Assembly (NCBI GenBank): GCA_963850965.1
Contig: CAWKMT010000005.1
Span: forward strand, 96,926-160,925
DNA length: 64,000 nt
From: an uncultured Actinomycetota bacterium
Lineage (GTDB): Bacteria; Actinomycetota; Actinomycetes; Propionibacteriales; Nocardioidaceae
Direction of reading: 5' to 3'
Shown here: in pieces, positions 1-64,000 of the stretch
How positions within the stretch are numbered: the stretch's first letter is position 1
Layout of the letters: every line of letters starts with the position of its first letter
Translations under genes and position numbers: made by a program
Notes under the pieces: generated by a model
Seen by the model: only the letters and a program-made list of their open reading frames with translations
What the model was told of the DNA's origin: nothing
Database searches by the model: none

Positions 1-56
1 TGTCGGCATTTCAGGGGCCTGCTGGGACCCCTGACCGCTGTGGGAGGGTGTGCGGC

Positions 57-533
57 GTGAGCCTCACCGAAGCCGTTGTCGCCCTCGTGATCGCCGTGGG
101 GCTGGTCGGCATCCTGGTGCCGATCCTGCCCGGCTCGATCCTCGTGCTCGGCGCCGTACTCGCCTGGTCGCTGGAGATCGGCACCAGCACCGGCTGGCTC
201 GTCTTCGCGGTCGTCACCGTGCTCCTGGCTGTCGGCTCGGTCGTGAAGTACGTCGTCCCGGGGCGCCGACTCCAGAGCGCAGGGATCCCCGGCTCGACCC
301 AGTGGGCCGGGGCTGCGGGCGCGCTCGTGGGCTTCTTCGTGGTCCCGGTGCTCGGGCTCTTCCTCGGCTTCGTGGTCGGCATCTACCTGGCCGAGCGGCG
401 CCGGGTCGGAGCCGCGGCGGCCGGCCCCTCGACACGGTCGGCGCTACGTGCGGTCGGGCTGAGCATCCTGATCGAGCTCACCGCCGCACTGCTGGCGACG
501 ACCACCTGGGTCGTCGGCGTCGTGGTCACCTGA
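57..533 (+). CDS. DUF456-family membrane protein
   Basis: Hydrophobic multi-TM ORF with GILVPILPG and GFFVVPVLGLFLGFVVGIYLAE patterns typical of DUF456; GTG at 57 preferred over 48. Confidence 0.7.
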   Translation: MSLTEAVVALVIAVGLVGILVPILPGSILVLGAVLAWSLEIGTSTGWLVFAVVTVLLAVGSVVKYVVPGRRLQSAGIPGSTQWAGAAGALVGFFVVPVLGLFLGFVVGIYLAERRRVGAAAAGPSTRSALRAVGLSILIELTAALLATTTWVVGVVVT

Positions 534-534
534 C

Positions 535-1371
535 GTGGCCGTCCTGCTGTCACTGCTCGCCGCGGTGTCGTACGGCCTGGCGGACTTCGTCGGTGGTGTC
601 TTCTCCAAGCGCGTCTCCCCCTGGGCCGTCGCGTTCACTGCCCAGATCGGTGGAGCGGCGCTGATCCTCGCCCTGACCGTGCTCGTCCCGGAGTCGCCCA
701 CCCGGGTCGACTTCGCGTGGGGCGTCGTGGCCGGCTTGGGCAACGGGTTCGGCACCGCCTTCCTCTACCGCGGGCTGTCGTCGGGGCGGATGGGGGTCGT
801 GGCCCCCATCTCCGGGGTCGGAGCCGCCCTGGTGCCGGTCCTGGTCGCGCTGCTGACCGGCGAGCGACCCAGTCCCGTGGTGTGGCTGGGCATCGCGGTC
901 GCTTTCCCCGGGATCTGGCTGGTCTCGCGTGAGGCCCCCACCGGCCCGCCCCCGACCACCTCTGGGTCAGGCCTGAAGGACGGGGTCCTGGCCGGGCTCG
1001 GGTTCGGGACCCTCTTCGCTGCTCTCGCCCAGCTGCCGGCCGAGGCCGGCTTCCTGCCCCTGGCGCTCAACCAGGTCGTCGCCGCCGCGGTGATCGTGCT
1101 GGTCGCCACGGCGCTGCGGACCCCCTGGCTGCCCCGCGAGCCACGTGCCCTCGGCGGCCTGATCAGCGGAGCGCTCGGTGCCGTGGCGACCGGTTCGTTC
1201 CTCGTGGCCACCCACCACGGGGCACTCACCGTCACCGCGGTGATCGCCTCGCTGTACCCAGCCTTCACCGTGCTGCTGGCGGCGTCCGTGCTCCGCGAGC
1301 ACATCCATCGCGCCCAGGGTCGGGGGCTGGCCCTGTGCGCCGTGGCCGTCATCCTGGTCGCGGCCGGCTGA
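535..1371 (+). CDS. EamA/DMT family transporter
   Basis: 278 aa, about 10 TM segments in two repeats; YGLADF, GRMGVVAPISG and IASLYP motifs. Confidence 0.85.
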   Translation: MAVLLSLLAAVSYGLADFVGGVFSKRVSPWAVAFTAQIGGAALILALTVLVPESPTRVDFAWGVVAGLGNGFGTAFLYRGLSSGRMGVVAPISGVGAALVPVLVALLTGERPSPVVWLGIAVAFPGIWLVSREAPTGPPPTTSGSGLKDGVLAGLGFGTLFAALAQLPAEAGFLPLALNQVVAAAVIVLVATALRTPWLPREPRALGGLISGALGAVATGSFLVATHHGALTVTAVIASLYPAFTVLLAASVLREHIHRAQGRGLALCAVAVILVAAG

Positions 1372-1436
1372 GAATCGCGGCCCTTGCTTCGGTCCGGCCA
1401 CCGCGCATGGCGCGTCCGAATGGGTACGGTCGAGCC

Positions 1437-1859
1437 ATGACCGACGAGAAGCTTCCCGAGCAGCCCGGTTCGACCCCCGCCGAGCCGGCCAAGCCCGTGG
1501 CTGCCCCGGACCCGAAGTCGCCGGTGAAGCCCGCGTCGAAGGCTGCGGATAAGCCAGTCTCGGACCCGAGCTCGCGCACCGACGGCCCGGACCCGCTGCG
1601 CGGCTCCCGCGCCAGTGGCATCTGGGCCGGCGTCGTGGCCCTGGGCATCGTCCTGGTGCTGCTGATCATCTTCATCTCCCAGAACACCCAGGAGGTGAGC
1701 GTCGCGTTCCTGAGCTGGGAGGGTCAGGCGCCGTTGTCCGTAGCGCTCCTCGCGGCCGCGGCCGGTGGTCTCTTCCTCACCGTGGCTGCCGGTACCGTGC
1801 GGATCCTGCAGCTGCGACACCGCGTCCGCGTGGACAAGAAGCGCGCCAGGAAGAAGTGA
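1437..1859 (+). CDS. LapA/DUF1049-family membrane protein
   Basis: Two TM helices around IFISQNTQEVSVAFLSWEGQAPL; ATG preceded by TACGGT-N6 (leaderless-type -10). Confidence 0.7.
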   Translation: MTDEKLPEQPGSTPAEPAKPVAAPDPKSPVKPASKAADKPVSDPSSRTDGPDPLRGSRASGIWAGVVALGIVLVLLIIFISQNTQEVSVAFLSWEGQAPLSVALLAAAAGGLFLTVAAGTVRILQLRHRVRVDKKRARKK

Positions 1860-1860
1860 G

Positions 1861-2835
1861 TCAGCCGGTCGGCACCGAGAGCGAGAGCGCGAAGTCCCCG
1901 GCCGGATCGGTCCACCAGTGCGTCAGCTCGAGACCGGCTGCGGCGAGCTCGGCGGCGACCTTCTCGCGGCGGAACTTCGAGGAGATCTCGGTGAGGATCT
2001 CCTCGCCGAGGACGAGCTTCACCTCGAGGTCCAGGGCTGCCAGGTGCACCACCTGGTCGGAGAGCGCCCGCAGACGCATCTCGATGCGCTCCTCGACGGG
2101 GTTCCACACCGCCACGTGGGCGTAGGCCGCCGGGTCGAAGTCGGCGCCCAGGCTGCGGTTCAGCACGGTGAGCACGTTCTTGTTGAACGCAGCAGTGACG
2201 CCCTGCGCGTCGTCGTACGCCGCGACGAGACGCTCGGAGGACTTCACCAGGTCGGTGCCGAGCAGGAACGAGTCGCCCTGCCCCAGCGTCGCGCGGACAT
2301 CGGTCAGGAACGACGAACGCTGCTCGGGGTCGAGGTTGCCGATCGTCGAGCCGAGGAAGGCCAGCAACCGGCGAGGGCCGCCGGGCAGCTCGGACAGGTG
2401 GTTCTCGAAGTCACCGACGACCGGCGACACCTCGATCCCGGGGAACTCCCCCGCGATCGCCGTGCTCGCCTCGCCCAGCACCGCCGGGTCGACATCGAAG
2501 GGGACGAAGCGCTCGAGGGTCCCCGCCTCGGTCAGGGCCCGGAGAAGCAGGCGGGTCTTCTCCGACGTGCCGCTGCCGAGCTCGATGAGGGTCCGCGCGC
2601 CGGTCGCCGCACCGATCTCGTGGGCCCGGTCCTCGAGGATCTGCCGCTCGGTGCGCGTGGGGTAGTACTCCGGGAGCCGAGTGATCTGGTCGAAGAGATC
2701 GCTGCCCACGGCGTCGTAGAAGTACTTGGGCGGCAACGTCTTCGGGTCGGCGCCGAGCCCGGCCCGGACCTCGAGCGCCATCTGGGCGGTCAGGGCTCCC
2801 GGGTCGAGGTGCACGGCCATCTCGGCGTCGGACAT
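1861..2835 (-). CDS. egtD: L-histidine N-alpha-trimethyltransferase EgtD
   Basis: [26 protein letters not shown] motif, [15 protein letters not shown]; last gene of egt operon; TGATG coupling. Confidence 0.95.
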
Positions 2836-3527
2836 CAGGTCTCCAGATCGGTCACGGTGATCCCGCTCGGGGTCACCTCGAGCAGGTGTCGGTCGGGGAC
2901 GTCGACCCAGCGCGGGTCGTCGTCCCAGGGCTCGCTGGCCACGACCACGCCGTCCGGCAGCACGAGGTAGCTGGCGAGGTCGCCCCAGGTGAGGGCGATG
3001 ATGCTGGTGCCGTCGGTCAGCAGGAGGTTCAGGGAGGCCGTGGGGTCGAGCGCTGCGACGTCACGCACCGTCTGGGCCACGCGGTCGACGCCCTCGGCGA
3101 AGACGTGAGCGGCCAGGACCGCCGAGTCGCAGACCGACTCGGCGTCGTTGCGCGCCGGCAGCACCGAACGGTCGACGCGACCGTTGTGCGAGAGCAGCCA
3201 GCGTCCGTCGGTGAACGGCGCCGCCGCGCTCTCGTCCATCGGCATCCCGACAGTGGCGGAGCGCACCGCGGCCAGCACGGCACCGGAGCGCAGCACCGGG
3301 GCGACCGAGCCAAAGGAGGCATCGCCCCACAGCGGCTTGGCCGAGCGCCAGCGCACCGGCTCGGGTCGGCCCTCGGCGAAGAAGCCCACCCCCCAACCGT
3401 CGGCGTTCATGATGCCGCGCAGCTGACGTCGGGGGGCGTAGGACTGGGTGAGCAGGCCGTGCGGACGGTCGAGGACCAGGTCCGCGAGCGTGCGGGGCTC
3501 GCCCAGCCACGCCAGATGCCTACACAA
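2835..3527 (-). CDS. egtC: Gamma-glutamyl-hercynylcysteine sulfoxide hydrolase EgtC (Ntn-hydrolase)
   Basis: N-terminal (M)CRHLAW with nucleophile Cys2 (TTG start at 3527), [30 protein letters not shown]. Confidence 0.9.
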
Positions 3528-4785
3528 CGTCCCACGCCAATCGCAGGCCGCAGAAGATCTGGCGGCGGATCGGGAGGTCCCAGTTGCGGAAGGAGGGTCG
3601 GATCGAGGCTCCCCCGACTGCCCACGAACCGCCCCTGAGCACGCGGTAGTCACCGCCGAAGAACGGCGCGCTGTAGTCGGCGTACAGCATCGGCTCGAAG
3701 CCGGGCCACGGCTCGATCCGCGAGGTGGTCCACTCCCAGACGTCGCCGATCAGCTGCTCGACGCCGTACGCCGAGGCTCCGGCCTCGTAGGCACCGACCG
3801 GCGCCGGTCGCAGGGCGTCGCCCCCGAGGTTCGCGACCGCTGGGGACCAGTCGGTCTCCCCCCAGGGCCAGCGACGGCGCCGCGCCAGGTCGGGATCCCA
3901 GACGCAGGCCTTCTCCCACTCCTGCTCGGTGGGCAGCCGCGCCCCCGCCCAGGCGGCGTAGGCCTGGGCCTCGTGGAAGCAGACGTGTTGCACCGGCTCG
4001 TCCGGCACGATCTCCTCGATCAGCCCGAAGCGTCGGCGTGAGCCATCGGCGGACCAGAAGAGTGGTCGCTCCAGCCCGGCCGCTACCCGGTGCTGCCAGC
4101 CCTCGGTCGACCACCAGTGCGGCTCGTCGTACCCGTCCGCGTCGATGAACTGCTGCCACTCGGCGTTCGTGACCGGGACCCGTCCGATCCGGAACGCCGG
4201 CAGCTCCACGGTGTGCGCGGGGCGTTCGTTGTCGAGCGAGAACGGCTCGTCGGTGGCGTCGACGCCCAAGGTGAAGGGACCGGCGGGGACCAGCACCGCG
4301 TCGTGCGGGACCGGCCGACCGGGGGGCAGCGCGCAGCCCGACCCGAGGAGCGGCTCGCCCGCGCGCAGTTGGTGGGTCGCCAGCATCGTCTCGACGTGCT
4401 GCTGCTCGTGCTGCTCGACCATCACGTAGGGGAACAGCGCCTCCTCGTCAGCACGCTCGAGTCCGTCGAAGACCCGGCCCCGGACGTCGCGGAGGTAACC
4501 GCGCGCCTCGGCGGGCGTGAGCAGCGGTAGTGAGACCCGAGCGGCCCGGGGATGTTCGAAGGCGTCGTACAGCTTCTCGACCTGGGCGGAGAGCACCCCC
4601 TGCGCAGCCGCGTCCCCGCCCCGCAGCAACCAGAGGTCCTCCTGCTGGCCGATGTGGGCGAGGTCCCACACCAGCGGACTCATGAGAGGACTGTGCTGGG
4701 TGGTCAGCTCCGGTTCGTCGAGGTCGGTCAGGTTCAGGGTGCGCTCACGGGCTTGCTCGAGGCCACGGGCGTAGGTCTCACGCAT
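3520..4785 (-). CDS. egtB: Ergothioneine sulfoxide synthase EgtB
   Basis: DinB-like N-terminus with LVWDLAHIG and QHEQQHVE iron motif; FGE-sulfatase domain ([27 protein letters not shown]). Confidence 0.95.
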
Positions 4786-6028
4786 GTGCCTCGACCTCCA
4801 GCAGCCGCAGGGGTCCCTCGGCGTCGGCTCGACGACGCAGCTCGTCGCAGGGGGTCCGGCCGGAGGTGACCAGCTCGGCGTACTCCTCCAGGTCGGCCTT
4901 GAGATCCGGCGCGCAGTGATCGACGGCCACCTGGGCGCAGCCGGTGACGGCACGACGCAGACCGGGGTCGTCGAGACCCCTCCGGGCCGCAGCCTCCCAG
5001 GCGCCGGCGATCGGGGCGCAGAGCTCGGCGGCCAGGTCGGCGGCGGTGGGTACGTCGATCAGCGTCACGGTGAGCGCCGCCAGCGCCGGCCACCAGCGGT
5101 CGGGCAGGGCATCGACGCACCGGATCTCGAGGTACCCGCGCGGGCGCACCGGCGGAAAGAGCGTGGTGAGGTGGTAGTCCAGATCGGCCCTGGTCGCCAC
5201 CCGACCGAGCAGGGACGGGTCGCGGAGCCAGGCCCCGAACGCGATCCGCTCCCGCACCGGCACCAGCCGCCCGGCGCTGCGGACGAGCAGGACGGGGGCG
5301 TGCAGGGCGTAGTCGGCCCAGGCTGCGGTCGGCTCCCCCGCCGAGATCGGGTCGCTGCGTCCGTGGTCGATGCCGTGCCAGGTCTCCTGACGCATGGAGT
5401 GCCACCCCGACGACCGCCCGCCGAGGTAGGGCGACGTGGACGAGGCGACCACCAGCATGGGCACCAGGGCGCGGATCAGCCCCACGCGGTCGGACCAGCC
5501 GGCGGCCGGGCCGGCATCGACGTTGATCTGCAAGGCGGCAGTCGCCGACATCATCGACCGACCGGAACCTCCGTAGCCGAGCGCCTCGAAGTGCTGCTCC
5601 ATCGCGACGTACCTGGCCCCGGGGTTGGTCCGCCGGACCGGGCGCGCGGGGTCGGCACCGAGCGGTGCAGCTGCGAAGCCCTGGGTCGCGAGCCCACGGC
5701 GCAAGGCGTCGCGGTCGGCCCGCAGCGCGGCCACCGCGGCGGTCAGGTCCTCCTGGGGCGGGGTGGAGAGCTCGATCTGTCCCCCGGGCTCGAGGGTGAC
5801 CGAGCTCCCGGACGGCATCCTCGGCAGGGTCGCCACCAGGGACTGCACGGCAGCCCACGTGGGGCGCCGCAGGGGCTCGGCCAGGTCGACCAGATGGAAC
5901 TCGAGCTCCAGCCCGACACGGCGCTCTTCGCCCGCTGCCAGCGCCTGGGCAGCCACGTGGGCGTGGGCCGCACCGTAGGGGTCGGCAACGTCGAGGTCCA
6001 TCGGCTCGGACAGTGCTTCGACAGCCAT
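4778..6028 (-). CDS. egtA: Glutamate--cysteine ligase EgtA (GCS2 family)
   Basis: [41 protein letters not shown]; first gene of egt operon. Confidence 0.9.
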
Positions 6029-6030
6029 CT

Positions 6031-6089
6031 CCGCCCCCTCCAGGTCCGGACCGGTCGTCTACGACGACCGCGGGTCGGTGCGGGGGCGG
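6031..6089 (-). promoter_or_regulatory. Structured egtA leader that could sequester the RBS
   Basis: On the - strand CCGCCCCC (6089-6082) complements GGGGGCGG (6038-6031) overlapping SD GGAGG; encloses perfect 8-bp hairpin CGGTCGTC-GTA-GACGACCG (6052-6070). Confidence 0.3.
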
Positions 6090-6188
6090 CCCAGGTGGAC
6101 CGTCCTCGTTCTTGCTCTCCCCATCCTTACCGGGTCTGCCGATGGAACCCAAGGGTCGGGCCCGAATATTTCCGTGCTCGAGCTGCGT

Positions 6189-6755
6189 TCAGCCCGAGGC
6201 CAGCCACGTGGTCCAGTTGCGCGGGCCCTCGAGCCAGTCGACGACCGGGTGGGAGCCGTCGTACTCGTCGGTCATCTTGGCGCCCACGCGGACCCGCGGC
6301 ACCTCTCGCAGGCAGTCCCGGGACACCTTGAGCACCAGCCGGTCCTTGGCGAACTGCAGGTCGAGCTCGTGCGGGCAGGTCAGTGGGTCACCGACGGGCT
6401 TCCACTTCTTCATCCGCAGCAGGCTGTAGTCGGTGCCGTTCTGCAGCCCACTCAGGACCCCGAACTCAGGTCCCTTGCGCTGTTTGTTGATGTCGAGGAA
6501 GATCGCGATGCTCGAGGAACCGGCCTCCGACTTCGGCCGCAGGTCGGTGAAGCGCATCTTGACGACGAGATCCTGGGCACGGTGGTTGACGCGCACCTTG
6601 CGGATGTCGGTGAGCGACGCGGTCGCGTCCGCACCGTCGCGGACGACCGTCGACTCGGCACGAGCCGGTCCGGCGATCGCAAGACTGGCGGCGACCACAC
6701 TGGTCGTGAGCAGCGCGGTAAAGCCGCGCCGGCGATCCATGACTCCGAGATTCAT
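6189..6755 (-). CDS. Secreted hypothetical protein, possible Tat signal
   Basis: AAGGAG 8 nt before ATG 6755; DRRRGFT twin-Arg-like motif, hydrophobic stretch, ARA cleavage site. Confidence 0.7.
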   Translation of the reverse strand: MNLGVMDRRRGFTALLTTSVVAASLAIAGPARAESTVVRDGADATASLTDIRKVRVNHRAQDLVVKMRFTDLRPKSEAGSSSIAIFLDINKQRKGPEFGVLSGLQNGTDYSLLRMKKWKPVGDPLTCPHELDLQFAKDRLVLKVSRDCLREVPRVRVGAKMTDEYDGSHPVVDWLEGPRNWTTWLASG

Positions 6756-6835
6756 GTTGTGCACTCCTTGTTCGTGGCGGGGTACCTGGTTCGAGCCTAC
6801 GAAACCTCGGCCCGGTGTACGACCCCTTGACGCAC

Positions 6836-6866
6836 GAACGCCGCCCGGCTGAGCCGGGCGGCGTTC
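6836..6866. terminator. Hairpin terminator downstream of hrdB
   Basis: Perfect inverted repeat GAACGCCGCCCGGC-TGA-GCCGGGCGGCGTTC about 20 nt after the hrdB stop. Confidence 0.75.
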
Positions 6867-6887
6867 AAGAAGCTGTGCGGGTGTTGC

Positions 6888-8512
6888 TCAGTCCAGATAG
6901 TCGCGCAGGACCTGCGAGCGCGACGGGTGGCGCAGCTTCGACATCGTCTTCGACTCGATCTGGCGGATCCGCTCGCGGGTCACGCCGTAGACCTTGCCGA
7001 TCTCGTCGAGCGTCTTGGGCTGGCCGTCGGTCAGACCGAAGCGCATCGAGACCACGCCGGCCTCACGCTCGGAGAGCGTGTCGAGAACGGCGTGCAACTG
7101 CTCCTGGAGCAACGTGAACGACACGGCATCGGCCGGCACGATCGCCTCGGAGTCCTCGATGAGGTCACCGAACTCGGAGTCGCCGTCCTCGCCGAGGGGG
7201 GTGTGCAGCGAGATGGGCTCGCGGCCGTACTTCTGGACCTCGATGACCTTCTCGGGGGTCATGTCGAGCTCCTTGGCGAGCTCCTCCGGGGTCGGCTCGC
7301 GGCCGAGGTCCTGGAGCATCTGACGCTGGACGCGGGCCAGCTTGTTGATGACCTCGACCATGTGCACCGGGATCCGGATGGTGCGGGCCTGGTCGGCCAT
7401 CGCGCGGGTGATCGCCTGACGGATCCACCACGTGGCGTACGTCGAGAACTTGTAGCCCTTGGTGTAGTCGAACTTCTCGACCGCGCGGATCAGACCGAGG
7501 TTGCCCTCCTGGATGAGGTCCAGGAAGAGCATGCCGCGACCGGTGTAGCGCTTGGCCAGCGAGACGACGAGTCGCAGGTTGGCCTCGAGGAGGTGGTTCT
7601 TGGCACGACGGCCGTCCTCGGCGATCCACTCGAGCTCTTCGTGGATCTTGGCCGAGATCTTGCCGCCCTTGGCGAGCTTCTCGTCGGAGAAGAGACCGGC
7701 CTCGATCCGCTTGGCGAGCTCGACCTCCATCTCGGCGTTGAGGAGCGGCACCTTGCCGATCTGCTTGAGGTAGTCCTTGACCGGGTCGGCGGTCGCGCCG
7801 GCGACCATGACCTGCTGCTCGGGCTCGTCCTTGTCGTCGGCGTCGGAGACCACGAAGGCGGCCTTCTTCTCGTCCTCGACGATGGTCGGGTCGGCCTTGA
7901 CGTCCTTCTCGAACTGGGCGTCGGGGATGTCCGGCAGGAGCTTCTTGCCATCCGGTCCGAGCACGACAGGCGCCTCGGCGGCAGCCTCGGCGGCCTTGGT
8001 CGCGGCACTCTTGCGCGTGGTCGCCTTCTTGGCGGGGGCAGCCTTGGTGGCGGCAGCCTTGGCGGGCGCAGCCTTGGCGGGCGCAGCCTTCTTGGCGGGC
8101 GCGCCTTCGCGGCGGTCGCCTTCGCAGCGGTCGCCTTCGCAGGGGTCGCCTTGGCAGCGGTCGCCTTGGCAGGAGTCGCCTTCGCCGCAGACTTGGTGGT
8201 CGTGACCGGCGCAGCCTTCTTGGCCGGAGCCTTCTTGGCGGCAGTCTTGGCGGTCGTGGTCTTGCGCGGCGCGGCAGCGGCAGCAGCACGGCTGCTCGTG
8301 GGGCTCACGTGGACCGAGATGCCGAGACCGCTGAGGTGACCGAGCAATGCCTTGAGGTGGCGAGGCTCGACCTGGGCGTCCTCACTGGCCTGGCGGACGT
8401 CTTCGGGCGAGACACTGCCCGTGGGGGTGCCTCGCTCGATCAGAGCGGTTACGGATGGGTGCGACAGCACCTCGGAAGGGAGCAACTTGCGTGCGTTCGA
8501 GGACACGAACAC
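6888..8512 (-). CDS. hrdB: Principal RNA polymerase sigma factor (HrdB/SigA), with a 1-nt frameshift near 8102
   Basis: C-terminal ORF 6888-7964 closely resembles Streptomyces HrdB regions 1.2-4.2 ([46 protein letters not shown]); N-terminal ORF from GTG 8512 (SD GAGAG) gives region 1.1 and an Ala/Lys linker; frames join if one base is restored at about 8102. Confidence 0.95.
8038..8185. repeat. Two adjacent 15-bp tandem arrays encoding [10 protein letters not shown] repeats of the HrdB linker
   Basis: About 5 copies of GTCGCCTT(C/G)GC(A/G)G(C/G)(G/A) and about 3 of GCAGCCTTGGCGGGC on the + strand. Confidence 0.8.
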
Positions 8513-8649
8513 CTCTCGTCAACTGACATGGGGGCGCGGCAAGGCCCGGTAACGTCAAGAGCCGCATGGGTATTCTGCCACGCCCACGGTGGCCACCGGA
8601 CATTCCCCCCGGTTCCCGCGGGTCTGGGTGCCCACCCGGATCGAGACGA

Positions 8650-9222
8650 TCAGGCCGACGCGGCCGTCTTGGCAGCGGCCTTCTGCTGCTTCTTGTGATC
8701 GCGCACCTTCTGCAGGGACTCCGGGTCCACCACATCGGCAACCGATCGGTGGCCGTCCTCGGCGTAGGCACCGACCGCGGCCTCCCACCCGGGCGGTCGT
8801 ACGCCGAGCTGCTTGGCCAGGAGGGCGACGAAGATCTGAGCCTTCTGCTTGCCGAAGCCGGGCAGCTCCATGACGCGCGCGAGCAGTTCCTTCCCGGTCT
8901 CGGCCTCGGTCCACAGTCGCTCGGTGCGGCCGTCGTACTTCTCCTCGACGAGGGCCGCCAGCGCCTGGAGCCGGGCGGCCATCGAGCCCGGGAAACGGTG
9001 GATCGCCGGGGTCGTGGCGCACAGGGCCGCGAACTCCTCGGGGTCGGCCGCTGCGATACGAGCAGGGTCGAGGGTCCCGAACCGCTCCAGCACCTTCGCG
9101 GGTCCGCGGAACGCGTGCTCCATGGGGTACTGCTGGTCGAGCATCATGCCCGCGAGCAGCGCGAACGACGACTGGTCGAGGACAGCGTCTGCCTCGTCGA
9201 GACCGGTGATGTGGAAGCCCAT
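8650..9222 (-). CDS. HhH-GPD-type base-excision DNA repair protein
   Basis: GMMLDQQYPMEHAF, PAIHRFPGSMA, ELPGFGKQKAQIFVALL (HhH); CAGGAT-N6-ATG. Confidence 0.85.
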   Translation of the reverse strand: MGFHITGLDEADAVLDQSSFALLAGMMLDQQYPMEHAFRGPAKVLERFGTLDPARIAAADPEEFAALCATTPAIHRFPGSMAARLQALAALVEEKYDGRTERLWTEAETGKELLARVMELPGFGKQKAQIFVALLAKQLGVRPPGWEAAVGAYAEDGHRSVADVVDPESLQKVRDHKKQQKAAAKTAASA

Positions 9223-9270
9223 GGGAACATCCTGCCACCGGCTCCCGGCCGGGTCGGCCCCCACCGAGGG

Positions 9271-9672
9271 TCAGTCGGCCTTGACCGCCAGCACCGCGCA
9301 GCGTGCATCGAGAAGGATCCGCTGGGCGTTGCTGCCCAGGATCAGCTTGCCGACCGGCGAGCGCCGGCGCAGGCCGATGACGATCAGCTCGGCAGCGTTC
9401 GCCTCGGCGATGCTGATCAGGTCCTCGGCGGGCTCGAAACCACGCACCAGCTGGCGCAGGTCGTACTTCACGCCCTCCTTGTCGAGACGCGAGCGCACGG
9501 CGTTCATGTCGGCCTCGGCCCGCTTGGAGGCGTCCGCGTCGAAGTCCTGACCCCCTCGGTGGGAGTTCACCACGACGAGCTTGATGTCTCGCAGCTTCGA
9601 CTCCGCGATCGCCCTGGTCAGAGCTGCCTCACCCTCCGGCTTGGCTACGTACCCCACCACCACGGTGCCCAT
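9271..9672 (-). CDS. Universal stress protein (UspA family)
   Basis: TVVVGY, ELIVIGLRRRSPVGKLILGSNAQRILLDARCAVLAVK. Confidence 0.9.
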   Translation of the reverse strand: MGTVVVGYVAKPEGEAALTRAIAESKLRDIKLVVVNSHRGGQDFDADASKRAEADMNAVRSRLDKEGVKYDLRQLVRGFEPAEDLISIAEANAAELIVIGLRRRSPVGKLILGSNAQRILLDARCAVLAVKAD

Positions 9673-9805
9673 CGGATCTCCTGTCCTCGCACTCACGGAC
9701 CTGACGGCCCACCGGCACGCTACCGAATCCCTGCCCGCATGGGCAGCCTGTGGAGAAGCGAGTCGCCGAGGCCCGCGCGTCCGGCAGGCTGATCGTGGAG
9801 GTCTC

Positions 9806-10228
9806 GTGGCGGTCAGCGACACAACAATCGGCCCGGATCTGCCCGCCCAGCTGCGGCGAGCGGTCCTGGAGCACATCGGCTCGGAGCGACGACGCCACTT
9901 CGCTCCCCTGCTCCACGCCGGCACCCCCGGAGGCGATCAGTCGATCCACGCCCTCAACGCTGCGGAGCCCGGCGACCACTCACTGCGCACCGACATCGTG
10001 GCCGCGCTGCGGCGCAGGGCCGCGCGCGTTGCCCCCGCTCCCTTGTTCTGGCTGACCCGGCCGGGTGCGTTGGACGTCGAGGACCTCGACCTGACCTGGC
10101 TGGCTGCGGTGCGAGCCGCGGGCGCGGAGGCCGGCCTGCCCCTCACCTTCGTGGTGGTCACCCGACGCGGCTGGCACGACCCGGCCACGGGCGAAGGCCG
10201 CACCTGGGCCCGTCTGCGCCAGCGGTGA
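9806..10228 (+). CDS. Hypothetical protein
   Basis: GC3-biased ORF filling the gap between USP and GCS2; WLTRPG and VVVTRRGWHDP motifs; start uncertain. Confidence 0.6.
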   Translation: MAVSDTTIGPDLPAQLRRAVLEHIGSERRRHFAPLLHAGTPGGDQSIHALNAAEPGDHSLRTDIVAALRRRAARVAPAPLFWLTRPGALDVEDLDLTWLAAVRAAGAEAGLPLTFVVVTRRGWHDPATGEGRTWARLRQR

Positions 10229-10232
10229 GGGC

Positions 10233-11696
10233 TCAGCTCCAGGTGTGGACCGGCTCGTTGGTGTGCATCCCCTCGCGGTACTCCAGCAGGGTCGCGCGCA
10301 GTGCGTCGTACCGGTCCTCGCGGCTACGGTCGGCCATCCGGTTGACGAACCACTCGGCGCCCGTGATCCCGGTGAGGCAGCGCTGCTCGATGATGCCGAG
10401 CAGCCGGTCGCGCACTTCCGGCTCGACGCCCCAGGCATCCAGCCCCTGGTGCGCCATCGGGAGCAGGCGTCGCAGGACCAGCTCGGTGGCCCGCACCTGG
10501 CCCACGCCGGGCCAGTAGATCTGGGCATCGACGCCTTGCTGGGCGGCGACGTGGAAGTTCTCCTCCGCGGCGCTGAAGGACATCTGTGACCAGAGGGGAC
10601 GCTCACTCTCCGCAACCGCCCGGACCAGGCCGAAGTAGAAGGCGGCGTTGGCCATGGTGTCGGCCACCGTCGGGCCGGCGGCGAGGAGACGGTTCTCGAC
10701 GCGCAGGTGCGGGATGCCGGCGGCGATGTCGTAGACGGGACGGTTCCAGCGGTAGATCGTCCCGTTGTGGAGCCGCAGCTCCGCGAGCTGGGGGGTGCCG
10801 CCGGACTCGAGGACCTCGAGCGGGTCCTCCTCCTCGGTGACCGGCAGCAGCGCAGGGAAGTACCGGACGTTCTCCTCGAACAGGTCGAAGACCGAGGTGA
10901 TCCAGCGCTCGCCGAACCAGACCCGGGGCCGGACGCCCTGCGCCTTGAGCTCCTCACTGCGCGTGTCCGTGGCCTGCTCGAAGAGCGGGATCCGTGTCTC
11001 GCGCCACAGCTGCTTGCCCAGGAGGTACGGCGAGTTCGCGCCGACGGCGAGCTGGACCGCCGCGATCGCCTGCGAGGCGTTCCAGTAGGCGGCGAACTGG
11101 TCGGGCGAGGTCTGGACGTGGAACTGGGTGCTCGTGCACGCGGCCTCGGGCACGATCGAATCGGCGGTCGTGTGCAGGGTCTCGGAGCCCGAGATGGAGA
11201 TCGTGATGTCCTCGCCGCGGGCGTTGAGGATCTGCTCACTCAGCAGGCGGTAGCGAGGGTTCGCGCTCAAGCTCGAGAGCCCCATGTGTCCCTCGGCGAG
11301 GGTCGGCAGGATGCCGATCATCACCAGGTGGGCACCGACCTCGGACGACTTGCTCTCGGCGTAGTTGAGGCTGCGTCGCAGCGACTCCTCGAAGGTGGTC
11401 AGGCCGCCCTCGCGCAGCTTGGCCGGCGGGATGTTGATCTCGATGTTGAACTGCCCGAGCTCGGTCTGGAAGTCGGGGTGCGCGATGGCGGCCAACGCCT
11501 CGGCGTTCTTGAGGGCGGGATCGCCCTTGTCGTCGACGAGGTTCAGCTCGAGCTCGAGCCCGGTCATCGGGTCGTCGGTGTCGAAGGCGGCCTCGCGCAA
11601 CATCCGGGCGAAGACGTCGAGACAGCGACGCACCTTCTCGCGGTGCCGCGTGCGGTCCGCCCGAGTGAACTCCTGCGCTTCCACCTCTTCGCCCAT
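10233..11696 (-). CDS. Glutamate--cysteine ligase family 2 (GCS2-like) protein
   Basis: GLELELNLVD, QTELGQFNIE, EAACTSTQFH, NGTIYRWNRPVY, LRVENR; TAGGGT-N6-ATG. Confidence 0.85.
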   Translation of the reverse strand: MGEEVEAQEFTRADRTRHREKVRRCLDVFARMLREAAFDTDDPMTGLELELNLVDDKGDPALKNAEALAAIAHPDFQTELGQFNIEINIPPAKLREGGLTTFEESLRRSLNYAESKSSEVGAHLVMIGILPTLAEGHMGLSSLSANPRYRLLSEQILNARGEDITISISGSETLHTTADSIVPEAACTSTQFHVQTSPDQFAAYWNASQAIAAVQLAVGANSPYLLGKQLWRETRIPLFEQATDTRSEELKAQGVRPRVWFGERWITSVFDLFEENVRYFPALLPVTEEEDPLEVLESGGTPQLAELRLHNGTIYRWNRPVYDIAAGIPHLRVENRLLAAGPTVADTMANAAFYFGLVRAVAESERPLWSQMSFSAAEENFHVAAQQGVDAQIYWPGVGQVRATELVLRRLLPMAHQGLDAWGVEPEVRDRLLGIIEQRCLTGITGAEWFVNRMADRSREDRYDALRATLLEYREGMHTNEPVHTWS

Positions 11697-11763
11697 GACG
11701 GCACCCTAGGTCACCGTTCAGGCAGCGTCGGCATGTCACACCGCGTCGGTCCCCCGACACGGC

Positions 11764-12747
11764 TCAGGCCGGGTCGTCGAGGAGGTCCGGCCCCGGCCAG
11801 GTCGAGGGAGGCACCGCCTGGATGAGGACACCGGCCACCAGCCCCGCGAGGCTGTGGTCGGGCTCGACCTCGGCGCAGCGATCGAGGGCGCACCACGCCA
11901 GGGCACCGTGGCCGGCCAGCCACGCAGCAAAGCCCAGGAGCGCGGCGGCCGCGGGCAGCAGGGGGTCCGGTGCCCGGCGGACGACGTCGGTCCAGAAGTG
12001 GACATGTGCTCGGGCGTTGTCGCGAGCCATCAGCGCCCACACCCCGTCGCGGACCACGATGTCGACCAGCGCACGCAGCAGACGCGCCACCTCGCGGTCG
12101 TCGAGCAGCCCGCCGTCCGCCACCCGAGCCGCGACCAACCCGCGGGCCCACGCCGTCTCCGCCGCCACTTGCCTCCTGCCGCCGGAGGTGGCGCCCAGCA
12201 CGGCGGACACGGCGCGCACCGCCGCAGCATCGGGGCGGAGGCTCGCGGCCAGGTCGTCGCGCGAGGCGTGGGTGACCCGCCCCTCGAGGACCGACTCGGC
12301 CGTGAAGTGGTGACAGCTCACGTCGTAGGGGGTGCCCGGATCGGGCCGATCGGGGTGCGCCCGCAGCAAGGGGAACCAGTGTGTCGCGTCGGCTCGCAGC
12401 ACCTCGGCCACCTCGACTGCTCCGGTCTCGAACGCGGTCACCAGGGACCACATCACCTCCTCGGAGAAGTCAGGATCGTCGGAGTAGACGATGAAGACGA
12501 CCCGTCGGACGCCGTGGTGCAGCGCGGGTCCCAGCAGCGCCGAGACCATCTCCGGGATCTCCGACTCGTGGTCGGGCAGGTCGACGCGGGCATGGAAGGT
12601 GCGCTCGGCGCCGAAGGTCAACATCACGACCGACTCCTCCGGGACGAAGCCGAGCACGATCGGGACGACGGCAAGAACGTCCTCGGGAGTGCGGGCGACC
12701 AGCGAGGTGGTGGACGGGGCGGGGGGCGGGGCGGGTGAGTTCGTCAT
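11764..12747 (-). CDS. DUF4192 family protein
   Basis: PEDVLAVVPIVLGFVPEESVV, VRDGVW, AFAAWLAGHGALAWCALDR patterns; start uncertain. Confidence 0.8.
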   Translation of the reverse strand: MTNSPAPPPAPSTTSLVARTPEDVLAVVPIVLGFVPEESVVMLTFGAERTFHARVDLPDHESEIPEMVSALLGPALHHGVRRVVFIVYSDDPDFSEEVMWSLVTAFETGAVEVAEVLRADATHWFPLLRAHPDRPDPGTPYDVSCHHFTAESVLEGRVTHASRDDLAASLRPDAAAVRAVSAVLGATSGGRRQVAAETAWARGLVAARVADGGLLDDREVARLLRALVDIVVRDGVWALMARDNARAHVHFWTDVVRRAPDPLLPAAAALLGFAAWLAGHGALAWCALDRCAEVEPDHSLAGLVAGVLIQAVPPSTWPGPDLLDDPA

Positions 12748-12928
12748 GGGCACGAGCCTCGGCGCTGTCATCGACCCTCGCCGTCCCGAGCACGAGCGCC
12801 TGTCGACAGCCCCGGTCGGGCGGTCCCCTGTGGGTCGCAGCCGGCCACGGGACGCTTCGCGGCGCAGGCGCGGTACTTTGCCGACCATGGCCTCCTTGCG
12901 CAGCCCGCACGACCCACGAGGTCGTTGA

Positions 12929-14266
12929 GTGCGCACCACCGCCTCCGTGCTCCACCTCGACCTCGACGCGTTCTTCGCGTCGGTCGAGCAGCGCGACAAG
13001 CCCTCGTTGCGAGGGAAGCCGGTCGTGGTCGGAGGCGTCGGGGGTCGGGGCGTCGTGGCCGCGGCGTCGTACGAAGCCCGGAAGTACGGCGTCCGCTCGG
13101 CCATGTCGACGCGCGAGGCGCGCTCGCGCTGTCCCCACGCGGCCTTCCTGTCCGGGCGCTTCCACGCCTACCGCGGGGCGAGCGTCGCGGTGATGACGCT
13201 GCTGCGCTCGGTCTCCCCGCTCGTGGAGCCGCTCTCGCTCGACGAGGCGTTCGTCGACCTGGCCAGGGCCGACCTCCCCGACCTGGAGATCGCCACCGTC
13301 ACGGCCTTCGGCCAGGAGCTGCGCGACCGGGTCCGCGAGGTGACCGGCGGGCTGACCGCCTCGGTCGGCATCGGCACCTCGAAGTTCATCGCCAAGGTGG
13401 CCAGCGACCTCGACAAGCCCGACGGCCTGGTCGTGGTGGCCCCCGGCACCGAGGTCGCGCTGCTCCGGCCGATGCACGTGACCGTGATCCCCGGCGTCGG
13501 GCCGGCGACGGCCGAGCGGCTCCGGCGCGCCGGCATCCACACCGTGGCCGACCTCGAGTCGGTGAGCCTCGACGAGCTCGTCCGGCTGGCCGGCAAGGCC
13601 CACGGCAACGGCCTCTTCCACCTCGCGCGCGCCGAGGACGACCGCCCGGTGGTCTCCGAGCGGGAGGCCAAGTCGGTCAGTGTCGAGGGCACCTACGACA
13701 CCGACCTCACCGACCGTCGACTGATGGAGGGGCTGCTGAGCCGCCAGGCCGGCGAGGTCGCCGTACGCCTGCGCAAGCACGGGCTCTCGGGGCGCACGGT
13801 GACGATCAAGGTCCGCCTCCACGACTTCACCACGCTCAGCCGGTCGAGCACCCTGGCCTCCCCCACCGACAGCACCGCCACCATCGCCCGGCTGGCGCGG
13901 GGACTGCTCACCGACCTGGACACCTCGGGCGGCGTCCGGCTGCTCGGGGTCGGCGTCTCAGGGCTCGCCGACTGGATCCAGGAGGACCTGTTCGGGGAGA
14001 CCACCGACGAGGACGACGACCTGCCCGAGGTGGAGGACCCACCGTCGGTACGACGCCAGACCTGGGCGCCGGGCATGGACGTCGTCCACACCGAACTGGG
14101 CCGGGGCTGGGTCTGGGGCTCCGGCCGAGGCGTGGTGACGGTGCGCTTCGAGACGGCCGAGACGCCGGCCGGACCGGTGCGCTCCTACCCCTCCGACGAG
14201 CCGGCGCTCAGCGCCTGGCTGCCGCCAGCGGCGGAGTCGGAACCCGGGCCCGAGCCCGCGAGCTGA
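12929..14266 (+). CDS. dinB: DNA polymerase IV (DinB1-type, Y family)
   Basis: LHLDLDAFFASVEQ, AASYEAR, SLDEAFVD, ASDLDKPDG; clamp motif QEDLF at 13979-13993; extra C-terminal domain. Confidence 0.95.
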   Translation: MRTTASVLHLDLDAFFASVEQRDKPSLRGKPVVVGGVGGRGVVAAASYEARKYGVRSAMSTREARSRCPHAAFLSGRFHAYRGASVAVMTLLRSVSPLVEPLSLDEAFVDLARADLPDLEIATVTAFGQELRDRVREVTGGLTASVGIGTSKFIAKVASDLDKPDGLVVVAPGTEVALLRPMHVTVIPGVGPATAERLRRAGIHTVADLESVSLDELVRLAGKAHGNGLFHLARAEDDRPVVSEREAKSVSVEGTYDTDLTDRRLMEGLLSRQAGEVAVRLRKHGLSGRTVTIKVRLHDFTTLSRSSTLASPTDSTATIARLARGLLTDLDTSGGVRLLGVGVSGLADWIQEDLFGETTDEDDDLPEVEDPPSVRRQTWAPGMDVVHTELGRGWVWGSGRGVVTVRFETAETPAGPVRSYPSDEPALSAWLPPAAESEPGPEPAS

Positions 14267-15096
14267 AATCGCACGGCATCACCGGGCCGGAGCTGCGCGC
14301 ACTGCCACAGGTCCTCCTCGTGCACGACCCCGAGCACGGGGTAGCCCCCGGTCGTCGGGTGGTCGGCGAGGAAGACCACGGGCTCCCCGGCCGGCGGCAC
14401 CTGCACCGCGCCGAGCACCATGCCCGCACTGGGCAGCTGGTCGTGACGAGCCCGTTCGAGTCGCGGGCCGGAGAGCCGCATCCCGACGCGGTTGGAGTCG
14501 GCGGCCACGACGTACGACGCCCGGCACAGGGTGTCGAGGGCTCCCGGGGCGAACCACTCGGTGTGCGGTCCCGGCGTGAGTCGCAGGGGTCCGAGCGTCG
14601 GTGGTCGAGGCGTGTCGTGGGGCTGCGGCTGGCGTCGTGGCGGTCCCACCGGGAGCACGGCCCCGGCCTCGACCCGCGGCGGCCCCACCCAGGCCAGGGT
14701 GTCGGTCGAGCGCGACCCGAGCACCGGATCCACGTCGATGCCGCCGGCGACCGCGACGTAGGTGCGCACCCCGACCTCCGGAGCCGCCAGTCGCAGGGTG
14801 GCGCCGGCCGGCAGCCACTGTGCGCTCCCGTGGCCGCTCGGTCTCTCGGCGATCCAGACCCGGCACCGGGCGCCGGTCACGGCCACCCAGTGCCCCTCCC
14901 GGGCGGTCAGCGACAGGCCGCCGAGGGTCACCTCGAGGACCGCGCACGCCACGTCGTTGCCGACCAGCCGGTTCGCGAGCGCAGCCGCAGGGGCGTCCAG
15001 GGCACCTGCCCTGGGTACGCCGAGGTGCGCCAGCCCGCGTCGCCCCTGGTCCTGGACCGTGGTCAGACTCCCCGCCTCCAACACGACCAGCGTCAT
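14185..15096 (-). CDS. pxpC: 5-oxoprolinase subunit C (biotin-dependent carboxyltransferase-like)
   Basis: TTVQDQGR, GVPRAGALD, ANRLVGN, LGSRSTD, SNRVGMRL, GAVQVPP, DHPTTGGYP. Confidence 0.9.
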   Translation of the reverse strand: MTLVVLEAGSLTTVQDQGRRGLAHLGVPRAGALDAPAAALANRLVGNDVACAVLEVTLGGLSLTAREGHWVAVTGARCRVWIAERPSGHGSAQWLPAGATLRLAAPEVGVRTYVAVAGGIDVDPVLGSRSTDTLAWVGPPRVEAGAVLPVGPPRRQPQPHDTPRPPTLGPLRLTPGPHTEWFAPGALDTLCRASYVVAADSNRVGMRLSGPRLERARHDQLPSAGMVLGAVQVPPAGEPVVFLADHPTTGGYPVLGVVHEEDLWQCAQLRPGDAVRFQLAGSGPGSDSAAGGSQALSAGSSEG

Positions 15097-15698
15097 CGCG
15101 GCACGAACCTCACGCGGGTGCCCGGCGCCAGCAGGGCCGGGGAGTCGCGGCTCGCGTCCCAGAGGGTGACCTCTGCGGTGCCCAGGATCTGCCACCCGCC
15201 CGGGGACGCCGAGGGGTAGACCGCGCACCACTCCCCTGCCAGCGCCACGGATCCGGCCGGCACCCGAGCCCGCGGCGAGTCGAGGCGTGGCACGTGCAGC
15301 TCGACCGGCAGGCCGGTGAGGTAGGCGAAGCCGGGCGCGAAGCCGCAGAACGCCGAGACGTACTCGACGCCCGCGTGCCTGGCCACTGCCTCGTCCCGGT
15401 CGACGCCCCACTGCTGCGCGACGCGGGTCAGGTCGGGTCCGTCGTACCGGACCGGGATCTCGACGAGGTCGCCGGCCCCGTCGAGATCCTCGTCAGGGGC
15501 CCAGGCCTCGAGGCGACCCTGCAGCGCGGCGAGATCCCCCACTCCGTCGAACAGGACGGTCCGGGCGCCCGGAACGATCTCCTCGACAGGCAGGTCGGCG
15601 GGCAGGGCCTGGCGGGCCCAGTGCGCCAACGCGAGCGCGGTCGCGGTGTCCTCGGTCTCGACCAGCAGCGCACGTCGGCCGACTGCGATGGAATGCAT
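15093..15698 (-). CDS. pxpB: 5-oxoprolinase subunit B
   Basis: IPVRYDGPDL, FCGFAPGFAYL, VPAGSVALAG, YPSASPGGWQILG; ATGA coupling to pxpC; own CAGACT-N7-ATG. Confidence 0.9.
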   Translation of the reverse strand: MHSIAVGRRALLVETEDTATALALAHWARQALPADLPVEEIVPGARTVLFDGVGDLAALQGRLEAWAPDEDLDGAGDLVEIPVRYDGPDLTRVAQQWGVDRDEAVARHAGVEYVSAFCGFAPGFAYLTGLPVELHVPRLDSPRARVPAGSVALAGEWCAVYPSASPGGWQILGTAEVTLWDASRDSPALLAPGTRVRFVPR

Positions 15699-15724
15699 GG
15701 CGCCCAGTCTGCCGGGAAATGGAC

Positions 15725-15761
15725 GAAGGGCTCCTGGCGGTATGAGCGTCAGGAGCCCTTC
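15725..15761. terminator. Hairpin terminator between pxpA and pxpB
   Basis: 12-bp perfect stem GAAGGGCTCCTG...CAGGAGCCCTTC. Confidence 0.7.
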
Positions 15762-15925
15762 AGGGCGACCGGTTCAGGTGACGTCCCGGTCCACCGGACT
15801 CACCCTCCGACCCCGCCGTCCCCGTCACCGGGCCGACGCGGCGAGTCTCCTCGCCGGGTGGATCTTCAAGCCTGTCCGATCCCCGTCTCGCTGCCAGCCG
15901 TGAGGCCGACCGAGAGTCGGTAGGG
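15725..15925 (-). ncRNA. Candidate ~200-nt structured small RNA (unassigned)
   Basis: Non-coding; upstream TTGCGG-N18-TAGAAC near-promoter; stems CCGAC/GTCGG, CGGCGAG-GAGA-CTCGCCG and GGTGACG/CGTCACC; ends in a terminator. Confidence 0.4.
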
Positions 15926-15990
15926 AGAGTTCTACGCGCCTTCCGGCAGGGTCCGCAAGGGGTTGGCCGACGTCGGCGCGACATTCCTCC

Positions 15991-16077
15991 GGTCCCACAG
16001 GATGGTCCACAGATCCGTCCCACTCATCCACAGGAATCGGGCGATCTCCACAGGGACCCGACTGGACCTGTGGAGGA
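15991..16077. repeat. Cluster of CCACAG / DnaA-box-like 9-mers
   Basis: GGTCCCACA 15991, TGGTCCACA 16003, TCATCCACA 16024, ATCTCCACA 16044, inverted TGTGGAGGA 16069. Confidence 0.45.
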
Positions 16078-16103
16078 GCGGTCCACGCCTCTCAGGGGCT
16101 CGC

Positions 16104-16802
16104 TCAGAGTCCGCGCAGCACGTGGCCGGCCGCCTCGAGCGCCCGACGTACGGCGGTGGCGGCCTCGACCGCGCCGGGATGATCACCGTGCACGCACAGC
16201 GAGTCGACCCGGCGACCCGCGGCGAGCTCGACCGCGCGGGCGGCGATGCGGGCACGGTCGGTGAGCACCGCACCCTCGGTGCCGCGCGGCAGCAGCCGGC
16301 CGTCGTCGGTGTAGCCACGGTCCGGGAAGCCCTCGCGCAGCGCGCGTCGGCCCGCCAGGACCGCCAGCCGGAGCAGGGCCCCGCCGGGGAGCCCGAGGAC
16401 CGGCAGGTCGGCAGAGCCCGCCAGCACGGCGGCCGCCTGGACCTCGTCGTCGAGGACGCGGTGGTAGAGCGCGCCGTGGGGTTTGACGTAGCGCACCGCG
16501 GTCCCGGCACCGCGGGCGATCTCGGAGAGGAGCCCCACCTGGTCGGCCACCTGCTCACGCAGCGTGTCCGCAGCGACGTCGTGGGCCACCCGGCCGAAGT
16601 TCTCGCGGTCGGCGTAGGAGACCTGCGCCCCCACCGAGACCCCGAGCCGGGCCGCCTCGGCGCACACCGAGCGCATGATGGCGGCGCTGCCGGCGTGGTA
16701 GCCACAGGCGACGTTCGCACTCGTCACGATGGCCAGGAGCGCCGTGTCGTCGGTGATCTCCTCGCCGAGGTCGGCGTTGAGGTCGAGGGGGACGGCGGGC
16801 AT
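16104..16802 (-). CDS. pxpA: 5-oxoprolinase subunit A (LamB/YcsF)
   Basis: DLNADLGE, SANVACGYHAG, YVKPHGALY, EGFPDRGY, SLCVHGD; TAGCGT-N6-ATG. Confidence 0.92.
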   Translation of the reverse strand: MPAVPLDLNADLGEEITDDTALLAIVTSANVACGYHAGSAAIMRSVCAEAARLGVSVGAQVSYADRENFGRVAHDVAADTLREQVADQVGLLSEIARGAGTAVRYVKPHGALYHRVLDDEVQAAAVLAGSADLPVLGLPGGALLRLAVLAGRRALREGFPDRGYTDDGRLLPRGTEGAVLTDRARIAARAVELAAGRRVDSLCVHGDHPGAVEAATAVRRALEAAGHVLRGL

Positions 16803-16835
16803 GGCCCGACGCTACCGAAGATAGGGTTCCCGGCC

Positions 16836-19037
16836 ATGGAGTCCTCCGCTCGACCGCCCCTCGCCGATCGTCGACCCGTCACCCGCGAGTACCACGGCGA
16901 AGCGCGCATCGACGACTACGACTGGCTCCGTGACAAGGAGTCACCCGAGGTGACGGCCCACCTCGAGGCCGAGAACGCCCACACCCAGGAGCGCACCGCG
17001 CACCTGTCCGGGCTGCGCCAGCAGATCTTCGACGAGATCAAGGCCCGCACCCTCGAGACCGACCTGTCGGTGCCCACCCGCAACCGCGGCCACTGGTACT
17101 ACGGACGTTCCTTCGAGGGTCGCGAGTACGGCGCCAGCTGCCGCGTCCCGATCCGCGGCGAGGACGACTGGACTCCCCCGCACCCCGCCGAGGACTGCTC
17201 GCCCGACGAGCCGGCGCTGCCCGGCGAGGAGCTGCTGCTCGACCTGAACACCCTCGCCGAGGGCCACGAGTTCTTCTCGCTCGGCGGCTCCTCGATCAGT
17301 CTCGACGGCACCCGGCTCGCCTACTCGACCGACGTCGTCGGCGACGAGCGCTACACGCTGCGGATCAAGGACCTCACCACCGGCCAGCTCCTCGACGACG
17401 AGCTCGTGGGCATCCTGGGCGGTGCCACCTGGGACCGCGCCGGCACCTGCCTCTACTACACGACGATGGACGAGTCCTGGCGTGCCGACAAGGTCTGGCG
17501 CCACCGCGTGGGCACTCCCCAGGCGGCCGATGTGCTCGTCTACGAGGAGGCCGACGCCCGCTTCTGGGTCGGCATCGGACGCAGCCGCAGCGACCGGTTC
17601 CTCATGATCGCGTCGGGCTCCAAGACCACCTCCGAGTACCGCTACCTCGACGTCGAGGCCCCGATGGCCGGCTTCCAGGTCTTCGCGCCCCGCGTCGAGG
17701 GGCTGGAGTACTCCCTCGACCACGCCGTCCTGGGCGGCCAGGACCGCTTCCTGGTCCTGCACAACCACACCGGTCCCGACTTCGAGCTGGCGCTCGCCCC
17801 CGCCTCCCCCACCTCGCCGGAGCGGTGGGAGCCCCTGGTCCCCCACGACGCCAGCGTGCGGCTCGAGGACGTCGACGCCTTCGCCACCCACCTCGTGGTG
17901 CACCAGCGCAGCGAGGGCCTCACCCAGCTGCGCGTGCTCGAGCTGGGCGACCAGCCCGAGCAGCCCGTCACCGACGACTACCTCGTGGAGTTCGACCAGG
18001 AGATCTACACCGTGGGCTCGGGCGGCAACCCGGGGTTCCACCAGCCGGTGATCCGGCTGGGCTACACCTCGATGGCGGTGCCGTCCTCGGTCTACGACTA
18101 CGACGTGCGCACCCGCGAGCTGACCCTGCTCCGACGTGCCCCCGTGCTGGGCGGCTACGACCCGAAGGACTACGAGGAGCACCGGCTCTGGGCTCCCAGC
18201 ACCGACGGCGTCCAGGTGCCGATCTCGATCGTCTGCCGGCGTGGTGCCCGCACCGAGGGTGAGCCGATCCCGGTCCTGCTCTACGGCTACGGCGCCTACG
18301 AGGCCTCGATGGACCCGTACTTCTCCGTGGCCAGGCTCTCGTTGCTCGACCGGGGCGCGGGCTTCGCGATCGCGCACGTGCGCGGCGGCGGAGAGATGGG
18401 GCGGCGCTGGTACGACGACGGCAAGCTCTTCCACAAGCAGAACTCCTTCTCGGACTTCATCGCCTGCGCTCGGCACCTCATCGCCACCGGCTGGACCACG
18501 CCCGACCATCTCGTGGCCGAGGGCGCGAGCGCGGGCGGCCTGCTGATGGGGGCCGTGGTCAACCAGGCTCCCCAGCTCTTCGGCGGGGTCGTGGCCGGCG
18601 TCCCGTTCGTCGACACGCTCACCTCGATGCTCGACGCCACGCTCCCCCTGACCGTCACCGAGTACGACGAGTGGGGCAACCCCGAGGCCGACCCCTCGGT
18701 CTATGCGTGCATCCGTGGCTACGCGCCGTACGACAACGTGATCGCGATGGACTACCCGCCGATCCTCGCCGAGACCTCCCTGCACGACACCCGGGTCCTC
18801 TACGTGGAGCCAGCCAAGTGGATCGCCAAGCTGCGCGCCACCGCGATCGGGCGACGCGACTTCCTGCTCCGCACCGAGATGTCGGGAGGGCACGGCGGGG
18901 TCTCGGGACGCTACAAGTCCTGGCACGACCGGGCCTTCACCCTGGCCTGGATCCTGGAGCGGATGGGCCTCGCCGAGCAGGCGCCCGGGGCGTCCCCGGC
19001 ACCCGTCGAGGAGTCCCCCGCGAGCCCGCTGCCCTGA
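16836..19037 (+). CDS. ptrB: Oligopeptidase B (S9A family)
   Basis: DDYDWLRD N-terminus, beta-propeller region, catalytic GASAGG, HDTRV and GGHGG. Confidence 0.9.
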   Translation: MESSARPPLADRRPVTREYHGEARIDDYDWLRDKESPEVTAHLEAENAHTQERTAHLSGLRQQIFDEIKARTLETDLSVPTRNRGHWYYGRSFEGREYGASCRVPIRGEDDWTPPHPAEDCSPDEPALPGEELLLDLNTLAEGHEFFSLGGSSISLDGTRLAYSTDVVGDERYTLRIKDLTTGQLLDDELVGILGGATWDRAGTCLYYTTMDESWRADKVWRHRVGTPQAADVLVYEEADARFWVGIGRSRSDRFLMIASGSKTTSEYRYLDVEAPMAGFQVFAPRVEGLEYSLDHAVLGGQDRFLVLHNHTGPDFELALAPASPTSPERWEPLVPHDASVRLEDVDAFATHLVVHQRSEGLTQLRVLELGDQPEQPVTDDYLVEFDQEIYTVGSGGNPGFHQPVIRLGYTSMAVPSSVYDYDVRTRELTLLRRAPVLGGYDPKDYEEHRLWAPSTDGVQVPISIVCRRGARTEGEPIPVLLYGYGAYEASMDPYFSVARLSLLDRGAGFAIAHVRGGGEMGRRWYDDGKLFHKQNSFSDFIACARHLIATGWTTPDHLVAEGASAGGLLMGAVVNQAPQLFGGVVAGVPFVDTLTSMLDATLPLTVTEYDEWGNPEADPSVYACIRGYAPYDNVIAMDYPPILAETSLHDTRVLYVEPAKWIAKLRATAIGRRDFLLRTEMSGGHGGVSGRYKSWHDRAFTLAWILERMGLAEQAPGASPAPVEESPASPLP

Positions 19038-19063
19038 GAACTCCCTGAGAGTTGGAAGTGCGT

Positions 19064-19089
19064 GCAACTCTGACCAATCCTCGAACGTC
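19064..19089 (+). promoter_or_regulatory. ECF sigmaE-type promoter upstream of hrdD-like gene
   Basis: GCAAC-N17-CGTC, matching the Streptomyces sigmaE-type hrdD promoter pattern. Confidence 0.55.
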
Positions 19090-19120
19090 CTTTGTTACGA
19101 ACACTCCATACATCCCACCG

Positions 19121-19146
19121 GGAATCTCCGGGTACTACGGGACGTT
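19121..19146 (+). promoter_or_regulatory. ECF sigmaR/SigH-type promoter upstream of hrdD-like gene
   Basis: GGAAT-N18-GTT exact match to the sigmaR consensus. Confidence 0.65.
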
Positions 19147-19200
19147 GGACTAGACGTGCAGCGTTGCTCCGGCAGCGCCGAGGACAGAGGAGGGCGGCCC

Positions 19201-20154
19201 ATGGCTACACGCACCGCAACCAGGACCCGCGAGAGCGAGGGCCGAGACAGCGTCGGTCTCTACCTCGACGAGATCGCGCGCACGCCCCTTCTCGACGCTG
19301 CCACCGAGGTCGAGCTCTCCAAGACGATCGAGGCCGGCCTGATGGCTGCCGCCCTCCTCGCCGAGGGCCGGGTCGGTCGCCGCAAGGGCGGGGCGCCGAT
19401 GAGCGCCACCCAGGCCGAGCTCGAGTGGCTGGCCGAGGAGGGTGAGCGTGCAGTCCAGACGTTCATCACCGCCAACCTCCGCCTGGTCGTCTCGATCGCG
19501 CGCAAGTACGGCCGCGCCCAGATGCCGATGCTCGACCTGATCCAGGAGGGCAACACCGGCCTGATCCGTGCGGTCGAGAAGTTCGACTACACCAAGGGCT
19601 ACAAGTTCTCGACCTACGCCACCTGGTGGGTGCGCCAGGCGATCACCCGCGGCATCGCGCAGCAGGCCCGCGTCGTACGCCTGCCCGTGCACGTGGTCGA
19701 GGAGCTCAACCAGGTCGGCGGCGCCCGTCGTACCCTCGAGCGCCAGCTCGGTCGCAGCCCCGACCCGCAGGAGATCGCCGCCGAGCTCGGCCTGGACGTC
19801 GACCGGGTCCTCGACCTGATGGCGTGGGGCCGCGAACACGTCAGCCTCGACTCCCCGGTCGACGAGGACGGCGACACCTCGCTCGGCGACCTGATGGCCC
19901 AGCAGACGACCCCCGGCCCGGACCTGTCGGTCCTCGACGTCGAGGCCCGCGACCGGCTCAACCTCCTGGTCGACCACCTCGACCCGCGCTCCGCCGACAT
20001 CATCCGCTCGCGCTACGGCCTGGTCGACGGCCGCCAGCACAAGCTGGCCGACATCGGCGTCAAGCACGGCATCTCCGCCGAGCGGGTCCGCCAGCTCGAG
20101 CGGGAGGCCCTGCAGAAGCTCCGTCGGGTCGCCGACCCGGATCTGGCTGCCTGA
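19201..20154 (+). CDS. hrdD: Group 2 sigma-70 factor (HrdD/SigB-like)
   Basis: [54 protein letters not shown]; lacks region 1.1. Confidence 0.8.
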   Translation: MATRTATRTRESEGRDSVGLYLDEIARTPLLDAATEVELSKTIEAGLMAAALLAEGRVGRRKGGAPMSATQAELEWLAEEGERAVQTFITANLRLVVSIARKYGRAQMPMLDLIQEGNTGLIRAVEKFDYTKGYKFSTYATWWVRQAITRGIAQQARVVRLPVHVVEELNQVGGARRTLERQLGRSPDPQEIAAELGLDVDRVLDLMAWGREHVSLDSPVDEDGDTSLGDLMAQQTTPGPDLSVLDVEARDRLNLLVDHLDPRSADIIRSRYGLVDGRQHKLADIGVKHGISAERVRQLEREALQKLRRVADPDLAA

Positions 20155-20183
20155 GGCCCACCCGGGCGCTCACCCTGACCGGG

Positions 20184-20777
20184 TCAACGACCCTCCGTCA
20201 GCTCTGCGAAGACCTCCGTCACCCGGTGACGGAGGTCTTCGAGCGTCCCGTCGTTGTCGATGACATGGGTCGCGACCGCTCGTCGTTGCTCGCGGGTGGC
20301 CTGGGCCGCGACCCGGGACTCGGCCTCCGCGCGGGTCAGACCGCGCTCCTCCACCATCCGGGTCAGCTGGGTCTCGACCGGTACGTCGACCACCACCACG
20401 GCATCGAAGACTCCCGCAGCACCGGGGTGCTCGGCCAGCAGCGGGATGTCGTGGACGACCAGGCCACCGGCAGGGGCCGAGGCCTCCAACTCGGCGCTCC
20501 GGGCGCGCACCAGGGGGTGGACGATGCCCTCGAGGATCCGCCGCTTCGACTCGTCGGAGAAGACGATCGTGCCCATCGCCGGGCGGTCGAGGTCGCCCTC
20601 GGGCGTGAGGATCTCCTCGCCGAAGGCCTCGACCACCTTGCTGAGTCCCTCGCTCCCCCTGGCCACGACCTCGCGGGCCAGGAGATCCGCGTCGATCACG
20701 ACCGCGCCGAGCTCGGCCAGGATCGCGGACACCGTGCTCTTGCCGGAGGCGACGCCGCCCGTGAGTCCCACTCGCAT
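20184..20777 (-). CDS. coaE: Dephospho-CoA kinase
   Basis: VGLTGGVASGKSTV P-loop, IDADLLAREVV, LDRPAMG, VHPLVR, DIPLL. Confidence 0.95.
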   Translation of the reverse strand: MRVGLTGGVASGKSTVSAILAELGAVVIDADLLAREVVARGSEGLSKVVEAFGEEILTPEGDLDRPAMGTIVFSDESKRRILEGIVHPLVRARSAELEASAPAGGLVVHDIPLLAEHPGAAGVFDAVVVVDVPVETQLTRMVEERGLTRAEAESRVAAQATREQRRAVATHVIDNDGTLEDLRHRVTEVFAELTEGR

Positions 20778-20800
20778 GCGGTCACCGTATCGTCGCCCCC
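20778..20800. promoter_or_regulatory. Bidirectional promoter with overlapping -10 elements for two leaderless genes
   Basis: - strand TACGGT (20789-20784) N6 ATG of coaE; + strand TATCGT (20788-20793) N7 ATG 20801; only 23 bp between starts. Confidence 0.6.
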
Positions 20801-22105
20801 ATGGACCACGTCGACCTGCGCGAAGGCTCGCGGGTGGCGTTGCTGGTCCCGGGGTCCCTGGACCTGCTGGACGTGACCATGTCGCTGCTGGCGGCCGGCA
20901 TCGTCCCGATCCCGCTCGACCCGCGACTCACGTCGTACGAGCGGGAGCGGATCCTGGCCGGGCTCTCCCCTGACCTCGTGGTCGACTCAGCGGAGCAGCT
21001 CGGCTCGATGGTCCGCCACACGCCGGAGCAGTTTCGGTGGGGCAGCCCCCGGGCCCGCCCGATGCATGTCACCAGCGGTACGACGGGCACGCCCAAGGGG
21101 GTCTTCAGCGGTCTGCTCTCCGAGACGCAGGCGGCTGCTCTCGTGGCCGAGGAGCGGGAGCTCTGGGGGTTCTGCGCCGACGACGTGAACCTCGTCCTGA
21201 GCCCGCTCTACCACTCAGCCCCCTTGCGCTTTGCGATGGGCACGGTGCTCGCGGGCGGCCGGGTGGTGGTCCCCGGAGCCTTCGATCCCGCGCTCGTGAC
21301 CGCCGCGATCGAGCGCGAGCGGCCCACGTCGATGTTCTGCGTCCCGACCCATCTGCAGCGTCTCTTCGCGCACTGGGACGAGGTCGGCACCCCCGACCTG
21401 TCCTCCTTCCGGCTGGTCGCCCATGCCGGGGCACCGTGTCCGGAGCAGGTCAAGCGCCGGCTGATCGCAGACTTTCCGCCCGGCTCGACGTGGGAGTTCT
21501 ACGGGGCGACCGAGGGGCAGTTCACCGCCTGCCGCAGTGAGGAGTGGCTGGAGCGGCCCGGCACGGTCGGGCGGGCCCGCCCGGGACGGGTGCTGACCCT
21601 GGACGCGGACGGCACGATCTGGTGCGCGGTGCCACCGCATGCGCGTTTCACCTACTTCGGCGATCCCGAGAAGACCGCGGCCGCCTGGCGCGACACCCCG
21701 GACGGACCCGCCTTCACCGTCGGCGACCTGGGTCGCCTCGACGAGGACGGCTACCTCCACCTCGACGGTCGCCGCGAGGACCTGATCATCACCGGCGGGG
21801 TGAACGTCTACCCCCTCGAGGTGGAGTCCGCCCTGCGGCAGCTGGCGGGGGTCCACGACGTCGCGGTCTACGGCGTGCCCGACGAGCACTGGGGGCAGCG
21901 GGTCTGCGCCGCGGTCGTGGGGGAGGTCGCCGAGCAGGACCTGGCGGCGTACGCACGCGAGCGGCTGGCTCCGCCCAAGCGGCCCAAGTCCTGGGCCTTC
22001 CCCGACGAGCTGCCCCGCACCCTCACCGGCAAGGTCCGCCGCGACGAGCTCAGCAGGCGAACTGGCGGCGGTACTGCTGCGGGCTCAGCCCGCGCACCCG
22101 ACTGA
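20801..22105 (+). CDS. AMP-binding acyl-CoA synthetase family protein
   Basis: TSGTTGTPKG, PLYHSAP, EFYGATEG, GDLGRLDEDGYL, GGVNVYPLEVE, TLTGKV. Confidence 0.9.
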   Translation: MDHVDLREGSRVALLVPGSLDLLDVTMSLLAAGIVPIPLDPRLTSYERERILAGLSPDLVVDSAEQLGSMVRHTPEQFRWGSPRARPMHVTSGTTGTPKGVFSGLLSETQAAALVAEERELWGFCADDVNLVLSPLYHSAPLRFAMGTVLAGGRVVVPGAFDPALVTAAIERERPTSMFCVPTHLQRLFAHWDEVGTPDLSSFRLVAHAGAPCPEQVKRRLIADFPPGSTWEFYGATEGQFTACRSEEWLERPGTVGRARPGRVLTLDADGTIWCAVPPHARFTYFGDPEKTAAAWRDTPDGPAFTVGDLGRLDEDGYLHLDGRREDLIITGGVNVYPLEVESALRQLAGVHDVAVYGVPDEHWGQRVCAAVVGEVAEQDLAAYARERLAPPKRPKSWAFPDELPRTLTGKVRRDELSRRTGGGTAAGSARAPD

Positions 22106-22994
22106 AGTGGTGGCGCAGGGTGGCGGCGTTGCCGAAGCCCACCTCGTCTGCGATCCACTCGATCGGGCGGTTGCTCTGCTCGAGGAGCTGCTCGGCGCGC
22201 AGCACCCGCTGACTGGTGACCCACGCATGCGGGGTGGCGCCGGTCTCGGCGCGGAACCTGCGCGCGAACGTCCGCGGCGACATCAGCGCACGGCGAGCCA
22301 GTGACTCGACGTCGAGGTCTTCCTGGAGGTTCTCGACGATCCACTGCAGCAAGGGCCCCAGGGTCTCGACATCGCAATCGGGGACCGCCCGGGCGATGAA
22401 CTGGGCCTGGCCGCCGTCTCGTTGGGGTGGCACGACCATGCGTCGCGCCACTGCACTGGCGACGCCGGCGCCGTACTCCTGGCGCCAGACGTGCAAGGAG
22501 GCATCGAGCCCGGCGGCAGTGCCCGCGCTGGTGACGATCTGGCCGGCGTCGACGTAGAGCACCTCGGGGATCACCTTGGCCAGGGGGAACCGCTCCGAGA
22601 GCTCACGAGTGTGCCGCCAGTGGGTGGTGCAGTCGCGCCCGTCGAGCAGTCCGGCCTCTCCGAGCGTGAAGGCACCCGAGCAGACCGACATGATGCGTGC
22701 TCCCCGGTCGTGGGCCGCACGAAGTGCCTCGATCACCCCGTCGGGCACCCGGCCCGACCTCGGCATCGAGGGGATGCCGATCAGGTCGGCGGCCTCGAGA
22801 CGCTCGAGGCCGTGCTCGAGGTTGATCGAGAAGTCGACCGCGGTCCGCACCGGGCCCAGCGCGGGGCCACAGACGGCGAAGTCGAGCACGGGGATCCCGT
22901 CGTCGGAACGGTCCACCCCGAAGGCCTCGCAGAGCACTCCGAGCTCGAACGGCGCAACACCGTCGTAGACCAGGGCTGCGACGTTGGTGAGCAT
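22050..22994 (-). CDS. GlxA/AdpA-type AraC regulator with DJ-1/PfpI domain
   Basis: SVCSGAF, CTTHW, TSAGTAAGLD, PPQRDGGQAQFI, SPRTFARRFR, VGFGNAATLRHHF; CACACT-N6-ATG. Confidence 0.9.
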   Translation of the reverse strand: MLTNVAALVYDGVAPFELGVLCEAFGVDRSDDGIPVLDFAVCGPALGPVRTAVDFSINLEHGLERLEAADLIGIPSMPRSGRVPDGVIEALRAAHDRGARIMSVCSGAFTLGEAGLLDGRDCTTHWRHTRELSERFPLAKVIPEVLYVDAGQIVTSAGTAAGLDASLHVWRQEYGAGVASAVARRMVVPPQRDGGQAQFIARAVPDCDVETLGPLLQWIVENLQEDLDVESLARRALMSPRTFARRFRAETGATPHAWVTSQRVLRAEQLLEQSNRPIEWIADEVGFGNAATLRHHFSRVRGLSPQQYRRQFAC

Positions 22995-23004
22995 CGGTCC
23001 AGTG

Positions 23005-23088
23005 TGCCAGAAATCTGGCAGTAATTCGATGAACTGTGACTTTTCTGCCACTCGTGGCAGGATCGCGCAGGGCGCAGGATTACTGCCA
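23005..23088. promoter_or_regulatory. Repeated operator boxes between the regulator and the small ORF
   Basis: TGGCAGTAAT (23016), TTTTCTGCCA (23041), TGGCAGGATC (23055), ATTACTGCCA (23079), plus palindrome TGCCAG-AAAT-CTGGCA (23005-23020). Confidence 0.6.
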
Positions 23089-23237
23089 TGACCTACTTGT
23101 TGATTCTCGCGACGATCGCGACGGTGTTGTCCATCGAGGCGATCCGCCTCGTGATCCGCGACGGGCGGGGCCCCCAGCGCCCGCCGGCATCGCACTTCGA
23201 AGACCCGCGGTTCCGCTCCCCCGCCACGCTGAGCTGA
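23088..23237 (+). CDS. 49-aa single-TM small protein (not in ORF track)
   Basis: MTYLLILATIATVLSIEAIRLVIRDGRGPQRPPASHFEDPRFRSPATLS; CAGGAT-N7-ATG; divergent from regulator. Confidence 0.65.
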   Translation: MTYLLILATIATVLSIEAIRLVIRDGRGPQRPPASHFEDPRFRSPATLS

Positions 23238-23268
23238 GGGTCCCCTCCCACCACGAGCCTCCTCCACG

Positions 23269-23318
23269 AACGACGAGGGCCCGGCCACCACTCTCGTGGT
23301 GACCGGGCCCTCGTCGTT
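23269..23318. terminator. Bidirectional terminator (rpsA / small ORF)
   Basis: AACGACGAGGGCCCGG...CCGGGCCCTCGTCGTT long inverted repeat. Confidence 0.8.
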
Positions 23319-23348
23319 GCTCTGGGCGTTACTGGTGAGACGTGCCGA

Positions 23349-24854
23349 TCAGCTTGCGCCGCCGGTCAGCTTCTCGCGGAGCGCCTGCAGCGCCTCGTCC
23401 GAAGCGAGCGAGCCGCCACCGCCGCTGGCGCTGGAGCCGTCGCCGTCCTCGGTCTCGGCTGCTTCGGTCTCGTTGCTGCTGGAGTACGACGTCGCCTCGC
23501 CAGCCTCGGCCTCGGCAACCTTCGCCTCGGCCTGCTGCTTGACGTGGGCTTCCCAGCGGGTGTGCGCCTTGGCGTACTGCTCTTCCCAGACCGCACGCTG
23601 GTCGTCGAAGCCCTCGAGCCATTCGCCCGTCTCGGGGTCGAAGCCGTCGGGGTAGACGTAGTTGCCCTGGGCGTCGTACGTCGCCGCCATGCCGTAGAGC
23701 GTCGGGTCGAACTCCTCGACGTCAGCGGCAGTCGCGGTCTCGTTGGCCTGCTTGAGCGACAGCGAGATCCGGCGACGCTCGAGGTCGATGTCGATGATCT
23801 TGACCATGACGTCGTCGTTGACCTGGACGACCTGCTCGGGGATCTCGACGTGACGCTCGGCGAGCTCGGAGATGTGCACGAGGCCCTCGATGCCTTCTTC
23901 GACCCGGACGAACGAACCGAAGGGCACCAGCTTGGTGACCTTGCCGGGCACGATCTGCCCGATCTGGTGCGTGCGGGCGAAGTGCTGCCACGGGTCTTCC
24001 TGCGTCGCCTTGAGCGACAGGGAGACACGCTCGCGGTCCATGTCCACGTCGAGGACCTCGACGGTGACCTCGTCGCCCACGGCGACGACCTCGGACGGGT
24101 GATCGATGTGCTTCCAGGACAGCTCCGAGACGTGGACGAGACCGTCGACGCCGCCGAGGTCCACGAACGCACCGAAGTTGACGATCGAGGAGACGACGCC
24201 CTTGCGGATCTGGCCCTTCTGGAGCTGGGTCAGGAAGCCGTGGCGCACCTCGGACTGGGTCTGCTCGAGCCACGCACGACGCGAGAGCACGACGTTGTTG
24301 CGGTTCTTGTCGAGCTCGATGATCTTCGCCTCGAGGACCTGGCCGACGTAGGGCTGCAGGTCGCGGACGCGACGCATCTCGACGAGCGAGGCGGGCAGGA
24401 AGCCGCGCAGGCCGATGTCGAGGATGAGGCCGCCCTTGACGACCTCGATGACGGTGCCCTCGACGACGCCATCTTCTTCCTTGACCTGCTCGATGGTGCC
24501 CCAGGCGCGTTCGTACTGTGCGCGCTTCTTGGACAGGATCAGGCGGCCTTCCTTGTCCTCCTTCTGGAGAACGAGGGCTTCGACCTTGTCACCAACAGCG
24601 ACGACCTCGGAGGGGTCCACGTCGTGCTTGATCGACAGCTCGCGCGAGGGAATGACACCCTCGGTCTTGTAGCCGATGTCCAGCAGGACCTCGTCGCGGT
24701 CCACCTTGACGATGGTGCCCTCGACGATGTCGCCGTCGTTGAAGTACTTGATGGTCGCGTCAATGGCCGCGAGGAAGTCTTCTTCAGAACCGATGTCGTT
24801 GATCGCAACCTGAGGCGCGTCGTAATCGGGAAGAATTGAGATGGTACTCGTCAT
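23349..24854 (-). CDS. rpsA: 30S ribosomal protein S1
   Basis: QVAINDIG, four S1 domains (LLDIGYKTEG, GLRGFLPAS, GVDGLVHVSEL, GIEGLVHISEL), LREKL C-terminus. Confidence 0.98.
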   Translation of the reverse strand: MTSTISILPDYDAPQVAINDIGSEEDFLAAIDATIKYFNDGDIVEGTIVKVDRDEVLLDIGYKTEGVIPSRELSIKHDVDPSEVVAVGDKVEALVLQKEDKEGRLILSKKRAQYERAWGTIEQVKEEDGVVEGTVIEVVKGGLILDIGLRGFLPASLVEMRRVRDLQPYVGQVLEAKIIELDKNRNNVVLSRRAWLEQTQSEVRHGFLTQLQKGQIRKGVVSSIVNFGAFVDLGGVDGLVHVSELSWKHIDHPSEVVAVGDEVTVEVLDVDMDRERVSLSLKATQEDPWQHFARTHQIGQIVPGKVTKLVPFGSFVRVEEGIEGLVHISELAERHVEIPEQVVQVNDDVMVKIIDIDLERRRISLSLKQANETATAADVEEFDPTLYGMAATYDAQGNYVYPDGFDPETGEWLEGFDDQRAVWEEQYAKAHTRWEAHVKQQAEAKVAEAEAGEATSYSSSNETEAAETEDGDGSSASGGGGSLASDEALQALREKLTGGAS

Positions 24855-25019
24855 AAGGGAGGTAATTCCTTGGATGGATGGAGTTGTGCGGGCACGCAGA
24901 GAAGTCCTCTTTCACTACCGAAGGTTCGCCCCGGATCGCCCTGACGGGCACACCAAGAGCAGATAGCGAGCGAGAGTCCACTAGGTCTGGGAATCAGGCA
25001 GACGTCTTGCGCAATCTTC

Positions 25020-25050
25020 AGACTACGCCGCAGCGCTCGTGCGAGTCCAA
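25020..25050 (-). promoter_or_regulatory. Putative HrdB-type rpsA promoter
   Basis: TTGGAC(T)-N18/19-TAGTCT about 170 nt upstream of rpsA. Confidence 0.45.
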
Positions 25051-25094
25051 CCCGGAGGCCGCGCTCCTGCCGCACTTCGGCGCCCGCGAGGGCC

Positions 25095-25997
25095 TCACGC
25101 GAGCCAGGCGTGCGGGTCCCGGGAGCGAGCGATTGCTCGCAGGAGAGCGTCGGCGCGTTCGGCGACCGGGTTCTGAGCGCGACGCGGGGCCAGGTCGACC
25201 AGGGCCCACAGGTCGGCCGCCCGGGCCAGGTCCAGCGCCTCGGCGACGCTGCCGCCACGCCGCTCGACGTACGCCGCCAGCACGGCGCGGGTGAAGACCT
25301 CACCCCGTTCGAAGCGGAGCAGGTTCCCCAGGTCGGTGACGGGATGGCCGGCGTGCGCGAACTCCCAGTCGACCAGCCCGGTCAGGCGCAGCGAGTCGGG
25401 GTCCACCAGCAGGTTCTTGGGGTTGAGGTCGCTGTGCACCAGGCACCGCCGCGACACCGTGTCGAGCAGGGCCTGCGCGTCGACCGCGACCTCGTGCAGC
25501 CCGGCCAGCTCGTCGGCCGTCCACCACCCGAGCGACGCCTCGTGCTGCTCGACCCAGGCCGGGAGACCGTCGATCGCGCCGAAGCTCCCGATGGTGAGCG
25601 CTCCGTCGACGAACGGGCCCTGCGTCAGCATCGGCATCCCGCCCAGGTCGGCCAGGACCCCGCCGAGCTCACTGCCGAGCCGGGCCAGCTGCGCGTCGTC
25701 GAGCGTCGGGAGCAGCAGGTCGCCGCGCACCCCCGGAAGGAATGACGTCACGAGAATCGCCGGCATCCCCGCAGCTGGATCGGCCCGGCGGACCTCGAGC
25801 ACTTCCGGCACCGGCAGCAGGCCCCGCACCAGCCGGAGCAGCGCGGCATCGACCTCGTGCGCCGCCGGGCCGCGAGTGCTGGGCCGGGCGTAGATGCGGA
25901 CCACGGTGCGCTCCCCCGCCACCTCGGCGAGGAAGGTCTCCCCGGACCAGCCCCCGTCGAGGGGGACGAGACCGGCAAACGGTGCAGTGTCATCCAC
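25095..25997 (-). CDS. Aminoglycoside phosphotransferase (APH/kinase-like) family protein
   Basis: LDGGWSGETF, Brenner motif HSDLNPKNLL, DWEFA; CAGGAT-N7-GTG. Confidence 0.85.
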   Translation of the reverse strand: MDDTAPFAGLVPLDGGWSGETFLAEVAGERTVVRIYARPSTRGPAAHEVDAALLRLVRGLLPVPEVLEVRRADPAAGMPAILVTSFLPGVRGDLLLPTLDDAQLARLGSELGGVLADLGGMPMLTQGPFVDGALTIGSFGAIDGLPAWVEQHEASLGWWTADELAGLHEVAVDAQALLDTVSRRCLVHSDLNPKNLLVDPDSLRLTGLVDWEFAHAGHPVTDLGNLLRFERGEVFTRAVLAAYVERRGGSVAEALDLARAADLWALVDLAPRRAQNPVAERADALLRAIARSRDPHAWLA

Positions 25998-26053
25998 CGG
26001 ACCGATCCTGCCAGTCGGCCACGAGCTCCTGGCTCCGCAGTACCCTCCGAACT

Positions 26054-26875
26054 GTGCAACCAGAGCATTCCCATCCGCCGGTGCGGGTGGAGCGTCGGCC
26101 GGTCGACGAGGCCGAGTCCAGGCGAGCGAACGGCCCCGACTGGGACCGCTACGCCGACGAGTACCAGTCCACCCACGGCGAGTTCCTCGGCGACGAGGGC
26201 TTCGTGTGGGGCCCCGAGGGCCTCACCGAGGCCGAGGCCCGAGCGCTCGGTGACGTGAGCGACCGCGACGTCCTCGAGGTGGGCTCGGGAGCCGGCCAGT
26301 GCTCCCGCTGGATCCGCGGCCAGGGCGGACGCTCCTACGGGCTGGACCTGTCGTTGCGCCAGCTCCAGCACTCCCGCCGGATCGACGACGAGACGGGTAC
26401 GCCGGTCCCCTCCGTGCTCGGCACGGCCACCCATCTGCCCTTCCGGGACGCCAGCTTCGACGTGGTGTTCTCGAGCTTCGGTGCCCTGCAGTTCGTCAGC
26501 GACATCACCGTGGCCCTCGGCGAGACCGCCCGGGTGCTGCGACCCGGCGGCCGGTTCGCCTTCTCGATCACGCACCCGACGCGGTGGATGTTCCCCGACG
26601 ACCCGACCGAGGAAGGGCTGCTGGCCAGCCAGTCCTACTGGGACCGGACGCCGTACGTCGAGGTGGACGAGGCCACCGGTGTCGTGGCCTACGTCGAGCA
26701 CCACCGCACGCTGGGCGACTGGGTGCGCCTGCTGCATGCCGCAGGCTTCTCGCTGGTCGACCTGCTCGAGCCGGAGTGGCCCGAGGGCCACGACCGGGTC
26801 TGGGGCGGATGGTCCGCCGCCCGGGGGAAGTACACCCCCGGGACGGCGGTCTTCATCACGCGATCCGTGCGCTGA
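26054..26875 (+). CDS. Class I SAM-dependent methyltransferase
   Basis: VLEVGSGAGQCSRW, LPFRDASFDVVFS, RVLRPGGRFAFS; TACCCT-N7-GTG. Confidence 0.9.
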   Translation: MQPEHSHPPVRVERRPVDEAESRRANGPDWDRYADEYQSTHGEFLGDEGFVWGPEGLTEAEARALGDVSDRDVLEVGSGAGQCSRWIRGQGGRSYGLDLSLRQLQHSRRIDDETGTPVPSVLGTATHLPFRDASFDVVFSSFGALQFVSDITVALGETARVLRPGGRFAFSITHPTRWMFPDDPTEEGLLASQSYWDRTPYVEVDEATGVVAYVEHHRTLGDWVRLLHAAGFSLVDLLEPEWPEGHDRVWGGWSAARGKYTPGTAVFITRSVR

Positions 26876-26897
26876 GCGCGCTCGTCACACGCGGGGG

Positions 26898-29285
26898 TCA
26901 GACCCCCAGACGACGTCGCAGGCCCACGAAGCCGAGGCCCGCGCCCAGGACGACCAGGCCACCGAGGCCACGCGTCCAGTTGCGGGCGCCCTCGCCGTCC
27001 GCGCCGGCGATGTTGAAGGAGTACGCCGTGAGCCCCATCGCCTCGGCAGGAGCACCGTAGGCCATCTTCTCGTCGTCGGCGCGTGCGGCGCCTGCTGCCA
27101 GGACGGCGTAGAGCGCGCCGTAGTCCTGTGCGGTCTCCGTGCCGGCCTCGACCAGCTTCGACATGCCCTCCTTGGAGAGGCGGTCGGCGCCTTCCCCGAT
27201 CGCGGGTGCGCTTCCGGCGGCCTTGCTGAGGCCGTCGGCCAGGAGTCCGGACCCGTCCGCAGCGGCACCGAGCCCGCTGGCGAGCGCTCCGGCACCGTCG
27301 GCGAGCTGACCCGAGCCGTCCTTGGCTGTGCCCGTCCCAGCGGCCAGGTCTCCCGAGCCTGCCGCGAGGTCACCGGCACCGGTGTCGAGCTGACCCAGTC
27401 CGGCAACCAGGTCGGTGGAGCCGGACGCCGCGGCGTTCGCACCGTTGGCGAGCTCGAGGACACCGTTCACGGCGGAGGTGACGCCGGCCTCGAGCTGGTC
27501 GAGCCCGTCGCGGAGCAGCAGCGCACCGCCCTTGAGCTTGGCAGCTCCCACGGTGGCCTTGGTTGCTCCGGCGGAGGCGTCGGTCAGTCCGGCCGTGAGC
27601 AGCCCGGCACCGGGGATGAGCTGGGTGTTCAGCCCGCCGATCGCCGTGCCGAGGCCACCGGAGACCTGAAGCAGGCCGGCGTTGCCCTGGGCGAGGGCGG
27701 CCTTGTTGCCGCGCACCTGCGCGATGATGGCGTCGAGCGTTCCCGCGCAGACCGGTCCGCAGTCGGTGCCCTTGACCGCGGTGAGGCCACCGATCAGCTG
27801 GTCGAGCGAACCGCCCGGCTTCACGGCATCGTTGAGGCCGGCCTGGACCTGGTCCACGCCGCCCTTGGCGCCGACCAGGCCGGGCGTGGCGGGGCTGCCG
27901 TTGCCGAGGAGCTGGCCGAGGCCACCCTCGAGCTGGATGGAGCCGGCCTTGAGCTGTCCCAGACCGGTCTCGAGCTGGTCGAGGCCGTTGAGCAGCGTCC
28001 CCGCCTGAGCGGTCGTGCCGAAGCCGGCGATCAGCTGGTCGACACCCGCCTGCAGGGCGTCGATGCCTGCCGCGGCTGCGGGCAGGCCCGCGGTGGAGTC
28101 GGAGAGCTGGTTCAGCCCACCGGAGATCTGCTGGAGACCGGCCGAGAGCTTCTTCCCGCCGTCGAGCGCAGAGCCCGTGCCGCCCTTGAGCTTCTTGGCC
28201 CCGGCGTCGAGCTGGCCCGCGCCGGCGTCGAGCCTGCCGATGCCGGCGTCGAGGTCACTCGCACCGGCGGCGAGCTTCGCCGAGCCGGGCACCGCGTCGT
28301 CGACGAGGCCGGCCCGGAGCTCGTCGGCTCCGTCGCTGAGCTGGATCAGTCCGGCGAGCAGATCAGCGGCGCCGTCGCGGAGCAGCAACAGGTTGGCGTC
28401 GATCTCGTTGGCTCCGGCGACCAGCTCCTCGCCGGTCTCCGAACCACCCTGGTAGCTGTCGCCGGCGGACTTGAAGGTCGGGCTGTCCAGCGGGTTCACC
28501 GGCAGCGCGGTGATGCTGGCTTCCGGAACGACGCCGTCGGAGATGTTCGCGGTGTAGCCGAAGGTGGCGGTGTCGGAACCCACCGGCGGGAAGAGGGTCA
28601 TCGTGAACGACAGCTTGGTGCCGCCCTGGCCGTCCCCGGCCAGGTTGGCGGTGTCCGAGCGCACGTTCGTGAAGTTCTCCGGGGCGATCGTGGTCAGCGA
28701 GCCGACCATCGGGATCGGCACATCGACGGTCTCGGTGACCGTGCCACCGGACCCGTCGGTGTAGGTGATCTCCCGCGGCGCCGCGGTGACGTTCTTGACC
28801 GTGTACGTCACAGTCAGGGAGCCGGCTGCGCCGACCACGTCGCCCGGCTCGACCTCGGTGCCGTCGAGCAGGTAGTCGACGCCGATCTCGAGGGGCAGGT
28901 CACGCGTGTAGGTGCTGACCGAGCGAACGCGCTGGCTGCCGTCGACATCGACGGTGGTCCGCTGCACGCCGTTGTCGACGTCGAAGCCGCCGAACCCGTC
29001 CAGGTTGCGCAGGCCGGACTCCTCGACCGGGTTCTCGACGGTGACGGATCCGTCACCGGTGAAGCTGAGCTGCTCGTAGACCCGAGCACTCTCGACCGCA
29101 CCGACCGACGACAGGTAGACCGAGACCGTCTCGGTGTTGACGACCTTCACATTGCCCAGCGGTGAAGCACCGGGCGCGGTGCCGGGTGCGGCGCTCGCGG
29201 CGGAGCCGCCCACCATGGCCAGCGCCGCCAACGAAGCGGCGCCGACGAGCAGGGACTTGCGGGACTGGTGCACGGTGACGCTCAT
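26898..29285 (-). CDS. Large secreted, C-terminally anchored protein with X-X-X-Leu-X-X-Gly heptad coiled-coil (YhgE/Pip-like architecture)
   Basis: Signal peptide, beta-rich N domain (NTETVSVYLSSVG), several hundred aa of LxxGxxxL heptads, central CGPVC, C-terminal TM plus RRR. Confidence 0.75.
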   Translation of the reverse strand: MSVTVHQSRKSLLVGAASLAALAMVGGSAASAAPGTAPGASPLGNVKVVNTETVSVYLSSVGAVESARVYEQLSFTGDGSVTVENPVEESGLRNLDGFGGFDVDNGVQRTTVDVDGSQRVRSVSTYTRDLPLEIGVDYLLDGTEVEPGDVVGAAGSLTVTYTVKNVTAAPREITYTDGSGGTVTETVDVPIPMVGSLTTIAPENFTNVRSDTANLAGDGQGGTKLSFTMTLFPPVGSDTATFGYTANISDGVVPEASITALPVNPLDSPTFKSAGDSYQGGSETGEELVAGANEIDANLLLLRDGAADLLAGLIQLSDGADELRAGLVDDAVPGSAKLAAGASDLDAGIGRLDAGAGQLDAGAKKLKGGTGSALDGGKKLSAGLQQISGGLNQLSDSTAGLPAAAAGIDALQAGVDQLIAGFGTTAQAGTLLNGLDQLETGLGQLKAGSIQLEGGLGQLLGNGSPATPGLVGAKGGVDQVQAGLNDAVKPGGSLDQLIGGLTAVKGTDCGPVCAGTLDAIIAQVRGNKAALAQGNAGLLQVSGGLGTAIGGLNTQLIPGAGLLTAGLTDASAGATKATVGAAKLKGGALLLRDGLDQLEAGVTSAVNGVLELANGANAAASGSTDLVAGLGQLDTGAGDLAAGSGDLAAGTGTAKDGSGQLADGAGALASGLGAAADGSGLLADGLSKAAGSAPAIGEGADRLSKEGMSKLVEAGTETAQDYGALYAVLAAGAARADDEKMAYGAPAEAMGLTAYSFNIAGADGEGARNWTRGLGGLVVLGAGLGFVGLRRRLGV

Positions 29286-29836
29286 CGGGCGTCCTCCATC
29301 ATCTGGTCGAGGCTGTCGGAGGAGGTGTGCTTCGCAGGTACCGCGCGAGCACCCCGGTCTGCGGACGCCAGGGCGGCGAGGCAGAAGCCGACGGCCACGG
29401 TGAGCAGCAGGCTGGTGCCGGCGCTGACCGAGGTCTCGAGGATCTCCGTGGGAGCCGCCGAGTAGGTCAGCTCGTAGGCGCCGGCGAGAGCGCCGGCACC
29501 GAGCAGCACCGACCAGAACGGCAGGTTGCCCATGCTCAGGGCGACGGCGCCCGTGCAGAGCAGGATCACCACGACCAGCGCGACCGTGCGACCGGATGCG
29601 GTGTCGGGCAGCAGCGCCGCCCGCAGGAAGTAGCCGACCATCGCGATCGCGAAGCCCGCGAGGAATCCCGCGAGGCGGCGGCCGGTCGTGGCATCGGGCA
29701 CGAGGGCGACGACGGCGCCGAGCGCCAGGCCCAGGAGCACGACCGATGACAGGCCCAGATCAAGGGCCCCGTTGAGCGCGGACATCAGGACCGCGCCTGC
29801 AGCAAGGACGAATCCTGCGAGCAGAGTTCTCTTCAT
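29282..29836 (-). CDS. Multi-TM hypothetical membrane protein
   Basis: About 5-6 TM helices; ATGA overlap couples it to the heptad protein. Confidence 0.75.
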   Translation of the reverse strand: MKRTLLAGFVLAAGAVLMSALNGALDLGLSSVVLLGLALGAVVALVPDATTGRRLAGFLAGFAIAMVGYFLRAALLPDTASGRTVALVVVILLCTGAVALSMGNLPFWSVLLGAGALAGAYELTYSAAPTEILETSVSAGTSLLLTVAVGFCLAALASADRGARAVPAKHTSSDSLDQMMEDAR

Positions 29837-29994
29837 GAATTTGTTTTCCCTCCCCAAAACCCCGGCCCTCCCGGCCAGGTGGCCCTCCTGTGATAGGAGA
29901 GCCGAGAGCACTGTACGCCCGGTCAGTTGGTTTCGGGCATTTCCGCTGGTCGGTACCACGACGACCGCCAGGCGCCCTCCTCTAGGCTCACCGC

Positions 29995-31269
29995 GTGACC
30001 ACGACGACCGGCCCAGCAGCGGCTGACTCCGGCGGCCTGCGTGGGGTGTTTCGCGGGAGCGCGGGTATCGCGGTCGCGATGGCGGTCATGAACGTCGCCA
30101 CCTACGGATTCCAGATGGTGGCTGCCCGCGTGATGGGGCCGGCCGCGTACGGCGCGATCGCCGGTCTGATGGCGCTGATGATGGTGATCGCGGTGGTCCA
30201 GCTCGGACTCCAGGCCACCGCTGCCCGCCGGATCTCGTCCACCCCGCACCACATCGGGCAGATCGAGGACGTCATCCTGCACACCACCTACCGCACGGCC
30301 CTCGGGCTGGGCGCGGTGATGCTGCTCGCCTCTCCTGCCGTGTGGGTGCTGCTGAGACTCGACAGCCTGGCCCCGGCCGTCCTCCTGGCCATCGCGGCTG
30401 TCCCCCTCACGGTCATGGGCGGCCAGGCGGGCATCCTGCAGGGCGAGCGACGCTGGCGGGCCCTCGGGCTGGTCTACCTCGGGATGGGCGTGCCGCGTCT
30501 GGTCATCGGCAGCGGCTTCATCCTGTGGCGCCCCACCGAGACCAGCGCCATGTTCGGCGTCGCGCTGGCCATGTTCGTGCCCGCGGCGATCGGCTGGGTC
30601 TGCCTGCGCCACGGTCGAGCCGCGGGCGAGGTCAGCGACGACCACGCCCTGCGCCCCGTCGGCCGCGAGACGCTGCGCAGCTCGACGGCCCTCCTGGCCT
30701 TCTTCGTCCTCTCGAACGTCGACATCGTGGTCGCCCGCAACGTCCTCGACACCCAGCAGGCCGGCCTCTATGCCGGTGGGCTGATCCTGACCAAGGCGGT
30801 GCTCTTCCTCCCCCAGTTCGTCGTGGTCGTGGCGTTCCCGTCGATGTCGTCGGTCGAGGAACGCCGCAAGGCACTCCTGCACAGCCTCGTGGCGATCGTG
30901 GGTGTGGGCGCCGCCTGCACGCTGGGCGCGCTGGTGCTCTCCGACGTGGCGATGCTCTTCATCGGCGGCGAGCAGTACTCCGGCGTTCAGTCCCGCCTGT
31001 GGGCCTTCGCCGTGCTCGGCACGCTGTTGTCGTCCCTGCAGCTGCTGGTCTACTCGGTGCTGGCCCGCCAGGGCACCCGCTCGACGTACGCCGTCTGGCT
31101 GGGCATCGCGGCCTTCCTCGCGAGCATCGGGTGGCTCTCGTCGCTGGGCCGGCTGCTCACCACGATCACGCTGATCGACGCGGCGCTCTTCGGAGTCCTG
31201 CTCGGACTCAGCCTGTGGCGGATGCCGCGCACCGCGGCACCGACCACCGTGGCGCCCGTTCAGTCCTAG
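29995..31269 (+). CDS. Polysaccharide biosynthesis / oligosaccharide flippase (MOP family)
   Basis: About 12 TM; AARVMGPAAYG, GILQGERRW, AGLYAGGLILTKAVLFLPQ; TAGGCT-N6-GTG. Confidence 0.8.
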   Translation: MTTTTGPAAADSGGLRGVFRGSAGIAVAMAVMNVATYGFQMVAARVMGPAAYGAIAGLMALMMVIAVVQLGLQATAARRISSTPHHIGQIEDVILHTTYRTALGLGAVMLLASPAVWVLLRLDSLAPAVLLAIAAVPLTVMGGQAGILQGERRWRALGLVYLGMGVPRLVIGSGFILWRPTETSAMFGVALAMFVPAAIGWVCLRHGRAAGEVSDDHALRPVGRETLRSSTALLAFFVLSNVDIVVARNVLDTQQAGLYAGGLILTKAVLFLPQFVVVVAFPSMSSVEERRKALLHSLVAIVGVGAACTLGALVLSDVAMLFIGGEQYSGVQSRLWAFAVLGTLLSSLQLLVYSVLARQGTRSTYAVWLGIAAFLASIGWLSSLGRLLTTITLIDAALFGVLLGLSLWRMPRTAAPTTVAPVQS

Positions 31270-33977
31270 TGCGCGGCCTCGTGCCAGCTGTGACCGGTGC
31301 CGACCGAGACGTCGAGGGGAACGGCCAGCGCCGCCGCCGAGCCCATGTGTTCTCGGACCAGGGCCTCCAGGGTCTCCCGCTCCCCCGCGGCCACCTCGAA
31401 CACGAGCTCGTCGTGCACCTGCAGGAGCATCCGGGAGGAGAGCCCGGCCGCACTGATGGCTCGCTGGACATGGAGCATCGCGATCTTGATCAGGTCGGCC
31501 GCCGAGCCCTGGATCGGGGCGTTGAGCGCCATCCGCTCGGCGATCTCCCGGCGCTGGCGGTTGTCGCTGGTGAGGTCGGGGAGGTAGCGACGACGCCCCC
31601 GGATCGTCTCGGTGAACCCCGACAGCCTGGCCTCGTCCACGACACCGGCGAGGTAGTCGCGGATGCCGCCGAAGGTCTCGAAGTACTCGTCCATCAGCCC
31701 GCGCGCCTCGCCCGGCTCGATGCCCAGCTGCTGACCCAGGCCGTAGGCCGAGAGGCCGTAGGCGAGGCCGTAGTTCATCGCCTTGATCTTGGCGCGCATC
31801 TCGACGGTGACGTCGTCCGCGGCGACATCGAAGACGCGGGCCGCCGTGATCGAGTGGAAGTCGCGACCCGACCGGAAGGCCTCGATCAGCACGGCATCCT
31901 CCGAGAGGTGGGCCATGATCCGCATCTCGATCTGGCTGTAGTCGGCGGTCAGCAGGCATTCGTAGCCGGGTCCGACGACGAACCCCTCGCGGATGCGGCG
32001 CCCCTCCTCGGTGCGAACCGGGATGTTCTGGAGGTTCGGGTCGGTGCTCGAGAGGCGCCCGGTCGCGGCGATCAGCTGATTGAAGGTGGTGTGGATGCGC
32101 CCGTCGGAGGCGACGGTCTTGAGCAGCCCCTCGAGGGTCTGGCGCAGCCGGGTGACGTCGCGGTGGCGCAGCAGCGCCAGCAGGAAGGGGTGCTCGGTCT
32201 TGACGTAGAGCTGCTGCAGGGCGTCAGCATCGGTGGTGTAGCCGGTCTTGGTGCGCTTGGTCTTGGGCATGTCGAGCTCGTCGAAGAGGACGACCTGCAG
32301 CTGCTTGGGCGAGCCGAGGTTGATCTCCTTGCCGATCACCGAGAACGCCTCGTCAGCCGCCTTCTTCACCTCGGCGGCGAAGTGGGTCTCCAGCGACTCG
32401 AGGTGCTCCACGTCGACGGCGATGCCGGTGCGCTCCATCTCGGCGAGCAGGTCGACCAGGGGCAGCTCGACCTCGGACAACAGCTCGACGCCACCGTGCT
32501 CCTCGACCGCCACATCGAGGGCTTCGGCGAGATCGAGCACCGCGCGGGCCCGCAACATCGCGGTGTCCCCGGCCCCGGCGTCGCCGCCGTCGAGGGAGTC
32601 GAAGCTGAGCTCGCCCTGCCCGGCGTCCTGCTCCGCCGTGCCCTGGCGCAGCTCGCGCTTGAGGTAGCGCAAGGTGAGGTCGGCCAGGTCGTAGGAACGC
32701 TGATCGGGTCGGACGAGGTAGGCCGCGAGGGCGGTGTCGCTGACCAGCCCGACCAGGGGCCAGCCACGGGCGGCCAGCGCGAGCATCGGCCCCTTGGCGT
32801 CGTGCAGCACCTTGCCGGTCCCGCGATCGCCGAACCAGCTGAGCAACGCTTCGTCGTCCTCGGGCGTGACCTCGGCCGCGTCGAGCCAGGCGGCCGTCCC
32901 GTCCTGGGCGGCCAGGGCCACGGACCACACCTCTCCGCTGCCGGCGCGCCAGGTCCCCTGGACCGACACTCCCGTCCGCTCCCCCGTGCCGTGCTCGGCC
33001 AGCCAGCCCGCGACCTCGCCCGGCGCCAGGCGGGTGCCGACCATCTCGAAGCCCGAGTCGTCGATCTCCTCGACCGACTCCAACGTCTCGAAGAGCCGGT
33101 CGCGCAGGACCCGGAACTCCAGGCTGTCGAAGAGGGTGTGCACCTCGTGGCGGTCCCACGGCTGGATGATCAGCTCGGCCGGCGTCAGCTCCAGCTCGAG
33201 GTCGCACACGAGCGCGTTGAGCCGGCGGTTGCGGATCACGTCGCCCAGGTGCGCGCGGAGGTTCTCGCCTGCCTTGCCGGTGATCTTGTCGGCGTTCGTG
33301 ATGACGTTGTCGAGGCCGTCGTACTGGTTGAGCCACTTGGCCGCGGTCTTGGGGCCGACCCCGGGGATGCCCGGCAGGTTGTCGGAGTCCTCCCCCACGA
33401 GCGCAGCCAGCTCGGGGTAGCGCTGCGGGAGGACGGCGTACTTCGCCTCGACCGCGGCCGGCGTCATCCGGGCCAGATCGGAGACCCCACGCATCGGGTA
33501 GAGCACCGTGGAGTGGTCGGTGACGAGCTGGAGCGAGTCCCGGTCGCCGGTGAGGACCAGGACGTCCATGTCGTCGGCGAGGGCCCGGGTGACGATGGTG
33601 GCGATGATGTCGTCGGCCTCGAAACCCTCCTTCTTCAGGAAGGGGATCCGCAGGGCGTCGAGGACCTCCTCGATCAGCGGCAGTTGGCTGCCGAACTCCT
33701 GGGGGGTCTTGTTGCGCTTCGCTTTGTACTCGGGGTACTCCTCGAGCCGGAACGTCTGGCGCGAGACGTCGAAGGCGACCGCGACGTGCGTGGGCTTCTC
33801 GTCGCGGAGCACGTTGATCAGCATCGAGGTGAAGCCATAGACCGCGTTGGTGTGCTGGCCGGTCGTGGTCGAGAAGTTCTCCACCGGCAGCGCGAAGAAC
33901 GCGCGATAGGCCAAGGAGTGACCGTCGAGCAGGAGCAGGCGCGGGCGCTGGGCGATGGTGGGGGTCACGTCTGGCAC
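31266..33977 (-). CDS. polA: DNA polymerase I
   Basis: LLLDGHSLAYRAFF 5'-3' exonuclease, TGRLSSTDPNLQNIP, ADYSQIEMR, AKIKAMNYGLAYG, LQVHDELVF. Confidence 0.98.
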   Translation of the reverse strand: MPDVTPTIAQRPRLLLLDGHSLAYRAFFALPVENFSTTTGQHTNAVYGFTSMLINVLRDEKPTHVAVAFDVSRQTFRLEEYPEYKAKRNKTPQEFGSQLPLIEEVLDALRIPFLKKEGFEADDIIATIVTRALADDMDVLVLTGDRDSLQLVTDHSTVLYPMRGVSDLARMTPAAVEAKYAVLPQRYPELAALVGEDSDNLPGIPGVGPKTAAKWLNQYDGLDNVITNADKITGKAGENLRAHLGDVIRNRRLNALVCDLELELTPAELIIQPWDRHEVHTLFDSLEFRVLRDRLFETLESVEEIDDSGFEMVGTRLAPGEVAGWLAEHGTGERTGVSVQGTWRAGSGEVWSVALAAQDGTAAWLDAAEVTPEDDEALLSWFGDRGTGKVLHDAKGPMLALAARGWPLVGLVSDTALAAYLVRPDQRSYDLADLTLRYLKRELRQGTAEQDAGQGELSFDSLDGGDAGAGDTAMLRARAVLDLAEALDVAVEEHGGVELLSEVELPLVDLLAEMERTGIAVDVEHLESLETHFAAEVKKAADEAFSVIGKEINLGSPKQLQVVLFDELDMPKTKRTKTGYTTDADALQQLYVKTEHPFLLALLRHRDVTRLRQTLEGLLKTVASDGRIHTTFNQLIAATGRLSSTDPNLQNIPVRTEEGRRIREGFVVGPGYECLLTADYSQIEMRIMAHLSEDAVLIEAFRSGRDFHSITAARVFDVAADDVTVEMRAKIKAMNYGLAYGLSAYGLGQQLGIEPGEARGLMDEYFETFGGIRDYLAGVVDEARLSGFTETIRGRRRYLPDLTSDNRQRREIAERMALNAPIQGSAADLIKIAMLHVQRAISAAGLSSRMLLQVHDELVFEVAAGERETLEALVREHMGSAAALAVPLDVSVGTGHSWHEAAH

Positions 33978-34031
33978 CCGGCGACTCTATCCGCCACCGC
34001 GGACAGGCCGTTCGTCGGCAACAATGAGCCC

Positions 34032-34481
34032 ATGAGCAACGATTCCGCGGTCCCCCCTGCCCTCTCGGTCGACGACGTCGTCAACTCACTGCCGCTGGGC
34101 ATGGGCGCCCTCAACGAGAAGATGGGCATCCAGCTCGTCGAGGTCTCCGCCGAGCGTGTGGTCGGCACCATGCCCGTCGAGGGGAACACCCAGCCCTACG
34201 GCCTGCTGCACGGCGGAGCGTCGGTCGTCCTGGCCGAGTCACTGGGCTCGATGGGCTCGGCGATCCACGCCCACCCGGACAAGATCGCCGTCGGCGTGGA
34301 CATCAACGCCACCCACCACCGGGCCGCCACCGGCGGGACCGTCACCGGGGTCGCCACGGCCATCCACCTGGGTCGCTCGATGGCGACCTACGAGGTCGTG
34401 ATCACCGACGAGCGGGACAAGCGGGTGTGCACCGCGCGGATCACCTGCTCGCTGATCCCCGCCGAGCGTTTCGGGCAGTGA
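34032..34481 (+). CDS. PaaI/hotdog-fold thioesterase
   Basis: NTQPYGLLHGGASVVLAESLGS, VGVDINATHH. Confidence 0.9.
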   Translation: MSNDSAVPPALSVDDVVNSLPLGMGALNEKMGIQLVEVSAERVVGTMPVEGNTQPYGLLHGGASVVLAESLGSMGSAIHAHPDKIAVGVDINATHHRAATGGTVTGVATAIHLGRSMATYEVVITDERDKRVCTARITCSLIPAERFGQ

Positions 34482-34495
34482 CTCAACCGCCCCTG

Positions 34496-34526
34496 CCGCG
34501 ACTCGGCTGACCTGCCGAGTCAGCGG
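34496..34526. terminator. Hairpin between convergent thioesterase and GNAT genes
   Basis: CCGC-GACTCGGC-N6-GCCGAGTC-A-GCGG. Confidence 0.45.
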
Positions 34527-34528
34527 AC

Positions 34529-35104
34529 TCAGCCGGAGAGGCTGCTGCCCTGCGAACGCCGCAGGGAACGCCGGGCAGCCAGCACCTGGGTGAGCTGACG
34601 AGCGTTGCCGCGCTGCCCTGCCGGGCGACGGGCGGCCAGCTGGGCGCGGACGGCATGCGTCGCGGCCACCCGGAGCACCGCCTGGGGACCGAGGGCCAGC
34701 CTGGCCATGAAGCGGTTGGCATCGCGCGAGCTCGACACCGCTGCTGTGGCGATGTGGCCGATGCCGCGCTCCTCGGCGAAGCTCACCGCCGCCTCCATCA
34801 GCGCGACACCGACGCCACGGCGCCGGTAGCGCGGGAGGACGTGGGGCGAGAGCGCCTGGACGGTCGGCTCGAGGTTGAGCTGGGTCATCGTGGTGACCCA
34901 GAGGTGGACGGCACCGGCGACCTCCCCGTCGCACTCCGCGACCACGAGGCGTTGGTCGTCGGCTTCGGCACGGACGATGATCTCGAGGACATCGGAGAGC
35001 TGCTCACGATGGTCGGTCCGGCGCAGGATGTCGGACCACAGCTCCACGAGCACGGGCGCGTCGGAGGGCGCCGCACATCTCAGGGACACCAGTGTTCGGC
35101 TCAT
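34529..35104 (-). CDS. GNAT family N-acetyltransferase
   Basis: VVAECDGEVAG, HVLPRYRRRGVGVALM motif A, ANRFMARL; SD GAGG. Confidence 0.85.
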   Translation of the reverse strand: MSRTLVSLRCAAPSDAPVLVELWSDILRRTDHREQLSDVLEIIVRAEADDQRLVVAECDGEVAGAVHLWVTTMTQLNLEPTVQALSPHVLPRYRRRGVGVALMEAAVSFAEERGIGHIATAAVSSSRDANRFMARLALGPQAVLRVAATHAVRAQLAARRPAGQRGNARQLTQVLAARRSLRRSQGSSLSG

Positions 35105-35214
35105 CGACTCTTCACCTCTCGGGCTGCCGTGCTGTGTTCTCTGACGTGGGTCCCCCGACCGAACTCCAAGGAGCGAGACTACGCTCAGCCTCCCCGGCTT
35201 GTCAGAGGAGTCCC

Positions 35215-35961
35215 GTGATCCCCGGAATCGGCACGGCCGTGAACGTAGCAACGGTCCTGCTCGGCACGAGCGTCGGTGCCGTCCTCGGCAACCGCCTCTC
35301 GACCCGCACCCGCGACGTCGTCACCGATGCCCTGGGGCTCACCACCCTCCTGATCGCCGGGGTCTCGGCGATGGCCGTCCTCGACCCGGAGCTCACCCGG
35401 GCGGTCGGCACCAGTGCCCCGATGCTGATCGTTCTCGGCTCCTTGCTGATCGGCGGGATCGTCGGCTCGATGCTGCGCCTGGAGCAGCGCGTGGAGTCGA
35501 TCGGTGGCTGGCTCCAGTCGCGTCTCTCCGGCGACACCGGCTCGGTGGAGCGGCACCGCTTCATCGAGGGGTTCGTGACCGCCTCCCTGCTCTTCTGCAC
35601 CGGACCGCTGACGATCCTGGGCTCCCTCAACGACGGACTCGGGAACGGCGCCGACCAGCTCCTGCTCAAGTCAGTGCTGGACGGATTCGCAGCAATCGCC
35701 TTCGCCGCCTCCTTCGGTTGGGGCGTGGCCGCGAGTGCGCTGACCGTGCTCACCATCCAGGGCAGCCTCACCGCCGTCGGCTTCGTCCTCGGGGACGTCC
35801 TTCCGGAGGCTCATCTGGCTGCTCTCACCGCGACCGGGGGCCTGCTGTTGGTCGGTGTGGCGCTGCGCCTGCTCCGGATCCGGGAGATCCCGGTGGCCGA
35901 TCTGCTGCCCGCATTGCTGGTCGCACCGGTCCTGGTCCAGTTCTCCACGCTCATTCGTTGA
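35215..35961 (+). CDS. DUF554 family membrane protein
   Basis: GIGTAVNV, FIEGFVTASLLFCTGPLTILGSLNDG, KSVLDGFAA. Confidence 0.9.
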   Translation: MIPGIGTAVNVATVLLGTSVGAVLGNRLSTRTRDVVTDALGLTTLLIAGVSAMAVLDPELTRAVGTSAPMLIVLGSLLIGGIVGSMLRLEQRVESIGGWLQSRLSGDTGSVERHRFIEGFVTASLLFCTGPLTILGSLNDGLGNGADQLLLKSVLDGFAAIAFAASFGWGVAASALTVLTIQGSLTAVGFVLGDVLPEAHLAALTATGGLLLVGVALRLLRIREIPVADLLPALLVAPVLVQFSTLIR

Positions 35962-35962
35962 C

Positions 35963-35978
35963 GTAACGGTTCGCTAAC
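35963..35978 (+). promoter_or_regulatory. Possible GlnR box upstream of the ABC binding protein
   Basis: GTAAC-N6-CTAAC resembles GTnAC-N6-GaAAC. Confidence 0.3.
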
Positions 35979-36097
35979 GACAGGGTGCCCTGTGAGCCAG
36001 CACACCCCCTGCGGTCCTACGGTGACAGGGCTATGCCTCTCCCCTCATGGGGAGCGGCCGCGGAGAAGTGCACCGATGCGACAGAAAGGTTCACCCA

Positions 36098-37444
36098 GTG
36101 AATCGCTCCAAGACCGCCACATGGACCAGGTTGATGGCCGGCACCGCCGTCCTCGGCCTCGCCCTCACCGCTTGTGGTTCCGATACTTCGGAACCCTCCA
36201 CCAAGGGCTCGGAGAGCCCCTCGGCATCCGGCTCGACGTCCGAGAAGTTCACCAACGACGAGTGCAAGGCCTCGCAGACGAGCGCCGACTCGTTCAAGGC
36301 CGGTGGCATCCTGCCGCTGACCGGCAACCTCGCGTTCCTCGGGCCGCCCGAGGTCGCGGGTGTGGGCCTCGCCATCTCTGACATCAACGCCGCGGGTGGC
36401 GTCGATGGCGCCCCGGCGTGCCACGACATCCAGGACTCCGGCGACTCGACCGACATGTCGGTCTCCACGTCGTCGGCTGGAACCCTCATCGCCGGCAAGC
36501 CGTCCGTCGTGATCGGTGCCGCCTCGTCGAGCGTCTCGCTCAACGTCGTGGACACCTTCGCTGACAACAAGATCGTCGAGGTCTCCCCGGCCAACACCGC
36601 GGTCGACCTCAGCGGTTACTCGCCGTACTACTTCCGCACCGCTCCGCCGGACGGCATCCAGGGCAACGCCCTCGGCACGCTGATCAGCACCGACGGCTAC
36701 TCCAAGATCGCCTTCCTGGTGTTCAACGACACCTACGGCACCGGACTGCGCAACGAGGTCCAGGCCACGGTCGAGGCTTCCGGCGGCAAGGTCGTCTACG
36801 GCGGCAAGGGCGCCGGCGACGAGTTCCCGGCCGGCCAGACCACCTTCTCGTCCGAGGTTGGTGGCGCACTCGCCTCCAAGCCGGACGCGATCGTCATCCT
36901 CGCCTTCGACGAGACCAAGCAGATCGTGCCTGAGCTCGCCGCCCAGGGCTGGGACATGTCGAAGACGTACTTCTCCGACGGCAACACGACCAACTACACC
37001 GACACCTTCGAAGCGGGCACCCTCGAGGGCGCCCAGGGCACCATCCCGGGCGTCGACCCGGACGCCACCTTCAAGGACCGTCTCAACGGTTGGGCCGAAG
37101 CAGGTCTCGGTGACTCCCTGTCGAGCTTCTCCTACGGCGCCGAGTCGTACGACGCGGTCATCCTCGCGGCCCTCGCGGCCATCAAGGGCGGCTCCACCGA
37201 CTCCCAGACGGTGCAGGAGAACTTCGCTGCCGTCTCGGGTGCCACCGGTGGCGAGGAGTGCAACTCCTTCGCTGACTGCTCCGCACTGCTGGCCGACGGC
37301 AAGGAGATCCAGTACGCCGGACCTTCGGGCATCGGACCGATCGACGACGAGAACGACCCGTCGTCGGCGTTCGTCGGTATCTACACCTTCACCGCTGACA
37401 ACGACATCGAGCTCAGCAGCTCGGTCGAGGGCTCGAAGGGCTGA
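36098..37444 (+). CDS. Branched-chain amino acid ABC substrate-binding lipoprotein (LivJ/LivK-like)
   Basis: Lipobox LTAC, GILPLTGNLAFLG, IGAASSSVS, YFRTAPPD, YDAVILAALA; SD GAAAGG. Confidence 0.9.
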   Translation: MNRSKTATWTRLMAGTAVLGLALTACGSDTSEPSTKGSESPSASGSTSEKFTNDECKASQTSADSFKAGGILPLTGNLAFLGPPEVAGVGLAISDINAAGGVDGAPACHDIQDSGDSTDMSVSTSSAGTLIAGKPSVVIGAASSSVSLNVVDTFADNKIVEVSPANTAVDLSGYSPYYFRTAPPDGIQGNALGTLISTDGYSKIAFLVFNDTYGTGLRNEVQATVEASGGKVVYGGKGAGDEFPAGQTTFSSEVGGALASKPDAIVILAFDETKQIVPELAAQGWDMSKTYFSDGNTTNYTDTFEAGTLEGAQGTIPGVDPDATFKDRLNGWAEAGLGDSLSSFSYGAESYDAVILAALAAIKGGSTDSQTVQENFAAVSGATGGEECNSFADCSALLADGKEIQYAGPSGIGPIDDENDPSSAFVGIYTFTADNDIELSSSVEGSKG

Positions 37445-37469
37445 ACCCAGCTGAACCGCACCACCTGAG

Positions 37470-37504
37470 AAGGGCCCCGGACCACTTGGTCCGGGGCCCT
37501 TTTC
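37470..37504 (+). terminator. Rho-independent terminator
   Basis: AAGGGCCCCGGACC-ACTT-GGTCCGGGGCCCTT followed by further T residues. Confidence 0.85.
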
Positions 37505-37584
37505 TCACCCCCGATGAGTTCGTCCGGGGCACAGCAATGGCGCTCGACCCCGGCTGAGCCGGGACCGAGCGCCACCGATGCGGA

Positions 37585-38373
37585 TCAGGCCTTGTCGCCC
37601 TCGCCGTCGACGTCCTCGGCCAGCGTGCCGAGGTACAGCTCGATCACCTTCGGGTCGTTGGCCAGCTCGCGGCCGGTGCCGGTGTAGGCGTCCTTGCCCT
37701 GGTCGAGCACGTAGCCGCGGTCACAGATCTGCAGGCAGCGTCGGGCGTTCTGCTCGACCATGACCACGCAGACGCCGGTCTTGTTGATCCGGCGGGTCCG
37801 CAGGAAGGTCTCGTCCTGCCGGACCGGCGAGAGACCGGCCGACGGCTCGTCGAGCAGGAGCACAGCCGGCTCCATCATCAGCGCCCGTGCCATGGCGAGC
37901 GACTGGCGCTCTCCACCGGAGAGCGCACCGGCGCTCTGGTTGCGGCGGTCGTGCAGGACCGGGAAGAGGTCCCACATGGCCGCGAGGCGCTCGCCGATCT
38001 TCTTGGGGCGCATGTAGAGCCCCATCCGGAGGTTCTCCTCGATCGAGAGCGACGGGAAGACGTTGTTGTTCTGGGGGACGAAGCCGACCCCCATCTCCAC
38101 CAGGCGGTTCGTCTTGACGTTGGTGATGTCCTGGTCACCCAGCATCACCGTGCCCGAGTGCACCTTGACCAGGCCGAACATCGCCTTGAGCAGCGTCGAC
38201 TTGCCGGCGCCGTTCGGGCCGATGATGCCGATCATCTCGCCCGGGTAGGCGACGAGGCTGCAGCCGTTGAGGATGTTCACGCCGGGCAGGTAGCCGGCCA
38301 CGACGTCGGAGACCTCGACGACGGCGGGTCCCAGACCCGAGTGCGAGGGCTTGGTCTGCGTCTGCTCGCTCAT
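37585..38373 (-). CDS. livF: Branched-chain amino acid ABC ATPase
   Basis: GPNGAGKST, LSGGERQSLAMAR, LLLDEPSAGL, VEQNAR. Confidence 0.9.
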   Translation of the reverse strand: MSEQTQTKPSHSGLGPAVVEVSDVVAGYLPGVNILNGCSLVAYPGEMIGIIGPNGAGKSTLLKAMFGLVKVHSGTVMLGDQDITNVKTNRLVEMGVGFVPQNNNVFPSLSIEENLRMGLYMRPKKIGERLAAMWDLFPVLHDRRNQSAGALSGGERQSLAMARALMMEPAVLLLDEPSAGLSPVRQDETFLRTRRINKTGVCVVMVEQNARRCLQICDRGYVLDQGKDAYTGTGRELANDPKVIELYLGTLAEDVDGEGDKA

Positions 38374-39350
38374 TTCTCTCCTCCACCGTGGTGACGGCTG
38401 GCGTCCTCGGCAGCGACTTCCTCGGCTATCTGGTGCATCGACTCCTCGTCCAGCAGGCTGTCGTCACCCAGGTCGGTGTCGTGGTGCGCGCCGAGGTAGG
38501 CATCGATGACGGCGGTGTCGGACATGACGCTGTCCGCCGGCCCCTCGGCCACCAACCGACCCTCGGCCATCACGGCCACCCAGTCGGAGATGTGGCGCAC
38601 GACGTGCATGTCGTGCTCCACGAAGAGCACCGTCATCCCGTCGTCGCGCAGGGACTGGATGTGCCCCAGCAGCGACTGGGTCAGAGCGGGGTTCACCCCG
38701 GCCATCGGCTCGTCGAGCATGATCATCTTCGGATCGCTCATCAGCGCCCTGGCCATCTCGAGCAGCTTGCGCTGCCCGCCCGACAGGCTGCCGGCGTAGT
38801 CGTGCTTCTTCTCGAGGAGCTTGAACCGCTCGAGGAGCTCGTCGGCCTTGACCTCGATCTCCTTCTCCTGGCGCATCCAGATCGGCTTGAACATCGACTT
38901 GAGGAGGTTCTCGCCGGCCTGGTCCTGGGCACCGAGCATCATGTTGTCGATCACGGTCATCCGGCTCAGCGCCTTGGTGAGCTGGAAGGTCCGCACCATG
39001 CCGGCCTTGGCGACGCTCGAGGCCGAGGTCTTGTCGAGCTTGGCACCATCGAAGGACCAGTGCGCGCCCGTCTTGGCCGAGGTCGGCTTGTCGAAGCCGG
39101 TGATCAGGTTGAAGAACGTCGTCTTGCCGGCACCATTGGGGCCGATCAACGCGGTGATGATGCCGCGCTGGACCTCGAGGTGGTCGACGTCGACGGCCGT
39201 CATGCCGCCGAAGTTCCGGGTGATGTTGTCGACGACCAGGATGGAGTCCGGCTTGGCGGCGCCCGGAGTGCGGTCGACGCCAGACATCAGGGCCAGGCGG
39301 GTCGCCGGATCGGCGAGCGAGCCGGTGGTCGTGCTCGTGGGGTCAGACAT
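38370..39350 (-). CDS. livG: Branched-chain amino acid ABC ATPase
   Basis: GPNGAGKTT, RTFQLTK, LSGGQRKLLE, LDEPMAGVNP, VEHDM, DAYLG. Confidence 0.9.
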   Translation of the reverse strand: MSDPTSTTTGSLADPATRLALMSGVDRTPGAAKPDSILVVDNITRNFGGMTAVDVDHLEVQRGIITALIGPNGAGKTTFFNLITGFDKPTSAKTGAHWSFDGAKLDKTSASSVAKAGMVRTFQLTKALSRMTVIDNMMLGAQDQAGENLLKSMFKPIWMRQEKEIEVKADELLERFKLLEKKHDYAGSLSGGQRKLLEMARALMSDPKMIMLDEPMAGVNPALTQSLLGHIQSLRDDGMTVLFVEHDMHVVRHISDWVAVMAEGRLVAEGPADSVMSDTAVIDAYLGAHHDTDLGDDSLLDEESMHQIAEEVAAEDASRHHGGGEK

Positions 39351-40518
39351 TGAACCGGAGCTCCCTCTTGTCGCCCAGAATTCCTTGTGGTCGGAAGATC
39401 ACGATCAGCATCAGGGCCACACCCACCACGATGAACGAGAACTGCTCGGTCTGCTGGCCGTTCATGATGCTGTCGGGGACGTAGCCGTTGGCGATGCCCT
39501 TGATCATGATGCGCGCCGAGTAGAAGATGATCGCGCCCAGCACCGGCCCCCAGATGGTGGCGGCGCCACCGATGAGCAGCGCGGTGTAGCAGAAGAACGT
39601 CAGCGAACGGCCCATCGAGTCGGGCTGCACCGAGGACGGCAGGACGTAGAGCATGCCGCCCAGGGCGCCGAAGAGACCGCCGATGATGAGCGCCTGCATC
39701 TTGACCGCGAAGACGTTCTTGCCGAGGCTGCGGATCGCGTCCTCGTCCTCACGGATGCCGCGCAACAGCCGGCCCCACGGACTGCGGACCAGCAGGAAGA
39801 CGACCAGGAGGGAGACCCCCACCAGGGACCAGGCCACGAACCGCATCCACCAGCCACTGACGCCGGTGTTCTGGTAGTTCACCGGGAACAGGAAGAACAG
39901 CAGGGCCAGGACGAGGACGACGCAGCCGCCGATGGCGCCGCCCCTGAGGGCGGGCGAGGCGAGCCACTTGCGTCGCGCCACCATGACGGCGAGCACGATG
40001 AGCGCGACGGTCAACGCCCACAACGGGAGCCGCAACCACATCGAGCCGTCCGCCACGTCCTTGTAGTTGAACGCGCTGAGCTGGGTGTTGCCACCGCCGA
40101 AGAACGACAGGCTCGTGAACGGGTCGCGGTACGACTTGCCCTGCAGTCCCTGGGCAGCTCCCGTGAACTCGGTGAGTTTTGTCCCTCGACCGACGTACCG
40201 GATGATCTCGGCCGCCGAGATGGTGACGATCGCCAGATAGTCACCCCGCAACTTCAGGGTCGGAGCGCCGAGCACCAGCGCGAAGACGAAGGCCGCGCCG
40301 AAGCCGATCAGGATCGCGATCGGCAGGGGGATGCCGTACCCGATCGAGATCGCGAAGCCGTAGGCCCCGAGCAGCATGAAGCCGGACTGGCCGATGTTGA
40401 GCAGGCCGGTGAAGCCGAAGTGGATGTTGAGGCCGATCGCAGCGATCGCGACCGCGGCCGTCTGCGGCGAGATCGCCTCGCGCAACATGGCGTTGAGAAT
40501 TGCCTGGATGGTGTCCAT
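39343..40518 (-). CDS. livM: Branched-chain amino acid ABC permease
   Basis: GLNIHFGFTGLLNIG, LRGDYLAIVT, GIREDEDA, IGGAATIWGPVLG. Confidence 0.9.
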   Translation of the reverse strand: MDTIQAILNAMLREAISPQTAAVAIAAIGLNIHFGFTGLLNIGQSGFMLLGAYGFAISIGYGIPLPIAILIGFGAAFVFALVLGAPTLKLRGDYLAIVTISAAEIIRYVGRGTKLTEFTGAAQGLQGKSYRDPFTSLSFFGGGNTQLSAFNYKDVADGSMWLRLPLWALTVALIVLAVMVARRKWLASPALRGGAIGGCVVLVLALLFFLFPVNYQNTGVSGWWMRFVAWSLVGVSLLVVFLLVRSPWGRLLRGIREDEDAIRSLGKNVFAVKMQALIIGGLFGALGGMLYVLPSSVQPDSMGRSLTFFCYTALLIGGAATIWGPVLGAIIFYSARIMIKGIANGYVPDSIMNGQQTEQFSFIVVGVALMLIVIFRPQGILGDKRELRFNV

Positions 40519-40529
40519 GCCAGCCCTTC

Positions 40530-41849
40530 CTAACCGACCCGCTCGGGGCGCCCGAGCAGACCTTGTGGTCTGACCAGCAACAACAGAATGAGGATCAGCA
40601 GTGCGGTGGCGTACTTGAAGTCACCGGGCATGCCGAGCACCGGCGAGATCTCCACGACCAGACCGATGATGATCGAGCCGACCAGCGCACCGAAGGCGGT
40701 TCCGAGGCCGCCGAGGGTGACCGCAGCGAAGAGCAGCAGCAGGATCTGGAGCCCGGAGTCCCACTTGATGCCGTTGGTGACCAGGGCGTACATCAGCCCG
40801 GACAGACCGGCGAGACCCATGGCGACCGTCCAGACCAGACGGATCACCTTGTCGACGTCGATCCCGGAGGCCGCGGCGAGCGCCGGGTTGTCCGAGACCG
40901 CTCGGGTGGCCCGGCCGACCCGGGTCCGCAGGAGGGCGTACCCGACCGCAGCCAGGACGACGATGGCGATCCCCATCGCGATGAAGGACTGGTTCGTCAT
41001 CGTGACCGGACCGAACTTCTGCACGGTCGGGTTGTCCTGGATGACCCGGACGGTGCGCGCACCGACGAAGAACTGGAAGCAGTACTGCATGGCGAGGGAG
41101 AGACCGATCGTCACGATCATCAGCTGGGTCAGCCCCAGGCCCCGGCGACGCAGCGGCTGCCACATGAGCCGGTCCTGGCCCCACCCGGTCGCGGCACAGA
41201 TCACGATCGTGAGGATGCCGCCCAGCCACAGGCTCATCCCCTGCAGGTTGATCAGGCCGTAGCCGACCATGCCACCGAGTCCGACCTGCTCGGCGTGGGC
41301 GAAGTTCGACAATCCGGTGGTGCCGTAGATCAGCGAGAGCCCAACCGACGCCAACGCGAGGAGCAGCCCGAGGCGCAGGCCGTTCGCGGAGCTCTGCAGG
41401 AGCTCGTCGGTGAAGGAGGTCTTGGCGACGTAGTCGGAGGTACGCACCTGGATCACGGCGGCCCGGGTGACCCCGAGCTTGACCTTCACCTTGACCTGAC
41501 CGCCGCCAGTGATGACGAGGTCCTCCGGCATCGTGTCCGCGACGATCGCGACGGTGTAGTTGCCCGGCTCGGTGACCGTGACGTTCCACTTGCCGTTCTC
41601 GTCAGTGGTGGTGCTCTGGGCCACGCCGGCCTTGTCGGTCACCGTGAGCTCGACGTCGGCCAGCACGTCGGCCTCGGTGCGCAGGGTGCCGGCGATGCAG
41701 GCCGTCTCGGGGGACGGCATGCAGAGCGTCGCCACAGCACTGGCGGAGGGGGCCAGCAACAGGAGCAAAGGGGCCAGCAACAACGCCACGATCAGTCCCG
41801 CGGCGCTCCTGCCTGCGGCCCGTTCGGGGACACCTCGTCGAGTGGTCAA
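40530..41849 (-). CDS. livH: Branched-chain amino acid ABC permease with N-terminal extracellular beta-sandwich domain
   Basis: GLSLIYGTTGLSNFAH, RAVSDNPALAAASGID, AAVTLGGLG; TTG 41849 follows GGAGGGA; N-terminal signal plus TTTDENGKWNVTVTEPGNYTV. Confidence 0.85.
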   Translation of the reverse strand: MTTRRGVPERAAGRSAAGLIVALLLAPLLLLLAPSASAVATLCMPSPETACIAGTLRTEADVLADVELTVTDKAGVAQSTTTDENGKWNVTVTEPGNYTVAIVADTMPEDLVITGGGQVKVKVKLGVTRAAVIQVRTSDYVAKTSFTDELLQSSANGLRLGLLLALASVGLSLIYGTTGLSNFAHAEQVGLGGMVGYGLINLQGMSLWLGGILTIVICAATGWGQDRLMWQPLRRRGLGLTQLMIVTIGLSLAMQYCFQFFVGARTVRVIQDNPTVQKFGPVTMTNQSFIAMGIAIVVLAAVGYALLRTRVGRATRAVSDNPALAAASGIDVDKVIRLVWTVAMGLAGLSGLMYALVTNGIKWDSGLQILLLLFAAVTLGGLGTAFGALVGSIIIGLVVEISPVLGMPGDFKYATALLILILLLLVRPQGLLGRPERVG

Positions 41850-41979
41850 CTCTGTTTCTCCCTCCACGCACCCGGCTGGGCGCTGCCCGGCAGTCTAGGG
41901 GGGCACGACGTGGTGTGCGACACATAGGGGTCCGCAGCGCCACTCGAACCGCGATGGTTATCGAGTCGTGATCTGCTGG

Positions 41980-42582
41980 TCAGCCCGCGAGGCCGGGACC
42001 GTGGGTCACGACACCCTCGGCCACCTGCCGCATCGAGAGCCGGAGGTCCATCGCGGTCTTCTGGATCCAGCGGAACGCCTCGGGCTCACTGAGCTCGAGC
42101 TGCTCCTGCAGGATGCTCTTGGCCCGGTCGACGGCCTTGCGGGTCTCGAGCCGATCGGTGAGGTCGGCCACCTCCTGCTCGAGGAGCGTCACCTCGGCGA
42201 ACCGGCTCACCGCCATCTCGATCGCCGGGACCAGGTCCCCCTTGGAGAACGGTTTGACGAGGTAGGCCATGGCACCGGCGTCGCGGGCCCGCTCGATCAG
42301 GTCGCGCTGGGCGAAGGCGGTCAGGATGACGACCGGGGCGATCCGCTGGCTCGCGATCCGCTCCGCGGCCGCGATCCCGTCGAGGATGGGCATCTTGATG
42401 TCGAGGATGACCAGGTCCGGACGGAGTGTCTCGGCGAGTTCCACGGCCCGGGCTCCGTCCCCGGCCTGGCCCACGACGTCGTACCCCTCCTCGGTGAGCA
42501 TCTCGGCGAGGTCCATCCGGATGAGCGCTTCGTCCTCGGCGATGACGACGCTGCGCGGGGTGTCACTGGCGGTCTGGGTCAC
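41980..42582 (-). CDS. pdtaR: ANTAR-domain response regulator (PdtaR/Rv1626-like)
   Basis: IAEDEALIR, DIKMP receiver domain, ETRKAVDRAK...WIQKTAMD ANTAR domain; next to tRNA-Leu. Confidence 0.9.
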   Translation of the reverse strand: MTQTASDTPRSVVIAEDEALIRMDLAEMLTEEGYDVVGQAGDGARAVELAETLRPDLVILDIKMPILDGIAAAERIASQRIAPVVILTAFAQRDLIERARDAGAMAYLVKPFSKGDLVPAIEMAVSRFAEVTLLEQEVADLTDRLETRKAVDRAKSILQEQLELSEPEAFRWIQKTAMDLRLSMRQVAEGVVTHGPGLAG

Positions 42583-42626
42583 CGGGCAAGGCTAACGGCT
42601 GGGCATCGGGTAGCGTTTCGCCCCGC

Positions 42627-42702
42627 GCCCCGGTATCCCAACGGCAGAGGAAACGGTCTCAAACACCGTCCAGTGTGGGTTCGAATCCCACCCGGGGCAC
42701 CA
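42627..42702 (+). tRNA. tRNA-Leu(CAA), 76 nt, short variable loop, encoded CCA
   Basis: Acceptor GCCCCGG/CCGGGGC-ACCA, anticodon arm ACGGT-CTCAAAC-ACCGT, T arm GTGGG-TTCGAAT-CCCAC; upstream TAGCGT at 42611. Confidence 0.95.
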
Positions 42703-42716
42703 CACGCTCGTGACGA

Positions 42717-44183
42717 TCAGTCGCCCGGGCGCCGGTACGCCGGCGCCACGCCGTTGATGGCGTCGCCCATCCGGTGGATGCGCAGGGCGTTGGTGGAGCC
42801 GGGAATCCCGGGCGGGCTCCCGGCGATGATCACGACGAGGTCACCCTCGGCGACGCGGCCGACCTCGAGCAACTGCTCGTCGACCTGGCGCACCATCTCG
42901 TCGGTGTGGTTGACCTCCTGGGTCAGGAACGTCTCCACGCCCCAACTGAGCGAGAGCTGCGAGCGCACCGCCCCCACGGGCGTGAAGGCCAGGATCGGAG
43001 TCGACTCCCGCAGCCGCGACATGCGCCGGGCGGAGTCCCCGCTCTGGGTGAAGGCCACGACGTACTTGGCGTGGACGCGGTCGGCCACCTCGGCGGCCGC
43101 CTTCGCGATCACCCCGCCGGTGGTGTGCGGGTCCCAGTCGATCTGGGTCACCCGGCCCAGGCCGTGGTTCGCGGTGGAGTGCAGCTCGGTGCTGGCGATG
43201 ATGCGGGCCATCACCTCGACCGTGTGGACGGGGTACTCCCCCACGCTGGTCTCACCGGACAGCATCACGGCATCGGCACCATCGAGGACGGCGTTGGCGA
43301 CGTCGGAGGCCTCGGCCCGGGTGGGGGCGGGGTTGGTGATCATCGACTCGAGCATCTGGGTGGCGACGATCACGGGCTTGGCGTTGAGGCGAGCCTTCTC
43401 GATGACCTGCTTCTGCAGGAAGGGGACGTCCTCCAGCGGGCACTCCACGCCGAGGTCACCACGCGCGACCATGAAGCCGTCGAACGCCGCGATCACCTCG
43501 TCGAGGTTCTCGATCGCCTGGGGCTTCTCGATCTTGGCGATGATCGGGAGCATCACGCCCTCCTCGCGCATGATCCGGCGCACGTCTTCTGCGTCGGAGG
43601 CGTCGCGCACGAAGCTCAGGGCAATGAAGTCAACGCTCAGGTGCAGGGCGAACCGCAGGTCCGCGATGTCCTTCTCGGACAGCGCCGGAACCGACACGGC
43701 GACACCGGGCAGGTTGATCCCCTTGTGGTTGCTGACCTTGCCGCCGACCAGGACCTCGGTGTGCACCTCGGTGTCCTCGACCGCGGTGACCCGCAGCCGG
43801 ACCTTGCCGTCGTCGATCAGGATCGGGTCGCCGACCTTCACGTCACCGGGCAGCCCGGCGTAGGAGGTGCCGCCCACGAGGGCGTCGCCCGGGACGTCGC
43901 GGGTGGAGATCGTCCAGGCCTGGCCGCGACGGATCGTCACCGGGCCCTCGTCGAAGGTCGAGAGCCGGATCTTGGGTCCCTGCAGGTCGGCGAAGATGCC
44001 GACGCCGTGGCCACTGGCGTCGGAGGCCTCGCGCACGAGTCGGTAGGCCTCGGCGTGGTCGGCGTGGGTGCCGTGGCTCATGTTCAGCCGGGCGACATCC
44101 ATCCCGGCGTACACGAGCTCACGGACCCGACGCGCGGACGCGGTCGCGGGGCCCAGGGTGCAGACGATCTTTGCTTTGCGCAC
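42717..44183 (-). CDS. pyk: Pyruvate kinase
   Basis: KIVCTLGPA, RLNMSHG, DLQGPKIR, MVARGDLGVE, ATQMLESM, MLSGETS. Confidence 0.97.
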   Translation of the reverse strand: MRKAKIVCTLGPATASARRVRELVYAGMDVARLNMSHGTHADHAEAYRLVREASDASGHGVGIFADLQGPKIRLSTFDEGPVTIRRGQAWTISTRDVPGDALVGGTSYAGLPGDVKVGDPILIDDGKVRLRVTAVEDTEVHTEVLVGGKVSNHKGINLPGVAVSVPALSEKDIADLRFALHLSVDFIALSFVRDASDAEDVRRIMREEGVMLPIIAKIEKPQAIENLDEVIAAFDGFMVARGDLGVECPLEDVPFLQKQVIEKARLNAKPVIVATQMLESMITNPAPTRAEASDVANAVLDGADAVMLSGETSVGEYPVHTVEVMARIIASTELHSTANHGLGRVTQIDWDPHTTGGVIAKAAAEVADRVHAKYVVAFTQSGDSARRMSRLRESTPILAFTPVGAVRSQLSLSWGVETFLTQEVNHTDEMVRQVDEQLLEVGRVAEGDLVVIIAGSPPGIPGSTNALRIHRMGDAINGVAPAYRRPGD

Positions 44184-44238
44184 CCGACGAGCCTAGCGGT
44201 CCTTTGATCGATCCAACAACACAGCGACCACCCGCTGC

Positions 44239-45697
44239 TCAGGCGATCAGCGGACGCTCCGTGGGCGGGATCGGAGCCGGCAGCGTCGTCGAACCGGTCA
44301 GGAACGTGTCGACCGCTGCGGCCGCCGCGCGGCCCTCGGCGATCGCCCAGACGATCAGCGACTGGCCCCGACCGGCGTCTCCGGCGACGAAGACCCCCGG
44401 CACCGAGGAGAGGTACGACGCGTCGCGCGCGACGTTGCCGCGCTCGTCGAGGTCCACCCCGAGCTGCTCGACCAGGCCTGCCTTCTCCGGGCCGGTGAAG
44501 CCCATCGCGAAGAGCACCAGCTCGGCCGGGATCTCGCGCTCGGTGCCCTCGATCTCGGTCAGCTTGCCGCCCTCGAAGACCACGTCGACCAGGCGGAGCG
44601 CTCGCACGTTGCCGTCCTCGTCGCCGAGGAACTCCTGGGTGGAGACGGCGTAGACGCGGTCGCCGCCCTCCTCATGGGCCGAGGAGACCCGGAAGGTCAT
44701 CGGGTAGGTCGGCCACGGCTGCCCGGCCGGACGGCTCTCCGGCGGCTCGGGCAGGATCTCGAGCTGCGTGATCGAGGCCGCGCCGTGACGGGTGGAGGTG
44801 CCGAGGCAGTCCGCGCCGGTGTCACCGCCGCCGATGATCACGACGTTCTTGCCGGTCGCGGTGATCTGGTCCACGACCTCCTCGCCGAGCGAGGCACGGT
44901 TGGACTGGGGCAGGAACTCCATGGCCTGGTGGATGCCGCCGAGCTCGCGCCCGGGGACCGGCAGGTCGCGGGCCACGGTCGCACCCATGGCCAGCACCAC
45001 GGCGTCGTACCGGTCGCGCAGGCGCTCGCCGGTCAGCTCGCCACCGACGTCGACGCCGGCGCGGAAGATCGTGCCCTCACGCCGCATCTGGTCCAGCCGC
45101 TTGTCGAGGTGCTTCTTCTCCATCTTGAACTCGGGGATGCCATAGCGCAGCAGGCCGCCGATCTTGTCGGCCCGCTCGTAGACCGCGACCGTGTGACCGG
45201 CGCGGGTGAGCTGCTGGGCGGCGGCGAGTCCGGCCGGGCCGGACCCGATCACGGCGACGGTCTTGCCGGAGAGCCACTCGGGCGGCTGGGGGCGGACGAA
45301 GCCCGACTCCCACGCCCGGTCGATGATGGCGACCTCGACGTTCTTGATGGTCACCGCGTCCTGGTTGATGCCCAGGACGCAGGCGGTCTCGCACGGCGCC
45401 GGGCAGAGACGACCGGTGAACTCCGGGAAGTTGTTGGTCGCGTGCAGGCGCTCGATGGCGCCCTCCCAGTCGTCGCGCCAGACCAGGTCGTTCCACTCGG
45501 GAATGATGTTGCCGAGTGGGCAGCCCTGGTGGCAGAAGGGGATGCCGCAGTCCATGCATCGCCCGGCCTGGGTGGTGATGATCGGCAGCAGGGCCCGCCC
45601 GATGCCATCGGGATAGACCTCGTTCCAGTCCTGCACCCGCTCGTCGACGGGACGGCGGGTGGCGACCTCGCGGCCGTTCTTCAGGAACCCCTTGGGA

Positions 45698-45705
<8 letters not shown>
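44239..45705 (-). CDS. gltD: Glutamate synthase small subunit
   Basis: [48 protein letters not shown]. Confidence 0.97.
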
Positions 45706-50242
<4,537 letters not shown>

Positions 50243-50367
50243 CGGGCATTCTCCCGTCGTCGTCTGTGCCGTGGCGTGTCCAGCGACGGCGCTGGGCACG
50301 GGCGGGCAGGTCATCAGTGCAGGTCTGGTGCAGGGGACGACATTGGCCCTAGCGAAGGGTCAGGTTA
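50243..50367 (-). promoter_or_regulatory. gltB promoter (-10 TAACCT) and structured ~110-nt leader
   Basis: TAACCT 50367-50362; leader ends can pair (GGGC/GCCC and UGUCGUC/GACGACG) around the GGAGA SD; inner hairpin CCAGCG-CCGU-CGCUGG. Confidence 0.35.
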
Positions 50368-50429
50368 TCACCGCCGAGGCGGGTGCAGCAGGGCTGCCTG
50401 AGCCGCGGACACCGCCCGGGACGCAGGAC

Positions 50430-51308
50430 TCAGGCGGATCCCGCTCCGGGCTCGGTCGCGGAGTCCGGGCCGTACCCGGGTGAGTAGACCTCGGTCTCGC
50501 GTCCGGGCCGCCGCTTCGCGCTGACCACGAAGTAGACCGCGGCAAGGACGAAGAGCACGATCGAGACCCAGACGTTGAGCCTGAGCCCGGCCACGTCGCT
50601 GAGCTGGACGTCGTCGATGCGCAGCATCTCGATCCAGCCGCGACCGGCGGTGTAGGCCATCACGTAGAGGGCGATCACCCGGCCGTGCCCGAGCTTGAAG
50701 CGTCGGTCGGCCCAGATGACCAGCGCGAAGGCGGCGAGGTTCCAGCCGAACTCGTAGAGGAACGTCGGGTGGAACGTGGCGTACTCGAAGTAGCCCAGCG
50801 GGCGCAGGTCGGGCTCGATCTCGAGACCCCACGGCAAGGTGGTCGGCTTGCCGAAGAGCTCCTGGTTGAACCAGTTGCCCCATCGGCCCAGGGCCTGGGC
50901 GACCAGGACCCCGGGGATCATCGCGTCCAGGACCGGGAGTAGGCGGATGCCCTTGCGGCGGGCGCCGATGACGACGCCGAGCGCCCCCATGGCGACAGCA
51001 CCCCAGATGCCGAGCCCTCCGCGCCAGACGTAGAGCGCCTCGATCGCGTTGCGCCCCTCCCCGAAGTAGAGGTGGCTGTCGGTGATCACGTGGTAGAGCC
51101 GGCCGCCCACGAGTCCGAACGGGACCGCCCAGACAGCGAGATCGCTGACCTCACCCGACGTGCCGCCGCGTGCGACCCAGCGCCGCTCGCCGATCCAGAT
51201 GGCAGCGACGATGCCGGCGATGATGGCCAGGGCGTATCCGCGCAGGGGCACCGGGCCGAGGTACCAGATGCCCGACGAGGGGCTCGGGATCGACAGGACC
51301 GTGAGCAT
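50430..51308 (-). CDS. lgt: Prolipoprotein diacylglyceryl transferase
   Basis: GGRLYHVIT, GGLGIWGA, QALGRWGNWFNQELFG, HPTFLYE. Confidence 0.95.
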   Translation of the reverse strand: MLTVLSIPSPSSGIWYLGPVPLRGYALAIIAGIVAAIWIGERRWVARGGTSGEVSDLAVWAVPFGLVGGRLYHVITDSHLYFGEGRNAIEALYVWRGGLGIWGAVAMGALGVVIGARRKGIRLLPVLDAMIPGVLVAQALGRWGNWFNQELFGKPTTLPWGLEIEPDLRPLGYFEYATFHPTFLYEFGWNLAAFALVIWADRRFKLGHGRVIALYVMAYTAGRGWIEMLRIDDVQLSDVAGLRLNVWVSIVLFVLAAVYFVVSAKRRPGRETEVYSPGYGPDSATEPGAGSA

Positions 51309-51311
51309 GGA

Positions 51312-51908
51312 TCAGCCCTCCGTGGACAGCAGTTGGTGGATGTCGGACGCGAACTCTGCGGCTGAGGTGCCCTGGGTCCACAGGACCGGGGCCACGTCGT
51401 CGCTGTCGACGCCCGTGACGTGGGTGCCGTGGACGACCTCGTAGCCCCCACTGGAGAGCTTCTCGCCCTTCTCGACGGCCACCGCGAGCGGCTTGCCGAT
51501 CGACGCGATCGTCGTGAGGTCACCGGTGAGCCCGATGAAGGTCGGGTCGAAGCGGTCGAGGTAGCCGCGCAGCGCTTCGGGCGAGTCCCGGGCGGGATCG
51601 GTGGTGACGAAGACGACGTCGACCTCGGCCCGGTCCGCCTCGTCCAGGCGGGTCAGCGCCGAGGCCAGCGAGGACATCACGACCTGGCAGATGTCGGGGC
51701 AGTTGATGTAGCCGAAGAAGACCAGCGTCAGTCGGCGGTCGGTGCTCGAGACCAGCGAGTAGTCGGCTCCGGTGGTGTCGGTCAGTGTCGTCGCCGGGAC
51801 GGTGTACGGCTCGTCCAGGACGACGCCACGGAAGTCGCCCTCGGGAGGCGCTCCCCCGCAGGCAGCCAGCAGGGCCGTGCTGGCCAGGGCCGCCAGGAGC
51901 CTACGCAC
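51312..51908 (-). CDS. SCO family (copper chaperone) lipoprotein
   Basis: Lipobox LAAC, FFGYINCPDIC (CxxxC), FVTTDPARD, conserved His in HGTHV; start 51908 or 51917. Confidence 0.85.
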   Translation of the reverse strand: MRRLLAALASTALLAACGGAPPEGDFRGVVLDEPYTVPATTLTDTTGADYSLVSSTDRRLTLVFFGYINCPDICQVVMSSLASALTRLDEADRAEVDVVFVTTDPARDSPEALRGYLDRFDPTFIGLTGDLTTIASIGKPLAVAVEKGEKLSSGGYEVVHGTHVTGVDSDDVAPVLWTQGTSAAEFASDIHQLLSTEG

Positions 51909-52694
51909 GACGGACACCGGCCGCGAGGTCCCCGGTGAGCGCACCCAGCGCCCGCAGGCCGGCGGCCCGGTCACCCGCATGGTCGAGGAGGGTGCGCACG
52001 AAGGCGGAGCCCACGATCACCCCGTCGGCGTACGCCGCCACCTCGGCGGCCTGGTCTCCGGTGCTCACGCCGAGCCCGACACCGACCGGCAGGTCGGTCG
52101 TGGCGCGGGTCCGGGCAACGAGGGGTCCGGCCAGGTCACTGGTCGTGGTGCGGGCGCCCGTGACGCCCATGACCGCGGTGGCGTAGACGAAGCCGCGGCA
52201 GGCGGCCGTGGTCATCGCGATCCGCTCGTCGGTGGACGAGGGCGCGACCAGGAAGATCTTGTCGAGGTTGTGCTCGTCGGCGGCGGCGATCCACTCGGGA
52301 CCGCTGTCGGGCGTGAGGTCAGGGGTGATCAGGCCGGCACCACCCGCGTTCGCCAGGTCGGCGGCGAAGCGGGCCACGCCGTACCGCTCGACGGGGTTCC
52401 AGTAGGTCATCACGACGGTCGGGACGCCGGTGGCGGCGACCGCCTCGACCGTGCGCAGCACGTCGTCGGTGCGGACGCCGCGCTCGAGCGCCTGCTGGGC
52501 AGCCGCCTGGATCGTGGGGCCGTCCATGACGGGGTCGGAGTAGGGCAGGCCCACCTCGATCACGTCGCAGCCGGACTCGACCATCACCCGGAGCGCGTCG
52601 ATGCCACCTGCGATGTCGGGGAAGCCGGCGGGCAGGTAGCCGACCAGAGCGGCCCGGCCCTCCGACTTCGCCTGCGTGAACGCGCGCGCGACGC

Positions 52695-52698
<4 letters not shown>
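51901..52698 (-). CDS. trpA: Tryptophan synthase alpha
   Basis: [41 protein letters not shown]. Confidence 0.97.
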
Positions 52699-53974
<1,276 letters not shown>

Positions 53975-53975
<1 letters not shown>

Positions 53976-54772
53976 CAGTTCTCCTCGGGTCCGGTCGTGA
54001 GTCCGGTCATCGCCTGCACCGCACCGCGGGGGTCGCCGTCCTTGACGAGCGCCTCCCCCACGAGCACTGCCCGCGCACCCTCGTCGACGAAGCGCTGCAC
54101 GTCGACGGGACCGGAGATGCCGGACTCGGCGACGGCCACGACCGTGCTCGGGAGCAGGGGTGCCAGGCGGCCGAACGTGTCGTTGTCGACAGCGAGCGTC
54201 TTGAGGTTGCGGGCGTTGACGCCGATCAGCTCGGCGCCCAGTGTCACGGCGCGCTCGGTCTCGGCCTCGTCGTGGACCTCGACCAGCACGGTCAGGCCCA
54301 GCTCGCGGGCCTCGTCGTGCAGCCGGCGCAGCAGGTCGTCGTCGAGGGCGGCCACGATCAGGAGCGCGAGGTCGGCTCCGGCGGCCCGGGCCTCGACGAG
54401 CTGGTAGGAGGTGACGATGAAGTCCTTGCGGAGCACGGGGGTGTCCACGGCCGCCCGAACGGCCCGCAGGTCCGCGAGGCTGCCCCCGAAGCGGCGCTGC
54501 TCGGTGAGGACGCTGATCGCGGCGGCTCCGCCGGCGGCGTACTGCTGGGCCAGCGAGGCGGGGTCGGCGATCTCGGCGAGGTCGCCCTTGCTGGGGCTGC
54601 GGCGCTTGACCTCGGCGATCACGCTCGAGGTGGCCGAGCGCAGGTGGGGCATCGGGTCCCGAGCGGGGTCGACGTCGGCGAGGGCCGCCTGCAGGTCACG
54701 CAGGCTGGTGGTCGCCTCACGCTCCGCGAGGTCGATCCGTACGCCGGCGACGATGTCGTCGAGCACGGACAT
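53975..54772 (-). CDS. trpC: Indole-3-glycerol phosphate synthase
   Basis: [41 protein letters not shown]. Confidence 0.95.
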
Positions 54773-54841
54773 GGGTTCTCCATCGATCGAAGCGGGTGAG
54801 GGGCAAGCCTCTCACCCCGGGGGCGAGGGCTGGTGGGGGGC

Positions 54842-55276
54842 TCAGGAGGCGAGCCAGGCACCCACCGGAAGGTTACGCAGGACGGTGAAGAGCGTGAGCC
54901 CGATCAGCAGCGCCACCCAGGTCGCGGAGCGGACGTGGACCGGCTTGGTGGCCGCTCCCCCGCGCCAGAGCGCGACCACGCGACGGCCCCAGAGGGCGAT
55001 GACGACCGGGACAGCCAGGACCAGCACGAGGTTGCTCGACGCCGCCGCGACCAGGTCGACGTGGGTCAGGTCGTTGACGGCCCGCAGGCTGCCGCAGAGC
55101 GGGCAGTCGAAGCCGATCAGGGCGGTCGGGCAGTAGCCCCAGGCACCCGAGGCGTGCGGGTCGCGAAGGTTCAGCGCGACCGTGCCGAGGCCGACGACCG
55201 CAGCCGTGGCGAGCGGGGAGGCCAGACGCGCAGCCCGGCTCGGCTGCGTGACCAGGTCAGGCGCGGCGAGACTCAC
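54842..55276 (-). CDS. DUF2752 membrane protein
   Basis: CP...GFDCPLCGSLRA motif, SSN, FTVLRNLP. Confidence 0.85.
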   Translation of the reverse strand: MSLAAPDLVTQPSRAARLASPLATAAVVGLGTVALNLRDPHASGAWGYCPTALIGFDCPLCGSLRAVNDLTHVDLVAAASSNLVLVLAVPVVIALWGRRVVALWRGGAATKPVHVRSATWVALLIGLTLFTVLRNLPVGAWLAS

Positions 55277-55286
55277 GGGCGGTCCA

Positions 55287-55484
55287 TCAGTGCTCGACGT
55301 GGTAGCCCAGCTTGGACATCACGACGAAGACGAGCAAGGAGCCGACTGCGATGGCGACGCCGACCCAGAACATCGCCATGCTGACCGGCGACAGCATCAG
55401 CGCCACGCTGCCCACGAGGAAGCCGACCAGGGCGACGACGACGGCGCTCCAGGCTGCGGGGGTGTTGCCGTGGCTGTCAGACAT
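55287..55484 (-). CDS. HGxxPAAW-family small membrane protein
   Basis: MSDSHGNTPAAW plus two TM helices; SD GAGGAG. Confidence 0.85.
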   Translation of the reverse strand: MSDSHGNTPAAWSAVVVALVGFLVGSVALMLSPVSMAMFWVGVAIAVGSLLVFVVMSKLGYHVEH

Positions 55485-55549
55485 GCGAGCTCCTCGTGAC
55501 GGGGACATCGTGGCGTGATGCCGTGGTGCGGTGGTGCGTTCGGGTCAGT

Positions 55550-56161
55550 CTATTCGTCTGCTCGCGCGGTGGGGTCGCGACCCTCGTCCATCGCCTTCCA
55601 GAGGTCCAGGCTGGTCTGGTCCTCCGGGTCGCTCGGTGCGGGAGAGCTCGCGGTGCCGGGGGCGTCGTACCTGCTGCCCATCTCGGGCCAGGCCGGCACC
55701 CAGCGCAGGGCAAACAGCGTCGCGGCGGTCGAGGCGAGCCCAGCCACCGCCGCGGCCCAGAACCAGCCGGTGCGGGTCACGTCGAGCTCCTCGACGATGC
55801 CCACGTCGGCAAAACTCGAACGCACGGAGTCGGGCACCGAGGACCAGCCCACGACCACGCTCGCCAGCACCCCCGCCGAGGCGAGCGCACCCAGGGCGGC
55901 AACCGCTCGGCGTACCCTCCCGCGGCTGACGAGGATCACGCCCCAGCACGCCAGGACGACCAGCGCGAGCGCGCCGGCCAACGGCATCTGCTCGGCGTCA
56001 GCGGTGAGCGCCAGCGCCGAGAAGTCCCCCGCTCTGCCTCCCGAGCCGTGCGCCCAGGGCTTGTTGCCCGCGACGGCGCCGAGCGTGCCGGACGCGAGGC
56101 CGAGCAGCAGGACCGGCCCGAACGTGCGCCGGGCGCGAGACTTCTCGACGGCGTCAGCCAT
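55550..56161 (-). CDS. Trp biosynthesis-associated membrane protein (TIGR02234-like)
   Basis: 4 [26 protein letters not shown]. Confidence 0.85.
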
Positions 56162-56504
56162 CGGTCGCGAGCAGCAGGTCGGCGTCGAAGCAGGTGTGCT
56201 CGCCGGTGTGGCAGGCCGCACCCTCCTGGTCGACGAGGACGAGCAGGGTGTCGCCGTCGCAGTCGAGCCGGACCTCCTTGACCCACTGGACGTGGCCCGA
56301 GGTCTCACCCTTGAGCCAGTACTCCTGGCGCGAGCGGCTCCAGTACGTCGCGCGCCCTGTCGTGAGGGTGCGGGCCAGCGCCTCGTCGTCCATCCAGCCG
56401 AGCATCAACACTTCACGGGTGTCGTGCTGCTGCACCACGGCGGGCACGAGCCCCTCCGGGGATCGCTTGAGGCGGGCGGCGAGCGCGGGGTCGAGGGAGG
56501 TCAC
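56154..56504 (-). CDS. hisI: Phosphoribosyl-AMP cyclohydrolase
   Basis: [45 protein letters not shown]. Confidence 0.95.
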
Positions 56505-56653
56505 GGCTCCAGTATCGCGTGCGGTCGGTCGAGCGTGGGCCGGTGGGCGAGCAGGCGAGGTGAGGGAGGTCGACGGCGCTCGGCGAGCGTCGCCGGAGGG
56601 CTAGCTGTTTCTTGTCCACATGTCGGAAGATCGGCGGGTTTTCGGGGTCGGAA

Positions 56654-56675
56654 TGTCGGTGGTCCCGGCTTGACT
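56654..56675 (+). promoter_or_regulatory. PafBC/RecA-NDp-type promoter (mini element)
   Basis: TGTCGG-N10-TTGACT-N6-ATG; -10 deviates from TANNNT at position 2. Confidence 0.5.
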
Positions 56676-56732
56676 TGACCCATGACCGAGACGCTCGACT
56701 CAAGACCCACGGGGCTGAGCCACGCTCGCGAA

Positions 56733-56778
56733 CGACCGAGGGGGTGAGTGGCGCGAACGCCACTCACCCCCTCGGTCG
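56733..56778. terminator. 21-bp perfect hairpin, UUCG tetraloop on the - strand
   Basis: CGACCGAGGGGGTGAGTGGCG-CGAA-CGCCACTCACCCCCTCGGTCG, 13 nt past the surface-protein stop. Confidence 0.8.
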
Positions 56779-56790
56779 ATCTCTGCTCGC

Positions 56791-59700
56791 TCAGTCCAGG
56801 TGGAAGGAAGCCACCCGGGTGGAGCCCGAAGCCACCGTTCCCGCCTTCCGGAGCCGAACCTTGAGCGTGTGCTGTCCGCTCGAGAGCCCACGGATCTTCA
56901 GCCTCAGCCGACCGTTGTTGATCGTCCTGCGCGCGATCACGCGACCACGGTCGACCACCTGGATCACCCCGGACACCGCCGAAACTCCAGGCGCCCTGAC
57001 CGCGATCTTGAGTCGCACGCTGCGACCCTTGACGACCCGACGCACCGAGAACCTCGGCGTCGACAGGACCGGACGGGTGGCCGAGGACGTCCGCACGACG
57101 GGCGTCGAGCCCTCGTCGGTGTAGGTCGCCCGGACCGAGATCGCACGACCCAGGTCGTCCGCCGTCAGCTTGTACGTCTCGCCGACCGCGCCCGGCACCG
57201 TGGTACCGGCTCGCAACCACTGGTAGCTGACGGTGGCGTCGGACGGGGACACCGAGCCGGCCGAGGCCTGCAGGGTCCGGCCGAGCCTGGGCTTGCCGGC
57301 CACGCTCGGTCCGCCGGTGACGACGATGGTGTCGCTCGTGACCGCTGCCGTCGGGTCGGACGTTGCGGTGCCATCGGTGAACTCGGCCTTGCGAGCCGTG
57401 ACCACCACCGTCATCGTCTTGCCGACCTCGGCCTCGGTCAGCGTGTAGGTGGCCGCAGTTGCTCCACCGATCGCCACCCCCGCCGCACGCCACTGGTAGC
57501 TGTACGTCGTCGGCGTGGGCGACCAGGTGCCGTTGTCGGTCGTGAGCACCTCGCCGACCCGGGCAGTCCCCGTGATCCGGGGCCGGACAGTGGCGACGAG
57601 AGCATCGGCTGCCACCACGGCCCCAGTCGCATCCGACGTGGCGCTGGCGTCGGCGTACTCGGCCTTGCGAGCCGTGACCACCACGGTCATCGCCTTGCCG
57701 AGCTCGGCTTCGGTGAGCTTGTAGGTGGCTTCGGTCGCGCCAGCGATCGGCACCCCATCTGCCCTCCACTGGTACACGAACGACGTCGGCGTGGGCGTCC
57801 AGGTGCCGTTGTCGGTCGTGAGCACCTCGCCGACTCGAGCCTCTCCCGTGATCCGGGGCCGAGCAGAGGCGACGAGTACGTCGCCAGCCACCACGGCCGC
57901 GGTGTAGGCCGATTCGGCCTGCCCGGCGGCGTAGCCGGTCAGGGCAGCCACGACCCGAACCCCCATCCGTTGACCGATCTGGGCGTCAGCAGGAGTGAAG
58001 GTGGCCGCGGTGGCCCCAGGGATCGCGGAACCGTTGGCGAGCCACTGGTAGGTGTAGCTCGCACCCTCGACGGACCAGGTGCCCGAGCTGGCCGTCAGCG
58101 CCCGACCTGACTTGGGGGTGCCGGTGATGACGGGAGCGGTCACGTTCGTGATCGGACCCGCGGTCACCTTGTCCGTGGGCTTCGAGGTCGCCTTGACCGA
58201 GTCAGCGGTGACCCTGACCGCGATGACCTTGTTGAGCTGCTCCGGTGTGATCCGGAAGGTCGCGGCCGTGGCACCGGCGATGTCGATCTCGTTGGCGATC
58301 CACTGGTAGGTGACCGAGCTCGGCCTCGTGCTCCACTGACCCGCGGTCGCCGTCAACGTCGCGCCCGTGACCGGGTCCCCCGTCACCGTCGGCAGCAGGC
58401 GGTTCTCGAAGGCCGCCGGGAACGGGAAGCTCGTGGCCCTCGAGGTCGCCAACGAGGTCAGCGTGGTGGACTGAAGTGTCGGCGAGGAAGCCGTCACCTC
58501 GATCGAGTAGGCGTCACCCGATGACCCGGGTGCGCTCGTGGGAATCGTGTAGGTGAAGCCGGTCTGGGCGGGGGTGATCGGCACACCATTGGCGAGCCAC
58601 CTGATCGTGAGGTCAGCCTCGCCGGGGCTCCAGGTGCCGGGGTTCGCCGTCAGCTTGCCACCCGACGTGGCCCCGCCACTGATCCAGGGACCGGTGAGGT
58701 TCATGACCGCGAACGGATCGAGCTGGAAGTTGACCCCACTCGTCGCACCACTCACCACGACGTCCTTGGCGGACGCCACGTCCTGCGCATTGGGCCAGAA
58801 GCGCGTGAAGTCGTTGGTGTCCGACCTCGGCCGTTCGCCTCGATCCGGTACGTGCGCTCGGACAGGGGCAAGGTGTAGGCACCCTTCGCGTTCGAGGCCG
58901 CGCTACCGGGAGCCGATCGCCAGCTGGCGATCGGGAACCCGTCGACGATGTTGTCCACGAGGTTGTACTGGGCCGAGATCAGAGCGCCCGAGATGGGGGC
59001 AGCCGAGCTGTCGAGCAGGGTGCCGGACACCGAGCCCACAGCAGGGAGCCGGTAGGTGATCCCGGTCTCGGACTTCCCGGACGTGAGCTTGATGTCTGCG
59101 CCCTTGTCCAGTCCCACCAGGTTCGGGAGGTAGCCGACGCCGCGGGACGGGAGGTCGACGCGAAGGCGGTAGGTCCCGGCCGGGGCGGAGAGCGAGAAGA
59201 TCCCGTCGTCGAGCTCGACCTCGGGCAGCATCGACCAGGAGGTCCGGATCGCGCCCGTGGTGGCGTCGCGCTCGCTGACCTCGTGCACGAGGCGGATCGT
59301 CCCCGACCCGGTGAACACGGTCTGGTCGGCGTTCAGCAGCCGTCCGGTCAACCGGCCGTCGAGGCGCACCATCTTCACCGGGTCCAGCAGCTCGGTCGAT
59401 CCTGCCTCGACGACCACGTTCCTGGCAGAGTCGATCGCGGTCGCATCCTGGTAGTACCGCGGTTCGAAGACCGAGCCAGCCTGGTAACCGAGGCGGTACG
59501 TGCCCGCGGGGACACCCACCTGGTAGCCGCCCTGGGCATTGGTGTCGCCCTTGGCCACCGACGTCCACGTCCGCGTGCCGTCGGCGGCAACGGAGATCTT
59601 GTAGACGGTGACGACAACGCCCGTCATCGGCTCCGGTTCCGGGTAGGACGTCATTGGTCACGGTGCCGGCGATCGTCGCGTTCCGCACGGTCAGGGCAAC

Positions 59701-60453
59701 CGTCTTCAACGCAGATTCTCGTTGGTGACCGTCACGGGGGTGGCCTCCTCGCGCGTGGTCGCGGGGGTCTTCGTGTCGGAGTCGTCGTAGTACGCCGGGA
59801 GGTACCCGGACCCGGCGTAGCCGACCGTGTAGGTGCCGGCCGGGACGGTGGCGGAGTACTTCCCATCAGCACCGGTGACAGCCAGGGGCGCGGTCTGCGC
59901 CTCGGTCCAGGTCGTGGTGCCGTCCGCGTTGAGCTGGCCCGACTCGACCGTGATCTTCACGCCCTTGATCGGCGCCCCCGTAGCAGACTCGACGAGACCG
60001 GAGAGGATGACGTTGCGCGCGCTCAGCTTGACCGTGCTCAACGGCTTGTCGGCGTTGGTGACCTCCACGTCGACACCACCCTCACGAGTGGACGCCGGCG
60101 GGTTCTCGCCGTTGTAGAACGCCGGCGAGTAGCCGGACCCCGTGTAGCCAACCTTGTAGGTGCCGGCCGGCACGGTGGCGACGTACTTCGCCATCGGCAC
60201 CGGTGACCGCCGGCGTCCCCGTCTGCGCCTCGGACCACGTCGTGGTGCCGTCCGCTGTGAGCTTGGACGACTCGACCGAGATCTTGATCCCGCCGATCGG
60301 CGTGCCGCCAGCGGAGGTGACGATCCCGGAGATCTTGTAGGTCGTGGCCGCGTACGCGGCCGGGACCATGCCGGCCAACACTCCCGCGACGAGCGAGAGG
60401 ACCACGGCCAACAGACCGAGTTGGCGAGTCAGGACGGACCTTCGAGACGGCAT
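56791..60453 (-). pseudogene. ~1220-aa secreted surface protein (carboxypeptidase-regulatory/Cna-like domains plus Ig-like repeats), split by four frameshifts
   Basis: Signal peptide in ORF 60082-60453; continuous domain sequence across ORFs 59706-60200, 58903-59709, 58752-59654 and 56791-58779; repeats such as TGxxRVGEVLTTDNGTW..PT..YQW; basic C-terminal Ig-like domain. Confidence 0.8.
57385..57900. repeat. Intragenic tandem duplication, 276-bp (92-aa) period
   Basis: CAGGTGCCGTTGTCGGTCGTGAGCACCTCGCCGAC at 57524 and 57800; CGGCCTTGCGAGCCGTGACCACCAC recurs with the same offset. Confidence 0.85.
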
Positions 60454-60669
60454 GGCAAAACCTCACATGACAAGTTGTCCAAATTGCCCCAGCGGGAGCA
60501 TCGTGCACAACGGAGCCAACAACGTTTGGTTATCGGACACGTGGAAAACGCGCACCACCGGGCAAAATTGGCCCACTGGACTGGACCGCTCAGGAGTTTG
60601 TTGCGCCATCCGGGCCACACAACAATTTCTTTCCACATCCGGGCGTTGGGCCGGTTTTCGGGGCTGGAA

Positions 60670-60691
60670 TGTCGGTGGTCCCGGCTTGAAT
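60670..60691 (+). promoter_or_regulatory. PafBC/RecA-NDp-type promoter (full HNH element)
   Basis: TGTCGG-N10-TTGAAT-N6-ATG (leaderless geometry). Confidence 0.55.
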
Positions 60692-60697
60692 TGATCC

Positions 60698-62028
60698 ATG
60701 ACCGAGACGCTCGCCGATGTCGACACCGCTGCTGGGGTGCTCGAGTTGGCGCGGGCGCAGCGGACCGCGGCCGACACCGCCGAGGCCACTCTGTTGCAGG
60801 CGGCGGTGGCGTGGGCGGTGATGCACTCGACCGAGTCGCTGGACGATGCGGCGTCGATCACCGACCGGTGTTTCCTGGAGGAGTCGCTGCCGATCGCGGG
60901 TCCGGGTGCCCCGTTGATCGCGGAGTTCTCGATCACTGAGTTCGCGGTCGCGGTCGGGCTGTCGACCGAGGCCGGGAAGGCGTACCTGGGTGAGGCGGTC
61001 GAGCTGCGCTACCGACTCCCGCGGGTCTGGAAGCGCGTCGCTGGTGGTGACCTGGTGGCGTGGAAGGCGAGGTGGATCGCCAAGGCCACCCTGTCGCTCT
61101 CGATGGAGGCCGCTCGGTTCGTGGACGCCCGGGTCGCGGCGTTTGCGCACCGGCTCCGCGTCAGTGAGCTCGACCGCCTGGTCGAGACCGCGATCGCCCA
61201 GTTCATGCCCGAGGAGGCCGAACGCCGCCGCAAGGCCGCCGCGGACGGCCGGTCGTTCAACGTCGGGAAGTCCCGCACCGGTCTCGACGGGAACGCCGAT
61301 GTCTGGGGCACCCTCGATGTGGCCGATGCCCTCGACCTCGACGCCGCCGTTGCCGAGGGTGCCGAGGCGTTGAAGACACTCGGGTCGACCGAGTCGTTGG
61401 ACGTACGCCGCGCCCAGGCACTCGGGGCGATCGCCCGACGTCAGCTGGCCTTCGACCTCAACGGCACCGACGACGAGACCGGCTCGACGCCCGCGCGGAA
61501 GCCGCGGCAGGTGGTCCTCCACGTCCACCTCTCCGAGGCCGCGATCCGTGGCGAGGCCGGTGGGCTCGGGCGGTTCGAGAACACCCGGAGCCCGATCACC
61601 GTCGAGCAGATCCGCGACTGGTGCGGCAACCCCGACGCCCAGGTCGTCGTGAAGCCGGTCATCGACCTGGACGATCACCACCACGTGAATGCCTACGAGG
61701 TCCCCGACCGGATCCGTGAGCAATCCGCCCTGATCACCCAGACCTGTGTCTTCCCGTGGTGCACCAGATCAGCCCGACGTTGCGACAGCGACCACATCCA
61801 GCCCTACGACTCCGGCGGATCGACGTCCAGTGACAACATTGCGCCACTCTGCCGCAGGCACCATCGGCTCAAGACCCACGGCGGCTGGACCTACCGACCA
61901 CTCGAGCCCGGTGCCCATCTCTGGTCCAGCCCCCACGGCTACCGTTCCTCCGCAATGAGTCCGGCACCCTCGACGTCAGCCGCGACAAGCACCCGACGTC
62001 GGCCGCCCCACCCGACCGAAGAGCCTGA
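60698..62028 (+). CDS. DUF222/13E12-repeat family HNH endonuclease (1-nt frameshift near 61945; corrected stop 62028, track stop 62242)
   Basis: Helical N domain (GEAVELRYRLPRVW, SLDVRRAQALG), C-terminal CVFPWC...CDSDH...NIAPLCRRHHRLKTHGGW; shifted frame continues HGY-FLRNESGTLDVSRD...PPDRRA*. Confidence 0.85.
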
Positions 62029-62093
62029 CCGCCCCACACCCCGCCCGAGCAACACCGGCGGGGCCAGTGGCACGTCCGAACCGACAAGGAGCC

Positions 62094-62681
62094 CTAGATC
62101 GGTTGGTACCAGACGTAGGGCCGCGGGTCGCCCGGCAGAGAGAGGCGAAGCTTGTGCAGGCCACGTCCGTCGAGAGCAAGGCACGACGATCTCTCATCGG
62201 GCAGGACTCGGAACAGGTGCGTGGTCAAGGGCCACTCGCTGATGAGCCACTCGTTCACGGCGTCGACGACCACGGCTACGAGCCCGGAATCCTGCTGGTC
62301 CTGGCGTAACCAGAAGGTCACCATTCCCGAGGCTTCGGGGATGGTGTCGAGAAGCCGGGACTCGGCCTCGGCGCGCTGGAGGTACGCGCGAAGCGGGTTC
62401 ACGTACACGCAGCCCCAGGCCTCGCTGAGGGATGGATCGAGCAGCACGAAGGCGAAAGCCCGGCGCGCGTCATGATCAGCCTGGTGCTGGGCGACGAGCT
62501 CCAGGTCGTCGGCAAGGGTGAACCCGTCGACGGGCCACCGGCCGTCGCTGTGCACGCGGATGACCTCGGGGCTGGCCATGTAGGCGGCGTAGTCCAGGGG
62601 CGCCGTGGCCGCGGTGAGGGGGACGGCCACGAACACATCGTGGTGCAGCCCGGTCGGAATCGTTGTCGTCTCGTCGAACAT
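62094..62681 (-). CDS. Hypothetical protein, GNAT-like fold probable
   Basis: SD GAGG before ATG 62681; RAFAFVLLDP..WGCVYVNP, VTFWLRQ. Confidence 0.6.
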   Translation of the reverse strand: MFDETTTIPTGLHHDVFVAVPLTAATAPLDYAAYMASPEVIRVHSDGRWPVDGFTLADDLELVAQHQADHDARRAFAFVLLDPSLSEAWGCVYVNPLRAYLQRAEAESRLLDTIPEASGMVTFWLRQDQQDSGLVAVVVDAVNEWLISEWPLTTHLFRVLPDERSSCLALDGRGLHKLRLSLPGDPRPYVWYQPI

Positions 62682-62698
62682 GGCCACCTCGATCCCGC

Positions 62699-64000
62699 TC
62701 AGGAGCCCTGCTGCGCCATCCACGACGAGTGCAGCCCGGCGTAGATCCCCTCGACGCCGACCAGCTCGCGGTGCGGACCGCGTTGTACGACGCGCCCGTG
62801 GTCGACCACGACGACCTCGTCGGCGTTCTCCGCGGTCGAGAGCCGGTGGGCGATCGTGACCGACGTACGCCCGCTCATCAAGCGTTCGAGGGCGCGGCCG
62901 ATCCGCATCTCGAGGGCGGGATCGACGGCGCTGGTCGCCTCGTCGAGCACGAGCAGGTCGGGGTCCACGAGGTGGGCCCGCAGGAGGGCGACCAGCTGCC
63001 GCTCCCCCGCCGACAGGGAGTCCCCGCGCTGTCCGACCCGGGTCTCCAGACCGGCGGGCAGCCCGGCGATCCAGTCGTCCAGACCGAGCTCCTCGGCGCT
63101 GGCGTGGATCTCCGCGTCGGTGGCGCCCAGCCGGCCGTAGCGGACGTTGGCCGCGATCGTGTCGTCGAAGAGGAACCCCTCCTGAGGAACGAGCACGACA
63201 CTGCGGCGCAGCGAGGGCGGCGCGATCATCCGGATGTCGAGGCCGTCGAGGAGGACCGAGCCCTCGTCGGGATCCATCAGCCGGGTCAGCAGCTTGGCGA
63301 AGGTCGACTTGCCGGAGCCGGTCTCGCCGACGATCGCGATCCGGGAGCCCGAGGCGATGTCCAGGGTGATGTCACGCAGGACCGGAGGGCCGCCCGGGTA
63401 GGAGAAGCTCACCTGGTCGAAGTGGATGTCGATGGGTCCGCGCGGGAGCGTCTGGCCGTCCGGACCGGGGTCGACCAGGTCGGCGGGTGTCTCGAGGATC
63501 CCGATCACCCGGCGCCAGCCGGCGATGGCGTTCTGGGCGTCGGTGAGGATCTGGGTGCCCATCTGCACCGGACCGACGAAGAGCGTGACCAGGAAGGCGA
63601 AGGCCAGCACCTTGCCGGCCGTGATGTCCCCCGCGAAGCCCAGCCAGATGCCGACGATGAGCACCCCGGCATTCGCGAGCCCCGCCGAGATGCCACCCAG
63701 CGAGAAGGAGAACGCCGTGAACCCCTGGGCCCGGGTCGAGGCGACCCGGTGGGCGTCCACCGCGGTGTCGATCCGCGCCTGGGTGCGGGCCTCGACGGCG
63801 TACGAGCGGACGACCGCGGCACCGACGACCGGCTCGGAGATCGCCGAGAGCAGGAGCCCGACCTGGCGCCGGACGATGCCGTAGGCCTCGGAGAGCCGGC
63901 GCTGGAAGAAGCGCAACGACAAGAACAGCGGCGCGAAGCAGACCCACACCACGATCGCGAGCTGCCAGCTGTAGATCACCATCACCACGGTGGCGACGAA
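62699..64000 (-). CDS. ABC transporter fused permease/ATPase (5' end outside window)
   Basis: TM domain then GETGSGKST, VPQEGFLF, LSAGERQLVAL, LVLDEATS, IAHRLSTA. Confidence 0.93.
   Translation of the reverse strand, partial: FVATVVMVIYSWQLAIVVWVCFAPLFLSLRFFQRRLSEAYGIVRRQVGLLLSAISEPVVGAAVVRSYAVEARTQARIDTAVDAHRVASTRAQGFTAFSFSLGGISAGLANAGVLIVGIWLGFAGDITAGKVLAFAFLVTLFVGPVQMGTQILTDAQNAIAGWRRVIGILETPADLVDPGPDGQTLPRGPIDIHFDQVSFSYPGGPPVLRDITLDIASGSRIAIVGETGSGKSTFAKLLTRLMDPDEGSVLLDGLDIRMIAPPSLRRSVVLVPQEGFLFDDTIAANVRYGRLGATDAEIHASAEELGLDDWIAGLPAGLETRVGQRGDSLSAGERQLVALLRAHLVDPDLLVLDEATSAVDPALEMRIGRALERLMSGRTSVTIAHRLSTAENADEVVVVDHGRVVQRGPHRELVGVEGIYAGLHSSWMAQQGS

Follow-up and report, generated by a model that had tools for sequence, protein, structure and literature searches.

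A predicted stand-alone gene for a structured small RNA between pxpA and pxpB, preceded by a phased array of DnaA-type boxes

The intergenic region between pxpA and pxpB in the window (the whole 64,000-nucleotide stretch of DNA that was analyzed) contains a conserved, covarying, non-coding and strand-specific RNA gene, which possesses a conserved promoter and a phased array of upstream boxes. It is best explained as an independent gene whose product, a structured small RNA, represents a new family, and as neither a leader nor a riboswitch; its expression and both of its ends are predictions, for which there is no transcript evidence. The presence of a genuine gene for a structured RNA on the minus strand is inferred with high confidence, while the complete proposal, in which the RNA founds a new family that is stand-alone, DnaA-controlled, trans-acting and probably protein-binding, is favored with appreciably less assurance.

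The predicted mature RNA of ca. 206 nt occupies positions 15716..15921 of the minus strand, within a match to the covariance model R1 at 15703-15934 on that strand (183.7 bits, E 1e-54), and a conserved A and the hairpin tail are both recognizable in alignment A2 (model and alignment are described below). Neither end has been mapped: the 5′ end was placed at the conserved A, 8 nt past the hexamer TAGAAC, and the 3′ end at the U-run past the terminal hairpin. The gene lies in a gap of 405 bp (15699-16103) between its upstream same-strand neighbor pxpA, of the LamB/YcsF family (16104..16802, minus strand; Pfam PF03746, E 7e-67), and pxpB, which encodes the carboxyltransferase C/D subdomains (15093..15698, minus strand; Pfam PF02682, E 4e-54; ATG at 15698) and is followed by pxpC. 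The pxpB start codon is found ca. 18 nt past the predicted RNA 3′ end and has CAGACT-N7 in front of it, as a preliminary description of this DNA had stated; CAGACT-N6-ATG stands ahead of pxpB in the close relative L013 (alignment A2). The same description had seen no credible open reading frame in the gap, which is borne out by the absence of a Pfam match for both minus-strand gap ORFs (87 and 68 aa) and by the indels among homologues, only 8% of which are multiples of three, as expected of a non-coding region. In paired alignment cells, G·U combinations are in excess over A·C (7.1% versus 1.8%, respectively), and the RNA is therefore assigned to the minus strand of the window. The single-sequence fold has a minimum free energy z of -2.3, which is modest by itself, and a simple scan called no promoter and no terminator at the locus; the case for the RNA consequently rests on sequence comparison.

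Upstream of the RNA, a -35-like hexamer TTGCGG (15953..15958, minus strand) is separated by 18 nt from the -10-like hexamer TAGAAC (15929..15934, minus strand; its final C is unusual for sigma-A), and the TTGCGG-N18-TAGAAC element that had been reported on the minus strand is thus present at 15958-15929. The family consensus at the -35 position is cccTTGcGc, and cccTTGcGc-N18-TAGAAc, with its spacing fixed at 18 nt, is found in 92 of the 92 unique promoter-bearing copies. The -10 hexamer, which stands at the start of alignment A2, is nearly invariant there and reads TAGAAAT in Kribbella and in distant relatives. TTGCGG-N18-TAGAAC is a predicted promoter of the sigma-A type.

Further upstream, at 15994..16074 (minus strand) and hence outside the coordinates of the preliminary description, which missed it, lies an array of DnaA-type boxes, four of them direct (TGTGGA at 16052-16047, 16032-16027 and 16011-16006, and TGTGGG at 15999-15994) and one inverted (16074-16069); an AATGTC motif is located at 15985-15980 on the same strand. 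Every promoter-bearing copy carries three to five boxes upstream, in one orientation and with the consensus C-TGTGGA-S-G-A. The mean number of TGTG[GC][AG] boxes in the 175 nt upstream of the 92 unique promoter-bearing copies is 3.17, versus a background of 0.18, and the spacing between boxes shows a sharp peak at 21 bp and a minor one at 12 bp, with registers that are fixed relative to the -10 element (-77, -98 and -119, or -66, -88 and -109). The boxes of the dnaA-dnaN intergenic region (oriC), namely CTGTGGATGA, CTGTGGAGGA, TGTGCAC and TCATCCACAGGA, are of the type found at the RNA locus, and at least four TCCACA within 300 bp occur at just three places in the genome, one of which is the RNA locus, which meets the definition of a DnaA-box cluster (several boxes fitting the genome's own oriC consensus). 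On the strength of their oriC type, their rare clustering and their fixed phasing, the boxes are interpreted as binding sites of DnaA and the promoter as being under its control; in the absence of binding data DnaA binding is an inference, and the assignment could fall either way. A literature search combining DnaA boxes, small RNAs and Actinobacteria returned no description of a small RNA fronted by DnaA boxes. The assignment to DnaA rests on likeness to the oriC boxes only, and another TGTGGA-binding factor would fit equally well.

The structural elements of the RNA were derived from alignment A2 (MAFFT), which holds 82 copies, each less than 90% identical to the others; all of the elements are on the minus strand. 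The fold comprises a 5′ hairpin (H1), a rod (H2, internal loop and H3) capped by the hairpins Pa and Pb, a further hairpin (P5) and a long terminal hairpin (T). H1 (15883..15920) varies in length between species, has an insertion in the window copy and shows compensatory changes in 9 of its 10 pairs. The core domain (15792..15881) is made up of H2, arranged around a purine-rich internal loop of only ca. 9 nt on each side, and H3, and helices 2-4 covary (pair 124:243, for example, is AU in 44 cases and GC in 35). The long-range helix H2 joins GAUCGGAC (15881-15874) to GUCCGGUG (15799-15792), for which the partner consensus in A2 is GUCCGRUC, and H3 joins GAUCC (15864-15860) to GGGUC (15813-15809) and carries Pa and Pb. 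Pa (CGGCGAG-GAGA-CUCGCCG, 15839..15856; 97% of cells paired, with 6 of 7 pairs compensatory) is the GAGA-tetraloop hairpin already recognized in the preliminary description, found at 15856-15839, and in relatives its loop is of GNRA or UUCG type; the G-rich core recognized at the same time is the run GGGGACGGCGGGGUCGGAGGG (15823-15803). In Pb (15814..15838), all 8 of the 8 stem pairs are changed on both sides and 85% of cells are paired, and the 7-nt loop GGUGACG (15829-15823) is nearly invariant in A2. P5 (15767..15791; 97.8% paired, 6 of 6 pairs compensatory) holds CGUCACC (15783-15777) in its loop. The loops of Pb and P5 are accordingly complementary over 7 nt (GGUGACG/CGUCACC), with 97.7% of cells paired and a double change in 5 of the 7 pairs, and the rare variants of the two loops co-vary (GAUGACG/CGUCAUC, GGUGACA/UGUCACC, GGUGAUG/CAUCACC and GGUGGUG/GCCACC). 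The complementarity is read as a putative tertiary contact, a 7-bp kissing loop between Pb and P5. A local GGAUC/GAUCC hairpin was dropped from the model, as the long-range helices H2 and H3 covary instead. Also not claimed is a pairing of the pyrimidine-rich CUCUCC after TAGAAC with GGAG of the internal loop, which is not conserved (for example in L012) and whose CUCUCC segment is probably upstream of the transcription start.

The support for this fold was quantified in two alignments. In A2, 91.2% of cells are paired (80.3% after shuffling), 48 of 68 pairs are compensatory and the covariation score is 0.335 versus 0.153 for shuffled alignments (0 of 500 shuffles as high), with slid partners reaching at most 0.08. 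The covariance model R1 (214 positions) was built from A2 and used to align 109 matches from Nocardioides, Kribbella, Microlunatus and other taxa (alignment A3), in which 92.5% of cells are paired (73.1% in shuffles), 58 of 66 pairs are compensatory and the score is 0.532 versus 0.185 for shuffled alignments, with slid controls no higher than 0.088. As A3 was fitted to the covariance model and the sequences are not independent of one another, comparison with shuffled alignments exaggerates the support, and the MAFFT-based A2 is the more conservative of the two. The two copies within the window's own genome alone differ by 14 compensatory pair differences. Covariation of the predicted fold over three or more families of the Propionibacteriales is thus established at the level of sequence.

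The terminal element T (15725..15761, minus strand) is a GC-rich hairpin of 15 pairs with a 7-nt loop, CUCAUAC (15746-15740), and in its stem 96-99% of cells are paired and 13 of the 15 pairs show compensatory changes. The sequence directly past the hairpin is GUCCAUUUCC, and the 3′ tail GUCCAUUUCCC (15714..15724, minus strand) is conserved in A2, with the family consensus CACCYAUUUCC and a weak U-tract. Of the ‘strong terminator’ that had been described here, the strong 15-pair stem is upheld, but the tail contains just three U's, 5-6 nt past the stem, and failed the rule of the terminator scan. The CUCAUAC loop is invariant in all 82 of the 82 non-redundant copies of A2 and recurs in distant relatives. 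The 3.6-Mb genome contains this 7-mer only 20 times, and in four of the 20 cases it forms the loop of a hairpin in which at least 11 of 12 stem positions are paired; these four hairpins are those of the two RNA copies and two gene-end hairpins (C4:8916 and C5:562148). Its rarity in the genome, combined with its presence on the RNA copies and on two gene-end hairpins, argues for the CUCAUAC hairpin being a putative recognition module rather than a mere terminator. The loop also has the form of an anticodon loop (C32, U33, CAU, A37 and C38), and the usual anticodon loop of tRNA-Met, CUCAUAA, is one base apart from it. A literature search for CUCAUAC found nothing relevant, and identity with the mycobacterial TRIT terminator motif was ruled out, the latter being palindromic and restricted to Mycobacterium (PMC3152330). 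The complement of the loop, GUAUGAG, often coincides with candidate start codons in the genome; as a 7-nt match in a single genome, this observation is too weak to be used.

The window's own genome contains exactly two copies of the RNA (183.7 and 174.9 bits with R1). The second copy (G000:C4:504747-504952) has a ynfA-like gene on one side and, on the other, a gene for a PlsC-type acyltransferase that starts ca. 55 nt after it. It repeats the full architecture, including the TGTGGA boxes, a promoter CCCTTGCGC-N18-CATAGAAC, a body resembling that of the window copy and a hairpin whose loop is identical. The earlier proposal of a self-contained, structured RNA of ca. 200 nt is supported by the retention of promoter and hairpin in this paralogue and in ca. 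100 homologues, with a structure that covaries; the second copy itself, the tandem arrays, the kissing loop and the invariant CUCAUAC loop had been missed. The gap DNA matches 29 of 36 same-genus genomes at 66-82% identity, with more than one match in several of them. Relatives carry one to three copies, and in some of them two or three units are arranged head to tail between pxpA and pxpB; in such tandem arrays only the first unit has a promoter, and the later units have neither promoter nor boxes. A total of 110 arrays was collected, comprising 97 single, 4 double and 9 triple ones.

Across the order, the covariance model gives full-length matches in 67 of 151 genomes, distributed as 20 of 44 in the window's own family, 41 of 44 in the family (f3) that contains Kribbella, 4 of 44 in the Propionibacteriaceae, Microlunatus among the carriers, and 0 of 15 in a fifth family. 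This conservation, which had been put forward earlier as the check to be made in relatives, is accompanied by the strong covariation described above, and together they place the signal well beyond chance. Within Kribbella (genus g3), 40 of 43 genomes have one copy each; Kribbella flavida was not among the genomes recovered by two pattern scans. A pattern scan of named genomes located the family in Nocardioides species and Nocardioidaceae MAGs, and full-length matches are also present on MAG contigs labeled Propioniciclava, Propionibacteriaceae and Dermatophilaceae and on one labeled Acidimicrobiales. Outside the order, the matches of the covariance model are weak only (E 1e-12 to 1e-4). The distant relatives keep the promoter (CCCTTGCG-N18-CTAGAAAT), an upstream AAGAAnnTC, sometimes the TGTGGA boxes, and the CUCAUAC hairpin, on bodies that differ, and one of them keeps a covarying GGUGAUG/CAUCAC pair. 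The family thus probably extends through the Actinomycetes in divergent form. Matches outside the Actinobacteria in the initial pattern scan (Citrobacter, Halomarina and others) were discarded as chance matches inside genes.

The genomic context of the arrays bears on the foremost of the rival explanations, which were ranked, by weight, as a cis-acting attenuator of pxpBC, an RNA polymerase binder of the 6S/Ms1 kind, a DnaA-titration site and a mobile repeat. The first of these holds that the RNA is a riboswitch-like leader of pxpBC and of the paralogue's plsC-like gene, in which a ligand or factor acting on the kissing-loop fold would determine whether RNA polymerase stops at the terminal hairpin. 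A pseudoknotted fold followed by a terminator-like hairpin is indeed typical riboswitch architecture, and ca. 55 of the 110 arrays have the order pxpA-RNA-pxpB, 9 precede plsC-like genes and about 60% of the Nocardioides arrays stand in front of pxpB or plsC; in one Propionibacteriaceae genome the RNA is found ahead of pxpA-pxpB. The short distance of 18 nt from the hairpin tail to the pxpB start and the tandem arrays of two or three units ahead of pxpB, reminiscent of tandem riboswitches, point in the same direction. However, behind 30 of the 110 arrays lies a convergent dinB, frequently in combination with a divergent gene for a group-2 sigma factor or a prolyl oligopeptidase on the upstream side, and the Kribbella copies (40 of 43 genomes), which lie behind an ABC-2 transporter operon, likewise face a convergent gene (the context of a further 10 arrays was not identified). 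A cis-regulator cannot explain these convergent downstream genes, and the common denominator of all contexts is an independent RNA gene. The genes downstream of the arrays are, moreover, functionally unrelated (pxpB, plsC, dinB, ThrE and others), no alternative anti-terminator pairing was found, and the terminal loop is invariant, unlike expression platforms. A riboswitch should invariably be located in the 5′ UTR of a gene read in its own direction and be followed by functionally coherent genes, neither of which applies, and a cis leader is considered unlikely. The view that the element is not a pxpB riboswitch, expressed in the preliminary description on other grounds, is reinforced by the arrays and Kribbella copies that face convergent genes.

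The stand-alone RNA gene could not be assigned to a known family, as had been anticipated. The window has no match in Rfam 15 at the gathering score, and nothing relevant was found on the gap (15600-16200) at E <= 10 or on the paralogue, the Kribbella copies and the distant relatives at E <= 0.1. Membership of 6S, 6C, raiA and ydaO is excluded by the lack of a covariance-model match; for the c-di-AMP riboswitch ydaO-yuaA (RF00379) there is none either at the gathering score or at E <= 10, which leaves the faint c-di-AMP echo noted at the outset without support.

Among the known RNAs close in kind to this one, and the subject of the second rival explanation, are those of the 6S/Ms1 type that sequester RNA polymerase, with a rod containing an internal loop between 5′ and 3′ hairpins. 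Lengths of 220-245 nt have been reported for Ms1 in Nocardioides, Kribbella and Microlunatus (PMC9130861), in a conserved setting with a gene for an HAD-IB hydrolase (‘inhibition of morphological differentiation') on one side and a gene for an oxidoreductase, a glycoside hydrolase or Fic on the other (PMC9130861). The H2-internal loop-H3 rod between hairpins is similar to Ms1 as described in PMC9130861, the promoter is like that of the genome's own Ms1-like candidate (CCCTTG at -35, TAGA at -10 and AATGTC upstream), and multi-copy, strongly promoted and structured small RNAs are typical of protein sponges. Against this stand the lack of a 6S match in Rfam, the small size of the internal loop and the kissing loop, which has no counterpart in 6S or Ms1, and above all the synteny. 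The flanks of the RNA copies (pxpA/pxpB, ynfA/plsC, sigma factor or prolyl oligopeptidase with dinB, and ABC-2 transporter) include no HAD-IB gene, none was found near 31 further RNA loci (including those of Kribbella, Propionibacteriaceae and distant class-level relatives), and around the four HAD-IB genes of the genome the covariance model has no match within 1.5 kb. A separate Ms1-like candidate does exist: a region of 302 bp (C2:768029-768330) beside an HAD-IB gene (C2:767072-768028), with a promoter and a hairpin and of a size matching the Nocardioides entries in the supplement of PMC9130861, is kept in 21 of 24 genus genomes, including three without the RNA (G008, G011 and G016). None of the published Ms1 coordinates (PMC9130861 supplement) coincide with the RNA matches, and the construct and primer sequences of M. 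smegmatis Ms1 contain no CUCAUAC and have 5′ and 3′ ends that look unrelated to the RNA (PMC4191392 supplement). Identity with Ms1, raised in the preliminary description as a check, is thus rejected on the grounds of synteny and of the separate HAD-IB-linked locus, and an RNA polymerase-sequestering RNA of this kind is regarded as improbable.

A third explanation would see in the locus primarily a DnaA-titrating box cluster of the datA or DBC kind, the transcript being incidental. It can draw on the rarity of such clusters in the genome, on the oriC-type boxes and on their conserved phasing, but it accounts neither for the strong compensatory covariation and the invariant loops of the RNA body, which place the RNA itself under selection, nor for the second and third tandem units, which lack boxes; the register of the boxes, fixed to the promoter, fits transcriptional control. 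This reading is consequently given very little credence. A repeat or mobile element (MITE- or REP-like) without a function of its own, as might be suggested by the multiple copies, tandem arrays and several intergenic contexts, is scarcely tenable given just one to three arrays per genome (two copies in the window's own) at few syntenic positions, conserved promoter and regulator boxes, and covariation spanning families, without the high copy number, terminal inverted repeats, target-site duplications and non-syntenic sites that define such elements.

For the preferred reading, a stand-alone and trans-acting RNA, a mechanism can be proposed in three steps. DnaA would control transcription, such that RNA output follows the status of the replication initiator; this coupling is suggested by the three to five oriC-type boxes, which share one orientation, keep fixed positions and are spaced by 21 bp. 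The RNA would then act in trans, most likely as a protein-binding or decoy RNA by way of its invariant loops. Recognition by a factor rather than a simple antisense seed is inferred from the compact tertiary fold and from a loop that is common to two mRNA-end hairpins, and trans action by protein binding also from tandem amplification as seen in decoy RNAs; this part of the proposal is tentative. To our knowledge, Hfq and ProQ are absent from Actinobacteria, a role has been established for very few structured non-coding RNAs of these bacteria, and no partner (Hfq, CsrA or other) of this RNA family is known in the group. The terminal hairpin would, finally, end and/or stabilize the transcript, and pxpBC may be expressed from their own leaderless-type CAGACT -10 element or by read-through. 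Since co-directional genes start 18 to ca. 55 nt past the hairpin in both of the genome's own copies, a secondary cis effect on pxpB and the plsC-like gene by read-through is possible and cannot be excluded.

A more far-reaching suggestion, offered as speculation that is probably wrong in its full form, is that the RNA is the founding member of an unrecognized, Actinomycetes-wide class of DnaA-controlled structured RNAs, in which the anticodon-like CUCAUAC hairpin (CAU in a 7-nt Y-U-NNN-R-N loop) is a recognition module common to some mRNA 3′ ends and the tandem-amplified RNA titrates either an unknown factor that binds hairpins or a component of the translation initiation machinery. Replication-initiator status would, if this were true, be coupled to RNA stability or translation, and the complementary GGUGACG and CGUCACC loops might, in addition, link separate molecules or tandem units to form assemblies of higher order. 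Independently of this suggestion, the RNA, which is present in most Kribbella and many Nocardioides genomes and has divergent relatives in other families, provides a new and defined target for RNA biology, with ca. 200 nt, a covarying multi-helix fold with a predicted kissing loop and nothing comparable in Rfam 15, and the family is now represented by a covariance model and by a seed of over 100 sequences. The phased array of oriC-type boxes suggests a link between replication control and riboregulation, of which no description was found, and the presence of the invariant anticodon-like loop on mRNA-end hairpins as well points to an unknown RNA-binding factor. In terms of annotation, an independent gene separates pxpA from pxpBC in Nocardioides.

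Compared with known systems, the RNA shares with ydaO-yuaA a G-rich, pseudoknotted fold of ca. 150 nt, common in Actinobacteria, and a few short words, but is not confined to 5′ UTRs and has different helices and conserved nucleotides. Like the raiA motif, OLE and ROOL/GOLLD, it is a conserved orphan with a complex tertiary fold containing loop-loop contacts, sometimes located near unrelated genes; it is much smaller than OLE, ROOL and GOLLD, matches nothing in Rfam, and has its own regulated promoter and tandem copies. The resemblance to Ms1 (MTS2823/scr3559), which binds the RNA polymerase core, extends to an actinobacterial, structured small RNA of 200-300 nt with a sigma-A-like promoter, a rod with an internal loop, 5′ and 3′ hairpins, the latter terminal, and occurrence in the same genera (Nocardioides, Kribbella and Microlunatus), whereas the absence of an HAD-IB, oxidoreductase or CpaE neighbor, the multi-copy and tandem arrangement, the kissing loop and the DnaA-type boxes set the RNA apart. 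In its organization it recalls LhrC1-5, Qrr1-5, RsmX/Y/Z and the CsrB-type decoys, families of several near-identical copies, some in tandem, with an end hairpin carrying a conserved loop, in which the copies lie behind binding sites of one regulator; it belongs to another lineage, has no sequence relation to them and possesses a far more structured body with a kissing loop. The upstream region, finally, is comparable with E. coli datA, the B. subtilis DBCs, Streptomyces D78 and DnaA-regulated promoters, which likewise represent clusters of oriC-type boxes (three to five in the present case) outside the origin, while in contrast to datA, the DBCs and D78 the boxes at the RNA locus are phased at 21 bp, have a single orientation and stand at set distances from the promoter of a gene for a structured RNA.

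Only about 18 nt (window 15699-15716) separate the predicted 3' end of the RNA from the start codon of pxpB at 15698, which is preceded by CAGACT-N7, and the pxpBC transcript is therefore either leaderless, with a weak -10 element overlapping the tail of the RNA, or dependent on read-through of the RNA hairpin. In relatives, the conserved home of the RNA is a sigma factor/oligopeptidase neighbourhood, the counterpart of which in the window (15963-20154) comprises a 1024-aa ORF (15963-19037, + strand) followed by a group-2 sigma-70 gene (19156-20154, + strand). This ORF encodes a prolyl oligopeptidase only from about residue 298 onward; its 5' end, which overlaps pxpA on the opposite strand, is an artefact.

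Three comparison loci from relatives carry tandem arrays of three RNA units between pxpA and pxpB (L011:1579-2216, L014:785-1668 and L020:1579-2459). In each array the promoter and the DnaA-type boxes are found in the first unit only, and the later units begin directly after the hairpin tail of the preceding unit, an arrangement that implies read-through and processing.

More distant relatives from other families of the Actinomycetes (L187-L199) have in common the promoter CCCTTGCG-N18-CTAGAAAT, the AAGAAnnTC motif upstream and the terminal hairpin with its CUCAUAC loop. Their RNA bodies are dissimilar, with lengths between 120 and 280 nt; the RNA family may be class-wide and modular. A Kribbella-type copy lies on a contig with the label Streptomyces sp. 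SID13031 (L277, NZ_JAAGLV010000032.1) and a full-length copy (84 bits) on one with the label Acidimicrobiales (L084, JAAZBK010000347.1), and mislabelling or mis-binning of these contigs is possible.

Within the window's own genome, CTCATAC occurs at 20 sites, four of which form the loops of hairpins paired at 11 or all 12 of their 12 stem positions: the two copies of the RNA and two gene-end hairpins outside the window (C4:8916 and C5:562148, both - strand), one of which also has a CGUCCUUUCUAUCC tail similar to that of the RNA. The presence of the same rare loop in the RNA and in the gene-end hairpins suggests a shared hairpin-recognition module. Besides the RNA locus, only two regions of this genome have four or more TCCACA/TGTGGA boxes in a stretch of 300 bp (C4:533513-533656 and C6:78354-78495), and both are candidate members of a DnaA regulon; the former stands immediately in front of a gene with an N-terminus that, judged by eye only, resembles a PolX/PHP-type protein.

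A candidate distinct from the RNA, also outside the window, resembles the actinobacterial sRNA Ms1. This region (C2:768029-768330, corresponding to L202:2281-2582) matches no Rfam family; it sits immediately 3' of a HAD-IB hydrolase gene (C2:767072-768028), contains a promoter-like GAAATGTCAACCCTTGAT-N18-TAGACAT and a terminal hairpin followed by UUUGCAU, and is conserved in 21 of 24 genomes of the genus.

Follow-up and report, generated by a model that had tools for sequence, protein, structure and literature searches.

Between the core genes hisI and an ABC exporter gene, the window (the whole stretch of DNA analysed here, 64,000 nt in length) carries two copies of a repeat, in direct orientation and about 4 kb apart, which enclose an orphan gene for a secreted protein. 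The right copy is a near-complete HNH-nuclease repeat unit and the left one, called the relic below, is a fragment of about 130 nt in which the first 92 nt of such a unit are fused to a piece of its HNH-coding end. The features, in window positions, are these:

56154-56504, minus strand: hisI (phosphoribosyl-AMP cyclohydrolase), core flank; Pfam PRA-CH, E 2.8e-36
~56540-62706: lineage-specific islet of 6.2 kb that congeners lack between hisI and the ABC gene
56606-56697, plus strand: 5' segment of the relic, with unit 5' end, promoter and ORF start (16 nt); matches the 5' ends of the 17 full units at 85-95% identity
56612-56620, plus strand: DnaA-box-like motif TTGTCCACA at the 5' edge of the unit, conserved in units
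56654-56684, plus strand: PafBC/RecA-NDp-like promoter predicted in the relic (TGTCGGTG, 8 nt, TTGACT, 6 nt, leaderless ATG)
56696-56731, plus strand: second segment of the relic, ~36 nt of HNH C-terminal coding sequence, fused at a CG microhomology
56730-56781: strong hairpin between the relic and the stop of the surface-protein gene; arms 96% alike over 24 nt, with 21 perfect pairs when folded
56791-60453, minus strand: orphan secreted-protein gene, ~1,220 aa, frameshifted; signal peptide, CarboxypepD_reg-like domains and five Ig-like repeats of ~92 aa (Pfam, NCBIfam)
60624-62080, plus strand: near-full DUF222-type HNH repeat unit of 1.46 kb, 86-92% identical over its full length to 16 other loci; ends set by alignment
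60670-60700, plus strand: PafBC-like box predicted in the full unit (TGTCGGTG, 8 nt, TTGAAT, 6 nt, ATG)
60698-62028, plus strand: HNH-nuclease ORF, in frame to 61936, then a 1-nt deletion; family-frame TGA at 62026-62028
62039-62077, plus strand: unit 3' end, a GC-rich hairpin (CCCCGCC...GGCGGGG) followed by CCAGTGGCACGTCC; conserved in 16 units
62094-62681, minus strand: GNAT (RimJ/RimL-type) acetyltransferase gene, in the islet; homologues named GNAT or RimJ/RimL, some with PF13302
62699-64000, minus strand: ABC exporter gene, core flank; 79-81% nucleotide identity to congeners, where it adjoins hisI; ABC_membrane and ABC_tran matches in the sister assembly

In nine congeners hisI lies directly next to the ABC gene (gaps of 10-136 nt), which makes the block from 56540 to 62706 a lineage-specific islet. 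Alignments to G005, G003 and G011 jump from window positions ~62706-62719 to ~56515-56539 with 6-45 nt in between, different genes occupy the same hisI-ABC junction in G006, and the GC content of the islet is ~68% as opposed to 72% in its flanks. An earlier note on this DNA had placed the repeat block between hisI and the ABC gene; the location stands, but the GNAT gene has to be added between the full unit and the ABC gene, so that the islet comprises the GNAT gene, the HNH unit, the orphan secreted Ig-repeat gene and the relic. Aligning orthologous hisI loci, a check proposed in the same note, gave an empty site in the nine congeners and no target duplication. The GNAT gene (called as 195 aa in the sister assembly) was considered as an ancestral neighbour of the ABC gene and rejected as such, its homologues lying in other contexts. 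Exact-protein look-ups of hisI and of a 209-aa ORF returned no match because start codons differ. The sister assembly, 99.9% identical and the sole close strain compared, carries the same islet.

A surface-protein gene does lie between the two copies as had been claimed, but it runs on the minus strand, and its reading frame is split into four ORFs here and into two in the sister assembly. A signal peptide is present in its product and no anchor motif was seen. No orthologue was found in 30 relatives, the best match among 5.8 billion proteins is at most 40% identical, and the gene was probably acquired. Its terminator hairpin, which the relic abuts, has a fold energy of -72.7 kcal/mol (z -7.8) and is probably a bidirectional terminator; an Rfam scan of 55500-62800 gave just chance microRNA-like matches on it, and a promoter/terminator scan found no sigma-70 or T-tract terminator consensus sites.

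Recounting the direct repeat confirmed that 56637-56697 and 60653-60713 are identical at 57 of 61 positions, and the homology is even longer than first described, stretching without gaps to 74 nt at 88% identity (56624-56697 against 60640-60713). The shared motif 5' of both copies is likewise real, reading TTTCTTGTCCACAT at 56608-56621 on the left and TTTCTT-TCCACAT at 60626-60638 on the right. By BLAST, the 5' end of the relic resembles distant paralogs (94-95% identity) more than the neighbouring full unit (87%), which argues that the pair is not a recent duplicate.

The right copy encodes an HNH motif at residues 360-394 (window 61775-61879; Pfam PF01844, E 1.4e-5, 25.6 bits against a cut-off of 21.4) whose Cys/Asp-His/Cys-His columns are invariant in 53 homologues. 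Calling it a DUF222-HNH gene is thus correct for the HNH part; with E allowed up to 10, hmmscan still found no PF02720 (DUF222) match in the copy of the window, and Pfam gives HNH only, DUF222 being seen through precomputed matches on a 91% identical homologue of 442 aa (P0001), on a copy in the same genome (P0002) and on many further homologues. Its proposed end at 62028 needs a similar qualification: the family-frame stop does lie at 62026-62028 but is reached only past a 1-nt frameshift near 61937-61943, ahead of nearly invariant C-terminal residues, and the literal ORF spans 60698-62242. For an intact homologue, a Foldseek comparison of its AlphaFold model (pLDDT 75) gave no PDB structure at E <0.35, and searching the PDB by sequence likewise gave no match. 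In the 3' hairpin of the unit one stem pair co-varies (UA in six units, CG in four); a structured RNA was rejected with this one co-varying pair only, leaving a plain terminator-like hairpin.

This unit is one of 17 full units of 1.44-1.48 kb, 86-92% alike and dispersed in the 3.6-Mb genome, each of them composed of a DnaA-box-like motif, a PafBC-type promoter sequence on a leaderless ATG, an ORF of ~443 aa and the GC-rich 3' hairpin. The multicopy nature that the earlier note had put forward is therefore well founded and, because the units end at the same sharp points at 17 unrelated loci, some copying mechanism exists or existed, and the units might have had a hand in how the cargo arrived. 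As to the kind of mechanism, 16 units show no target-site duplication of at least 4 nt, an alignment of the two unit ends in search of terminal inverted repeats scores no better than shuffles, internal palindromes conserved in units were not found, and neither was a transposase, Pfam detecting HNH only. Congeners hold related but separate unit families of similar size (up to 19 matches); ten units each were aligned in G014 and G008, so that families of three species were checked.

Most copies are damaged. While 14 of the 17 units are broken, none of four single-copy HNH genes of equal length is, and G014 and G008 units are also often broken, so frameshifts as pure assembly error were rejected. 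The assembly is noisy nonetheless, with single-base insertions that break housekeeping genes when compared to the sister assembly and with one contig that ends within a unit; consensus errors in repeats could therefore account for pseudogene calls and for part of the mosaic differences described below.

Free-standing HNH homing endonuclease genes are similar in that a single HNH gene makes up a self-contained, selfish-looking unit. For homing, a cognate empty allele whose flanks are homologous is required; the units here differ by sitting at 17 unrelated loci and by belonging to a family nearly absent from phage and plasmid records. Another known system close to these units is REP13E12 of M. 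tuberculosis (DUF222 PF02720 plus HNH PF01844), also an actinobacterial chromosomal repeat of ~1.4-1.5 kb with a helical N-domain and an HNH motif, present in many dispersed copies that are often split by frameshifts, with DNA-damage-type promoters, sequence exchange among paralogs and a location at rearrangement or variable sites (PMC13061034, PMC13157036). It differs from the family described here, a distinct Nocardioides-type subfamily with 17 copies in a 3.6-Mb genome whose copy in the window lacks a Pfam DUF222 match.

All units carry the motif TGTCGGTG-N8-TTGAmT-N6-ATG, and the box TGTCGGTG also lies 5' of nine other genes together with a canonical TAnnnT -10 element. The RecA-NDp consensus that it resembles reportedly comes from Gamulin et al. 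2004. G008 units carry TCGAAC-N4-GTTCTA, a LexA-type box, instead. Judged by these motifs, the units have a predicted DNA-damage promoter that would be of the PafBC type here and of the LexA type in G008. The 5' edge motif TTGTCCACA recurs in G014 units, is inverted in G008 units and is present in the genome's own dnaA-rpmH spacer; its sequence is that of the high-affinity DnaA box in M. tuberculosis and S. coelicolor (PMC4285127).

BLAST homology of the left copy to other units covers 56606-56697, and beyond it the proposed match to the HNH end turned out better than claimed: most paralogs share 17 nt (CGACTCAAGACCCACGG) without a mismatch, and with gaps the match covers ~36 nt. The local alignment score of this second segment against the units is 44 while shuffles reach 30 at most (0/300), which bears out the left copy as an internally deleted derivative of a full unit. 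An internal deletion of ~1.15 kb fused codon 5 to the C-terminal part of the HNH-coding region, with a 2-nt CG microhomology at the junction, and we infer illegitimate or end-joining recombination as the route; a second truncation took the last ~200 nt of the unit including its 3' hairpin. Homology indeed stops at ~56731, and both the unit 3' hairpin and its CAGTGGCAyGTCC end are absent from the relic. What is left is the DnaA-box-like motif, the predicted PafBC-type damage promoter, an ORF of 21 codons and ~36 nt of HNH sequence. By BLAST the relic occurs once in the genome, and a search of 185,579 species genomes and 241 million metagenome records did not find its junction. Being single-copy, without the unit 3' end and with a junction found nowhere else, it is a decay product rather than a MITE: a one-off in a multicopy gene family and, as such, a largely ordinary finding.

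Comparison with the sister strain shows how the units differ from the DNA around them. Orthologous units differ by 3-6% between the strains and their flanks by 0.1-0.5%; the HNH unit of the islet differs by ~5%, nearly all of it at positions where paralogs differ from one another. Other paralogs have the sister allele at 90/94, 42/46 and 49/64 of the differing sites (77-96%), in short patches. Such between-strain differences at paralog-variable sites point to gene conversion, and we envisage short-patch conversion among paralogs as a process that may keep the copies ~89% alike within the genome. This would agree with REP13E12 in M. tuberculosis, for which gene conversion and recombination are documented (PMC13061034, PMC13157036).

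Together, we consider it likely that the two repeats are members of a 17-copy, REP13E12-like family caught in a lineage-specific islet, that the left one is a non-functional relic and neither a MITE nor the arm of a composite transposon, and that the copies are kept alike by gene conversion.

Another scenario, unlikely to our minds, sees the HNH units as dispersed homology, and perhaps as damage-induced break sites, through which the surface gene would have entered or could leave by homologous recombination, one unit having decayed afterwards. If a resident unit recombined with unit sequences that flank the gene in donor DNA, two direct copies would be left, and here direct units do surround an orphan, probably acquired gene without orthologues in an islet of lower GC content. 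Paralogs of this genome exchange sequence, and REP13E12 units are recombination hot spots in M. tuberculosis (PMC13157036). For eight other units, moreover, the two flanks adjoin in none of eight congeners, so that empty sites were not found there, as against 4/8 for random control sites; this hints that units sit at synteny breaks and would fit a role of theirs in island formation, though the contrast is one of 8 versus 8 sites. Against such a route, the islet edge does not coincide with the right unit, the GNAT gene lying outside, there is no second case of two nearby units around cargo (the next-nearest pairs are 30-35 kb apart), and neither a donor nor an orthologous cargo locus was found in 30 relatives or 5.8 billion proteins.

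Might the relic have been kept because it is useful? Its predicted damage promoter could drive a leaderless transcript, ~100 nt long with 21 codons and stopping at the shared hairpin, that acts as a small RNA or peptide or, upon DNA damage, interferes with the convergent surface gene. The relic has kept promoter box, spacing and ATG intact, as in functional-looking copies, the hairpin 3' of the relic is very stable and terminator-like, and the relic is the same in two strains although neighbouring DNA varies. Yet 130 nt of identity between strains 99.9% alike is uninformative, no other instances and no Rfam match exist among the data searched, and the 21-aa product is an accidental fusion. To us, therefore, this is a quite improbable use of what we take for a decayed unit.

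Even less credit can be given to the model of the earlier note, in which the full unit is an autonomous, HNH-driven element, the 130-bp copy is MITE-like and the pair moves the 4-kb cargo as a composite. It rightly builds on a true internal-deletion derivative, which is also how MITEs resemble the left copy, and on a multicopy family with sharp ends; two direct copies around an accessory gene are, likewise, the layout of a composite transposon. The mini copy, however, has one terminus only and occurs a single time, an outcome that the note itself had named as speaking against its proposal, it lacks inverted ends and target duplications, and its parent unit has no known transposase. As for a composite element, the block missing from congeners extends beyond the repeats, past the right unit (GNAT gene) and 66 nt 5' of the left arm, which makes the pair unlike one; the left arm is just a relic of 130 bp, identity between the arms is 87-88% with the relic closer to distant paralogs, there are no flanking duplications, and neither arm is predicted to encode an active transposase, the right one having an HNH motif only in an ORF frameshifted ahead of nearly invariant residues. 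Of the 17 units 14 are broken, and the family is nearly missing from phage and plasmid records. With copies ~10% apart and all three unit loci that could be checked in the sister strain shared with it, there is no sign of recent movement, and we regard the model as very unlikely.

An assembly artefact (a mis-join or collapsed repeat) is hardly credible since, despite indel errors in the assembly and a contig that ends inside a unit, the sister assembly, made from another sample, has the relic on a separate contig with 0 differences across 56500-57499.

Returning to the family as a whole, a broader and rather doubtful idea would be that DUF222-HNH units are cassettes tied to replication, through the DnaA-box-like TTGTCCACA, and to damage, through a PafBC or LexA promoter, which mark variable islets and help to create them. 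Under stress the nuclease might break DNA at or near units, and recombination among the ~20 units might then gain, delete or shuffle adjacent accessory genes, the surface-protein gene here among them. If this were true, such an event would have left its fossil in the hisI islet, where an intact and a decayed unit surround the orphan gene.

Our analysis bears on the function and spread of REP13E12/DUF222-HNH genes, which have been puzzling since the first M. tuberculosis genome; while this locus solves neither, it adds a non-pathogenic, probably Nocardioides-like lineage with 17 units of sharply defined ends, a pair of strains whose units are 10- to 50-fold more divergent than their flanks in a mosaic pattern, and species-specific families that swap a PafBC-type for a LexA-type promoter and keep the DnaA-box-like motif at the 5' edge. 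Through these features, gene conversion, damage control and a possible link to DnaA become testable outside a pathogen.

In the window, the stretch between hisI and the ABC exporter gene carries a GNAT acetyltransferase gene together with the following features.

56540-62706: the islet as a whole
56606-56731, same orientation as the full unit: left or mini copy, a relic of the unit
56730-56781: strong hairpin
56791-60453, minus strand: surface-protein gene
60624-62080: right, full copy of the unit, a dispersed ~1.46-kb REP13E12-like repeat with a DUF222-type HNH nuclease gene

The two copies do form a direct repeat, as an earlier note had it: 56637-56697 and 60653-60713 are identical at 57 of 61 positions, the ungapped match reaches 74 nt (88% identity) and both open with TTTCTT(G)TCCACAT. 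In the left copy ATGACCGAGACGCTCG is followed by ACTCAAGACCCACGG, and its reported resemblance to the HNH end of the gene holds, with 17 nt exact against most paralogs and a gapped match of ~36 nt to the HNH C-terminal coding region. The score of this match (44; best of 300 shuffles, 30 or less), the repeat itself and a CG at the joint common to both segments show that the note rightly saw a true internal-deletion derivative of the unit, minus ~1.15 kb. We see it, however, as a relic and not as the MITE-like copy proposed: it occurs once in the 3.59-Mb, six-contig genome (G000), neither 185,579 species genomes nor the JGI metagenome collection contain its junction sequence, and the last ~200 nt of the unit are gone, homology stopping at the start of the hairpin, which is common to the mini copy and the convergent surface gene. 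The pair is not a recent local duplication, as the 5' end of the relic is closer to distant paralogs (94-95% identity) than to the neighbouring full unit (only 87%). Nor do we find support for a composite element carrying surface-protein cargo; the GNAT gene lies outside the segment bracketed by the two repeats, and its homologues elsewhere sit in other gene neighbourhoods.

Since hisI and the ABC gene are only 6-136 nt apart in nine congeners, 56540-62706 is a lineage-specific islet. In G006, a closer congener, this junction is occupied by duplicated genes for secreted metallo-beta-lactamase-fold paralogs (C289:4700-5656 and C245:1-960; L010, L011), and the G006 contigs break there; the junction is therefore generally variable and a recurrent insertion site. 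The surface protein has a signal peptide, CarboxypepD_reg-like domains, five ~92-aa Ig-like repeats and no obvious anchor; none of 30 relatives has an orthologue of its gene, and the best protein match among 5.8 billion is at most 40% identical. Upstream of it, the spacer holds TTGTCCAAATTGCCCC (60474-60489), which resembles the TTGTCCACATG motif of the units, and ~75 nt apart GGGCAAAATTGG (60560-60571), the two forming an imperfect inverted repeat.

G000 contains 17 full-length units (1.44-1.48 kb, 86-92% nucleotide identity) whose starts and stops coincide within ~10 nt and whose best-ranking named homologues are from Nocardioides. Each consists of a 5' edge following the pattern GAAAnnTCTTGTCCACATGTCGGAAG, a predicted promoter (TGTCGGTG-N8-TTGA(A/C)T-N6-ATG), an ORF of ~443 aa with an HNH motif (Pfam) and, directly 3' of the stop codon, a GC-rich hairpin followed by CAGTGGCAyGTCC. 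For the window copy Pfam reports no DUF222 match, whereas precomputed DUF222 hits exist on close homologues. No target duplication of at least 4 nt was seen around the units, their ends show no inverted repeats beyond chance, the Pfam scan gives no transposase domain, and the family is almost unrepresented in phage (1 of 50,697) and plasmid (3 of 72,556) records. G000 also has a second, 416-aa DUF222-HNH subfamily of four copies (C4:823953, C5:233954, C6:81154, C6:245768), two of them intact and nearly identical.

The end at 62028 assigned to the HNH gene is where the family frame would stop, but the right ORF is in frame only to 61936, after which a 1-nt deletion puts it out of frame with the nearly invariant residues of the C-terminus. 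In a sister assembly the indels here differ, and gene calling gave no intact gene; premature stops occur in 14 of the 17 units. The G000 assembly is noisy, single-base insertions breaking three housekeeping genes (2-hydroxyacid dehydrogenase, MPAB_Lcp_cat and a 195-aa gene; C4:135256-146731) relative to the 99.1%-identical sister contig L001, and its frameshifts should not be taken as pseudogenes without read support. Much of the unit decay is nonetheless probably real, because all four single-copy DUF222-HNH genes of equal length (431-449 aa) are intact in the same assembly and units in two congeners are often broken too. In this the units resemble the split REP13E12 genes of Mycobacterium tuberculosis, whose decay is real.

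Box and spacing of the predicted unit promoter fit the RecA-independent (PafBC) motif, whose consensus reportedly stems from Gamulin et al. in 2004. The ATG would lie at the expected transcription start and the mRNA would therefore be leaderless (for PafBC biology, see PMC6789036). In a genome-wide scan the TGTCGGTG box with a canonical TAnnnT -10 also precedes nine other genes, so that it belongs to a real regulon here, the HNH genes using a variant -10. Promoters with this box fall into two classes: ~nine ordinary genes (TAnnnT, mostly TAGnGT) and all DUF222-HNH genes (~26, four or more subfamilies; TTGA(A/C/G)T; window examples 56654-56675 and 60670-60691). The PafBC-type box is missing from units of the congener G008 (L022-L031), which instead bear one of LexA type (TCGAAC-N4-GTTCTA) that overlaps a TAGTAT -10; related unit families have therefore switched between two kinds of DNA-damage control.

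The conserved 5'-edge motif TTGTCCACA (56612-56620 and 60626-60637) is the high-affinity DnaA box of M. tuberculosis and S. coelicolor (PMC4285127). It is kept in units of the congener G014 and, inverted, in those of G008 (L012-L031); the leader around it cannot be aligned from one species to another. The full unit in the window shares the 14-mer AATTTCTTTCCACA with the dnaA-rpmH spacer of G000 (C6:~34060-34100). In other HNH subfamilies TGTGCACA-like motifs replace this putative DnaA box, which makes its binding protein uncertain; among the papers searched, none ties DnaA boxes to 13E12 genes.

The metagenome assembly ERZ25039498 contains a sister strain that also has this islet. Its flanks differ by ~0.1% (across 11.9 kb), its HNH unit and the surface gene's 5' half by ~5%, and the unit-versus-flank contrast recurs at two other unit loci. 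At the three loci the sister allele is found in other G000 paralogs at 90/94, 42/46 and 49/64 differing sites, in short patches with changing donors. Gene conversion among paralogs would be expected to give such a pattern, and it is documented for REP13E12 of M. tuberculosis (PMC13061034). Inversions driven by recombination between 13E12 genes are also described (PMC13157036). In G014 and G008 the units constitute separate families, with 89-90% mean pairwise identity within each genome and only ~65% to G000 units, which fits concerted evolution in each lineage. The surface gene, whose diverged part (58500-60000) encodes the N-terminal half, has no paralog in G000 except its own internal repeats; the divergence could reflect strain-level diversification or intragenic recombination.

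Beside the unit at C4:502641, the right flank (C4:~504090-504590) encodes a small membrane protein with 93-95% DNA identity to G003 and G008 (core genes, 70-82%), possibly by recent horizontal exchange. For eight other units the 500-nt flanks are adjacent in none of eight congeners, against 4 of 8 random sites of the same geometry, albeit in a small sample. While this contrast does not show cargo capture, it leaves open a weaker form of the earlier idea, in which the units would be recombination substrates at island borders.
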